A DNA stretch of 60,704 nt, filler included, from Porpidia crustulata (GCA_964255105.1; 9 parts of 9 records of this genome joined end to end with filler, not necessarily neighbours in it), one strand, 5' to 3'; positions 1 through 60,704 are shown, numbered from the whole stretch's first letter. Program-made: numbers and translations. The notes: a model not told the origin generated them from the letters alone.

Positions 1-3000
1 GCTCGGGGATGAGGTAGGCGGAGGGGGTCCAAGCTTGCTGGGAGCCGTCGAGTTTTTCGCCGAGCCACCAACCTGCGGTTGTGAGCGTTAGTTGATATGT
101 GCGTGGGAAAAGTGGGAAGGTGCGGTGGGGAACGAGGTGAAAATTACCATTATCTGCTTTCCGAATGATCTTGATGACCTCATCTTTGGCCAGGGTCAAT
201 TCGTTTGCAGTTTGACCGGGAAAGTCGTATATAGCTCTGTAGGTGTCTTTCGGTTTCAAAGGCGCGGAAGGAGGCGGTGGAGGAGGAGGTGCTCGAGTGA
301 TTGATGACGCTGAATCAGTCCTACCATGACTTGCGCCATTCACCATTGCGGTTGGCTGAGGCACAGGTCTTGGTTGCGCAGGTACTGGGCGAGGCTGTGT
401 GGCGGCTGGCTGAGGCGGTAATCGTGACTGTGATGAATGTGAGACGGATTGCGGAAGTTGAGGTATTGGCCGAGACTGGGAGGCGTTCGAGTGCTGGCCT
501 GGTAGAGCTCGTGCCTGAGGCGCAGAATGTGAGACCGCTGGGCGTGCTGCAAGTTTTGACGGTCCACCACCTGGACCTCCTGGACGTAATAATTTGCCTT
601 GTGTTATGGGCTTACCCACTTTGGGTTTACCCTTGGGAGTTGGTCGTGATACAGAATTTGGCGATTCACCTTGGCCAGTGTGGATGGTTCCACTTTTATA
701 AATATCATCCCTAGGCACAGCGTTGTCTTTTACTACTTTGATTGTCGCGGGTTTACCGGGCTTTTTGTTATATTCAATCCTGTCTGAAGTGAGCTAGGCG
801 ACGTGAAAAGAGGTAATGAGAGACCTACGATTCAGCAATCTTGAGGTTCAGTCCACCAGGCATAGCCATCTTTAAGTGGGTGAAGAACTCCGTCTTAAAT
901 ACACAGTTGAGCAAGGGATCAGCCTCTTGTGGTGAGCCCACTCCAAGAGAGAACCAATCATCCTTGAGTGTCGAGGTTCCGACATACTTGATGGCACCGA
1001 GTGATATCGTCCGTTCTGATGAGATCGATAGCTGACCGTTTGCTACAGTGTACAGAATAATGTATACAGCCTTACTTGTCTTGAAAACATTAGTACAACT
1101 CTGAGGTCATTAGAAGAAGGATCAAGGCATACGAGAACCAGTACCCTAGGGCTAGGCTTGCTAGATCTACCAAATTTCGTTACCAGAATTTCGCATCGGC
1201 ACGAGAACAGAACACGCTCGTTACCTAGGAAAATGTAAGTTGCATCAGACAATCAAATGTTTTGCTAGTGACTTACTACTGAGATTAATCGACCTCCTAA
1301 TGACATCACCAGGACCTCCATTGTTCCCAATGCCAAGATAATCTCCCAGAAATCTTCTTGAACCTACCAGACTGTACCGTCTTCTCTCCTTTCGGCCTTG
1401 AAGGACTCTATGACCAGCATCTCGCAGCTGCTGGTACTCGCCGCCACCATTAATCTTTCGCCAGAATCGTTGAATGCGAGTGGCACATTCAATGCGATAC
1501 CTTAGATAATTTCTCCAGGCTCGTTGAATCCTTACAGCCATATTATGCCAATAACGATCTCGCATGTGTTCCAAAGCGAAAAGGGTTTCTGGAGTTTTGA
1601 TAAAGGCTTTGGTCACACCCATCTGGTATTCTTCCATGGGGATACTAGTGTCTTTTAGAATCTGTTTCGTATCTTGCAACGCATTACCAGTACCGGTATA
1701 TTCGCCGGCATATGAGGTTTTAGGTGAGAGTAGATAGAATCGCTCTACGAATTTATCAAATGTCTGCCGGTACGCAAATCCTGCTCGTCGTATTCGTACG
1801 TTCTCTTGGAGACCGAGGTATTTGATCTGGTGCATAACGTTCCCTATATTGTATTCTGAAGGCGATTTATTGTCGTTCGGTTTGATAGTCCTAATATATG
1901 ACGGTGAGGCCTTCATCAGCGTTGCGACCAATTCATTCGCAGAAAACTTGATTTTATCTCCTGCTGTTGGCGGTCGGCGTTTGTCGTCTTGATTAACTTC
2001 ATGAGGGAAAATTGCGTGGACGAAGCTATTCGAGCTTTCGCCTACCAGGTTGAGTATATCCTTCAACAATTCATCTTTGTTCTTATCGGTCATGCCTTCA
2101 ATTGCATAGCTGACGTCGCCTGCATAATGCTTGACGATAAATTGGCCTTGGCGTGGTTGGAAATGTGGATTCGATGATAAAGCGTTGAGCCTCTGGACAA
2201 AGGTCTGGTCTGCAGCCTCTGGATCGGCATGGGCGGTTGCACAAGCGTCGTTGAGAGCTGCAAACACGCCCGGAGGCCGTTTCTCTTCTATCAGCTCGCA
2301 TACAACTTTGTTATCAAAGTAATTAATCGGAGTCCACTGAATTTGCTCCCTTGCATATTCTTCTTGTTCCGTCTTTAACGTGAGTTGAATGAAGATTTGT
2401 TGCAATTTCTCGTTGACATAGTTGATGCAAAGCTGCTCGAAGCTGTTCTTTTCGAAGATCTCGAACCCATAGATGTCTAAAATCCCCACAGAGTTCGCAA
2501 CCGTTCCTCGAGCTTTCAACGATGCATTTACCCTCTCGACAATCCAGTCGAAGAGATTGAAATAGATAGCCTTTGCCAAGGCGTCTCGCACAGCCATAGC
2601 TTTCGACGGAACGAGAGGACTCTCGTAGACAGATCCCCGTCGACCCCCCCTACTTGTCTGGATGATTCTTATAGTGAGTGCCTTGTTCACGTGCGCAGAG
2701 TCCACTTCAAGCAAGTAGGCAACGAAGTCGACTACAGACTGGTCCCGAATGACTGAATTGCCATCATTATCCTCGTCAAAGGTAACATTTCCCAACCATA
2801 AAATCGTCGACAGCATCCGGAAAATTTCGTCCTGTTCGCTCTGTGATAGTCCAATTATCTTCATCGCATTAAGGGTATCTTTAAAATCTGCGCCATCATC
2901 AATACCCGGTACATCGAAACACTTTGACCGACTCGTATAGGAATATGACTGCGGCTGTTGTACACCAAATATTTCTGTAAAGCCCATTAGCACCGTTTTA

Positions 3001-3943
3001 TCCTATCAATTAGGATTACTTACCCCTATGATTCGATGACGCTGCCTTTGTAAATTGATAGAAAATATGGAAGTTTCGTTCATTCATGATCTGCCCAACA
3101 ACTCTCGACTTCTCCAGCAGATAATTTGTGATATTCGCTCCAACCGGCTCTCCTTGAGCATTGAATTGTAATTCTAGATATTTACCAAATCTCGAGGAAT
3201 TGTTGTTTCTAAGAGTCTTCGCGTTCCCGAATGATTCTAGCAAAGGATTGGTTGCTAGCACCATGTCTTTGGTTTGCTGGATAGACGAGTCGCTTCCTCC
3301 GGACACGTTAGCAATGTATTGCATTAACCGTTTCGCTGCCTCCGTCTTCCCTGCTCCAGATTCCCCTGATATTATGACACATTGATTATCCTTGTATGCT
3401 TTCATGTTGTAGTAGGCGGATTCAGCGACGGCAAAGACATGTGGAGGCACTTCAAGACGGTTCTTTCCTCGATACGAATCCAGCACTTGGTCCGTATATA
3501 TACCCACTGCTTGTCATCAGTTTCACCCAAAATTGTACATTCCTTCTTGATGGCACTCACGGTCTCGAAACGGGTTGACAGACACCAATACGTGGCCAAT
3601 ATATGTCTGCTTGCTATCAGCACCTCCCATTCCCACGTACAGCCATAGAGGCACTCTTGCTTACGTAGATTTCGGCATTCTCGAACCGAATCTTTAGGTT
3701 GTCATTGATTGCCTCGTTCGAGATCTTACTGATCAATGTAAGATCCGAAACGCCCACTTCCTTCTTTTTGCTACTTTCGAAAACGGCTTTTTTGACCTGG
3801 GGTTGCCCCCCCCTTCTGCCACCGCCAGAAGCCACTTGGGTACTCCCAGCATCTTTTGTACGCCCCGCTCGCTTTGTGATAGCCTACGCAACACCGGTCA
3901 GCCAAAATCCCTCAACATACTTATTCAGTCAATGGTATACCAT
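1..3943 (-). CDS. MYO1: Class I myosin (multi-exon; 3' end runs off the window within the SH3 domain)
   Basis: P-loop [29 protein letters not shown], switch II DIYGFE, IQ motifs (RIQRAWR, RIQRFWR), TH1 and Pro-rich tail, SH3 fragment [21 protein letters not shown] at 1-70. Lone ATG exon at 3943-3941 followed by a GT...TAG intron. Confidence 0.95.
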
Positions 3944-4637
3944 AATGAAGCTCCAAATTATGTCCTAATTGTATGCGCTGATGCAGATTGAAGGCTCAAT
4001 GGCAGTATCTCTTATACCTGGACTCTACGGTGATCTGGAGGGAATTGTATGGTGGCATGTAGAATGAGTCTCGGAAGTCTCGTATGTTGTTTGAGTCAGA
4101 TAGCACTCCTGGCGCCTGAAGCAATGACGTTAGTTGTCGTGCACAATCACCAATTGTTTAGCTGATGAGGCTGAGGCGTAAGCATGGCTCGTCAGCCCTG
4201 CGCCGCCACAACGCTCCCTGCTCCTTGCCAACTACTCTTTTTGCGTGAAAATACTACGTATGCGTCGTGTGGCCGTTCAACAGCATCCTTCAACGACGGT
4301 CTTTTCATTTCGTCGATCTGCAAATAAACATTCTTGTGGTGGCCAATCAAGACGACTAGGGATATGTTGGACCATAGTCGCGTTTTGGAAACACATGCTT
4401 CTAATTCTTTAATCCCGTCTTATAAAATGTGCTACTAACTTATCTCACGATATTCTCAACCTTGCGTCTACGGAATTCTTTAAACAAAACATATCGTTAG
4501 TAAAAGGATCTTGAGTATTAAATGAGTTTTGTCTGTTTTGAAAAGTTGTGATTGAATCACTGGAAACAACCAAGAAGCGATTAAGTTGCAATCTATCTGA
4601 TATTAAATATATGTATACATCCTTCTTTCATCTATTA

Positions 4638-6487
4638 TCATTTTTTCTCCTCGTCAGTATTTGTGATGGCCTGGATTCCTTGTTCCGTCTCCAGTGGTGT
4701 ATTCAAATCTAATTCTTTGGTCATTAAGCTCAACACTAACCCCAATGCGCTCAACCCACACATTGTTATCCAGACAATCTTCAAAGAATCAGCATAACTT
4801 TGCTGAAGTTGTAGCTTCATCACACCGTCCTGCATCCCCTTGATGATCTGGACTAAGCTCGTCGCGTCTCTGGAGTACTGATCTGCTTTGGAGGCGAGGC
4901 CAGGATAAGCCAGAAGTTTGATTTTCATTTGGTTCTGAAAGATCGTCCCACCAATGGCGACACCGACTGCTTGGCCGAAAGCGCGGAAGAAGGCAAACAT
5001 GGCAATGGCAAACGCAAGATTTGCGTTCGTTGAGGAAGCCTGGATGGCGAAGGCCATACTTGGGAAGAGCATCCCTAAGCCTAGACCGCTGACGAGAGTG
5101 AGGAACACCCACGCTACCGTCGATGTGTGCACGTCCATCAGATAGAGCAGGCCAGTGCCTAGAGTTGTAAGAACCCAGCCTGCCCATATTGCCCATCTGT
5201 ATCGCCCTGTCTTGGTGATGAGAATGCCGACTATTACAGCTGCCGGCGCAACGGTAAACGTCTCGGGGAAAACACTGATGCCCGATAATGTGGGTGTTTG
5301 GCCCTTGACGGCTTCGAAGTAAAGAGGTAGGTAGTAGAGAAGCGACCAGAGGATCATTCCTTGAAGGAAAGTACCCACGTAAGTCACAGCGGCCGTCCGG
5401 TTTTTGAACACTACCATTCTGATCAAAGGTTCCGCCGCTAGGTATTCCTCATAAAATACGAAACCTGTGAGGCCGAAAGCGCCGAGTATCAGAGGAACAA
5501 GGGTCCGCCATGAACTCCAGGCGTACGTTACTCCACCCTAGAGAGGATTAGTACCGGCGAATTTCTTGCCTTTCTACAGGACATACCCAAGTGATTGGAA
5601 TCAATAAGCTCGTCGACGAGGCGATGAAGAGAACTGAACCAATCCAATCGATACGCCTAAGCTGCAACATCCAGTGGCTTGACTGGAAGTTCAACTTGAG
5701 GAACAGGGGGATGAAAACGAAGGCGACGCCGATGAATGGTAAATTTATCCAGAAAAGCCATCTCTGTCTATTGTCAGCATGCTATCAGTAAACATTTGAG
5801 TTGGAAGCAACACACCCAAGAAACATTCTGCGCAAAGGCTCCTCCAACAATCGGACCAGTGACCGACCCAATCGACCACATCCCACTAATGATGCCAAAG
5901 TACTGTCCCCGCAGCCTCAAAGGAACCAGATCCGTCACAATGATTTCCGTTAGTACAATCAAACCACCACCACCAATACCCTGCAGAGACCGCCCAACGA
6001 GCAGCGCAGCAAAGTCCTTTGCCACTGCCGCCACGATCGCTCCCACCAAGAAGAAGGCAAGAGCAACGAGCAGCACCGGCTTCCGGCCAAAGATGTGGGA
6101 GAAGGAGGCAAAACTCGGTTGGAAAATCGTCGAACAGAGGAGGAAGGAGGTGCCGGACCAAAAGGCCTCGATCGCCGTGCCTTTGAGTTTGTCCGCGATA
6201 ATCTACATTTCATCTTCCGTCAGATTCCGAAACATAGTATTATGAAGAGATTTCGGGGAACCTACAGGCAGTGCCACGGAAATAGACGTCCCATCCAGCG
6301 CCACCATCAACGTAATCACCGCCAGCGTGAGGAATGCGAGCCACACCCGTGCCGAAGGCTTGAACTCGACGGGTTTCGCGCGCTCGTCGATCGACAACGG
6401 CGTCTCCGAGCCATTACCTCTTTCCCCGTCCATGGACGTCGGAGGGGAAACAGATACCCCCGAGGCATTATTGGTCTCCATTGCCAT
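4638..6487 (-). CDS. MFS transporter, DHA2 (14-TM) drug:H+ antiporter type
   Basis: LMVALDGTSISVALP, motif GRSLQGIGGGG, TDLVPLRLRG, GPIVGGAF, FFRAFGQAVGVAIGG; several short GT-AG introns join the ORF pieces. Confidence 0.9.
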
Positions 6488-6671
6488 TCTATTATTCTTT
6501 ATAAGTTATGAAAGAATCGTACAACGCAGCAACGACCTCGCCTTAATATCAAAAATATCGAAAATCCTCAAGACTCTACAATATCTTCCCAGTGCAGCAA
6601 CGCTATACCAAACCAAAACCAAAGCCCTCAACCCAATATATATAATTCCCCCTCATCCTATCCCATTCCCA

Positions 6672-6771
6672 NNNNNNNNNNNNNNNNNNNNNNNNNNNNN
6701 NNNNNNNNNNNNNNNTTAATTAATTAANNNNNNNNNNNNNNNNNNNNNNNNNNNNNNNNNNNNNNNNNNNN
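6672..6771. other. Artificial contig linker N44-TTAATTAATTAA-N44
   Basis: 100-nt spacer with a palindromic stop-codon core, identical at eight places. Confidence 0.98.
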
Positions 6772-7557
6772 GTGGGGCGCTTCGGGGGTTTGGAGGGCTG
6801 GGATTTGCGGGGTTTGCTGCTGGAGGAACCCATGGTGGAGTGTTTGTCTTTTTTTAAAATTGAGGTTAGGTTTAATGTGTGTATTTCAATGATCGACGCT
6901 GAAAGTATGGGGTTTGTTTTTTCTGTTTGAGAGATCTTGGAGAATTTTCGAGAAGGGATGATTGGTATTATAGTTTCCATGTCGTCGTCGAGGTATGGCA
7001 TTGTAGGGAGTAGGACAAAGGCTGAACACAAGGGGGTTTGTAGGAGCATAAAGGAAATTCTCGTAGCTGTGCCGAAGGGGATTTGGATGAATGGCGAGAA
7101 ATAAAAGTAGCGAATACACAAAGAAGAGCACAAAGAAAGATGACAATTGATTTGAGGCCATGTATTGAACAATAGAAGCCCGAATCGATTTGGCAGAATC
7201 TCATTCCCGAAACGCAATCCTCGACAAATAGGTGCAGACCGGTCTTGAAATGGAGCCTGGTCTCACATATCTGGGGTTCCAGCCCTGGGTCGAATATTGC
7301 CAGTAATCTAAGGGTATGGATACAGTGGAATTCAGGAAAGGTATTGCATTGTCTTCCCCAGAAAAAGGGGATTGTTCAGCGCGCAGCGAAGAACAATCCC
7401 GCTGGTAATATTTAGAAACAGTCTCGTGGAGTCACAAACTCGGTACGCACCAAAACTCATGAAGAAAAAGCCTTGACTCACCATACTCTGACCACAATTC
7501 CCGCGCCCTCACGCAAAAACAACAAGCCAACCGAGACTACCTCCATTTTCTCACAAC

Positions 7558-8306
7558 ATGGCTTCACCAATCTCATCGTACTCCTCCGACGAGAGTTCAG
7601 TCTGGTGTTTCGGCAAGCCTTTATCTAGGCTAAGCTCACCTACGCCAAGCTGTGACAAATCGCTGAGCGCAGCTTTGGAAGAAGGCTACATCGTCCAACC
7701 CGCCCAAAAACCTCATTACAAAAAACTTACAGGCTTGGATAATGCGATCTTTGAAAGAACTTTCGCCCTCCAACCTGCCAAGCATGGCCATACTGTTCAT
7801 GAGACCAGGCTAATGATCAAGAATCTCCCGAGTTCAGCGACGTACAGGGCATCGAAGCTACCTTTGCTGACTATGGCCTCGTCGTTCGCGTCCGTATTTT
7901 GGAGAACGGAGCCACTGGAAAGCCCACAGGTTCCGCAATCGTCCAATATCAAGGCTATGTCCACGGGATGGGAATCGACAGTTGGACAAACCTTCGCTAC
8001 GGAGATATTCCGTTGGACGTACGGTTCCTGGAGCCACAGGATCTGCGATCATCGTCGTCGGTAGTGATTCATGCTGTGGATGGCTCCCCGGACGAGGACG
8101 ATCCGTCAATCTTCCCAACAGATGACATACTCAAGATGCTCAAATTATTTGGCCCTATCATCAATTTTAGCTCCTACACATCCGATAAGAGTAGGCCATA
8201 TATCACCTACGAAGACGAAGGAGACGCGGCTGAGGCGATTCAAATAATCAATAGTCTGGTTGTGGGAAAGCTTCGATCAGCTTGGGCTTACATGGCGGAC
8301 TTTTAG
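7558..8306 (+). pseudogene. Intronless two-RRM protein gene with a 1-nt frameshift at ~7842 (pseudogene or sequencing error)
   Basis: RNP2-like LMIKNLPSSAT in the ORF at 7558 continues in another frame as VQGIEATFADYGLVVRVRILENGATGKPTGSAIVQY (RNP1-like); a second degenerate RRM follows (LFGPIINF...PYITYEDEGDAAEAI). Confidence 0.65.
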
Positions 8307-9221
8307 CCTGCTTATGTTGTAGGCTCTGTTTGTTTATAGAGTAAAGATGTTGGTTTGCTCTGGGAAAGCACATGGACGAAGCTTATTGCCTTATTTGAGA
8401 ATGTTATGACTTATCTGACCATTTGCTCAAAAAAACCTGTAATGATAGTACTGTATGAAGTCAATTGATCTGCTTCAACTTTCTTCTCCTGTAAGATGAA
8501 CGAAAGGCTGCTGCGTGTCTCGTCAATGACTGTGCAACAAATGAAGATTGATCAATCCAAGCAAGGTAAGACTGCGCCGTAGCCGCTCTACATTCATTAT
8601 CGGAGTTCAATCATTGCGAGTTCCAAGAGTAGTCAAGGATGGGGATGACAGCTTTCACAGTATTTTCTGAATCGTCTCCGCCGGATAGTCAAATTTGATG
8701 ATGTTGAATCGGATTTGGCCTCTGAATCTTGTTAATTACCTGTAAGATGGGCTTTGTCCGGGGTTTTTTGGTGTACTGAGAATGGGATCGCTGAGATTAT
8801 CTGAGCATACCGTGGTAGCGAACGAAGGTGAATTTCTCGCGTGCAGTCGAAGACGTGAACGCGTGGACTTCGGCTAGTAAGATAACTTGAGCAATTCTCT
8901 AAGGCACTTAGGTCCCTTTGAGTTTGTGCTCGGTGGAGATTATAGAAATCCGTTCACAGTTGATCCAGCGACCAAAGCAAAAACGGGCAGGTATTTTAAC
9001 CGAGAATTAAGGAGATACCGAGATTTCAAGAAAAGGTCGAATTTGACGCGCAGCTGATCACAAAACTGTGCAATTAGGCTTCCAATTCGCAGAGGGTGTG
9101 CGGTGGGTCAGGGGATGCGTGGGGTTGACTAATTCAACGCCGGGTAAATACATGTGCAAAGAATTTACAAACCCACGTCTCCCACCTTCTAACCGTCATT
9201 TAGGGTCAAGAAATGTAATAT

Positions 9222-10418
9222 CTAGCGTCTCGGACTGGGCCCTCCCATTGGAGGGTTGTAGACAATCTTTCTCGTCTTGACAGGCGACCACTTGTATCGT
9301 TTGACCCAGATACTCAGCGCGAGCAAGACACTCGTAACTACAATAGTTGCCAGACCCATCTTTTTTCTTTGGTCCATTTCCGGCTCAGCGGACCAATTGA
9401 GAAATTCCACAACATCTTTGGCCATTTGCGAGGTTGTTGCAGGCGTTCCATCTTCGTACTCGACCAGGCCATCGTAAAGCACACGAGCCATGGCAATACC
9501 TGATCCATCTTATTAGTACCAATCGACAACTTACTAGTTGCGGACATACCAGTTCCTGGAAAGTATGGGTTGAAATTTAGACCAGCAGGTACGACAGCCC
9601 CGGGTGGATTCTCCTCAGGGTAGCCGGTCAATAGCGAGAAAATGTAGTTGCATCCACCATGTCTAGCCTTCACCATCAAGCTGAGGTCTGGAGGAAGAGC
9701 GCCATTATTGGCGGCCCTTGCAGCCTCGTCGTTCTTGTAGGGGTTTGGAATGTAATCCGACAGTTTTCCAGGTCGCTTTTCAATCTCGCCTTCGTCGTTT
9801 GGCTCGCTGTCATACTCGATCTCCTCGGCGATTACCTTCATTTCATCAACAGTATGGGAACTACCAACGAGCTTTCGCCATGGTATACGGGATAGAGAGT
9901 GGCAAGATGAACAGACTTCGCGATAAACCTGGAAGCCACGCCGTAAACTGCTGAGAGTGAGTGAATTTTCTAGAAACGAGGGATAGAGACTCTTACGCTT
10001 GATGATCGAATGTCTTGGTGTACTTCTCATGTTCCCACGGGTACTTTGTCGCATGTAAACTAGCAGTGCAGACCTATCAATGTATCTCCATGCAAGCTGG
10101 AGGAGATAAGCGAACCCTTCTTCCACCGGTGTCATGGCATAGATATTCCGACCGAACATGTGGTAGTACCAAGCAACGGAGCCCACAGCGGCAACGGTAG
10201 CAGCACAGCCAGCCGCGGTCAGTCGTGTAGGAGATCCAGTGGCATCTACTGAGGCACCAGATGACGCAGAGGCGGTAGATCGCTAGACATTGAATGAGTA
10301 TCGAGTCTATTACATAGAGTATCCAGTCTGCCGGGCAGAATACCTTTGCCGTTCGCCCTACGGTGCTGCGGGCTTGACCAGCCGTACGCGCACTCCGCAA
10401 AACTGACCTTGCCAGCAT
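9222..10418 (-). CDS. CYT1: Cytochrome c1, heme protein of complex III (multi-exon)
   Basis: Arg-rich presequence, LRRGFQVYREVCSSCHSL (CxxCH), ANNGALPPDLSL, FNPYFPG, MARVLYDG, C-terminal TM and KRYKWSPVKTRKI; four introns. Confidence 0.97.
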
Positions 10419-10769
10419 GTTGGCTACAGATCCAGTACACAGTCGGGGCGAGGCGTTAATGGAATGTCGGTGTTGTGCGATTGATCGTGGGCAAAAGAAA
10501 AGAAAGGGCGCATGGAAGTGATGATTTGACGAAGTCGAATGAGGCTCTAGTTTCCACCATTTGATTGGCGGAGGATATGTGTCAGCAAGACTGGCCGCAT
10601 ATGGTTAAAGCAAGCGATAGTAGTACGGAGCTTGGCTTACTTCGGGATGCTTCGGTTTGGACTTGGGGATTCTTTTGCGATGCACCGAAATTTGCTAGAG
10701 CAGAGCTCATACCTAAATCAATAAAGATAACGGAAATAGGATACTAGTAAGTCAGCGACTAGGGCCGCT

Positions 10770-12116
<1,347 letters not shown>

Positions 12117-13442
12117 ACCCTTCTGACCTTTGCATGACGTTACTGGCTTGAGATCATGGCTTATAACTTCTTACCAAGTCCTTGATGGCCGAATCGATTT
12201 GCCGGCTAGATCATTGGATTGCTGAGCAATAGAGTCGACTTAAAACATCAGAACTTCTCTCAATTCTTATATATCCCACCTGGCCGAGGTTTCCATCAAC
12301 TCTCAAGAGTTTTGTATATTGCGACTCCAACTTCTATGTACAATAATCGTATGGCGAATAATGAGGATCGAGAAATGGAAGGATTCTGAGTAGGAAACCA
12401 GCACAGCCTCTGATAAACCAGAGTCTAGGTATCTAGAAAGAACATTAGGTTTCCACACTCCGGGATGCGTGACTCGCTCCTGATGGTAAAGAGATGGTCG
12501 AACTCCAAAAGGCCGAATGAGCATGAAAAGCGTTCGTTCAATTCTGGGACAAGGTAAAAGATAGAGCCATCCTTGCAGTATTAGAAAAGCATCATACCCA
12601 AGTTAGGCGACCTGTTCTCTCCCTTTATCTTGCCTTAACATTTTGTACGTTTCCCCTCTCATTTTCGAGCTATAAGCCATTTGCCAAACCGCTGTCCAGC
12701 CCTTGACGCAAACTTGGTGGCAGCTCATGTACAGAATGGGGCAAAGGAGAAAGGTCTTGAGAAAATACCTAAATAAGATTCCAATGGTGTCAGAAAATGG
12801 CAATCTCATCTCCCTCGGCGGCAGCGATGGCTCAGGCTGTTATCTAGCAAACCGTCCTTATCATAGGATCTCCTCCCCTACCAAGGGCAAATTATAAAGA
12901 AGGCAAAGGGAGTCTGCATAGGAATTTGCGTGTTCCATAAGACTGATCAGCCATAACCCGCATTATCAGAGATTTCAGCTAACCATTCCACTCATCAGCA
13001 TCTCAAAAGCTGGCAAGTCCACATTAAAGGGGAGCCGCATCGCTAGCAATCAGTCTCCATCCACACAGTCGTGATTTGAAGTCATCTGGCACGCTTGATT
13101 TGCCTGAGTCTTTCTTGATCTTGATATCACCTTCGACTGTTTCTAAATCTTCATCTTTTTCCACTTCTGCCCTCAATGCTTCATTATGGAGCTTATTCAA
13201 GGCAATAGTCACATCGGCGTATGAGTCGTATATTCTACAACCACACAAAATCGTAACCCTTCTTCCTTTCTACCCTCTACGTGGTTCATTCTCATCGGCC
13301 TCTCTCCAATAGCACCAACACCGCTAAAGCGAAAACACTGACGTCCACCAAGTCCCTCAAACTCTACTACCACCGCACATCACATCCATCCTCCTTCACA
13401 CCATCCAAAAACCACAACCGCCCAAAAACCCACCCACCATGG

Positions 13443-13542
13443 NNNNNNNNNNNNNNNNNNNNNNNNNNNNNNNNNNNNNNNNNNNNTTAATTAATTAANN
13501 NNNNNNNNNNNNNNNNNNNNNNNNNNNNNNNNNNNNNNNNNN
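13443..13542. other. Artificial contig linker
   Basis: N44-TTAATTAATTAA-N44. Confidence 0.98.
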
Positions 13543-14008
13543 TCGGGTATAGCCAAAAGCCACCTACTAACAATTATTCCCCCGGATACCGTAGTACATA
13601 GTTTAAATAACATTCTATCACAATACTATCACCTATAACAATAAGTTAAAACTAGATAGATACTTCTGCAGGCGTGATTACCCTATTCTAGGCCTAACCT
13701 TAACCCTGCTGAGATACTTCTAAGATTATGGAGAACATACTACGCCCGGGCCCTGCGGAGACCATTTGACTGTCACCGCCTGAGTTGCACATACCGCCAT
13801 CTTCGTAACCGAGCCCCTTGTCTTTGGGAAGGGGAGACAAGGAGATATCGGCTTGATCCGGATTTGGGGCCTGGTCAGGGGACGTGGAATGGGTGTATAC
13901 GTCGAGAGAGTATCATGGTCAGCCAATACGCCAGTCTAGAATTAATCATTGAGTAGAGGTCTAGATTAGATTACCTATGAGAGAAATGTTCCTCGGTCTA
14001 CGGCGTAC

Positions 14009-16644
14009 CTACTCCCGAATCGCAGCAAAGCCATTGACGGGCGAAATTTCATTGACAAGCGGGGTTTCCTTGACATCGATGGCTACCTCCGTCTTGCTGG
14101 AGTCCGGCAGCCACGTATTCCCCACATGAGCGACGCTGTTACTTGCGCCGTCTTTCTCATCCGATACCTCTGTCTTCGCACCCTGCTCGACGAGAAAACC
14201 CCCAAAGTACTCGTCCAGAGAACTCGGATCCTCAGGCCAGACGCTGTTTCCGATCCAGAGATCCGGACGGACGACGACGACGGCACCGCGAGCGTGATTG
14301 ATACCGTACCAGTAATGCGCATCCTGATCTGGAGCTCTATCGTCGTATACAACAGTCGCCGCTTCCCTAAGACCTTTGAGGTCGTCCTTGCCGTTGCCGT
14401 GCATCAGATCATTGATTTCATGCGGAAGAGCCTTGACGACGAGCACCACGTTGAATCGTTCGACTCCACCAAATCGAGCGAAGAACCCTCTAGTTTCACA
14501 GAGATGCTTAGAGAGAACGGCGAGGCGCTCCCGAACACAGCCTTGTAAGTCTGAGCCAAAACCCAAGATGTGGAACCTTGCTGAGCCGGTCATCTTGTCA
14601 TAGAGGTACGAAGTGAGACCTGAGTCAAAACAAATCCGAGGGTTTGGTGCACGAGCACCAGTCGCGACACTAGTTGGCATCTGGCTCTCGATCTTTGATG
14701 AAGACGCACAGATCGCAGATTTTACAATTGAGCATTCGACGCCCAAAAGGAATTTGGCGTTGTGGCTGAAGAAAGTGCTGAGGAACTGCTGGTCTGCTGC
14801 TAATGTTCCATCCAAGATGGGGAGGTGCTCGTCATGTGTTTCCAGATTCTCCCCCAGGCCACGTAATTGAGCAAGAGGGAGGCTTGAGTTGCATATGAAG
14901 CGTAGATAAGCACCGGAACAACGTACCACACGATTGGCGAATAGGCGCCGCTCTTTGTCGTAAGTAGCAAGGAGAACAGACGGTTGCGCAAGGTTCTTCA
15001 CGCTCAGGCTCAATTTCCAACCAAGATTTGTGGCATCATATATAGAGGAGTTCATGCCGAAAGCGCCAAGCACGCTGTGTACATGCCTTGAAGGTATATT
15101 AGCATCTTCAAAGGTGTGAACAGGGCTGAAACACGCACGCAGCATCGCCACCTATATGTACTCTCAAATCGGGCGAGGAAAAGGAACGAGCAACTCTCTC
15201 ACTAACTGTAGAACCGTAAGTGAATTGTATCCGATGATGTCGATTGGGAAAGGCTAAGCTCACCCTTCCACACTGCAAACCAGCTCATTGCGGAGTCAAA
15301 TTCCATCTTATATGGAGCGAATATTTTGTTCGTCAATTCCAGTACTTCATTTGGAGTGATCCCATGATCGTAGATTCGAGTCTCCCCGACGGTCGAAGCA
15401 TTCGTCCGTGCTCGACGGCTCCGGACGAGTTCTGCCTTGTCACCACTTATTTGTGTGTAGATGCTACGGCCAGCGTCAGTCTAATGATAATAGCGGTCTC
15501 TGCCTTTCAATTGCAGCATGTGGACTCACCGAGTGTAGCCGTCTTCCCGAGGAACAACGATGCAGCCGCCATATTCGTTATGGATATACACACTGCCGTA
15601 CAAAGATTAACCTGTTCAACCTAGACTGTGAAGCGTACTTACCTGAAGGTCGTGATGTAAGGGTAGTCAGTCTTGAACACGCAATCCATGATTGCCCAAT
15701 AAATGTCTGTTGTATTTCCGTCGAAAGATATCTTCAGTTGCTCCCGAATTGCACTAGCGGCTCCATCTGCACCGACTAGATATTTTGCATGAACAAGCTC
15801 TGTCTGCTCTGTCTTTAAATTCTTCAAAGTCGCTGCCACGGGATGAGATGTTGATAGCTCATTCTTAACTTCAAACGTATCAACGACTGTGCAGCGCTCA
15901 ACCACTGCTTTATGCCGTAAGAGATCTCTGATATAGATTCTCTCTAACTGCCCTTGCGTTATGATGTGTATACCACGGTACCTTGAGTCGCAGGTAGAGC
16001 TTCGGTTGTAGAAAAGCTTCGTGCCATTCTTGAACACTGCGGTGTGATCTAGGATTGGTCCTTCTTCATGCACTTCCTGGGACAGTCCCCAGGAATAAAG
16101 GAGCTCTAAAGCGCGAGGCTGAACTGCATCCGCCCTGCCAGCTAGCAGAGGAGCATCGGCCTTGTCTAAGGGTTATCAATCAGCGATATGACTACACCCA
16201 ATCAAGTTCAAGGTTGTTGCAGCATTGTTGCCATGTGAAGCTTACCGACAATTCGAAAGCTGACTCCTTGTCTGGCGAGACTGAGGGCTACTCCCAAGCC
16301 GAATGGTCCACCTTATGCAGGTATTTTAGCATTCATTATTGCCAAAACAGGTACGAAAATTTACCACCGCATATTAGGACATCGACCTCTTTCGTAGCGT
16401 TCCACCAAGCGGGAGTACCATGTGGCGACTCGGAACCATTGTACAATGTAGGCCATGTTCTACATACGTTCAAACCCAGAGAAGTATGGATGGACGAAGT
16501 CAAAGGTTCCTGCGAAGGAGGGGTAGCATAATGAGGACCGTCGCCAGACTCCGTCAAATGATGCCCTTCGTCGGTCCAAGTTGCTACCTCCGCTGGCTGG
16601 GCGAATCCATGTTCCCAAGTAAGTGGAGGTACTGTGCTAGCCAT
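14009..16644 (-). CDS. FAD-dependent monooxygenase, phenol 2-monooxygenase family (FAD_binding_3 plus C-terminal thioredoxin-like dimerisation domain)
   Basis: Spliced VDVLICGGGPFGL (GxGxxG), GRADAVQPRALE, YLVGADGAAS (DG motif), GGDAAHVHSVLGAFGMNSSIYDATNLGWKL (GD motif), C-terminal GAVVVVRPDLWIG. The exons I traced stay in frame. Confidence 0.9.
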
Positions 16645-17538
16645 TACGATACGCGTGAGGTTGAAAAGCTCTAGGTTTTCTCTGATACAAGCAATAGAAA
16701 AGATACTCAAACATCGTTCGTCTGATAGAGACCGACCATGCTAAATATTCTCAAAAAAGAATGTCATAGACATGTTCATAAGCTATACTCCGGTCTGGCT
16801 CAAAAGCAGATGAGATTCCTACGATATGTAGGTGAACTACCAGGGATATCGCATGTTCATCTTGTAAGGAGTAGTAAAGCGACCATCACCTCTATTCACC
16901 GGCTGTGAAGTTTGAGGGGCTATACTGTATCGAAATGTGTCGCAGACAACGATTGATGCAGAGACAAGATGGCATTTCATCCAGACGCGTTAGGATAACT
17001 CATGACGCCGTTGCATACGCTGATGTTGACATTGACCTCCTTGGTTTGCTGAAAATTCATTAGAGCCCGGCAAAAATGGGAACACCGTGATTCTGCTTGC
17101 TACTTGTTGTGCTATCATTTCTGCCGGCCCCTGGTGAGTATTCAAAAAAGTAAGGACCAGAGTATAGTAAAAGACTTGTGTTCACCCTCCATAGCAAGCC
17201 ATGAGGGTGCAGTTATAAGTTTAACCGATTGTGCCTACCTGTTTTAATAAATCCGCTCCTAGGCGTATATCGTAATTCTTAGTCCCTAAAGCCTTCGGAA
17301 GGTTTTTCGAGTCCGGGGTGAAATGCAGCGAGGCCTACAACCCTAACGCACGAAGCACCTAATCTTTAAGGGGATTTGACGAACGGCATATTGCACCTAC
17401 ATTATAGCGCCACCATACTGCATTGAAGACAGTGGCTACACCAAAATCTGCAATCGCTGTTTTACTGGCTCCAAAACATATCTAAACCTAGTACTAACCG
17501 CATCGGGACGAGTTTTCTTTGCACCACTAGTACACCAT

Positions 17539-20165
17539 CTACGTAAGATTTCCAGTGCGTCTCCGATATTCAAGGTACTTCCCGACGGTTTTAAGGTCGA
17601 CATCACCAGTAGATCTCAAAGTGTGGGAAGCACTGCGAGTCGCCTTCGTATCGAGGACAAGGCTGCCATTGGACATGTGCAAGAAATAGTCTTCGAAGAA
17701 CTCCATCAAGTCTTGCGAGGCTTCCTTCGTCTCTGAGAATCTAATAAGCCAATCCTTGAACGGTGGCCGACTTGAAGATTTCAGGGACAAATGGCGCTCG
17801 ATAACGGTGCACATGTCGGGCCAAGATTGCCTCACGGGATTCTCGAGATGATATACGAGCTGTCGAGGTCCGGGTCCGAGCAAGATATCCATAGCGACGT
17901 AAGCGGCACGATCCACCGGGATCCATGATAGAGACTATGCCTCGTCAGCAAGATGTAGAGACTGCATAAGGATTTACAACTTACACCTTGCAGATCAGGG
18001 AAGGTTCCAATCGCCTGAGACGCCTTGATAAGCGTAGGGATATGCTCTTTAGGACTCCAGAAGCCCGTTGAATTTGATCCGGACAGCTGCCCGATTCTCA
18101 AAATGGTGGTTTCCACACCTTTCACGTGGTGAAAGGCGCTCACGATTATTTTCTCACAGACCCATTTCGCTTCAGTGTACCCAAGAGGAAGAGGGACATG
18201 GGGCTCATCAATGGGAATTTCAGGAACAAGACGCAACTTTTGGTCCCTAGTGTACCGGCCCACAACAGCGATTGATGAAGCTAATAAAATTCTAGGCTTG
18301 ATAAAGGGTCTCAAATCGTGAGCGAAACATCCGAGCTCGACAAGATCTTTGACGGCTCTGATATGCGGCTCTAGAGATTGCAACTTCATTCTGAAATCCA
18401 TGGGCCATGCTCCATGAAAGATATGGGTGACTTGAGACGCAATTGTTTGATAGTCGGTTTCATTCAGTGCTAGATGGTGTGCCCCCGGAACCCAAGGAAG
18501 AAGTTCAATTTTCAGCCACATATCCGCTGTCAGAACAATACCACGTTTTCTCAATGCCTCCCGCTGTCGAGCAATGAGGTCCTCTTGAAGTGGCACAACG
18601 CTGTGCCCAGAGCGAAATCGAACCAGGCAAATAACTCGGTAGACTCGCGGATTGCAAGTGAGCAAATAAAGAAGATTGGCTCCCAAGTTACCAGTAGAAC
18701 CGGTCAGAAGAGCAACGCTCTTTTCGCTTTTAGATATCCGTCTTTCGTTAGAGTACGTATATTTATTTACGAGACCAACCATTTCTTGGGCTGGATCTAT
18801 CTGAGAATTCGACCCATCAAGATACCCGGTCAAAGCGGCAGTCAGAGCTGATACGGAAGGATGAGAGTAGATGATATCAAGAGGTAGATCACCTTTCGCA
18901 GACATCGCTGGGCGTGAATTCCGCAAAGAGGCACGCAGAGCCCGATGAAACTTCGCGATCTGTAGCGAGTCCATACCCATTGATATAAAGTCTGTATCGT
19001 CACTCCATGTTCCAGTCTCGATATGAGATGGTAAGCAACGCTGGGCTAACTCTCTTACGGTGATATCCGGATTCTCTCGCACGAAGGGCACAGCTAACAT
19101 ATCACCACTGTTTAGCGAGAGCTGCGAATAAATCGTGCTGATCTCTGCTTCAAACGTTGAATACACTTGCTTGCGTTGTACGGAACCTTTGTCAGTCAAC
19201 GGAATCTGTTTACCGTCTGGCTTGATAAGAATTGCGTCTTTGGTGGACACGAGCGTGACTGTCCACCGTCTTGTTGGCTTTCTGAAGCTGCTGCCACGCG
19301 GAGTCAAGAAAAGCATCTTGCAAGCCAATGATTTCCGAGAAGGGCTCGAGTAGTACACCAATTTCGAACTGTCCATTGCCAAAGACTACAGCACGCTTGA
19401 TTAAAGGATGTGACTCAAGGGATCGCTCGAGAGGATATGGGAGAACCTTCTCGCCCGTGGCAAGAACGATGGGATCATCGTTCCTACCTAGTATCTTGAC
19501 TTCCCAACGAGGTTTCAGCGGATTCGCTTCGAGACTGTCTTGAAGCTCAAATGGCGTATTCCAACCAAATGGATACCCAATAAGCTTACAAATATGGTTC
19601 TGATCCTTTCTCGACTCAACGATTTCCAGCTGTAGATTAAGGTCTCTGCGTAACCTGAGATATTTCCAGTCGTAGTCTTTATCAGGCAGGAAGATAGGGG
19701 CCAAAGCGCCCAGCTCAGTTGCTCCAAAATGGTTAAGGAGAGCAACTCCATGGTCATGAAGCCTTGATCCTACTTGAATCTTCAAACCACCTCCGCCGAC
19801 AGCCACGAAGTCGAGCTTTGCCAAATGAGGGGCGGCATCTGATTCGAAGTCGGGAAGAAGAGCTATGTCCTCTACGGTGGTAGGCACAGTCATCAATGAC
19901 GTAATCCGATTATTAGCGCTCTTAATCAGCGAAATGATAAGGCTGTCATTCGGAATCATGTCGGAAGGAGGGAAGAGCACTGGCATTCCAACAGACAAGG
20001 CCAAACTCGGTGCTAATACTCCGAAACCCTATGAGTCTTATCAGCCCCAATCAGTCGAAGACGTGAGTGTCGTAACTGACGTGGAAGAGTGGGAGTGATG
20101 ACAGGTTGTATCCTCTATGAGACATGTCATGGCCGAGCGGAAACTCGTGACACTTAGCGTAGGAG
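17539..20165 (-). pseudogene. NRPS-like A-T-R (carboxylic acid reductase-type) gene; 5'-truncated and frameshifted
   Basis: A domain: SSLPLFH|GFG, NHFGATELG, GRNDDPIVLATGEKV, LTDKGSVQRK. T domain: DFISMGMDSL. R domain: LLTGSTGNLG, GYTEAKW, RIGQLSG. Frame changes at ~19248 with no room for an intron; intron 17935-17984; coding similarity stops at ~20165. Confidence 0.8.
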
Positions 20166-20212
20166 TATTCCCGGGCCCGTGCACGTTCCGGTCCCGTGCA
20201 CACCCCAAACCC

Positions 20213-20312
20213 NNNNNNNNNNNNNNNNNNNNNNNNNNNNNNNNNNNNNNNNNNNNTTAATTAATTAANNNNNNNNNNNNNNNNNNNNNNNNNNNNNNNN
20301 NNNNNNNNNNNN
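20213..20312. other. Artificial contig linker
   Basis: N44-TTAATTAATTAA-N44. Confidence 0.98.
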
Positions 20313-20832
20313 GATGATTGTCTTTTCGGGGGTTTTGGGTGATTCATAGTATTTGACTTGAAGTCCTGAAGCAGATCTTATCTACTTGGTTGTAGTCAGG
20401 GTTTTTTTTTGGTATAGATGGAACAGGAACTCTCTCGCAAGCACTGGATTTAATCGTTTTCTACGAAACGAGAAAGGATGGCATGTCTGACTAAAGGTAG
20501 ACAATTATTCCAAGGCCCTGATTGTTTTTTGGTTTTATTTGGTACGTTCTTTGCTATGTGGTACTCTTATGGCTAGCAGAGACAATAAGAACAAAGACAA
20601 TGATCACATCGCAGAGTAGCCCGTTTTGTTGTCTTGTGGAAAGGTGATCATGTGACGAAGTAGATATGAGACAGTGGGTCAGACGGGGCTTGAAGGAAGT
20701 CTTCGGCATGAGGAAAGATGCTGCGTGGCGCTCGTGTATGGTAGAGAAAATAGGGTTTCGAGAGCATAGGATTATGGGAAAACGGGTATGACTGTGTACG
20801 TTCAGATAATCCGAGACCTGCATATTAAATTC

Positions 20833-22200
20833 TTACGTTCCTGTGCAAAAGCCATTAAATCGCTTTATTTCTTGTGTTTTTCCAACCCATTCGCGTAAGC
20901 CGCAACTTTTCAGCACTAGAATTGATAATCTGTGTGTGGTTGGCTGTAGAGACTCCATAATCCCTTGCTTTTTTGAAAGAAAAAAAATAGAAACTCTGAT
21001 ATCGCTAATTTGATCTTTCAGGTTTTCTATCCCACCCTTTACCTCATGCAAAGCGTAGACCATACTGCTTGAATTTCTGACGCCGCGGTCGATCGTCTGT
21101 GAAATATTCAACAACAGGTTGCTTTGAACCTCGATGTTCGTGGTGTCAACGGCAACTCCGACGATCATTACCCAGGATTTTGTCCAGAACCCTCTTTGCT
21201 CCTTGTTGATGGCTCGAGAAGTCAAAAGTGGCTTGATATCACTTGTCGCCACACTAAGAATATCACCAAGTATGTTTTGAAGGTCTCGAAGGTCGATAAG
21301 GAGTGCGTTCGCGATATTGAGCATCTTGGCAGTTCTAGGCGATATCTCGTTAAGATACACACTAAAGACAGGTATTACTGATGGTATAGCTGTGCTTCCA
21401 TGCATATCCGGAGTCGGTCCGTGGGAAATCCTGAATGGCCGAACGAGAGCTTCCGGAACAAGAAAGGTCGTAAGGTAGTTGGGTGTCACTGGACGATGAT
21501 CATGTAGTCTGAGGTCTTTTATAGGATTCCCGACTAGTATGATTTTCGTCGACACCTCTGTTTCCTCAGTGATTCGTGCAGAAGCTTCGATAGGCTTGTC
21601 GGTAACAAGGAGTACATAGTCGATCGTACCTCGCTACTGTGAGGTGAAGACTGATAGATCGTCTTATACAATACTGGAATTGGTCGAGTGGTTTACGACA
21701 TATTTGACAATGCAAGTACTGGAAGGAACTCTGGAAAATCCGATGTTCTAACAAGCTGTCCTAGTGGTATTGTCGGTCTCGGTTAGCATGGACGGGAGTC
21801 TTATCAATGGATGGCTCTCGTATAACTTCCGAATGAGTTTCTCGTTGGCGCTATCAATAGCTTCCCCGAAGGTCGACTCGTCTTCGGTGGAAACAGTCGC
21901 CAAGGAATTGGGAATAGTATAGCACTTCATTTCACAGTACCCAGTGACGTATGGCACATTGCAAAAGAGCTTATATAAATGACAGAATGGAAAGGGGGTA
22001 GTTGTTCGGATTTTGATCAAAGCCACTAAGAGGAGATGGGGAAAGATGATGTAAGGAAGGATGTTACAAACAGTTTCAAGGAAAGGTATCTTGGCAATCT
22101 CAGCGCCCTTAGTCTGGATACCACAGAAAGCTTCACGGTATGAGAGGTATCGTTCGTCCGGAAGGCGTTTTGACAAAAATTCGATGTTGCTAGACGTCAA
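20833..22200 (-). pseudogene. Decayed gene for an uncharacterised fungal TM/coiled-coil protein (may extend upstream to ~22964)
   Basis: ORFs 21748-22200 and 20833-21555 share a frame and are separated only by three in-frame stops (TAG, TAA, TAG); a hydrophobic segment is followed by a Cys pair (FCNVPYVTGYC) and amphipathic helices. Confidence 0.55.
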
Positions 22201-23239
22201 AGGCGAACAAGCATCAAGGAGAAAATGAGTTACTGATCATCTCGATCGGATTCATCGAGCACCACGCGTCCCAAGCCATGTGCAACGGGAAAGCCCTTCC
22301 AAGCGTTGAGAACAGTCGCAAGAACCTTCGACTTAGGTGCGCTTGACTTGAAAGAAGGTGCTGTGTCGATTGCCGCTTTGCGACTTGTACACTGCTATGC
22401 ATTATGAGACTTCACTTATCGATGGTCGATTTGTCTCGCACGCTCTTGCTTTCGCTTTAGTGTCATTCTCAGGCTAATAAAGTCATCATCGTCTGAATAA
22501 TTATTCGTTTCAATTTACTGATCGATTCATTCCAACAATTGCCTGGTCGGATGAGAGCTGAGTTGTCCTCCACTTCCAATGAACGGGATATGCTGGTCAG
22601 AAATCTGTGTTTGAAATACTCCCAAAATGTATATTTCAATCACTTAGGGGTAAAGTTTACCGACTGAATCTCACGATGACATTAGCTATATTGGTGTTTT
22701 TGTCAGACTTGACATCAAAGTAGAAGAGGATCTCTGAAAGCGAAATAATGAATATGGCATCACCCAGCTAGCGCAAGTCTTGAATGCGGCACATTGAATG
22801 CTCCGATTTAAGGGAACAAAGAAAAGTAATTGAGAATTAGACAACGTGAGTTTACGAGACTCAAGAGCGAGAATGATGTCTCGGCACTCACGACATCTTC
22901 GACTTTGAGAGCTCGACGAACTGGATACAGTCACACTGCCCGAAGATTTATCCGGCTGCTGCATGATGAACTTATAGATTAGAAAGAGAGTTTGACGGAG
23001 GGGCCGATAATGTGAAGAGTACGATTAAATGTTCCAAACTCATTCCATCTCATTATTGACCTTCGAATACCTGATGTTGAAGAACGTTTCTGGCTAGTCA
23101 TTCCGAGCAGTTATCCAATGAGTGCGATGTACGTACTTACTGATCTCGGCTGTAACGCTCCACGTCAGCGAAATCTGCACGGAATCTAATGAGTCTCAAC
23201 TTAGAAGGAGGGGGCCACTAGGCCGATACTTGACGTGCA

Positions 23240-23710
23240 TTCGTATCTGCATATGAACTGTTCCACATCTCTTTCATGATATATAAACTTTACGTGCCTG
23301 GTCTCGATGCTGTATTAGTTCGGTGTCTTCAGGCTATAGCAGATCCAGAGCGGTTCTTTCTCCTCAGTCGCGAGCAGCTACTTCAATGTCTCGTATTAGG
23401 AATAATCTTGCAAAACTCGCCCTATTTCCAGACCTATCAAAGGAGCGCTCTACTAATCGAACATATAATAGAGTCATCCCATCAGTATTTTTCGTAAATT
23501 AATCACAGCCAGCTCCGAGCAGCATTCGAGCTACCTCTATTCTTGGAGCGGTCTCTTGAATGAGTCGCGAAGTCGAGGATGTTGTACGGCCTTTCCATAA
23601 TATTCAAGTCGCTCAAAGTCATAAGTGTGTTTCCGACTATCACAGAGTCACCTTTGAGGTTAGACAAAACAAACTGGCCATTGAACGAATCCAGCCTAGC
23701 ACCCATTTTA
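23240..23710 (-). pseudogene. Ankyrin-repeat pseudogene fragment
   Basis: Manual translation gives EVARMLLGAGCD*FTKNTDGMTLLY...EVAARD*GERTALDLL*, matching the ankyrin consensus LL.xGAD...DxxGxTPLH; stops at 23501-23499 and 23366-23364, frameshift near 23540. Confidence 0.6.
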
Positions 23711-26700
23711 ACAAGAGAATCATTGTACAGGTCAGTATGTTAAGCTACGTCATTTTCGTTTTGATAGCATCAGATAAGATTTGCGGATTCAATAGCTCCT
23801 TCGTCGAAAGTAGAAGGAGCATGAATACGACACAGGCAGTCGGTGTCGTAGAAAGCTAATAGACACTAAGTTATAGTAACGTGCATCAACTTTGAGCTAT
23901 CCAGATGTTGTATAAGAGTTTGTGTGAACGATGGGATGATGGTAATACCTAGTCACCCTGAAGAAAGGAAAGGTGTTTCATGACATAATAGATCTGATCG
24001 GAACCAGTCAAACGGGTGGGGTTGATATTAAATCTGATGATCATGTAGCTGACCAGAGCGAACGTACGATCAGATGTTTGCAACCCTTTGTGGCCTGCCA
24101 GTCAGAGTCCGACGGAGGTTGTAGCGGTGCAACGGATACCTCTCAATGCACCACGCTGGAGGCTGTTCAGATTTTCCTACGTGTAACATGAAACGAAGGC
24201 GTTTTCTGTTCCTGGTGATACCTCAGGAACAGTACCTAGCGATGATCCGAGGCAAACCGAACAGTGTCATAATACAGAGTCTGAAAGTCGACTAGATAGT
24301 TGGCGATCACTAAGACGAAGACATTTATCTCATTGATAGGATGTTTGATAGATTGTTTGTGGGGATTGCATAGTAACGAATTTCGACTGATGCTAAATGC
24401 GTAGTACTAATAGAGTACTTGAATCGTCACGGAAAGCAGCAGTCATTAGACTCCAGATAAATCTCCGGTCGCGAAAGTGATGCACTATAGGAACTTGGTA
24501 GAGAGCACGCCCGCTTGTTGGGGGCGCGGCGCGTCAGTAATGAACAGCGTTCATGTTGAGGGTGGGGAAGATACAATCAGGCATCCTTCTACAAGGTCCC
24601 GGGTCTGACATCAATATCGAATCGTGTGATGGCCCCCCTTTCAAGTTGATTGTCGATAAGCGCTCGCTCGTCGAGGCATCAGTATTGGACCGCTTTAAGG
24701 AAATGTCTCTTTCGAAGACGCGCTTGAGGGAGGTTCAAGACTTGGACAAGGATGCTTGCAGCCGTGTCATGTGCGGCCGAGTAGGACCGCTTTCTTGGTG
24801 GATGAAGCACGCACCAGTGTGGAATCGACGCCCGTGACCAACAACTTTTTTCTTGCCATAGATGATTGCGTAAATATATAGAAGGTCGGTTAGAGAGGGG
24901 TGCTTTTCTGATTTGTTGAAGTAATTGGTAGACAATGGACCACGGATTCGGCAGAGGCAATTTGGGTATGCGGTCCTGGTGGGCTTGTGGCTCTCCTTTT
25001 CCCAAGACCTGCATGTCCAACAGGCGCTAAGCCTGTACCGCCATGTTACTTGCAAGGATACGGGAGATGAGGCCCCTGCCACGGCCCAGTGACAAGAGAG
25101 GAAATCGAAGGAGTGCAGGAGAGATGGAGGGCCGGGGGATTTTGTTAAGTCGTGAGAATGATCCACAGTGCATAACACGGTAAAGTCCAAGAAGCGAAGG
25201 TAGAGGAACTAGAGAAGCCCCTCTAGAAGCTTTGGAAGGCGTGGAAGCTTGGTGGAAGCCTTCCATGCATCTTCTTCGTGTCTTCCCTCAAAACCCAAAT
25301 AAACAACTTAAACCAATCTCTTTTCTGTCGCCCCACTACCTACACCCTACTACGGCGCCTTCTCATCGCCCAATCAGAGACACAGTCATCTGTGATATAA
25401 TCAGTTCTGACTTGACCGACAATGTTCCGCAACTGTATTATGACTGAACTATGACCAGCGACGACCTGCAACCCCCAACTTTCGCAAAGTCTGGATTAAT
25501 TGCCAATCGTTTCCATGCAATGAGCATCGGCTGGCTCGCACAAAAACTCCCGCTAGCGGACAACGAGAAAGCACCCACTATATGACCTTACCGCAACTTG
25601 CCTCCACTTTCGACTTGGAAGTGCCTCATCAGCGTACGATTGATCCTGAATCCGACCGTACCATTCATCCTAGTCAACCCTGCACTCACAGATCCTCTGA
25701 TGTACAGACATCTCGAGATACACCTGACACACCTGCCATAAGTGTGCCAGTGAATAAGAGCGGCCCCTCCTTCTGACGAGTGTTGAGCTGACCGGGACAA
25801 GAAGTTGCGACACTTCACTCACCACTGTTTAAATGCTCCCAAGAGTCTGAGCTATACAGCGGGCGTGCAAGTCGCCATTCACCCATCCGAACCAATACCC
25901 AAGAGCGGATAAGTCAAGCACAACGAACTCATAGTGGGCGACAACTTGGACGAACTGCTGGATCGAGCACCAATATCTGCATATTTCCGTAATACTTTGT
26001 TAAAGCACCCTGTTCCGTACACCGATACCCTGGTTCACCTACGGGAAGCGGCGCTGGTGGTGTTGTCTGAGACTGTTCGTAAGCATTCTCGGGTTCCAAG
26101 AATCGTCACAGTACGCATAGTCTCACAGTGCGCATAATCAGAGATCAACGAGAAGAAGCGCACACATATTATCTCATACTAAGTCACGACGGATCTCGTA
26201 TCGTTCCAGAGCGGATTGGCTTACTTCATCAAATCGTCCAAACTGAGCGGAAGATTGCGAGGATCCAAGATCAATTGACCAACTTCATCCCTAATCTGTT
26301 ACGACGACAGCGCGCTGAAGCGTCTGCTAGCTATATTTGAATCAAACCACCGCTTGAAGTTGGCTCTAGGGTGCAATTCCGGCACCGCTCAAAGCTTGTG
26401 AGATTGGTGAGTCAAGCTGCTTCTTGTCAAACCATCAAGGAAATCTTGGATCATGTTCTACACCCTTTACCGCCTTGCCAAGGGCTTTCCTTCTATTTAT
26501 TCCCAGCTTCAAACCTATCACCGAAGGCATTGAATTATACGGCTGGAATGCTACCGCACTACAAACCGCCTTAGACTAATAGCATATTTATATAGGCGTC
26601 TGGCTCGACACACCAAGTGAGCCGTAGAAAGCCTAGCTTTCCTGTTTCTGCGAAGACCCGACTTGGGACCTGGAATTGTGACTGCTCATCCTGTTCCTAA

Positions 26701-26806
26701 AGTCTAGACCCTTAGTCACGTTTTTGTATACTTGAGAGGCAGGCATTCGCAAGCCGGCATCTGTATTCCACATCCTCGTTCGGGTCTTTTCCAATTGGAT
26801 TTAATC

Positions 26807-26976
26807 ATGGATATCACCAACATGCTAAACACAAAGGGGCCTGCTGTTGTGGCGGCCGCAGAGCATCAGCTTCAGCAACAACTTGCTCAAGCGGCACAAA
26901 TTCATGGTCGAACCGCATCAGAGGCTGGCTCAGAGATTGACAACGCCTCGGAGCACTCTTCTGGCTACTCCTCGAG
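26807..26976 (+). CDS. 5' fragment of a probable transcription factor, truncated by the contig end
   Basis: MDITNMLNTKG...AAEHQLQQQLAQAAQ...SEHSSGYS resembles, from memory, the N-terminus of a conserved Pezizomycotina multi-C2H2 (COS1-like) protein; the zinc fingers themselves are not in the window. Confidence 0.4.
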
Positions 26977-27076
26977 NNNNNNNNNNNNNNNNNNNNNNNN
27001 NNNNNNNNNNNNNNNNNNNNTTAATTAATTAANNNNNNNNNNNNNNNNNNNNNNNNNNNNNNNNNNNNNNNNNNNN
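26977..27076. other. Artificial contig linker
   Basis: N44-TTAATTAATTAA-N44. Confidence 0.98.
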
Positions 27077-27452
27077 CTTTCCTTTTGTGGGAAGTGTGGA
27101 GTATGATATTGGTGCCTAGTTTCTGTACCAAGTATGTTTTTCATCGATGCCTGCGATAGCGCTATCGAAAGGTTTAATGTGTTGCAGGTTTCGTTCGAGA
27201 AATTTGGGATTGAGAAGATGGGAGCGAGACGGCGGGAATATGTACATCTTAAGTTGCGACGCGGAGGTCTTCAGCTTGAGATTATGAGTCGTCAGCCATC
27301 ACTTTCGTAGACCACATTCAAGTTGTAAGAAGTCATGGCAAGTCCATTGTAGCAGAAGCCACTGCATCGAAAAGGAGCGGACACGAAATAAAAAAAGCGA
27401 CAGCGCGACTTAGATTGCCACTATCCCTCAAAAAGCTACACCCGTAGATCTA

Positions 27453-29513
27453 TTAAGCAAGCTCCTGCGTCTTTCCAATGCCTCTCAGAACCTGAGCACA
27501 AATTCGCAGACTCGGAGCTAGCTCTGTATACCGCTCTACCTCTTCGACAGCACCCATAAGCAACCCATCAAGATGTTTTGGTGGTGGCAAGTACTGCAAC
27601 AGGCTCGGCGACATGCTCGCCCCCATGGCAAGCAAAGTCTGGCTTACGAGTGAAAGCGCGCTCTGCCACAAGTAAGGGACATAATCAGGACGGTCAGCGG
27701 AGACGTCTTCAATTTGCCGAATACAAGATTCAAGACACTTGCTGCAATTCTCTCGGATAAAAGGAACCCCGAATGCGTTCTCATCTTCAAGAACAGCGAG
27801 AACATACGGACGGAAAATCGCTGTGCGAGCGGCGAAATAGCGGGAACGTAAGACAATCTGAGCGGGATGAAGGAGGACGTCGCGATTAAGATGAAAGCGG
27901 AAGTTTGTGGGGAGGTTGTCGTACCAATCCTGGAGTTGAATTTCAAGTCCATGAGAGATTGGCTCGAGGGCATCAGGCGATGAAGACTCCTTTAGGGATA
28001 TTTCTTGGCTGATACGAGTGCGAAGTCGGCAAAGGTCAATGGCGGCGTGAAAGTACCAGAGCTCGTCACGTCCAGGCGAGTCTTGGAAGGCTTGAAAAAA
28101 GGTGGGCAACGCAACACTCTCTTCGAATTGGGTGATGCCAGAGCGGGGGAGATCTAACTGCGTGATGACGTCGCTCTCCGCGAACAGTATGTTCCAGTAC
28201 AGTCGCTCGCTAAGCTGCATGGACTGTACAGGTATGGCTCCTGGGACACGGAGGAGTAGCTGCATTTTCATGCTCGAGTTGCTGATCAGGGTCCATGCTT
28301 CTAGTGGTCGTACTAGATAAGATAGATATGCAGCAGCCAAGATACTGCATTGTATCGAAATGATGGAATTGCTGGTGATCAAATTCGAAAGTAAGCCCCA
28401 AGCGGCAGAGAAGTATTGCATCCCTGACGCCTCACTGGCTTTTGGTAATTGTGAGATAGATCCTTGAAAGCTTGCGCTGCCTAGAGCAAGGACAAAAAGA
28501 ACCACACAGCTCTCTGGGCCTTCGCGGAACAGTACGCTTTGCGCTTTTTGATAGTATCCCGCCCACTCATGAGGATTTACACACGCGTACCAGATATTGA
28601 CACGTTCAAAGAAAGCATGGATCAGCCTTGAGGTGTCTTCGAGATCTAAGCTCAATGGAGGATCAATGTGTAATGGCTCTCTAGCAATCTCAACCTGTAA
28701 TAGATTCTGCGGATCTGGAGGCCGTACTACCAAGGTCTCCATTTTCGGCCAGCGTAGTATACCCAATGCAGACATCGTTGGAAGCGTCTGCGGAGGATAG
28801 AATGTCGAGTTCGGTATAGGCATTGGCCTTCTTTCAATAGCTTGAGGCGTACTGAGCACACCATCTGTACCAGCGATAGCCCCAGGTATTGTATTTTCCC
28901 GGCTGCCTTGCATCATGTCGTCCGGCCGTAGAGGATCCAGGTTCACATTCAAGCCTCGATGATGACCACCCAATGTCGCCTGCAGAAAGACTTTCATCTT
29001 GTCAAGATCTTCCATGATCATTTTCTCGCCGGCAGTAAGCTTTATGCCCGGCTCCCGATAGACACAATCAATGCGTAGTTCTATGCACAGCTTGCACCTA
29101 GGTCTGGCGCCATCGCATCGTGACTTCCGCCCCCGGCAGAGCTCGCACTGCAGGCTATTAGTTTCATCACACATGAACATACAGTGATAGAAGATTACTG
29201 CTATCGTAGCTCGCTTCCTAGGATATCCAAGCATATCTGTTGAGCGCTTTCTTGAGGTCAATACAGGATTGTTACTTTGACTGTTGACATCTGTTTCGTT
29301 ATCATTCGACATTATGTCTGATTGGTCATTCTGTCGTATGCCCATCTCACTGCTGTAAGCCCCCTGTGGTGGGCCTTGGAATTGATTGAACAGCGCTGGA
29401 GTAGCATTGATCGAGGATGGAGGTGTCGTCATTGGCTCCGTTGAGCGGGCATTCGACGGCGAGGACTGATTGCTAAGGTTACGGCCAAGGAGAGGCCTAT
29501 TCAAAGATTTCAT
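27453..29513 (-). CDS. Zn(II)2Cys6 transcription factor with fungal-specific TF (MHR) domain
   Basis: RKRATIA|CELCRGRKSRCDGARPRCKLCIELRIDCVY after removing an in-frame 51-nt intron (29148-29198, GTAATC...CTAAT...CAG); ERLYWNILFAES region. Start codon uncertain. Confidence 0.9.
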   Translation of the reverse strand: MKSLNRPLLGRNLSNQSSPSNARSTEPMTTPPSSINATPALFNQFQGPPQGAYSSEMGIRQNDQSDIMSNDNETDVNSQSNNPVLTSRKRSTDMLGYPRKRATIAVIFYHCMFMCDETNSLQCELCRGRKSRCDGARPRCKLCIELRIDCVYREPGIKLTAGEKMIMEDLDKMKVFLQATLGGHHRGLNVNLDPLRPDDMMQGSRENTIPGAIAGTDGVLSTPQAIERRPMPIPNSTFYPPQTLPTMSALGILRWPKMETLVVRPPDPQNLLQVEIAREPLHIDPPLSLDLEDTSRLIHAFFERVNIWYACVNPHEWAGYYQKAQSVLFREGPESCVVLFVLALGSASFQGSISQLPKASEASGMQYFSAAWGLLSNLITSNSIISIQCSILAAAYLSYLVRPLEAWTLISNSSMKMQLLLRVPGAIPVQSMQLSERLYWNILFAESDVITQLDLPRSGITQFEESVALPTFFQAFQDSPGRDELWYFHAAIDLCRLRTRISQEISLKESSSPDALEPISHGLEIQLQDWYDNLPTNFRFHLNRDVLLHPAQIVLRSRYFAARTAIFRPYVLAVLEDENAFGVPFIRENCSKCLESCIRQIEDVSADRPDYVPYLWQSALSLVSQTLLAMGASMSPSLLQYLPPPKHLDGLLMGAVEEVERYTELAPSLRICAQVLRGIGKTQELA

Positions 29514-32418
29514 GATACCGTCATTCGTAAAATAGAATGTTCATCTCCTCTTGAGGTCGAGTGGGTGGGCATGGTGGCAGTGAGAGACCAATGGCGCCCG
29601 TGGTCGAAACCAGGGACGCTAGGCGATCCGAACACCATTGCCAATCTCTTCAACTGCTGCTGATGCATGAAGGAACAAGATTCGTACGAAATCGTCAACG
29701 GCTGAGGGAGGCGTGGCTTTCCATGCTTTACTTTTAATATTCAAGAACACACACATTATCCATTGTATCAATAGCTATTTTTCTGTCTATTTTAGAGGCC
29801 GTTGAGCCGCTGCCGCTAACGGCTGATGAGGCCCGATTTTCCACAGCCAGTGCTGAAGCAATATCTTCTTCGAGCGTTTAAAAAGACCTATTGCGCATGT
29901 CAAGTTTTCTATATTAGGGTCTCCTCTTCAATTTATAATTCCTTTCCAACCCGAGATCCGAAATCACACCTGATAGCAAAAAGTCTGTACAAGTAAAAGC
30001 TTGCACGGATGTATTGCCACAGGATCTACCTTGTGACTGCTCACCTACTGTCCGCGTGTATGGCTCCGGCCTCGCACACCATAATGGAGTATCCCCTCAC
30101 TCGCCATGGCCGAACCATAAGGCCCTCATGGGTTCCGATACCTTTTAGTCCAAGCTCCATTGCCGATATACTGGAGGAGAACATCCGGCTGTTCCCCAAT
30201 CCTGTGGAAATAAAGCCTCATATATCTATGGGCCGATATAACCTGACAACCACAAGGCAGACTTTCAGCTCCCCGACCATTCATTGGCAATCGAGTCTCC
30301 AATTCAACTACTAAAGCGACTCTGGGAGGTAATGTCACAAGAGCCGCTATGGACCAAAATGTCTTCTCTACTATTTCCAGCCAAACTCCACCGGCTGCTA
30401 TGACGCCACCTGATGCAACTTGGACGAACTTGCAACCAGAAAAGGTATAGAACCATGGCAGGCAAGCAGGCCTTAGTAAAAGTATGTAATCAGGGGTGGG
30501 TTTTGGTAGGAGTGACTTAACATTGACACGACTTGTCTTCACGGATCCTCCCAGCATCGCCCGACAAGCTCTAATGATTCTCAAAGCTGCCTAAGGCCTG
30601 GGGATCTATATTCAAGCGATTCCGAGTGGATACAACATACTTCTACAACGCCCTCTACCCCGAGCTGGCAGTCTTTCACGTCGCTGTTACGCTACCAAAC
30701 CCTCAATCCTATCAATAACCACCTGACCTTTCCAAGCAAGCAATTTTCAATACTACTGTCGGTCGTAGCGGGTACAGTGCTGGCATAGAATTTTGCAACG
30801 ACTTTTGTATATATAACTTAAGTGTCATGCACCGCATTAGACCAAGCGATATTAGGCATCTGCTTCAATAGCATAGCATTTCCAACAATGGGAAAAGCTT
30901 GCTCTTACTTACATCTTCTGTCTCGGCGGCTTGCCAATTTCTTGTCATGCTACACCGTTCAGGAAAAAGACTTACAGAATTACAGTACCATGACTCTTAC
31001 GCAAGGAGTACCTTTTTCCAGACAGATTTGAACAACATCAATAAAGTTTTTTCCCTTATGAGTCACCTTCTCCATCTCTCCTTTACCTACGTTGGTACGT
31101 TGGTTGTCGGGACTTTCGCTGACACCGCGCTCTGGTCCCACGTCGAGTCCGCCTTCTCCTTCGTCAGCGTCTACCTCCAAAGCATGACCACCCTGCTCTG
31201 ACAAGCCATGGTGGAAGTGACACCCTCCTCCAGGTCAGAATGCAGCTGTGGAGACAAGCGTGGCAGTGATATTAGCTACCTAGCTCAAGCACGCAGGTAA
31301 AGTTATAGTATAGTACCGAAGAGTGCCAACGGCACGTCCAACGACAGCTTGCGATAGCCGTATATGGGACAAGCAGATCGGGATGTAGGGATTGGCGGGG
31401 ATCGGCGGTTCCGTTGGGAAACAGTGGGAGGAGAGATGTGGGTGGGTTTAAATGAGAGAAGGACCTGGCGGTTGGCGTTTGCTATGATAGAAATAGCTAA
31501 AGTAATCGGGCTCCGACTCGAAATATCTACTTGCAACCGGTCTGCACTGCATCTTATGATTCGTCGAGCGACAAGCGAACGCGTCCCCGAATAGAGATGA
31601 TATTAGCTTACAAATTCCATGCTGCCGAAGCCTTCCTGTTGAGACTGAGGAACAGCATATGATTGAGTCTCGTAGTTATCGCAAGGCTGCGGTGACTTTC
31701 TTGCCCGAAGTCAAAGACTCAGCCGTGCGAGTATCTCTCATGATCCCGCTTTTCAATTCAGTGTAGCCTTATAATCCATTATTCCGATGAGGTGTAGGGT
31801 TATTCAATACGACAACGGCGTGAGGGATAGTTTGGCGCATTGAGGCTTGGCCCGTACTTTTCGTCAGGCCGTCTGCAGCCAACGTGCATCAATACGTGCC
31901 CAAGCTCTTCCACTTGCGGAATGAGTCACTACCAAACAGGCTCTTGGCTCCAGCGATGATGTTGAAGTGTTTTTTTCAAGATGACAAAATCCCAGGCTCT
32001 AATCTCGACAATATGTCCAGAAGAAAGGTTGTGCTGAGCAATCGTTCGTGGCGGACTTGATTTGGATCTTTTATCCAGCATGTTAGTAATTGGTGATGGT
32101 AAAGGAAGGTAAGGTAAGGTAGGCAACGAGGAATAAGCCCTAGAGTACCTTCTAATGTCCATGCGACATGATTCAGCCCAACGGTCTGGAGCTGGCGACG
32201 ATGTGAAGCCAATCGTTTCGTGCCGTTGAGCCTCTTCACCCACCCCACCATCATCGTCATACCATTTGCCGAGTATCCCCTTTGGTTCTTATATCAGATC
32301 AGGCTGAGAATAACTCCTGGTTATCCCCATACCTATCATATTCCTGGTTGCTACCCCTAAGCTCCTTGTTCTTTTTGGAAATACTAAATCACCTCATAAC
32401 GCTATTGCGCCTGCAAAT

Positions 32419-33733
32419 ATGCTCGACATAGGGTATGTTCCTCTCCCCTTGAAGAATGCAATTCCAACTGATAAGTCGTGTGTGAAGGACTGTATCCTCG
32501 ATTCTCGGGGTCGCGGGTGCTGGCTTTCGACTGTCCTTGGTTCTGAATGCAGTCGGCGCAGAAATGGAAGATAGAGATATGGAAATTCAAGCCATTGCAC
32601 GGGGCATTTCCTCGTTCTCGCTGATGCTCAAACAAGTTGGTATGAATATGCAAGCGGGGAAATCGCTTGCATCTCAAAGAGTACTCGAAACTGTGGCCCA
32701 CATCGCCAAACAGAGCCAACAAGTCTTCGACGAAATGAAGCGGATGATCGAGATGGTGCAAAGGAAGGACGAGAATGGAAACATTCAATCTATTGCCATT
32801 GCGCAACGGGTGACATGGTGCTTCAAAAAGCAGCGGGTACAATATCTACTAGGGCAGCTTGAATCCCTCAAACTGAGCCTATCCCTTGTGCTGCAAATAT
32901 TACAATTGGCGAGGACTATCGCGTCTGAACGGTATGTAATCGTCCAGGCTCGGGGACCATGAGCTGACGATGGCTTCCAGTGAAGATCCACCAAAACCAC
33001 CACTCTCAGAACATGAAACGCTACAGGAGCGGGCCGAGATTCAAAATATGGTTGTCGTTCGACATTGGTCACTTGTGGAGCTTCGGCGGTTGTACCAACA
33101 CGCGGAGCACGAAGACGTTGATGCCGGGGAGAATCTATTGGCAGTGCAGAACGGTGCTACACCTGCCAAAGCTGATCCTCGTTTGCAAATTGAAGCTGTA
33201 AAAGATGAGACCGACCCGTCGACGGCTATGATTAAGTACCATGAGACGCCGCTAAGTCATTTGGATGCCTCGATGAATAAGGTCATGTACCTTCCAAACC
33301 GTCTTCTGCATGCACCGGATGACAATATCGTGGATCATCTACTGGACGAGTGGACTCGCTTGCGTGATTTACACCCTCGATCTCCTCGACAAGAGAACAA
33401 ATACAGATCTCGTTATGACAGCGACGATGATTCTTCATCAAGCACAGGATTTGAGAGATCTGATGGCATTGGCGGCAGATACATAGAAGGTCCGAAAAGC
33501 AAAAAGAATGTCCGTTTCCGCGCTCGCGTTGAGAGCGATTCTGAAGATTCCGACAAGACCAAACACGGCCGAAAAGCGCCAAGTCGTCACGTCCTCCATT
33601 CCGACGACGATACCGATTCTTCATCCGGCTCGCCAGTCCCCCCCTCCGCCCGTCGTAACAGTGATGGGAGCACCACGCGCCGCAGCTCTACAACACAAGA
33701 TTCCCCGATCGACCGGAACCGTCGTCCCTATAC
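32419..33733 (+). CDS. Protein with fungal HeLo-like (Helo_like_N) N-terminal domain and disordered Ser/Asp/Arg-rich tail; 3'-truncated
   Basis: Spliced MLDIG|TVSSILGVAGAGFRLSLVL...ISSFSLMLKQVG...RVTWCFKKQRVQYLLGQLESLKLSLSLVLQILQLA; introns at ~32433-32487 and ~32932-32980. Confidence 0.65.
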
Positions 33734-33833
33734 NNNNNNNNNNNNNNNNNNNNNNNNNNNNNNNNNNNNNNNNNNNNTTAATTAATTAANNNNNNNNNNN
33801 NNNNNNNNNNNNNNNNNNNNNNNNNNNNNNNNN
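33734..33833. other. Artificial contig linker
   Basis: N44-TTAATTAATTAA-N44. Confidence 0.98.
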
Positions 33834-35334
33834 AGAAATTGTGGACGTCGAGAATATTCGATGCTAGGGTTGGGAATCAGTAACAGGGTGGTTTAATGGG
33901 AGGAGTCATGGCGCGACAGAGGACAGGGAGCTTACATAGGTTGACGTCGACACGGCTTTTAAACAAGGATCCGAGGATCTTAACCACCTCTTCGCGCTTC
34001 ATGCCCAGGTTCCCGGTCAGCGCGAGGCGTTTCGGCACATGTTGGGCTTCCGCCATTTGGTCCGCCATGCGCTGCTCGAAGAAGCAGAGTTTCGTGCTCT
34101 GGGCGATGGCGTGGGACATGGCGAGCTTGATCATGTGGTCGCCGCTCCTCAACGTGATCATGTCGTTGAAGACCCGAGGTCGAGGTGTCTCGGGCGAGTA
34201 TTCAAAGTGAAATTCTTCCGTTTCAAAGTCTTCTTCGCCAAGGGCCCGAGTTGCCAACGCGATGCCGGTTTCTGACTCGGAGAATGTGATGTCGGCGAGG
34301 ATGTCTTTTTCCTGGCGCTCTGTGAAGTTCCAAAAGACTACCACGCCGTAGGAGAAGACGAACATTTCGGCAAACATGAATGCGTCGGGAGCTACTCTCG
34401 ATGGGCTGGTAGAGCGCCCAGCGTCGTCGCTTTCTCGTCGTCGATGGGTCCCGTTGCCGTTCATCTCATCGGATTCCACTGTCCGTGGTCTTTCGTCATC
34501 TCCAAATTCCCGCACGCGAAATCTTTCTCCTCCGTCTTCTTCGAAAAATCCTTCGCCGTAGTCTCTCAACTCACTCCTTTCCATTTCTTCATCCAAGACT
34601 ACTTTTCCCCCAGGGCTCTTCAGCACTGGGCTACTCCGTATCCTATATCTATCGCTCCCCGGCAACAGTGGTAGATGGTATACTGCATATAAACAATCGT
34701 CGTACAGTTTCGTTCTTGCGCCATGTTTACTCTTCAAGAATGTCGCCGTGGACTTCAATTTGTAAGCTTGCGAGGTACAATATGCCGTCACCCTAGCCAA
34801 TTTCTCCGCTCTCCTGGCCTTGGGTAATCTCTCGGCATAACTCTTACCCTTTTTCCCGCCAGTTTTTCGAAGCGCTTCCTCGTCGTCTTGTATAGGCGCA
34901 GCATCGTTGTCTTCGTCATAGTCTGCTTTCTCTTCAATCTCCTCATCGGCGACCGGAGTCTCTGGTAAAAGTACAAGCTTCTCGCTTACTTTTGTACTTC
35001 GCGCAGGCATGTGCTGGGGAATCAGACGACCCGCAAGCTTCGGGTCTGCGGGTCTCCCAGAGCCTGTACGTAGAGCACGGGGTCGCGCGCTTGGATTTCG
35101 TTGCTGCATTGACGGGATATCCGAGGCGTATTGAAGGACGCTGTCGACAGTAATGAACCTGGAGTTTTGGCGCATGAAAGGTGGAGAGGGTCGATTCGAA
35201 GGAGGACGTTGCTCCCGTGAGTCGGTCACCTACACGAAACCATTCACATCAATAATAGCTCTAAGGGGAAAACACCGTGGGCTTACTAGAACAGTAGGAC
35301 CTCGTTTCCCAGCTGCTGTAGGCATTGGAGCCAT
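33834..35334 (-). CDS. RMD8: RMD1/RMD8-family (DUF155) sporulation protein, RMD8 type; 3'-truncated
   Basis: RVTAYCT, KLYDDCLYAVYHLPLLPG, FVFSYGVVVFWNF, PRVFNDMITL, SHAIAQSTKL; first exon MAPMPTAAGKRGPTVL. Confidence 0.85.
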
Positions 35335-35765
35335 GGTGGGATGAATTATAGAAAGCCCACAGGATTCATTCCCAATGTACTATACCAAAAAAGAAAGGCG
35401 ATCTTGCTCTGATTGGGGTGAATTGCTTTCGTTATAGTAAACTGAAGCTTGAAAGTCCCAGATTTGGCCTAGCTCGGACGTCATAAATCCATGACAGGCC
35501 CGAGTCACATGATCGTCAGTATCTACAATTTCCAGCTTGAATATGATCAGGTACTTGTAGTGGCAATTGGGGGTTTGAATGATTGCTAAAGGTCGAAATA
35601 TTATATATCATAAGCAAACAACTTGATAGTGAAGTCTAGGATATGAATGATCTAGTCTCTCAACTTCGATAGAAGCGCAGGCATGCAGGTTATGCTCCAA
35701 CCGACCACCAACGCCACGCTGAATGGCATGACATCGTAACTCCACATGAAAGCCAGCCCAAGTGA

Positions 35766-38700
35766 TCAAACGGTCTCTATGTCCTGCAATGGTAGATATC
35801 CATCATCTACTTTTGCATCACTCGTTACCAAACCCCAGATCCATCTCCTTGTCCTGCCTGCAAGACCATTGGGGTCTTTCGACATTCCCATCCCTTTCAT
35901 TCCTCCTCCTCTCTCCAAACTCTCCATTTGCATCCACCTCGGCCTCTGCCAGAATTTCAAGAGTAAGCTGCTCCCCACAACGCTCACACTACTTGCCGCC
36001 ATAGCTGCTCCTGCGGCCATGGGCGGAAGCATAAATCCTCCAGGAAGCATGAGTCCAACTCCCATCGCAAAGGGCAAGCCAATCAGATTGTAGAGACAAG
36101 CCCAGAGTAGGTTGAGCTTGATGCGGCTGAAGATCGTCCTGGATAGACTCAAGGAGGCGGGAACATTCAGCAGGTCTTCAGGGCGCATGAGCACAATATC
36201 TGCGGCTTCCATGGCAACATCTGTGCCTGAGCTTAAGGCAATGCCGATGTTTGCAGTGGCAAGGGCAGGCGAGTCGTTTATGCCGTCACCGACCATAGCG
36301 ACCATGACACCTTCACTTTGAAGCTGTTTTATAATGCTCTGCTTTTGATCCGGTGATACGCCTGCGTATATGTTTGAAGTGGAGATGCCGACGCTTTTTG
36401 CGACAGAAAGAGCTGTGGGCAGTTGATCTCCTGTCACAAGGGAGGAAGAGATGCCCATCCTGTTAAGCGCAAGAATGGTAGCGCGGGCAGAGGGTTTGAT
36501 AGTGTCGGAGAGGGATATATTGCCGGTGTATGCTCCATCGATCGCAATGTATATTTGCGTGATGCCTGAAGAAGGGTCTCTGGATATTCTTGTAGGAGAA
36601 GTAGGCGAGATTATTTCGGCATCGCTTGGTATGATGACACCGTTCGAGAGTAGGTACGATAAATTCCCAACCAAAACTTTGTAGCGTTGTCGCTCGGCCG
36701 AAGTGGCTGGCTCGACATAAGAAGATACGCCTTTGCCAATCACAGCCTCGAAATCACCAATACTTCCATCGATCATCTCTTCGCTGCCAATTGCAAGCTC
36801 CTCTTTGGCAGCAGTTAGGATAGCCTTGCCAATGGGATGTTCGCTGCCCATTTCTGCCAAACCAACGATAGACCACCATAGTCTTCGCCGCCAGTCGTTT
36901 GCTTGCCAAGTTTGGACCAAGTTGATTTCAGCAACACTCATCTTGCCCATTGTTAGTGTACCAGTCTTGTCGAATACAATATGATTGATCTTTGTTGCCC
37001 TTTCCAACGCGGCCCCACCCTTCACAAGTATTCCTTGTTCAGCACCAACTCCGGTACCTACCATAACGGCAGTCGGGGTACTTAAGCCAAGTGCGCATGG
37101 ACATGCAAAGACGATTACCGATATACAAAGTTTCAGACAAATCATGAGCTTCCCACCACTCTCAGGCATTTGAAACACCTTTGGTGGTTCGGGAAGCGTA
37201 TGGCTAAGGATCATCCAAGCGATGAAGGTCAACAATCCAAGGGCGATGATGGTGGGTACGAAGTAGCCCGCAACAATGTCAGCCATACGCTGGATGGGCG
37301 CACGGCTTGTTTGGGCTTCTTGGACCAACTTCACTATTTGGCTCAATTGAGTATCCCGCCCTGCCCGTGTCACGCGAAAGTCTACTCTACCAGCACCATT
37401 GACAGTACCTGCCATGAGATTACTGCCTAGTTTCTTCGAAATTGGCATTGCCTCGCCAGTGACCATGCTTTCGTCGACAAAACTTTGGCCCCGGGTGACA
37501 TTGCCATCGGCTGGAATTTTATCGCCAGGACGGAGAATCACAATGTCACCAACCTCGATTAATTCTGTTGGTATGGTCTTTTCCTCTGCCGCATTAGTGG
37601 TTTGCGGTTGGTCGATGGCAGGCTTTTTCTCGATTGAATGTGGTAAAGCACCATTCCATTCTTCGGCTGCTTTGTCCGCAGCAATGGGATCGGCATATAT
37701 GGTAGCCATTGAGGGAGCAAGAGACATAAGCCTCGAAAGAGCTTTCGACGTTTGACCTTTCGCTCTATTCTCTAGCCACCGGCCAAGAGTTATAAAAGTT
37801 ATGAGCATGGTACTGGTCTCGAAGAGTATACTTGGGCGAGTGTGGGGTTCGGTCAATATTGAAACCAACATGCCAGCCACACTGAAGAAGAAAGCAGCAG
37901 AAGTTCCTAGAACAACGAGTACGTCCATCGTAGGCGATCCATGCTTTAAAGATTTGTAGGCTGAGATGTAGAAGCGTTTGCCGATTCCGAATTGCACTGG
38001 GGTGGTAAGACCAAGACAGACTACATCTCCAAGGTAGAGACCAGGTATCCACATAAGACAGGACCCGTAGTCGAGCCACGCAGGAAGCATTGGCATTATC
38101 ATGCTGACGAAGAATACAGGAATGGCGAAGGAGAGCGAGTAGGTGAAAGCTCGCCGCCATTCTTGGATTTCTCGCGTCTTTGCTAATGATTCAAGCTGAG
38201 CATTGTTGTCATCAGAATCCGCAATCAGTGCATTGTACCCTAGGGTTTCCACAGCCTCCACTAGCACCCGCAGGCCCGCCACGGAAGGGTCGTGTGAGAT
38301 ATTAGCTCTTGATGTGGAAAAGTTGATGGTTGCCGATTTGACCCCAGGAAGTAATCGTAGAGCATCTTCCAAAACCGTGGCATTGGATGCGATTTGAAGG
38401 CCAAAGATTTTGAATTGTACATTCCTAGTTGTAATCGACTGCTCTGCCGCTCCACTTTGTGATGAAAGAATCCTGGCATCGAATCCTCGGTCCTCAACGA
38501 TTTTGGCAATCTGATCCGGTAGTAATTTTGCGGGATCGTGTACCACGACTGCACGCTCTGCTAGAAGACTGATGTTGAATTTCACCATGCCTGGCACGTC
38601 CTTGAAACCTCCTTCCACAGCGGAAGTACAAGCACCACATGTCATGCCTTCGATCGCCACTGTTGTGGTCGTGAGTTCTCGTGGGGTTTGGTGTGGCGCT

Positions 38701-39275
38701 TGAGTGTGCTTGCGCTGCTTTTGCAACGGAGTAGAGCGCTGGGTATCCAATACGGTAGCCCCAAATCCTCTATCTTCGATAATATCGGCGATGGCCTCTG
38801 GTGTTAGGATTGAAATATCATGCTCGACTACAGCTCGCTCTGACAAAAGTGATATGCTCATAGACTTCACCCCCGGGACGTCCTTGAAGCCTGCCTCCAC
38901 GGCAGATGTGCAAGCTCCACATGTCATTCCCTCGATGGCCAGTGTAGTTGTAGACAAGTCTCCTGATATCACCTCCTCAGTCTCACTGGCGTCGAACATA
39001 ATTTCTTCCATAGCCTCATTCGCTCCGGGCATGGGAATATCCGTGGATAGAATCTCGGCGTCAAATCCCTGATCCTCAATGATCTCTCGAACGGCGTCAG
39101 GCGACAGCTTTGCTGGATCATGATGGACCACTGCACGCCCCATCACTAAGCTAACCGAGACATTTCCTACGCCTTCCATGTTTCTGAAACCACTCTCTAC
39201 CGACGACGTGCATGCCCCGCATGTCATCCCATCAACTCGCAAAGTTGTCATCGCCATATGTTTGGCTGTCGCCAT
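35766..39275 (-). CDS. CCC2: P1B-1 copper-transporting ATPase (Ccc2/ATP7 type)
   Basis: Three GMTCGAC HMA domains plus one degenerate, TGEA, CPCALGL, DKTGT, SEHP, GDGINDSP, YN and MAASS motifs; a single 1169-aa ORF. Confidence 0.95.
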   Translation of the reverse strand: MATAKHMAMTTLRVDGMTCGACTSSVESGFRNMEGVGNVSVSLVMGRAVVHHDPAKLSPDAVREIIEDQGFDAEILSTDIPMPGANEAMEEIMFDASETEEVISGDLSTTTLAIEGMTCGACTSAVEAGFKDVPGVKSMSISLLSERAVVEHDISILTPEAIADIIEDRGFGATVLDTQRSTPLQKQRKHTQAPHQTPRELTTTTVAIEGMTCGACTSAVEGGFKDVPGMVKFNISLLAERAVVVHDPAKLLPDQIAKIVEDRGFDARILSSQSGAAEQSITTRNVQFKIFGLQIASNATVLEDALRLLPGVKSATINFSTSRANISHDPSVAGLRVLVEAVETLGYNALIADSDDNNAQLESLAKTREIQEWRRAFTYSLSFAIPVFFVSMIMPMLPAWLDYGSCLMWIPGLYLGDVVCLGLTTPVQFGIGKRFYISAYKSLKHGSPTMDVLVVLGTSAAFFFSVAGMLVSILTEPHTRPSILFETSTMLITFITLGRWLENRAKGQTSKALSRLMSLAPSMATIYADPIAADKAAEEWNGALPHSIEKKPAIDQPQTTNAAEEKTIPTELIEVGDIVILRPGDKIPADGNVTRGQSFVDESMVTGEAMPISKKLGSNLMAGTVNGAGRVDFRVTRAGRDTQLSQIVKLVQEAQTSRAPIQRMADIVAGYFVPTIIALGLLTFIAWMILSHTLPEPPKVFQMPESGGKLMICLKLCISVIVFACPCALGLSTPTAVMVGTGVGAEQGILVKGGAALERATKINHIVFDKTGTLTMGKMSVAEINLVQTWQANDWRRRLWWSIVGLAEMGSEHPIGKAILTAAKEELAIGSEEMIDGSIGDFEAVIGKGVSSYVEPATSAERQRYKVLVGNLSYLLSNGVIIPSDAEIISPTSPTRISRDPSSGITQIYIAIDGAYTGNISLSDTIKPSARATILALNRMGISSSLVTGDQLPTALSVAKSVGISTSNIYAGVSPDQKQSIIKQLQSEGVMVAMVGDGINDSPALATANIGIALSSGTDVAMEAADIVLMRPEDLLNVPASLSLSRTIFSRIKLNLLWACLYNLIGLPFAMGVGLMLPGGFMLPPMAAGAAMAASSVSVVGSSLLLKFWQRPRWMQMESLERGGGMKGMGMSKDPNGLAGRTRRWIWGLVTSDAKVDDGYLPLQDIETV

Positions 39276-40092
39276 AATCTTTAATGGATGCGCTCCGAGC
39301 GCCTGTATTCCGAGATGGGCTAAGAAAGTCGTCCGGTCTATTCACAGCGGTCTAAGACTCGCAGTAACGAGTGCGCGGCTACCATGCTACAGCGTGTTGT
39401 GGTTCTTCGATTCAGGAGTCGGGTTGAAGATCTACTTGGTGGGATGAGTCGGAATTTTGAGTTGTAAAATTGAACAAGAGATGTAGGTCGGAAGAAGTAC
39501 CAGCTCCTCCTCGGACTTGATGGCTTTGTCACAGTCAGACAATGGGCTTTATCGGGGGTCAGCACCAGCTTGAGGCTGATCCGGCACTAGCCGCTTTTGT
39601 GAGGTGCGTCAGGCACGGAATTCATGCAGCCAATCCGGTCTGACTATCTAACAGTGAACTCAGTTCCGCATTATCAAAGTAAATACGACTTGATCTTGCT
39701 CTCTGAGGACCGGAACTTGATGTTCAAATACTTATAGGCATTTGCATACCGGAGTGAAGGGGCGTCTCTTGTTTGATCCCTAATGCAGATTTCGGTAGCC
39801 GGCAACCTTTTGCTTCACAACTCCTCATAGTTGCAAAGCAATGTCCATATTCATCTATGAGCATTTCTCTCCACAGTAGATGACCATCTCTTTGTAGAAT
39901 TTGAGAAGCTTCGCGTCAAAAGCCTAAATTTTGACCGTTAAACGTCGCTTTGGCGGGATCGGCTATCAGGGTATCTAGTGATCCCTGCACGTCTAAAGGT
40001 ATTAATAGAGGCACAACTATGAACGGATGATGAACACTTAATTGCATACACACCTAGTATGATCGTAAAGTCTGCCAACGACAAGGATCATC

Positions 40093-40483
40093 ATGGACCA
40101 AACCCAGCAAAAAGCTCTCAACGCCCTTGAATCCTACGTCCTTCTTGCCAAATCCGCAACCTCCCCTCGCGCCGCCATCGACCTGATCACCCAAGCTACC
40201 TCCGCCCCGAATACCTACGTCTTCGCTGAACTCCTCCAAACCCCCAATATCCAAGCTCTCCGCATCGCACCCTCAGATCAGTCCTCCTATCTCATCCTCC
40301 TCGAGATTTTCGCCTGGGGGACCTGGGCCGACTATCAATGTAATCGCCCTAACTACCCAATACCCCCAACCTATACTCCGCAAAAGCTAATATATTTCCT
40401 CAAATCGCAGCAATACCCAACCTGCCCCCCTTATCAGAGCCCCAATCCCACAAACTTCGTCAACTAACCCTCCTCACCCTCTC
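40093..40483 (+). CDS. CSN7: COP9 signalosome subunit 7 (PCI domain), 5' part
   Basis: MDQTQQKALNALESYVLLAKSATSPRAAIDLITQATSAPNTYVFAELL...LEIFAWGTWADY, an intron, then PNLPPLSEPQSHKLRQLTLLTL. Confidence 0.85.
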
Positions 40484-40583
40484 NNNNNNNNNNNNNNNNN
40501 NNNNNNNNNNNNNNNNNNNNNNNNNNNTTAATTAATTAANNNNNNNNNNNNNNNNNNNNNNNNNNNNNNNNNNNNNNNNNNNN
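40484..40583. other. Artificial contig linker
   Basis: N44-TTAATTAATTAA-N44. Confidence 0.98.
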
Positions 40584-40587
40584 GTAC

Positions 40588-40629
40588 CTGGTCGAGGCAG
40601 TCTTGGAGTTGGGTGAGGATGTCGGCCAT
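40588..40629 (-). CDS. MED21: Mediator subunit Med21/Srb7, first exon only
   Basis: MADILTQLQDCLDQ followed by a GTAC donor at the contig edge; characteristic Med21 N-terminus. Confidence 0.8.
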
Positions 40630-41895
40630 GATTGGAGTTGGTTTTATTGGCTCGTATGCGGCTGGCTGTGCTGTCGAAATTGCGGTCAATGAGTCATTTG
40701 GTATCGTCAAGACCCAGGAGAGCTGTGCTGGATTTAGTGCGATGAGGTGCATTATCTCGGCTGGCGGAGTGGTTGAGGGCGCTAGCTTAGCCCCAGCCAC
40801 GTTAACATCCATTGTGATGATAGGTACCATAGCTTTCAACTACACGAGTACAGCTGTCAACGACCAATGTCAACAGGCTCGCGTGGCAGCTATCTACACA
40901 TCCATGCGAGGCATAAGGTAATTGGCCTTCCTGGCTAAAGCACAAATGACAAATGGCATGCAGCTGACTATCCTATGAGTGCGGCGTTGACATGTATTCG
41001 ACCCTCATCTGTCCTTGCTGACGGCCATCATGGATAACCCTCAAGCCTCCCATAAATTGCAGTGAGATGGAAGAAACGGCCAATCCAACCTGAGGGACAG
41101 CATGCGCCGGCTCAGCATCGGCCGGTGAGAGGGGCTTCTGGTGCGCTATTTTCCGGATGTGGTAAATGTCCTCCAGAAGGAAGGCCTGGTTTCGAGGCCG
41201 CCAATCATCGAATTTTGGTAACCATAACGTTATGCTACTATAGTACTGTGTACCACGAAATCTGCCATTTAAGTTCCAAAGATGTCAGCAACACCCGTAT
41301 ATCTATACCCAATGGCAATCCCTTGGGCCTCCGTGCATGGTATGTGCACTGCCCTAGTGCGCCCATCCTTCTGCCTTGTCCTCGGACACCACTGAGATCC
41401 TCTGTCGAAAACGGCAGCGATACAGATCAAGACTGCAGTGTTAGTACTAAAGATTTACGTACTATAATCAGGGTATTCCGGCTTCTCGGGATCAGTGTGT
41501 AAGATGTCACACGCAAAGCCACTCGAAATGACAGGGATAGGGGGCGCAAAGCCTCTGGTGCAACCTACTACTCGTCTCCAAGACTGATCTCGATTGTTCG
41601 CATTGTATGCCTTGGGAAGAGCCTATAGCATTCGGTGCGAGACAGCTGATTCTGATTGTCCTGTTTCTTTCAGTTCTTTTCTCTCATTTCTTCAAAAATC
41701 CGGACATTTCTCACAACGCTATTGAACTCTACGTGCCCACCTGAGCCTACGACCTACAGCTTCTGCCCAGCAATGATTGCAGACGCTACACTTTTATATC
41801 CGCCCCACTCCTCTTAAATCTGACAGACTCTTTAACTTGCTGCTTTATATGTGCTGCCTTTGTACTAGATATTGTTCTCTACTTTCTGCGGATCG

Positions 41896-44053
41896 ATGTC
41901 TACGATGAGCGACCCTGAGGGTTTTATCACGAAATCCGCACAATGGAAAAGGCCACATTTCCCACCATGGACCTCGCACATTAACGAGGATGGTAGCTGT
42001 GGTGATGGGTTCAACGTATATTTCGACGATGACCCGCCACTCCAATTCGACAGGTTTATAGGAGAGGGCAACAATGGGACAGTGAACGCGATGAAGTGCG
42101 AGAAAAACGAAGAACTGGTGGCAGTCAAGAGAATCCGGATTGACATGGTCAGAGATTCTATGGTTGCCCTGCAGAACGAGGTCCGGAGTCTTCAGCAGCT
42201 CTCGCACTATCACGTTCTAGACATAGTCGGAACGTACATACACGGAGACTATTTCTTTTTGATGACGCTTCCAGTAGCCCAATGCTCATTGTATAGCTAC
42301 TTAAGACACGCCACGAAATATCCGCCACACAAATTGATTGATCAATGCGGACGGCCTGATGAAATCCTTCCGACACTCTTTGGCTGCCTTGCGAATGGCT
42401 TGCGCTATATACATCGGGAAAAAATGAGGCACATGGACATTAAGCCTGATAATATCATCTTGATTAACGGGCGGTGTTTGTTTGCAGACTTCGGCATCGC
42501 GCGCAAGTTTGCAACTCGAAGTACCTCGGACACACCAGTGTCAAGGACGCACAAGGTAAGACCTGTTTCCAAAGCATTTGTAGACGTGGTGGTTTGCTTA
42601 TCAGGAAATAGTATGCCGCACCTGAAATTGCGCGAAACGATTATCACAACCGAGCTTCTGATATGTTTTCGCTTGGTTTGGTATTTGCCGAAGTATTTGC
42701 AGTATACAGAGGCTACTCTTACAGCGACTTCCGAGCATTCATTCCGGGCCACTACCACACATGTGTACCTAAGATACTCAAGAAACTCAGAGATATCGCC
42801 ACCGATAAGCGGTGTGACGTACAAATTTTGGTCCTCATAGAAGGCATGCTGGACGAGTCCAGATTCAATCGCCCGGATGCCGATACGGTTTGGAAGCGTG
42901 CAACAACCTGTACGAACTCTTCCACAAGCACTGGGAACGTATACTTTTGTGGACCCTGTTGCATGCCATACCTTTCCAGCGTAGGCCTTCGACAAATGCC
43001 TTTACAACTCGACTTTTCAAAACTGCCTTATCATGCGGACATTCCCCTCGTGAATCATCCCCCTTTTGGAAAAGACCCAAATTTTGAGGTATGGCATAGA
43101 CCAAACGAACCTCTTGGATTTGAATGGGTACGAAACCTACGTCACGCTTCGTACTCATTCCATGATGTTGTAAAATGTGCCTCTGAGCGAGCTCAGCTTG
43201 GGCGGAAGATAGTGCTGAGCCTGCCAAACCAGACAGTCGATGTGGCAACAGCAGCACGAAAAGAGGCAAAGTTGATGTGGCAGCTCACGCATCGCCACGT
43301 TATCAATTTGAAAGGAACATATAGGCAGGGGAACGTCTTTGGTTTGCTGTTTCACCCAGCTGCAGATTATGATCTGCGAACCTACCTCCAAGCGATCGAG
43401 TTACAGAACGCCAAAGTCTCAACACCCAACCTGAAGTTCTTAGCGGAGAGCTTCGGCTGCTTGGCCAGTGCATTAAACTACGTTCATGATAGCAGTGTTT
43501 TCCATGGAGATGTAAAGCCAGAAAACATCCTGGTCCATGCTGGACGAGTGTTCCTCGCCAAGTTTGGTCAAGCATCGAACTACAGATGTTTATCCGTCAC
43601 AGACACCATGGAAAGGAAGGAAGGGTCAGATCCCTCTGATCTGGTAAGCAACTCGGTCAAATGACGAATACTGGGACTGACTAGATCTTGACATAGTACC
43701 GATCACCAGAGTGGCGAACCGTTAAGGCAGCAGGAGAGCCAATGTCGGATGTCTTCTCCTTGGGCTGCACTTTTATCGAGATGTTTACTGTTCTCAAGGG
43801 TCGGAGAGTCCGCGATCTGACGTCCATTCTAAATGCTAATGGAATCACGCCCTATCGAGATAGCATCCTTGAGTTGGGTGAATGGATGAATAATCTACAC
43901 TCCGACGACGAAACGTATCTTAAAGATACTATTGACCAAATGATACACCAAGACCCAGATGGCAGACTCTCAATTGCACAGGTGTTTGAGAATCTAAAGA
44001 CCTGTGGCACTATTGGGACGCCGTCATTCTGCGGCTCTTTTTGTCGTGACTAA
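41896..44053 (+). CDS. Tandem Ser/Thr kinase-pseudokinase protein (~682 aa; exons 41896-42555, 42612-43643, 43697-44053)
   Basis: Domain 1: IGEGNNGTV, VAVK, NEV, HMDIKPDN, DFG, YAAPE, SDMFSLG. Domain 2: GRK, KEA, HGDVKPEN, KFG, YRSPE, SDVFSLG. Both GTAAG...AG introns restore the frame exactly. Confidence 0.88.
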
Positions 44054-44595
44054 TTTGACTGCCTGCCCTTCAGTTGAAAGATTGTATTCATATTGGGCCA
44101 GCAAATTCTTTTCTTAATTCCTGATCTGCCATCGTCACTTGCCGTGTCTCGTCTGATCAGGCCATGTCGAGAAAGATGGATATTCTCTCATGCATACGCT
44201 TTCGCGTCTTTTCGATGACACTGATGGCGATGGCTCTGATTTGGACAACATGCGTCTCAGTGGGCGACTATGTAGTACAGTGCGTGGAAATCCCACATAA
44301 GCAAAGAAACCTCGATCCCAAAAAGTTGCCCTTTTTGACCACGCGATCGCTCTCTGGTCGTACACCAAAAGATCCGATGAGTCAAGATTAAAGAAGCAAT
44401 TTCCAACACAAGCTCAGTCCAAGCGACTTTGCGCGTATAGAAAGTCTAGATGGTTCTTTCGATGTGCTTCTTTGCCGGGTTCCTCTCCTCATTGCCTTGG
44501 CTGTGCATTCGAGTTTGACTTGGATTAGATATCAGTCAACTTCGGCATGGGATCAAACCCTAGTGATAGATCGAGGTTAAAGTGATTTCAGCACA

Positions 44596-46576
44596 TCAGC
44601 AGCGAATTTTGTTCAAACTTTGGACCACGTTCTTTTGGAAAGCTTCCGACAGCGACAAAGCTTGCATTTCATCGTCAGTCGCTTCGCAACATACAGATTC
44701 CAGACTACCGTCTAAGCAAGCCTTGACGACGTTTTGGTAGCGAGTTCCAACTTTCGCCGCAAGTTGATCCATCGTCGACTTTGATAACAGGCTTTCCCTT
44801 GACCGTCTTGTCCTTGCTGATCGAGCCAGACTCAGATTCTCAATCATCAGTATCTCTTCTATACATTTCCAGTGTGCAATTTCAATAAGGATGACACCAA
44901 CGCTATAGATGTCATAGGACTTGCGGAAAGACACCCCAGGACTTTGACCGTGGGCATGGGGGTGGCGATAAACGTCAAATTCCGGATTATTGGGAGGTAA
45001 TTCAGTCATCTCGTCCCTATACGATGGACGGGAGAAGTCAAAGCCACAGAGATATGGTTTGCTGAGGTCAAACCCGTCATTTCGACTGGCATCTAGAAAA
45101 AAGACTACATTTGCGCTTCGAAGCGCTTTGTGCAACCAATTGACCGAGTGGAGACATGAGAGCGTATTGGCTAGTATATTTGCTACTTCGATGCGTTCTG
45201 TTAACGAAGGTTCATCTCCTTGACGGCAATTCCTGATGATTTGACGCAAGGAGGTTGGCTGGGACGATGGGATGGCGGCATCTGGATATTCGAAGACAAA
45301 TCCAATTCGAGATTCTTTGGCATTGTGATTAAGCTTATCGACACATACACTCTCATCAAGATAGCCTATACACCGAGGTACCCGAAAGCCGGCTGGCTTG
45401 TTGTCTTTATGGAGTAAGGCGGCCAATTTCTGCAAACGCTCCATGACCAAGGGCTCTGGACCCGATTGCCCTCGCGGAGGACTTTCGTAAAACTTCCATT
45501 CTACCCAGACATTTGTTCTGCTCTGCTCTGTTTGCCGATAGACTGCCCGGCAACGTGTCGCACGAAAATCTTCGTCCATTCTATTATCATTATCGATGAT
45601 TTCGACATCTGCTGGCTTCAGGCTCATCCTCTCTATTTGTGTGAGCGTTTTCCTCCGAGGGGTTTCCTGGCCATCATTGGGCAGCTCTTGCCGCTCTATC
45701 ATTGAAGTGTTAAAGGACTTGAAGGTGGCCAGTTCGGCCAATTGGTCCACCTGCTGAACGTGGACTATCCCCATCTCGCTCAACGCTTTGGGCAGCGTCT
45801 CAGCATTTCCCGTTTGCTTCTGTCCCAACTCGAGCTTTAAAGCTTTGACTAGTTGATCGAGATCATCAACTTTACTATACAATTGCAGTACTCCTCGGCT
45901 AGTCTCCAAGGTGGCCCGATGGATCTCCTTTTGCATGTTATTACCCACAATGCTGAGGATACCGTTGTTGATATTGGTCAAGTGTTCGAGCATGGACTGA
46001 AATTTTGACTTGTCCCAGGAAGCCCACACGAAATATTTAGGGATGTGCTGCACCTCACGCACACCCCGAAGTGCCTTCTTTAACAGGTCGTTCCGCCTCG
46101 GATACTTACTTATTCGCTCCTGCACAAATAGAGTTGCTCCTGAAAGCCCTGTATCTGGTTTTTCTTCGGATCTCGCTTCCACGTCTTCTTTATCATTTCC
46201 TATGTATCTCAAATGCCATTTCTCAAAATCCTTCACAAGAAGCTGGACCTGCATTAACTGATCGAGGATAAGGTGTCGAGTGGCACCTCCAAAAGTCTCT
46301 TCGAATGCCACTCCCTTCCACTGCCCTGAATCCAGCTCCAGCAACCCAGACGCTTCTCCCCAACTGAGCAGCCTCTGCTGTTCTAATTGTAGTCTAATGT
46401 TCAAATAGTGGCAGTCTCCTGGCATACCCGCCGCAGTGGTCAGGAACTGGATTCCTGGATAATAGCCGCAGGTTAGCCCTCTTTCATACTCTCGGCGTAG
46501 AGCGCAGACCTTGAATAGCTCCAGAATAGACCTGGAAGGCTAGCGAGGCTACTGCTAGTGAAGTATTCGAATCCAT
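44596..46576 (-). CDS. HeLo-domain plus kinase-like (pseudokinase) protein (~641 aa; exons 46576-46510, 46454-44596)
   Basis: N-terminus MDSNTSLAVASLAFQVYSGAIQG|IQFL...IRLQLEQQRLLSWGEASGL...WASWDKSKFQSMLEHLTNINNGI (HeLo signature); C-terminal VEWK, WLHKALRSANVVFF, PYLCGFDFSRP, YRHP, DIYSVGVILIEIAHW. Confidence 0.88.
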
Positions 46577-47232
46577 CGTCGTTCGCGATGAAGTGCTCAG
46601 CAGAGCTACCTGTCAACCAAACAAATACAAAGCCAAAAACGCAGCATTCAACCCATACGAAAACCCATAAAGAAGGAAATTTTGGCAGCGAGCCCTGCAA
46701 GAAAAAGCCCTCAGGACGAGGCGGAGAACTGGTGAAAAATCGAAGGACAATGACGACGCAAAAGCCGCGGGGCCGAACCGCATCCAGTCCACGGTAGCAC
46801 ACACTAGCGAGTTCTCCTCAACGCACACCCGACCATCCTGATAGGTCGATCAAGCATGTAAGAAGTAAGCCTCGCGCGCCTTGGGCGCATACAAGGCGGC
46901 CTATGGGCTTCTGCTCACCAAAATGCGAACCCGGCACTGTCTTATGAATGGACCGCGCTACACTCTTGTCTTCCGATTCTGTGCGATTCGTGGTATGACG
47001 CTGGAGAAGTTGCTGTTGCTGTCGCTGTCGCACATGGTCGCTCAAAGCGCTGTATCGCGCTGGCACTTTACGTTCGGGAAACGGGGAGAAAGAGATAAAA
47101 GAAACACTGTAAACATATGCCGCTTCACCCCTCTCCCGCTTTCCATACCACGTCCACTCTAAGAAAAACCAAAACAAATTCCCACTCCATCCCAACCTTC
47201 CGCTCTCTCCCCGCCCTCGCTCGATACTCATC

Positions 47233-47332
47233 NNNNNNNNNNNNNNNNNNNNNNNNNNNNNNNNNNNNNNNNNNNNTTAATTAATTAANNNNNNNNNNNN
47301 NNNNNNNNNNNNNNNNNNNNNNNNNNNNNNNN
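47233..47332. other. Artificial contig linker
   Basis: N44-TTAATTAATTAA-N44. Confidence 0.98.
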
Positions 47333-50300
47333 GTGGGAAGGGGCGTGGGGGAGGAGGAGAAGGGAGAAAAGACGGACTATCTATGAAGATGATTTATGTA
47401 CAATGTCGGGGGAAAGGGATGAAGTTTCAGATCTACAGATGAGAACTTGTTGATTTTGTAGAGGCGTGCAGATAGTCATTTAGCTATAGCAAACTTGGCG
47501 CAACACTTTGCTAGCCAAAGGCAGCTTAAATCACGTAGAACATCTTTATCAGACAAGAAAACATAGGCTCTCAAGCTACTCCATTATCATCGAGCCTTTA
47601 ACGTCGTGACCTATTCCTTTGAAGGAGAAGCCGCTCAAGCCGGTGCAATCTGGATGAGATCTACCTGTTGCAGATTCCGATTCGTGGGAGTCGGAACCGA
47701 CACTTTGGCTTTGAGGGGGAATGATCACTACTACTGTAGCGTGTTGCCTTGCAACGAAAGAGCCGAGCTTCCTCGTATAATATGTTTATGATTGATGTTT
47801 GGGTTATCAAAGGTGGATGCTATTGAGCCCAAGGTAGTATGGTAGATTCGGATTTGCGAGCGCTGAAGGTTGTTGTAGCTGTTAGATTTGTCTTTATTTC
47901 TTGCTACGGGCCTCACCTATACAGTGGGTTTCCTGATACCATTCGAGAAAATATTCTTATACCGTTGAAAGTATTCCAGATTTAGAGATCTGGTACTTTC
48001 GATCAGATCAATGATACAACCTGCTGCAGATGCTTCCCTCGAACTTCGATATCTTATTGCCGCTGTCCTTGATTATGCAGTTAAATCCTCTTGGATCGTG
48101 GCGGGTCTGCAGATCAAGATTGGATCGATATTCGGATCATTCGACTCATGATATATACACCTCCTTTGTTATTCAAGGAATCACAGGCTTGGACATTACC
48201 ATCTGCGGTCAATATTAACAGGCTTGACATTCAAGATCTTGTTCAACGGAGTTGGATTGACCCCAAGAATTTCGAATAGAGATTATGCGTCGCACTCACA
48301 GCAAAAGCTTCAACGGACGTCGAGTCGATTCCTTCCAGAAACCTATTTTGCGACGCATGATCGATCACAGACAGCATTTGAACGGTGAAGCGGTTTGCAA
48401 GCCGCTGATTCTTATTTCACTTTGATCACGGGCAAGCTAGAAATCTTCTGAGCGAGGGTATCCATATCCAGCTTTCTGATGGAGAGTATGCACACCTGTC
48501 TTCCAGCTCCACGGCCTCGCATGGTAGGTTTGATAGCTTATTGAATTACATTGCATGAAAATTCAACGCCGGTGTCGCTATTAAATACCCGTATACTTTG
48601 AGTAAGACCGCGTCAGCCATCTTGACTCGTTTCCTAGGGCCATCTTGTGAATCTGATGTGTCACAGCTCCCAGTATTGTAAAGGTGACGTGAACTTTGCC
48701 GTACTACTTGTTTCGACATTTATGAGACCGAGTCTCAGCCCTCGAACGTTTCAATGTGCTTCGATTATTAAAATTTGATGGATCATCGAAAAGAGCTTAG
48801 AAGACTGAATATACAACTGAATCCGCTTTAGAAAGAAGATACAATTGTCACGAATGATTTTGATAAATCAATCCTCTACGCTCACAACGGCTAGTATGTT
48901 CAATACTATGCTTTTGGCATTCTCAAGCTCTAGGCTAGCCCAAAGGCAACACAAAAGGGTCGAGCCCCAAGGCCACTAGAGCGGAACAAAAGCAACTCAT
49001 ACACAGACAGACCTCACAAGAAAGTCGAGACGGCAGAGACAAAAAGTGGTACGGTCGAGAAAGCAAAAGGTCATCAGTGGAAAATAGAACAGAAAGGGAA
49101 GGTTTGTACCGAAGGGTTTCCTTCCTGGAACCACGTAACTGACGCTCTCATTAGCTATAAATTAGCTAGTTAGCGAAGTATAAATCAATCAATCAATCAA
49201 TTAAGCTCTGGGTAAAGTTTTTATCATTTGACAGCCCAAACATGGAGATGTCCCAATCTAACAAATTGGTCATTGCGGCACATTTTCTTGCCTCTGGAGC
49301 GTGGACCACCACGTCAGACGTTTAGAGTCATTAGCTTTGACGAGAGATGATCTCATCACAGATTCAGGTCCTCGGTAGCAGCAGACAAGCAATTCGGCAA
49401 AGGTCTTATCTTTGGAACCGCAACAAACCTCCAGAAACCTGTTTTCTTGCTTTTGGCTTGTTCTAGTGATAATTATGGCATTTGGTAACACACAAAACTC
49501 GTGCTTTCTTACTTCATGTTTCACCCCTGGAATTGAAATTAACAGAACACCGTTAGTGTATGAGCACACGTGCACAATATTTGAAGTTGAGCTGATCTTT
49601 CATGCTGATATCTGAATTTTGCGAAATTCCCAAAGACCTCGATTTTGTTTTCGATGGAGATCATCGCGACATTATGTCTTTCTCGATGAAAGACTGATTA
49701 TCCTTAGTGCTCTGTACATTGTCTTGTCGAGTCACTATCTTAGTTTGATATCTCCATGGACAGCCAATCGAGGAAGTGTCTTGGCCGAAAACCAGACGAA
49801 GTATGGCTTGGACCCAGGCATAACTACCAGCCTAGGATTAAAGAGATTCTTTAGTGGATTATAGAACTGGTGCGAGTAAAAAAGGACAGTAGTAATAGAG
49901 ATTATACCCCGGGCGTGTCATATGACCCATGCAAAGACTTATCGGAAACGTGAATTTGCAGGTGGAGCATCAGGAAGCAATCGTACATTAAGCCGTACCT
50001 TTCGTTTCGTGAGTTAAAGGAAGAGATATATCGGAAAAGCGACTAGCATTTGACATATTAAATAGAAAGCTCTCGCATTGGCCGATTACGATCCATGCTC
50101 CTCGTATTAAATCTCGACATATTCAAGAGGGACAGTCGTATATCTTAATCCATTAATTGTGCCCTTGTAGTTTGCGACGGAATATCTCGAGCATTGCACA
50201 ACGAGTAGATTCCGGCCAAAAAAAAAGCCGGCATTGATAAGTGTAGACGCCGAGCCATTTTGAACTGAATTCTCTCTCTTTTCAATGTCTAAGAAGTTGC

Positions 50301-50874
50301 AGTGGTTGTTGACCTTAGTCTTCCGAAAGCGAGTGTCATGAGGTCAGAGACTCTTTATGTACGCACAAAAGTACGTGCACGTAGATAGGAACTTGAGAAC
50401 AGCACTGCCTCATTATGTAGCTGTAGACCATCCCTCAGACGATCGGGGTGGCGAATCATTCAGTTTGTAGTAAGGGCGCCGAGAGACTGTAAGACGAGCA
50501 AAAGATACTTCTCAACACTACTTTCAGGCCAGCCCCGTAGTGTACACATTGTGAAGAATGAGTACTCTAGAATAAGAGAGGTCTGGTAAATCGCGAGCAC
50601 AGGATTCGGGCCATTGGATTATTACTCAGTCTCATTCAAGTCGGGATTGCCAAGCAATCACCCGTCGTTTCGTAGGGCAAGTCTAAGCGATGTGTTGTGG
50701 CTTGATCGGTGGATGACGTGGGGCGATTCAGAGCTGGGGTTAAACTCCAAGTTTCTTCGCGACGTACTATTACGTGCCCTGCATTTTCAGCACTCTTCAC
50801 CCTCCGTTCAATTCTCAGATTTTCCCAATCTGATCTTGCATCGCTGAGGTCCGGAGTCCCTGTCAAGGGTCAAG

Positions 50875-51065
50875 GTGAGAATTTTCTAATCTGTCTTGAA
50901 GGTTTCAGTCTTTGTCTTATTGCGCGTCATGCAAGTGCCCTCTCTGAATTCCAATTCTAAATATCCTGTTCGTCTAGAACATCTGTTGCCTATTTTTCTA
51001 TTTAACAAGTTGCTCAATGCTTGTGTGCTTCAGCCAATTTGTGACTTTTACTAACTAATTCCCAG
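50875..51065 (+). other. Probable 5'-UTR intron of the ELO-family gene
   Basis: GTGAGA donor, perfect TACTAAC branch site at 51049-51055, CAG acceptor 40 nt upstream of CCACCATG. Confidence 0.5.
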
Positions 51066-51105
51066 AGCTGTCAACTTCGACTTGGTCCTTAGCCCTTCAG
51101 CCACC

Positions 51106-53173
51106 ATGTCTGGACCCTCGGTACATATCACTCATCCGCCGTGGTCCCTCCTGAAGCTACCCCCAGCTGCAGAACCGCAATCTCTTAGCCCTCCAGAATC
51201 CGACTTCACATTTGCGCGACCCTTCAATATTGAACCAGAGCTTTACAACAGCCTCCTTCACGTCGCAATTCCAATCACCGTTGCCATCGTTTACGCGTCG
51301 GCCGTGACTTATGCCAATCAAGTCAACAAGCGGCGAGACAATAAGCCATGGGCGTTCAGCAAGACTGCCGCCTTCTACTGCTTCGTCGTACTTCACAATG
51401 TCTTTCTTGCTGTATATTCTGGCTGGACGTTTGCTGGCATGTTCAACGCAATTAGGTACTCATGGCCGGGCTCGGAGGGTGAACATGGCCTGGCGGGTAT
51501 TATGGACGCGCTGTGCAAAGTTCATGGACCAAGGGGGCTCGGCAGTGCCGCGACTTTCAACTCGACAACGAGCAGCTGGGGCTTCACAGATAGAGCATTG
51601 AGCCTAGCGGGCAGTTCGCCGGATTCGACGGATGTTGGGAGAATATGGAATGAAGGCCTTGCTTTCTATGGATGGCTGTTCTACTTGTCAAAATTCTACG
51701 AAGTTGTCGACACGATGGTTGTGCTCGCGAAAGGCAAGAATAGCTCCACTCTTCAGACCTATCATCACGCTGGTGCGATGCTCAGCATGTGGGCTGGCAT
51801 TCGTTACATGTCACCGCCAATATGGATGTTTGTCTTTGTAAATTCTGGCTTACATACTCTGATGGTAGGCGCATTGACTCTCTTCTGCCTCCATAGACTT
51901 TGCTAATTATTTTTAGTACACGTACTATACACTTTTGACTCTAGCGATACCTGTTCCACGAGCAATGAAGCAAACCTTGACCACGCTCCAGATTGCTCAA
52001 ATCGTCTTCGGAGCTTCATATGCCATGGCGCACCTTTTCATATCCTACAGCATTCCAGTATCAGTTCCTTACATATTTGTGCACAACCTTACTTCAGCGA
52101 TTCCAGCTGCGGTATCTTCAGCTTCTTCTGCTGTTGCCAGCGTGACTGCAACAGCCGGGCTTGGGAGCTGGCTTAAGAAGCTGGCTCTGCGCGCGGCTGG
52201 TGAAGAGGGACTTGCGGAGAACGTCCGGAATCAACAAGGAGAAATCTTCGGAATTGACGCGATCCACGCTGCAGAGGTAGAAAAGGCGCAGGAGGAAATC
52301 AGGTACAAGACGCAATACCAGACAATCCATTGTGTTGATACATCCGGTCAAGCATTTGCGATCTTGTTGAATTGTCTCTACTTGGCACCTTTGCTGGTGC
52401 TTTTCGTCAGATTCTTCCTCCGAGCCTATATTCGTGGTACCCGCGCTCCGCCACCAAAGCCATCCCAGAAGCAACTCATCAAAGATTCCAGCAAAGACGG
52501 ATATTACAGAGTAGAGAAGGAAATAAAGGAAGCTATGGACGAAGAAGGAACCGAAGATACCGACATTCCAGAAAATGTAAAGGCTAAATGGAATGATACA
52601 AAAACCACGGTTCAAAAAAGCGCGGAGGATCTAAGTGCAAAGGCGAAGATAGGCATGCAGAAAGCGAACGATGTCGCCAAGGAGAAGGCATCTAACATCA
52701 AGGGACAAATAAAGAAACAGGAGGCGAAGGCAAACGGAACTCAGGGCCAGCAAAATGGCCAGTCGAAAAATTCAGCTAAAGACTCCTCACAGCCAGAAGA
52801 CAAGTCAAATGGCGAATCAAGACGGCCATCCAATAAGGATACCAATAAGCCGAGCGACCAAAAAGATACCAAAACCAGCGCTCAAGAAAACAACGACCTG
52901 AATGGTGTTGCACCAAAAGCCGAACCCAAAGACGAAGCCGAAGACCAACCAGCCCACAACGCCGACCCTAACAGTGTCAAGGCAGAAGAGAAAACTGAGT
53001 CCGAGGAGAAGGCCCAGCCAAAGGCAGAAGAGACACCGGACCAAAAGGACGAGCCGGAGTCGAGCCAACCGAGCGGCGGACTGGACGAGTCGGCGTACGA
53101 GATCAACCCGGACGAGGCGAAAACCGAGGAGGAGAAGAAGGCGGAGGCGGAGATGCAGCCCGGTGGGACTTGA
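51106..53173 (+). CDS. GNS1/SUR4 (ELO) family fatty-acid elongase-like membrane protein with long charged C-terminal tail
   Basis: FYLSKFYEVVDT, LQTYHHAGAM, NSGLHTLM|YTYY, TTLQIAQ; intron 51865-51916. Confidence 0.88.
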
Positions 53174-53969
53174 CAGGTTTCCCTTTCCAATGTTTTCCTG
53201 AATCAGGTATCCGATCGAGATGGGTTTTTTCCTTTCATGGCGTTTCCGCTTGTCGCCGGTCTGAATTCGGGTTTTTTATCTAGCTTTGAGCTACAGCCGA
53301 GTGTTTGGACACTCGGAAACCTCCCTGATGGTGATTTTCTTTTTCAGTCTAATTAGTCGGCCGGCGCGAAAATTGATACGATGTTTGAAGACCACGGAGC
53401 GGTCGTTGATGCTTGGTATGATCGTAGATATCATCGCTAACCCCGTTTCGCCAAACCCGCCTCAATCACATCCTCCACCCCCATTCTTTGCCTCCCGTGC
53501 CTCCATAACAGAAAACGGCCATAGAGCTGCACGAACAAGTGCGAATGGTGTACAAAATTCAACACTGGCGGAAGGAAAAACACAACCGTGACGGCGTGGA
53601 TCTCTATCCTCCGCATCGCTTCGTAATGCAGATAATTCGCTCCACTAAACAACATAATAACCCACTTTATATGCGAAACATCCATTTCTATACCATTTCT
53701 CATATCAATACAACCCTCTCCAATCCTCCCCCGTGTATATCCCTCTACCTTACTCCTGCATCCCTCCATCCCCATCGCCCTCCTTCCCGAACTCGAGCCG
53801 CAGAATCACAATCCTGATTTCTACACCCTACGCCCTAGGTCATACGCTCTATGCCTGATACCCTAGGTACGTCGTGTGTATAGGTAGGGCAAGCCTCATG
53901 TTATTCGTTGATACGATACATGCACCGTGCGCTTATCACGGTTGGTTGATGGTTGATCTACGATATGGG

Positions 53970-54069
53970 NNNNNNNNNNNNNNNNNNNNNNNNNNNNNNN
54001 NNNNNNNNNNNNNTTAATTAATTAANNNNNNNNNNNNNNNNNNNNNNNNNNNNNNNNNNNNNNNNNNNN
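53970..54069. other. Artificial contig linker
   Basis: N44-TTAATTAATTAA-N44. Confidence 0.98.
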
Positions 54070-56780
54070 GTTGAATGGGATTTGGAATAGTATTGTGATT
54101 TGGGATAATGGTTTTGCTGCAGATTGGAGCGAGGGCAAGATGAGGGCAATTTAAGACATCTAAGATGCTGAGATCAATATAGATGCCTGAGATGCAAGAC
54201 TCAAATTGGCGACTTGGTTTTGCAGCGTACTGGAAGGACTGAGAGGTACCGCTTCGAAAGAGATGGGAGCTGTGGAATACAACATTTGGAAACCGCATAG
54301 GAACATAGCCGTCGTATACAGAATTCCCGAGCTGGCTAGCTAACCCAAAACTTCTAACTTGTGTTTGTACAGATAAGTTCGGAACTTTAGCGAGAAGGCG
54401 GGATATTGGACGCTGCATTCTGTTATCCTTTAATCTCAATGGGTTAGATGTGGCACGCTCCACAGCATGAGTTTGCATACTCTTTTGTTTCAGATGACGA
54501 CAATGGTGCTCATCGAGTACGCTGTGTGGAGATACAAGTACGAGCAGTCAGTGCTAAGGAGGACCTTTGGAAGAGCTGCATTTGCGCTACCCTGGTTTTG
54601 GGGTTCGTTCTGGACAATTTCGCTTGGGCGATTTGTACGTCTTGACTCTCATATCAATGCCCATCGACGCTTATCCACCTTGAGTGATTGTAGGAATACC
54701 TTATGTGCAAATGTTGTTCAGAAGCTTTCAGTTTCGCTCTTAAACCCCAAGACAGGCGACAAGAATAGGAATCTTAGGTCAGTTGAGACTAACTTAGTCT
54801 CGAAGGTGTTTTGGAGTGACATCCGCTCAGTATTATTCGCATTGAGTACAGGTGCTGTCTGCCAGATATTGCACGTACAGTACGGCTTGTAAGCATGACA
54901 TATCTCGAGGTGACAGGGCAAGACGCTAAATAGGTCATTGAACAGGTTGTCGGTAAAGGTAGGTATCGTGCAGCTCTCGCGTAGTGTCATGGAATCTTCT
55001 CTATAACCCAGCGAATCATCAGTTCGAGGCACAACTGAACTACCAGATGTTGGACAAGAACATAGATTGTTGAGTGTCAGCTATCCGTCACAAGTCACAA
55101 CTGGTCGGGCCTGAGTTGAAGCACTGATGATGCTAGTGTGGGAAGATTACACGGAATTATCCCGCGCATATCCCAATCGGGCAGCCCCAAAAGTGAATCC
55201 AACCGGTCCAGATTTCGACAAGGATGTTCCGGGCCGAAGCGGAAATGCGGGCGAATCGCTGATCGTCCAATTCGTCCATTAAATAATTCCTTCAATCTTC
55301 CAGTCTGCCGCCGGCGGAGTCCAACAATTCTTGCCTCTTAGCGACGGAAGTGACAGGGCTGTCCGTGGGAGCAGTAATGCGCCGGCCATAAGCTGCGCTG
55401 TCTGGATGGCAAGATAGATGTCATAACTTTGTATCGCTGCCGTCGATGAACACGGTCTGAAGGCGTTGTGCGCATCGGCTCTTTGCGCGCGGGTCATGGC
55501 GCCGTGGGACCATGGGAGATATCACAAGATCCTCGAGCTGCTCAAAGTAGCAATGTCTATTGTCTGAGAAATGACTGTATCTGTTTGCAAAGCAAAGCGA
55601 TGGGTGTTGGACATTGACCGTGGCGCATGCTTGTAGTCTCACTCTCTCGATTTTGGTGGGAGGAGCAGTGAGTTTAGTGTCAGCTGTCTTCTTCCCGTCC
55701 CACGTTTATCCACGTTCATTCATCATGACTAACAGCTGAGAGATAATCCGAAGCTATGATGCTTCGCCATTCCATGGTGCGGCTTTGCTCTGATCCTTGG
55801 GAGCATCATGATTATCATTAATTTTCTGAATCATCTTTCGGCATTGCGATCGGAAGTAGAAACGGCGGATCGTCGTGATTGGCTCACAGGCTGCTCCCTG
55901 CAAAGCGCAGCATCAGTCAGGAGAACTTCGGTACCAGGTCAGCTTGGGCTCCCCTTCAGTTTCCCAGTATCCTACCTACGGAATACTTCCACCACATCAG
56001 ACTATGGACGAGAGGAAGAATAATGACAATTAATAATTCTGTAATAGCAATAATTTTGTCCACTTTGTCAGCGTGGAGTCTGCATGACTGTCAAGCTAAA
56101 ACATGTATGGCATCCGTTATCGACAATCTGAATATTGGAATTCTGGTGCTTTGTATCTTCGCGGTACACCAGTCATGGTCAAGCCAGTAATCACACTCAA
56201 AAGGCTTCATTCAGGGCTCAGAGGACCTCGTGGCACAAACAACGTGGCCTGCGATGAAAGCTTATCCGTCAACCAATCAGAACGGCAACGTACAGACTAA
56301 TAGGAAAAGCCTTGCGGAAAGTGATAGGTCTAGAATCTCATTCACTCGGACCACCCCTGTCAGGAGAGTCAACTGGAAGATGGGAAGGTCGTATCGTTGG
56401 ATTGCTTTTGTTAGCAGTTGAAGACATACAAAGACCCCATAGACACCTACCGAAGAATTACTTGAAATGGTGACCGTATGGTAGGTAGTAGACGACCGCC
56501 ATGTGACGCATGCCCGTAGAATAAATCAGTCTTGGCATGTATACACGTAAAGCCCAGTGAAGCTGCCTCGTCGGTAGGGAACCCTTGGGCGTGAGGTGGT
56601 AAGACGGTAACTGGATAAGGTACTTTCGACGTGCTATGTGCCCCGGTGAATAATCCCCAATAATAATAATAACAATAATCCTAATAAGGAGGTATCGGCG
56701 AGGTACCCAGCACCCAGCTGCCCTACCCTCTCACTCCGTCGCCCCCCCTCGTCAAAGCAAACCACCACTTCCAACGATCC

Positions 56781-56820
56781 CCACTGTTCCACTGTTCTAT
56801 TATTCCATTGTTCCACTGCT
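56781..56820 (+). repeat. Imperfect 8-bp tandem repeat (CCACTGTT x5)
   Basis: ccactgtt ccactgtt ctattatt ccattgtt ccactgct. Confidence 0.6.
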
Positions 56821-57891
56821 GACACCAATGACCGGCCATCGATGATACGACAGCCCGTCACAAGAACACGATCATCAGATCAGACCCTTTGCCGTCGGTC
56901 TAATCGAGGAAATTGCAGATCCTTACTTGATGCTTTAGCTCTGCCGGACGCAACGCCAGCCTGCAAGGAGGCAGAACGTAGTACGGTACTCTAACCCACC
57001 CTAACCTGAAAGCCAGATAAAGTTGGGACTGGGGGGTGACAGCCTTCACCCATCGACACACTTGCGACCGTTTCATTTTCCGCACTTCCATCCCACCTCC
57101 CTTCGACATCCTCGAACTCCCTCGACCATCCGCTGCTGGAACCTGCCATGCTCCTTGTGCCACTGATCGAAGCTGTGTAAGATCCTCGGGCTCACTTCAC
57201 ACTAGGATCGCACCGGCGAAAGCATCGTCGGACTCGCAACCGTAAATAGGAGGGGTCAGCAATCAGCGCGGCGGCAACCTTGGAGAAAGCCATTCAAATA
57301 AGCCGTTGAAGAGTTGGAAGTTGACGCAGTGTGCCAACCGTGCCTCCAACAATATAACCCGATTTTTCGTCTACGAGTAACGTCCGGCACTGGACCACGA
57401 AGCCTCGTTCCACGATTCCATGACGGAAAAGCTCAAAGTTCTTTGCGACATTCGATCCTCGTCAAAAAGCTGCACTGGCCGTATTGTCGAGCAGTTAGAA
57501 AATTCAATAGCCTTGTCACTCCAAGCCGAATATAGCGAGCGATTGGGGACAACATAAGATAAGCTTACACCTTCTCTTCGCCTAGGCGAAGGTGCTTGAA
57601 TCTCGCTTTCAAACCCGCGCTGTCGATGTTCATCAACGCACACTGGAATTGCATGTTATTGTATCCATTATAAGACTTGGCCGTATCGACCCATTTACTG
57701 GAAGCTGAGCACTGTCAGACCTCAAGCCATCTACGGTCCAGCTTGAAATATACTTCCAGGCTGGTAGCTCTGCTATCACTGGGAGCTAGCTCCAAAGCTA
57801 TAGCCATATTTCAACACTTGCTGTCTCGGTCATACAAATTATCACGACTTGATTAGATCGTTAAAAATCTCACTCGAACCAAACGGCCAAG

Positions 57892-59639
57892 ATGTCGGCC
57901 ATGTCCAATAGTCGTATCTGGGAATCACCAAGCGAGAACTCAACTCCGGTCAGCGACTCTCGACCTGCCCAGCTTCCCTCAATTGCGACTTTGACGCATA
58001 ACTTACCCGGTCCTTCGAACGGTGTTCCACAATCCCCAAATTATCCTTCGAGTAATCGCGATTCTGACCCATGGCCCAGTCAACCACAAAGCACCCGTAA
58101 GTTGAATAGCATTTACTATCTATCCATCGATGCTCTATTGATGTGAATTCGTTCCATCTCGTTGTATGTTATACTGAGTTTAAGCAGGTTCTTCCGCCTA
58201 CTCCTCTGGTCCGAATGGCTACTATTACTCTTCTTCAATTAGCTCTCCCCATCGTGCCTCCAATTCCAGCCAATTAGGAGCCACCTCTCATCCAGTGGAG
58301 TTTTGCAATAATTCAACTTCTGCAAACACTCAACCGTCTCCAGGATTTTCATCCCCCCATCAAAGCTTAGGCCTCCCTAACATCAATCAGCAGTATCATG
58401 ATGGATCGAATTCGAACTATCGTGGTAGTGGAAGTCATGAATTTCCGCCTCAAGAGTCCCGCCGTAGCAGTCTTGGTAGCCAAGTGAATAATGGTTTCAC
58501 AAATCTCCACATCAACGGTGCGGTTTCTCCATATCACGGCAGCACGAATGCATCTCAGAGTTCGATCGCGGTCAGCCTTCAACGCGAACGTGGCATTAGC
58601 TCAACGACCAACGGGATCCGAAATTCGAGGGCTTCGCATGCTTCGTCTAATTTGGGGCCAATGTCTCCTCTCAGCCCCCTCCCTGGTGAATCACGCCAGC
58701 AGTACACCACCAGAACAGCACCCATCATTAGCGCCAATCCTATGAAGGAGGTATACAACGCAGAAAAACCGACTGCAGGCCAACCTTATGCCTTTCCTGA
58801 TCCAGACATGTCCAATCGTTCCAGCGGGAGTGGTGATGACCCACGCTCCGGATCTACCATGATGTCACGTCGTAACAGTGATCATACCTCCATCACTAGT
58901 AGCATCTTTACGAGCGATTCTCGAATGCCTGCAGGGCAACATCGATTGGACGAGGGTGGGTATTCATGTCCTTGTAAGAAGGGTAAACTGATGAGAAAAT
59001 CTGCAGATATTCCTGGCACTCATCACCATTCGCTCCAACACAAGCAAGTCAGCCATCTTGCGGAAGAGTCTGAATCTCCCGATGCAGCTTCGCCGTACAG
59101 CCGTACCCCAGCTCTACGAGCGAGCCACAAGCTGGCAGAGCGCAAGCGACGGACTGAGATGAAGTTTCTATTCGACTCCTTACGTTCACAGATTCCTGCA
59201 AGTCATGGAAGCAAGTCGAGTAAATGGGAAATTCTGTCTAAAGGTACATCAAGCATACATCGCCTCGAACTTGCTGCATTTGCTCACTGATACAATAGCC
59301 TCTGATTATATCAAGAGCCTTGAAAATTCGAACAAAGTTGGCCGCCAAGCTCAGACCCAGTTGTCTCAGATCGGTCTTGAGTTTGACACTGTTAAACGTG
59401 AGAACGAGAGTCTTCGAAGCGAAAACAGTCGCCTTTACCAAGAAATGCAGCACTATCGTGAGGGATCTCGCCAGCCAGTGATACCACCACCTCAATACGC
59501 AGCTTCACACGCTCCAATGTTGGCCGACCCGTGCCGCTCTCTTCCACCACTGATGAATGGTGCCCCAATCGGCAACCCGATCAACAATCCCATCAATTCG
59601 AGCATGCAAGGTGTTCAGTACTCAGACGAGCGCCGATAA
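57892..59639 (+). CDS. bHLH transcription factor, Esc1/DevR-like
   Basis: SPYSRTPALRASHKLAERKRRTEMKFLFDSLRSQIP...KSSKWEILSKASDYIKSLE followed by a coiled coil; introns 58097-58187, 58956-59006 and 59244-59298 keep the frame. Confidence 0.88.
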
Positions 59640-60704
59640 TGGCCTATCTCCTACCTTTCTTGTTGGAAGCATATCGCCAGGAAGCCGACCTGCCAGTTGT
59701 TCGACACCATCTTTTTCTTCTACGGCTCCAGATTACGAAACACACTACAAACCATTTCCTTTCACTTGTCTGTATCAAAAGCGCTTTACATCTTCGCCCT
59801 AGGAGCCTCGAATTCTACTGTACTCTATATCCTAGGGGGAGCCCTACTCATGGATGGATTCTCGAGGCGGCATTGTTTTACGAACTATTAGACGGCGATT
59901 TCGCAATGCGGGGAGAACGATGGATCTGGTGGCGTATGTGACTGCATTTATACTGGTATATTGCGATACCCGGCTGGCGAAACGATCTCGGCTTCTTCCA
60001 TCTCGAAATCTCATTTGTGCTACTTTGATGTTTACCAAATTATTACCCACAACGTAAGTTGCCACCGGTGCATAACCGGATGCAGGAGTACGATACCGTC
60101 CCAGTGCACTCTCGGCTTACTGCCTAGGCAGTACTGTCCCTACACAGCCGGCGTGCTGCCGGTACATGCGAATTTGACCGATGGATGATGGTTGTACTTG
60201 AGCTGGGCGGGTAGAGGTTTTGCTGGCCCGGGTGCATGGGATATGTTCGCTTCTTGCTTCTCGCCTTTCGCTGTACTGCTCGAGAACTGCTTAGCGGACG
60301 GGTGCATGTGAGCGTCAGCCGTATTGTGTTACGAGGTTATGGACGATTTGCTCCAGGCATTGCTTTCGATGTATGTACAGTGGTAGATGGTAATGACCAA
60401 GCATCGCTCAATAGCAGGAAGCGCCCAAGCTCTACTGCTTGTATCCGTCCATGCCATCTGATGCAAAGATCCGACCGTTTAACAAGGATATACTCGTCTT
60501 TCCATTCATGAATATATGAACTGCCGATCTTGGGAGATCCCCACGTTATCGGACTTCCCCCACCCTTCCTCTCAACTTTCCCACCAGTATGACATGAGAG
60601 CTGCGGAATGACCATACGGATCCCGTAGGTCTCAGGATGATAGAATAAGAAGTAAGTGGTGGAAATTTTACATGCCTGAGAAATTACTTGGCTTACAATT
60701 GATG

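Follow-up and report, generated by a model that had tools for sequence, protein, structure and literature searches.

Two adjacent genes of Porpidia crustulata probably constitute, as read from their sequences, a module made of a sensor kinase and an MLKL-like executioner. They lie in a 60,704-nucleotide stretch of DNA, filler included, that was analysed as a whole and is called the window below. Gene A encodes a single chain with an active-looking (K1) and a degenerate (K2) kinase-fold domain, and is thus a tandem kinase; gene B encodes a HeLo domain followed by a pseudokinase. The gene models were assembled with GT..AG introns and, together with the stop positions, confirm the original prediction of two intact genes placed tail-to-tail, with convergent 3' ends, 542 bp apart. 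The features are as follows, by position in the window.

40584-40839, minus strand: start of a MED21-like gene, divergent from gene A (ORF ...IMADILTQLQDCLDQV), cut by the masked N run 40540-40583; context, outside the module
41896-44053, plus strand: gene A, tandem kinase, 683 aa; exons 41896-42555, 42612-43643 and 43697-44053 (splice model and Pfam)
42046-42890, ends approximate, plus strand: K1, active-looking kinase domain, split by the intron 42556-42611 (Pfam and motifs)
42061-42078, 42118-42129, 42430-42453, 42487-42495 and 42618-42626, plus strand: K1 motifs GEGNNG, VAVK (K78), HMDIKPDN, DFG and APE, respectively
42945-42968, plus strand: Cys motif FCGPCCMP in the linker after K1, conserved in tandem-kinase relatives
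43126-43996, ends approximate, plus strand: K2, degenerate kinase domain, split by the intron 43644-43696 (Pfam and motifs)
43200-43214, 43503-43526, 43560-43568 and 43703-43714, plus strand: K2 motifs GRKIV, HGDVKPEN, KFG (at the DFG position) and SPEW, respectively
44027-44044, plus strand: FCGSFC, resembling FCGPCCMP, after K2
44054-44595: spacer of 542 bp between the stop codons TAA (44051-44053, gene A) and TGA (44596-44598, gene B)
46576-44596, minus strand: gene B, HeLo and pseudokinase, 642 aa; exons 46576-46510 and 46454-44596 (splice model and Pfam)
45853-46576, minus strand: HeLo domain, with a hydrophobic N-terminal helix in exon 1 and a helical bundle; long helices then extend to about 45690
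44599-45555, minus strand: kinase-fold pseudokinase domain, DUF7580 (Pfam, AF2 model and Foldseek)
45493-45495, minus strand: β3 Lys, K343 (VEWK), of the pseudokinase
45124-45132, minus strand: HKA for HRD, with Ala at the catalytic-Asp position
45031-45039, minus strand: DFS in place of DFG
45004-45006, minus strand: Thr506 (T483 in exon-2 numbering) in DEMTELP, the activation-loop equivalent; candidate phospho-acceptor, with a putative role

All three exons of gene A match Pkinase in Pfam (E 5.5e-24, 2.5e-24 in two stretches, and 1.3e-6), and the intron positions are those found in the relatives L001, L033, L041 and L066. The predicted fusion of a complete-motif kinase to a degenerate one is borne out. 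All five motifs are kept in K1, which therefore looks active and is, going by them, apparently a non-RD kinase (HMD) capable of catalysis. K2 retains a β3-like Lys (GRKIV), the αC Glu and HGDVKPEN, and is considered degenerate because KFG stands for DFG and the glycine loop is missing; in alignment A3, conservation of the Lys that stands for the DFG Asp reaches 90% or more. The two domains are paralogous, K2 scoring 68.6 bits against the N-terminal part of K1. Across 17 tandem-kinase relatives, the residues F, C, P, C, C, M and P of FCGPCCMP either do not vary or are conserved to 90% or more, and the C/G/C columns of the C-terminal FCGSFC are invariant in five sequences. Assignment of gene A to the RIPK/TKL family was rejected: among the matches listed, the solved sequences nearest to K1 are SPAK/OSR1 (E 2.4e-15) and CDKs, i.e. 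STE20/CDK kinases, and RIPK is absent from the best 60 of its 497 solved-structure matches.

The second exon of gene B alone matches HeLo (PF14479) with E 1e-25 and 91.2 bits (cut-off 23.2), over HMM positions 21-204 of 205, and DUF7580 (PF24476) with E 2.3e-7 and 31.2 bits (cut-off 27); the match to Pkinase is weak (E 0.05). The HeLo domain begins with the hydrophobic N-terminus MDSNTSLAVASLAFQVYSGAIQG. A profile of the gene B family (alignment A1, positions 3-190) matches the HeLo domains of HET-S/s, 2wvo_A, 2wvn_A and 2wvq_A, at E 3.8e-6 to 1.2e-5. The AF2 model of the N-terminal part has a pLDDT of 77; when aligned with VIA-align to 2wvo_A, it gave Z 9.1 and an r.m.s.d. of 4.6 over 184 residues, the longest coverage listed, in a range (Z below about 13) that is common for helical models. 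Foldseek found no match for it at E<=0.001. The N-terminal domain of gene B is of the HET-S type; its match to the MLKL 4HB (4btf_A) reaches only Z 7.1 over 89 residues, in the noise range for helical bundles.

The C-terminal half is modelled confidently by AF2 across residues 300-618. Its kinase fold is matched by Foldseek to kinase domains that include BRAF, MET, MerTK and RIPK3 (E about 1e-7); the first three are the top matches, the RIPK3 chain 7mon_A ranks 23rd and no MLKL chain is among the matches listed. Pfam, the AF2 model and Foldseek together give a helical domain followed by a C-terminal kinase fold in one protein, the layout of MLKL. As judged from its motifs, this kinase domain is catalytically dead, the Asp of HRD being missing, and the HeLo-pseudokinase originally predicted is thereby recovered. 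At the catalytic-Asp column, the 236 family members carry G (200), A (19) and S (13), and the four most frequent residues listed, which account for 234 of the 236, do not include D. At the Thr506 column, 216 of the 236 have T and 18 have S, and Thr506 (T483) falls within residues 475-485 (pLDDT below 50), the only long loop that the kinase-fold model leaves at low confidence. Gene B is a member of the Pfam proteins that combine both domains: 164 homologues have PF14479 and PF24476, at 33-69% identity and full-length coverage, and its relatives at E<=1e-30 form 404 clusters (50% identity). Such proteins are labelled 'prion-inhibition and propagation domain-containing protein' or 'protein kinase domain-containing protein' with no function attached, and neither DUF7580 nor PF24476 is named anywhere in the literature searched.

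The pair recurs. Among the five close relatives that form the window clade, it is seen together in one, where the gene B relative P0005 and the gene A relative P0145 share L001-L003 with a spacer of 411 bp, and is inferred in four, from contigs of equal length (P0002/P0143, 6781; P0003/P0147, 14387; P0004/P0146, 8072; P0006/P0148, 18068). The predicted MED21 neighbour is also present: about 1.26 kb upstream of gene A, on the minus strand and beside the masked N run, starts an ORF that we take to be MED21 from its motif and that has no Pfam match. Local synteny of the pair and MED21 is kept in relatives at 62-64% identity. Within the window clade alone, the kept pair could be plain inherited synteny, given the common MED21 side and the housekeeping surroundings.

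A homologous tandem kinase also lies tail-to-tail with a gene B homologue in L033, L037, L039 and L041, with spacers of 381-410 bp. These genes are 34-35% (gene B) and 34-36% (gene A) identical to those of the window, and the tandem kinase has the introns of gene A and its FCGPCCMP motif. In the gene B tree, the window clade and the clade of L033, L039 and L041 are not sisters (SH-like support 95-99), and the genes that flank the pair there differ from those of the window.

Linkage was surveyed in 80 metagenomic loci, dereplicated to 44 gene B loci, 27 from fast-evolving clades and 17 from a slow Sordariomycete/Leotiomycete orthologue clade. A non-housekeeping, active-looking kinase is found within 5 kb of gene B in 16 of the 27 loci outside the orthologue clade (17 when the weak L019 is included) and in none of the 17 inside it. 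For 17/27 versus 0/17, these being metagenomic contigs among which related loci are not independent, Fisher's p is 1.5e-5, and 3.1e-5 once close loci are merged. The 'housekeeping' kinase class (L013, L016, L029, L056) was set apart after inspection; with all kinases counted, the figures are 19/27 and 1/17. The neighbours in the 27 loci comprise three tandem kinases, two kinases with TPR, five with ankyrin repeats (six with L019) and six kinases alone, and retain H[RKNM]DIKPxN and DFG. Against K1 of gene A, the TPR- and ankyrin-type kinases and that of L077 score 58-71 bits, and the housekeeping kinases 26-40 bits. Pfam detects no NACHT or NB-ARC in gene A or in the kinase-TPR and kinase-ankyrin neighbours. 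Kinase and gene B are separated by a further gene in a minority of loci (PfkB in L077, Patatin in L058).

The linkage of gene A and gene B is thus beyond chance and is phylogenetically dispersed. The original prediction had named absence of recurrent linkage elsewhere as grounds for giving it up, and the survey found such linkage in two non-sister gene B clades, along with an enrichment of kinases near gene B homologues, which it had suggested looking for. It had also named, as a refuting case, a conserved orthologue with unrelated neighbours. The Sordariomycete/Leotiomycete clade fits that case, its gene B evolving slowly, looking single-copy and standing among unrelated, syntenic neighbours (a Zn2Cys6 factor, a carboxylesterase and mitoribosomal S5). 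Other gene B clades stand next to active-looking kinases that carry TPR or ankyrin repeats. Since these 17 loci keep the gene B architecture and the Thr with no adjacent kinase, linkage is not obligatory for the gene B family and the Thr could be structural. Partner presence varies, L049 having an intact gene B, 95% identical in nucleotides to L048, and missing the kinase-TPR gene, and L045 and L048 differ in their number of TPR units; no deep co-phylogenetic signal was detected between gene B and its neighbour kinases with close pairs collapsed (Mantel r -0.03, p 0.55, 12 pairs).

We infer a two-gene module in which gene A regulates the MLKL-like gene B through phosphorylation, a reading whose chances we judge to be even. 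Gene B would be the executioner, its HET-S-type HeLo a membrane-attacking domain restrained by the C-terminal pseudokinase, and gene A would be its cognate regulator. K2, a conserved pseudokinase, appears to occupy the position that TPR or ankyrin repeats have in the kinases beside other gene B members, and would most likely be a sensing, decoy or docking module. A trigger acting on K2 would free or activate K1, which would physically engage the gene B pseudokinase and phosphorylate its activation loop, Thr506 being the candidate site. This would be activating: the released HeLo domain would oligomerise and permeabilise membranes, with cell death as the presumed outcome. From the RIPK3/MLKL-like logic first proposed, the executioner architecture, the dead pseudokinase and the active-looking K1 stand; the resemblance lies in the logic and, on the kinase side, does not extend to homology, since gene A is not RIPK-family by sequence, as judged from the matches listed.

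Control could also run in the opposite direction, with the kinase holding gene B off by inhibitory phosphorylation or binding and its loss or its inhibition, for example by a pathogen effector, releasing gene B, or with the gene B pseudokinase acting as a decoy for kinase-targeting effectors. We consider this unlikely, while noting that the linkage evidence is equal for both, as linkage does not fix the direction of control, and that a constitutively competent non-RD K1 (HMD) would suit tonic inhibition and activation equally. The accessible part of one study moreover describes the plant R3AK MLKL as auto-active when the kinase active site is perturbed (10.64898/2026.08.07.743466). With an obligatory antidote kinase, however, an intact gene B deprived of its partner, as in L049 and the 17 orthologue-clade loci, would be hazardous. 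The TPR, ankyrin or pseudokinase sensor-like modules also fit an activating receptor better, by analogy with the fungal NLRs and gasdermin proteases treated in the available portion of PMC12881547.

Somewhat less probable still is that the arrangement has no functional meaning, MED21, gene A and gene B being inherited synteny of one lineage and the kinase enrichment elsewhere reflecting shared fast-evolving immune-gene islands. A short segment homologous to the MED21 side does lie upstream of gene A also in L001-3, and housekeeping genes surround the window pair; elsewhere, NLR, patatin and ankyrin genes occur near gene B, with a SesA-TPR NLR directly adjoining it in L032, patatin genes together with a NACHT-ankyrin NLR in L058, and patatin again in L072, an immune-type context that speaks for the sensor/executioner module as well. 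The absence of deep co-phylogeny and the unrelated, syntenic neighbours of the orthologue clade point the same way. Yet a non-sister clade with different flanks has, some 0.4 kb from gene B and identically oriented, a kinase of the same rare tandem family, and the window pair is kept together though outside any island. Across the 27 loci, the kinases cluster close to gene B: 16 in the 207.7 kb within 5 kb of it versus 1 in the 149.9 kb beyond.

Allorecognition, in which polymorphic kinase and HeLo-pseudokinase alleles would kill upon fusion of unlike strains with no pathogen sensing, is improbable as the whole explanation. According to the accessible part of PMC12881547, known het loci rest on HeLo proteins and on linked two-gene systems, and the presence/absence and repeat-number variation of the kinase-TPR gene among the near-identical haplotypes L045, L048 and L049 would suit it, as would the dN/dS between L033 and L041, higher for the first exon of gene A (0.71) than for gene B (0.27) in one rough pairwise estimate; against this, the close relatives at 62-70% identity all have both genes intact. 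Allorecognition is compatible with a sensor/executioner module and does not exclude one. It is very improbable that gene B acts without killing, as a signalling scaffold or a regulator associated with membranes, and that gene A is an ordinary signalling kinase of the same pathway, as the slow-evolving, apparently single-copy and housekeeping-like orthologue clade might suggest, for the HeLo domain is matched by the pore-forming death domain of HET-S, and the partner kinases bear immune-receptor-like repeats.

The proposed sensor/executioner module resembles several known systems. As in mammalian RIPK3 and MLKL, an N-terminal helical domain, predicted to attack membranes, is joined to a pseudokinase in which the catalytic Asp is missing and Ser/Thr sits in a flexible activation loop, and a separate, active-looking kinase is the proposed upstream switch; unlike RIPK3 and MLKL, the two genes are physically linked, and unlike RIPK3, gene A is a tandem kinase with STE20/CDK kinases as its nearest solved relatives among the matches listed. 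The pairing of a sensor with a HeLo-family executioner recalls the nwd2/het-S, PNT1/HELLP and FNT1/HELLF clusters, as do the TPR or ankyrin repeats frequent in the partners and the patchy, fast-evolving distribution of fungal NLR/HeLo amyloid clusters. In contrast to those, gene B has no C-terminal prion-forming region, since it ends a few residues past the kinase fold, and the proposed signal is enzymatic, from a kinase, in place of amyloid templating. Fungal gasdermin/protease clusters of the het-Q1/het-Q2 type likewise set a pore-forming executioner beside its activating enzyme, a protease there and, as proposed, a kinase here, with HeLo-pseudokinase in place of gasdermin. The module thus likely belongs among the known fungal two-gene death clusters as a previously undescribed, kinase-controlled variant; no description of kinase/HeLo-pseudokinase pairs was found in the literature searched.

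Digenic immune modules are also known from plants, as the accessible parts of two reports describe: the Sr62 tandem kinase with an NLR (10.1101/2024.08.30.610287) and R3NLR with the R3AK MLKL (10.64898/2026.08.07.743466). These sources present a tandem kinase with one domain sensing and the other signalling, and an MLKL-type paired death executor; as far as they go, each partner there is an NLR, unlike the direct pairing of a tandem kinase with an MLKL-like protein, with no NLR, proposed here.

With confidence a little short of even, we suggest that filamentous ascomycetes hold widespread, undescribed, NLR-independent immune or death modules in which a sensor kinase bearing TPR, ankyrin repeats or a decoy pseudokinase directly controls the adjacent HeLo-pseudokinase. 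If this is true, the kinase-to-MLKL logic of necroptosis would exist outside animals as a linked two-gene cassette, of ancient origin or by convergence, and the fungal tandem kinase would be a counterpart of the tandem-kinase immune receptors of plants.

Genes A and B are both intact and convergent, with 542 bp between their stop codons. Their models, read from open reading frames and splice sites, are as follows.

41896–42555, 42612–43643 and 43697–44053, plus strand: gene A, tandem kinase, 683 aa
46576–46510 and 46454–44596, minus strand: gene B, HeLo domain followed by a pseudokinase, 642 aa

Pfam assigns Pkinase to all three exons of gene A, which encode two distinct, paralogous kinase domains: an active-looking K1 with the motifs GEGNNG, VAVK, HMDIKPDN, DFG and APE, and a degenerate K2, which retains a β3-type Lys, the αC Glu and HGD, carries KFG instead of DFG and lacks the glycine loop. 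Gene B matches HeLo (PF14479, E 1e-25) and then DUF7580 (PF24476, E 2.3e-7), with a faint direct match to Pkinase; its pseudokinase has VEWK, HKA where HRD is expected and DFS where DFG is expected. The gene models, Pfam domains and motif states all agree with the original prediction, whose observation was right on every point, as was its placing of MED21 upstream of gene A. The other genes in the window include those for myosin I, cytochrome c1, DAHP synthase, a Cu-ATPase, CSN7 and ELO, and such neighbours, together with the spliced genes, identify the window as fungal. The ~4.2 kb upstream of gene B (46818–51054) hold no stop-free frame of at least 110 aa on either strand and no Pfam match, as could be the case for intron-rich, non-coding or degraded sequence. 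Pairs of 44-base N runs occur every ~6.76 kb (6672–6771, 13443–13542, and so on to 53970–54069) and represent masking, not biology; the pair at 40484–40583 interrupts the MED21-like gene.

Gene B belongs to a large family: 164 near-length candidate proteins were matched, almost all with the same two Pfam domains, and exhaustive HMMER scanning places 404 clusters (50% identity) at E ≤ 1e-30 and 2603 at E ≤ 1e-10. The family profile matches the solved HET-S/s HeLo sequences 2wvo, 2wvn and 2wvq (E 4e-6 to 1e-5) and, in its C-terminal part, the kinases LIMK1 and ERK2. In the AF2 model of B exon 2, residues 300–618 are confident and resemble the protein-kinase domains of BRAF, MET and MerTK in Foldseek (E ~1e-7), RIPK3 ranking 23rd. 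The first 290 residues, modelled separately (pLDDT 77), gave no Foldseek match at E ≤ 0.001; in VIA-align 2 they aligned with HET-S (2wvo_A, Z 9.1, over 184 residues, more than in any other listed alignment) and with the MLKL four-helix bundle (4btf_A, Z 7.1, 89 residues), Z scores that are not decisive alone for helical bundles. Among 236 family members, the catalytic-Asp column is Gly in 200, Ala in 19 and Ser in 13, Asp being absent from the four commonest residues, which account for 234; the β3 Lys is retained in 207. A Ser or Thr stands 11 residues past the DF[SA] motif in 234 of the 236 (Thr506 of the spliced B protein), and this position falls within residues 475–485, the sole long loop that the kinase-fold model predicts with low confidence. 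B is thus MLKL-like in architecture: it combines a death domain of the HET-S type and long helices with a true pseudokinase whose flexible activation loop bears a conserved hydroxyl residue.

Full-length relatives of gene A are scarce and patchy, being limited to Alternaria, Patellaria and several further proteins at 24–28% identity. By sequence, K1 is closest among solved structures to STE20 (SPAK/OSR1) and CDK kinases, not to RIPKs. A small conserved Cys motif follows each kinase domain, TC.T...FCGPCCMP after K1 (42945–42968) and TC.T...FCGSFC after K2 at the C-terminus (44027–44044); the former is conserved in 17 tandem-kinase relatives, and the clusters could be zinc knuckles or lipidation sites. 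The kinases found beside B homologues retain the catalytic loop and DFG, and by their scores those of the TPR and ankyrin types are as similar to K1 as K2 is, well above housekeeping kinases. Nine of the 14 neighbour kinases with a captured catalytic loop are non-RD, with HMD, HKD or HND for HRD: K1 of the window (42430–42453) and those of the metagenomic loci L001, L021, L044, L045, L048, L058, L064 and L079. In plants and animals, the non-RD trait is associated with receptor kinases of innate immunity.

The coupling of the two genes was followed first among close relatives. Five B relatives (62–69% identity) are matched by A relatives at 63–70% identity. Four of these five pairs lie on contigs of equal size (6781, 8072, 14387 and 18068), and A and B presumably share a contig in each; the fifth, seen directly in L001–L003, is tail-to-tail with a 411-bp spacer. 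Plain synteny is a rival explanation of the adjacency, and within the window clade inherited synteny alone could account for it, because a short MED21-side segment is common to the window and L001–L003. The same shared segment rules out that the pair moved as a unit within this clade.

A more distant set of loci has different surroundings. The B homologues of L033, L037, L039 and L041 are just 34–35% identical to B of the window, and each has a tandem kinase (34–36% identity to A) tail-to-tail 381–410 bp downstream, with intron positions and an FCGPCCMP motif that match gene A; their flanks, with CorA-like and RNase H genes, differ from those of the window. In a FastTree phylogeny of 62 B-family rows, in which several long branches leave deep nodes unsure, the sister of the window B clade (SH-like 95) is not this group but a large clade, with short branches, of named Sordariomycetes and Leotiomycetes. 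Between L033 and L041, B is 90% identical with a dN/dS of 0.27 and exon 1 of gene A only 73% identical with a dN/dS of 0.71, a weak comparison because it is a single rough pair with ORF ranges picked by eye.

Scanning metagenome contigs with the B alignment yielded 80 loci, which formed 51 groups at 90% nucleotide identity; after two groups were split and ten with partial B removed, 44 usable rows remained, 17 of them in the slow-evolving Sordariomycete/Leotiomycete orthologue clade and 27 in fast-evolving clades. The groups excluded from tree and counts (B match below 480 aa: L042, L043, L047, L052, L054, L055/L062, L069, L070, L071 and L075) had a kinase match in none of the ten, long flanks being present only in L052. 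Outside the orthologue clade, a kinase that looks active and is not of housekeeping type lies no more than 5 kb from B in 16 of the 27 loci.

Kinase types near B in the loci outside the orthologue clade
Tandem kinase: L001, L033, L039/41
Kinase with TPR_10/12: L045, L048
Kinase with ankyrin repeats: L021, L032, L057, L061, L079
Kinase without further Pfam domain: L044, L058, L064/67, L068, L072, L076/77

The count becomes 17 of 27 with L019, counted as weak, where a kinase C-lobe only (Pfam E 6.6e-7), unconfirmed by a custom kinase HMM, adjoins ankyrin repeats. In the orthologue clade the figure is 0 of 17, the sole kinase being the SNF1 orthologue of L016. Fisher's test on 17/27 versus 0/17 gives p 1.5e-5, and p 3.1e-5 with near-identical loci merged; the loci are metagenomic and of unknown species, related loci are not independent, and the split between housekeeping and non-housekeeping kinases was set after inspection, the count with all kinases being 19/27 versus 1/17. 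In the 27 loci, 16 such kinases fall in the 207.7 kb that lie up to 5 kb from B versus one in the 149.9 kb beyond, and four of the kinase-less loci have a flank shorter than 1.5 kb on either side. The flanks of the orthologue clade show conserved synteny without a kinase: a Zn2Cys6 transcription-factor gene repeatedly adjoins B (L004, L007, L010, L014, L020, L022 and L036), and carboxylesterase, mitoribosomal S5 or CTK3 genes recur close by. The orientation and spacing of kinase and B vary among loci (head-to-head, same-strand and tail-to-tail), with an extra gene between them in L058 and L077. A Mantel test of B against the neighbour kinases gave r 0.68 over 15 pairs and r −0.03 (p 0.55) once three close pairs were collapsed, which indicates no B–kinase co-divergence; since the signal vanishes, co-phylogeny lends the coupling no support. 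The linkage part of the original interpretation is supported well past one genome, by close relatives, by the distant clade and by the enrichment among the 27 loci.

The kinase partner is also subject to presence/absence polymorphism. B of L048 and B of L049 are 95% identical at the nucleotide level, and the two loci are collinear only from ~650 bp upstream of B (L048:6847–9597 versus L049:1–9313); where L048 has a kinase-TPR gene, L049 has AT-rich sequence of ~31% GC, with B intact. In the kinase-TPR neighbour, the TPR_10 array consists of 126-bp units that are 81–89% mutually identical (L045:4805–5294 and L048:6960–7445), and the arrays of L045 and L048 are one unit apart (ORFs of 958 versus 917 aa). 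Such repeat-unit variation is described for fungal NLR repeats, whose dynamics it resembles. In L066 (1700–9955), a tandem kinase with 42% identity to A and a B homologue are ~6–8 kb apart with 14–28% GC between them, which looks like a degraded insertion splitting a former pair. Genes of immune type also occur in these neighbourhoods: a SesA + TPR NLR directly adjoining B, tail-to-tail (L032:8814–11925), patatin-like phospholipase genes between kinase and B (L058:3632–5221) or near B (L072:3701–4621), and an NPHP3_N/NACHT-type + ankyrin NLR downstream (L058:12201–16129). These neighbours and the TPR-unit variation fit an immune or death role.

The observed architecture and linkage are best explained by a sensor-kinase/executioner module, whose mechanism is plausible. 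The extra module of the kinase, K2 in gene A and TPR or ankyrin repeats in other loci, would sense a trigger; K1 would then bind and phosphorylate the activation loop of B, and the HeLo domain would be set free to attack the membrane. We infer the interaction, the phosphorylation, the direction of control and the lethality. Guard or inhibitor logic between kinase and B is a rival arrangement; the pair may alternatively act in allorecognition, or in a role that is non-lethal. The sensor-kinase/executioner pair would be a close functional analogue of RIPK3/MLKL with a kinase side that is not homologous, and would add a variant to the two-gene death clusters known from fungi.

In fungi, regulated cell death is known to be triggered either when an NLR templates amyloid formation in a HeLo-family protein or when a linked protease cleaves gasdermin. 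In the passages of the literature that bear on the subject, HeLo-type domains fused to a kinase or pseudokinase are mentioned in passing only, as "reminiscent of MLKL", with the upstream kinase unnamed, and fungal death pathways are described as frequently forming two- or three-gene clusters, likewise with no kinase partner named. The relevant passages of Wojciechowski et al. (PMC9815663) and of the Sordariales NLR survey (PMC12258605) do not describe a kinase partner either. The full-text literature searched makes no mention of DUF7580 (PF24476), and full-text search of the main text of papers outside subscription journals found no paper on kinase genes adjoining fungal HeLo-pseudokinase genes and no published account of a tandem or repeat-bearing kinase paired directly, NLR-free, with an MLKL-like protein. 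In plants, a tandem kinase pairs with an NLR in Sr62 (10.1101/2024.08.30.610287) and an MLKL with an NLR in R3NLR/R3AK (10.64898/2026.08.07.743466); the plant partners are NLRs, whereas here the kinase is paired directly with the MLKL-like protein.

With a linked kinase partner, a third fungal death switch, by phosphorylation, would have a concrete candidate open to testing, and the A and B pair would connect animal necroptosis (RIPK3/MLKL) with the immune pairs of plants that involve tandem kinases or MLKL and with the fungal two-gene death clusters. The analysis also separates two sorts of B gene, a slow, partner-less orthologue clade and fast, partner-linked clades, which is the pattern expected if modules for immunity or allorecognition had recruited a housekeeping-like ancestor, or if the change had run the other way.
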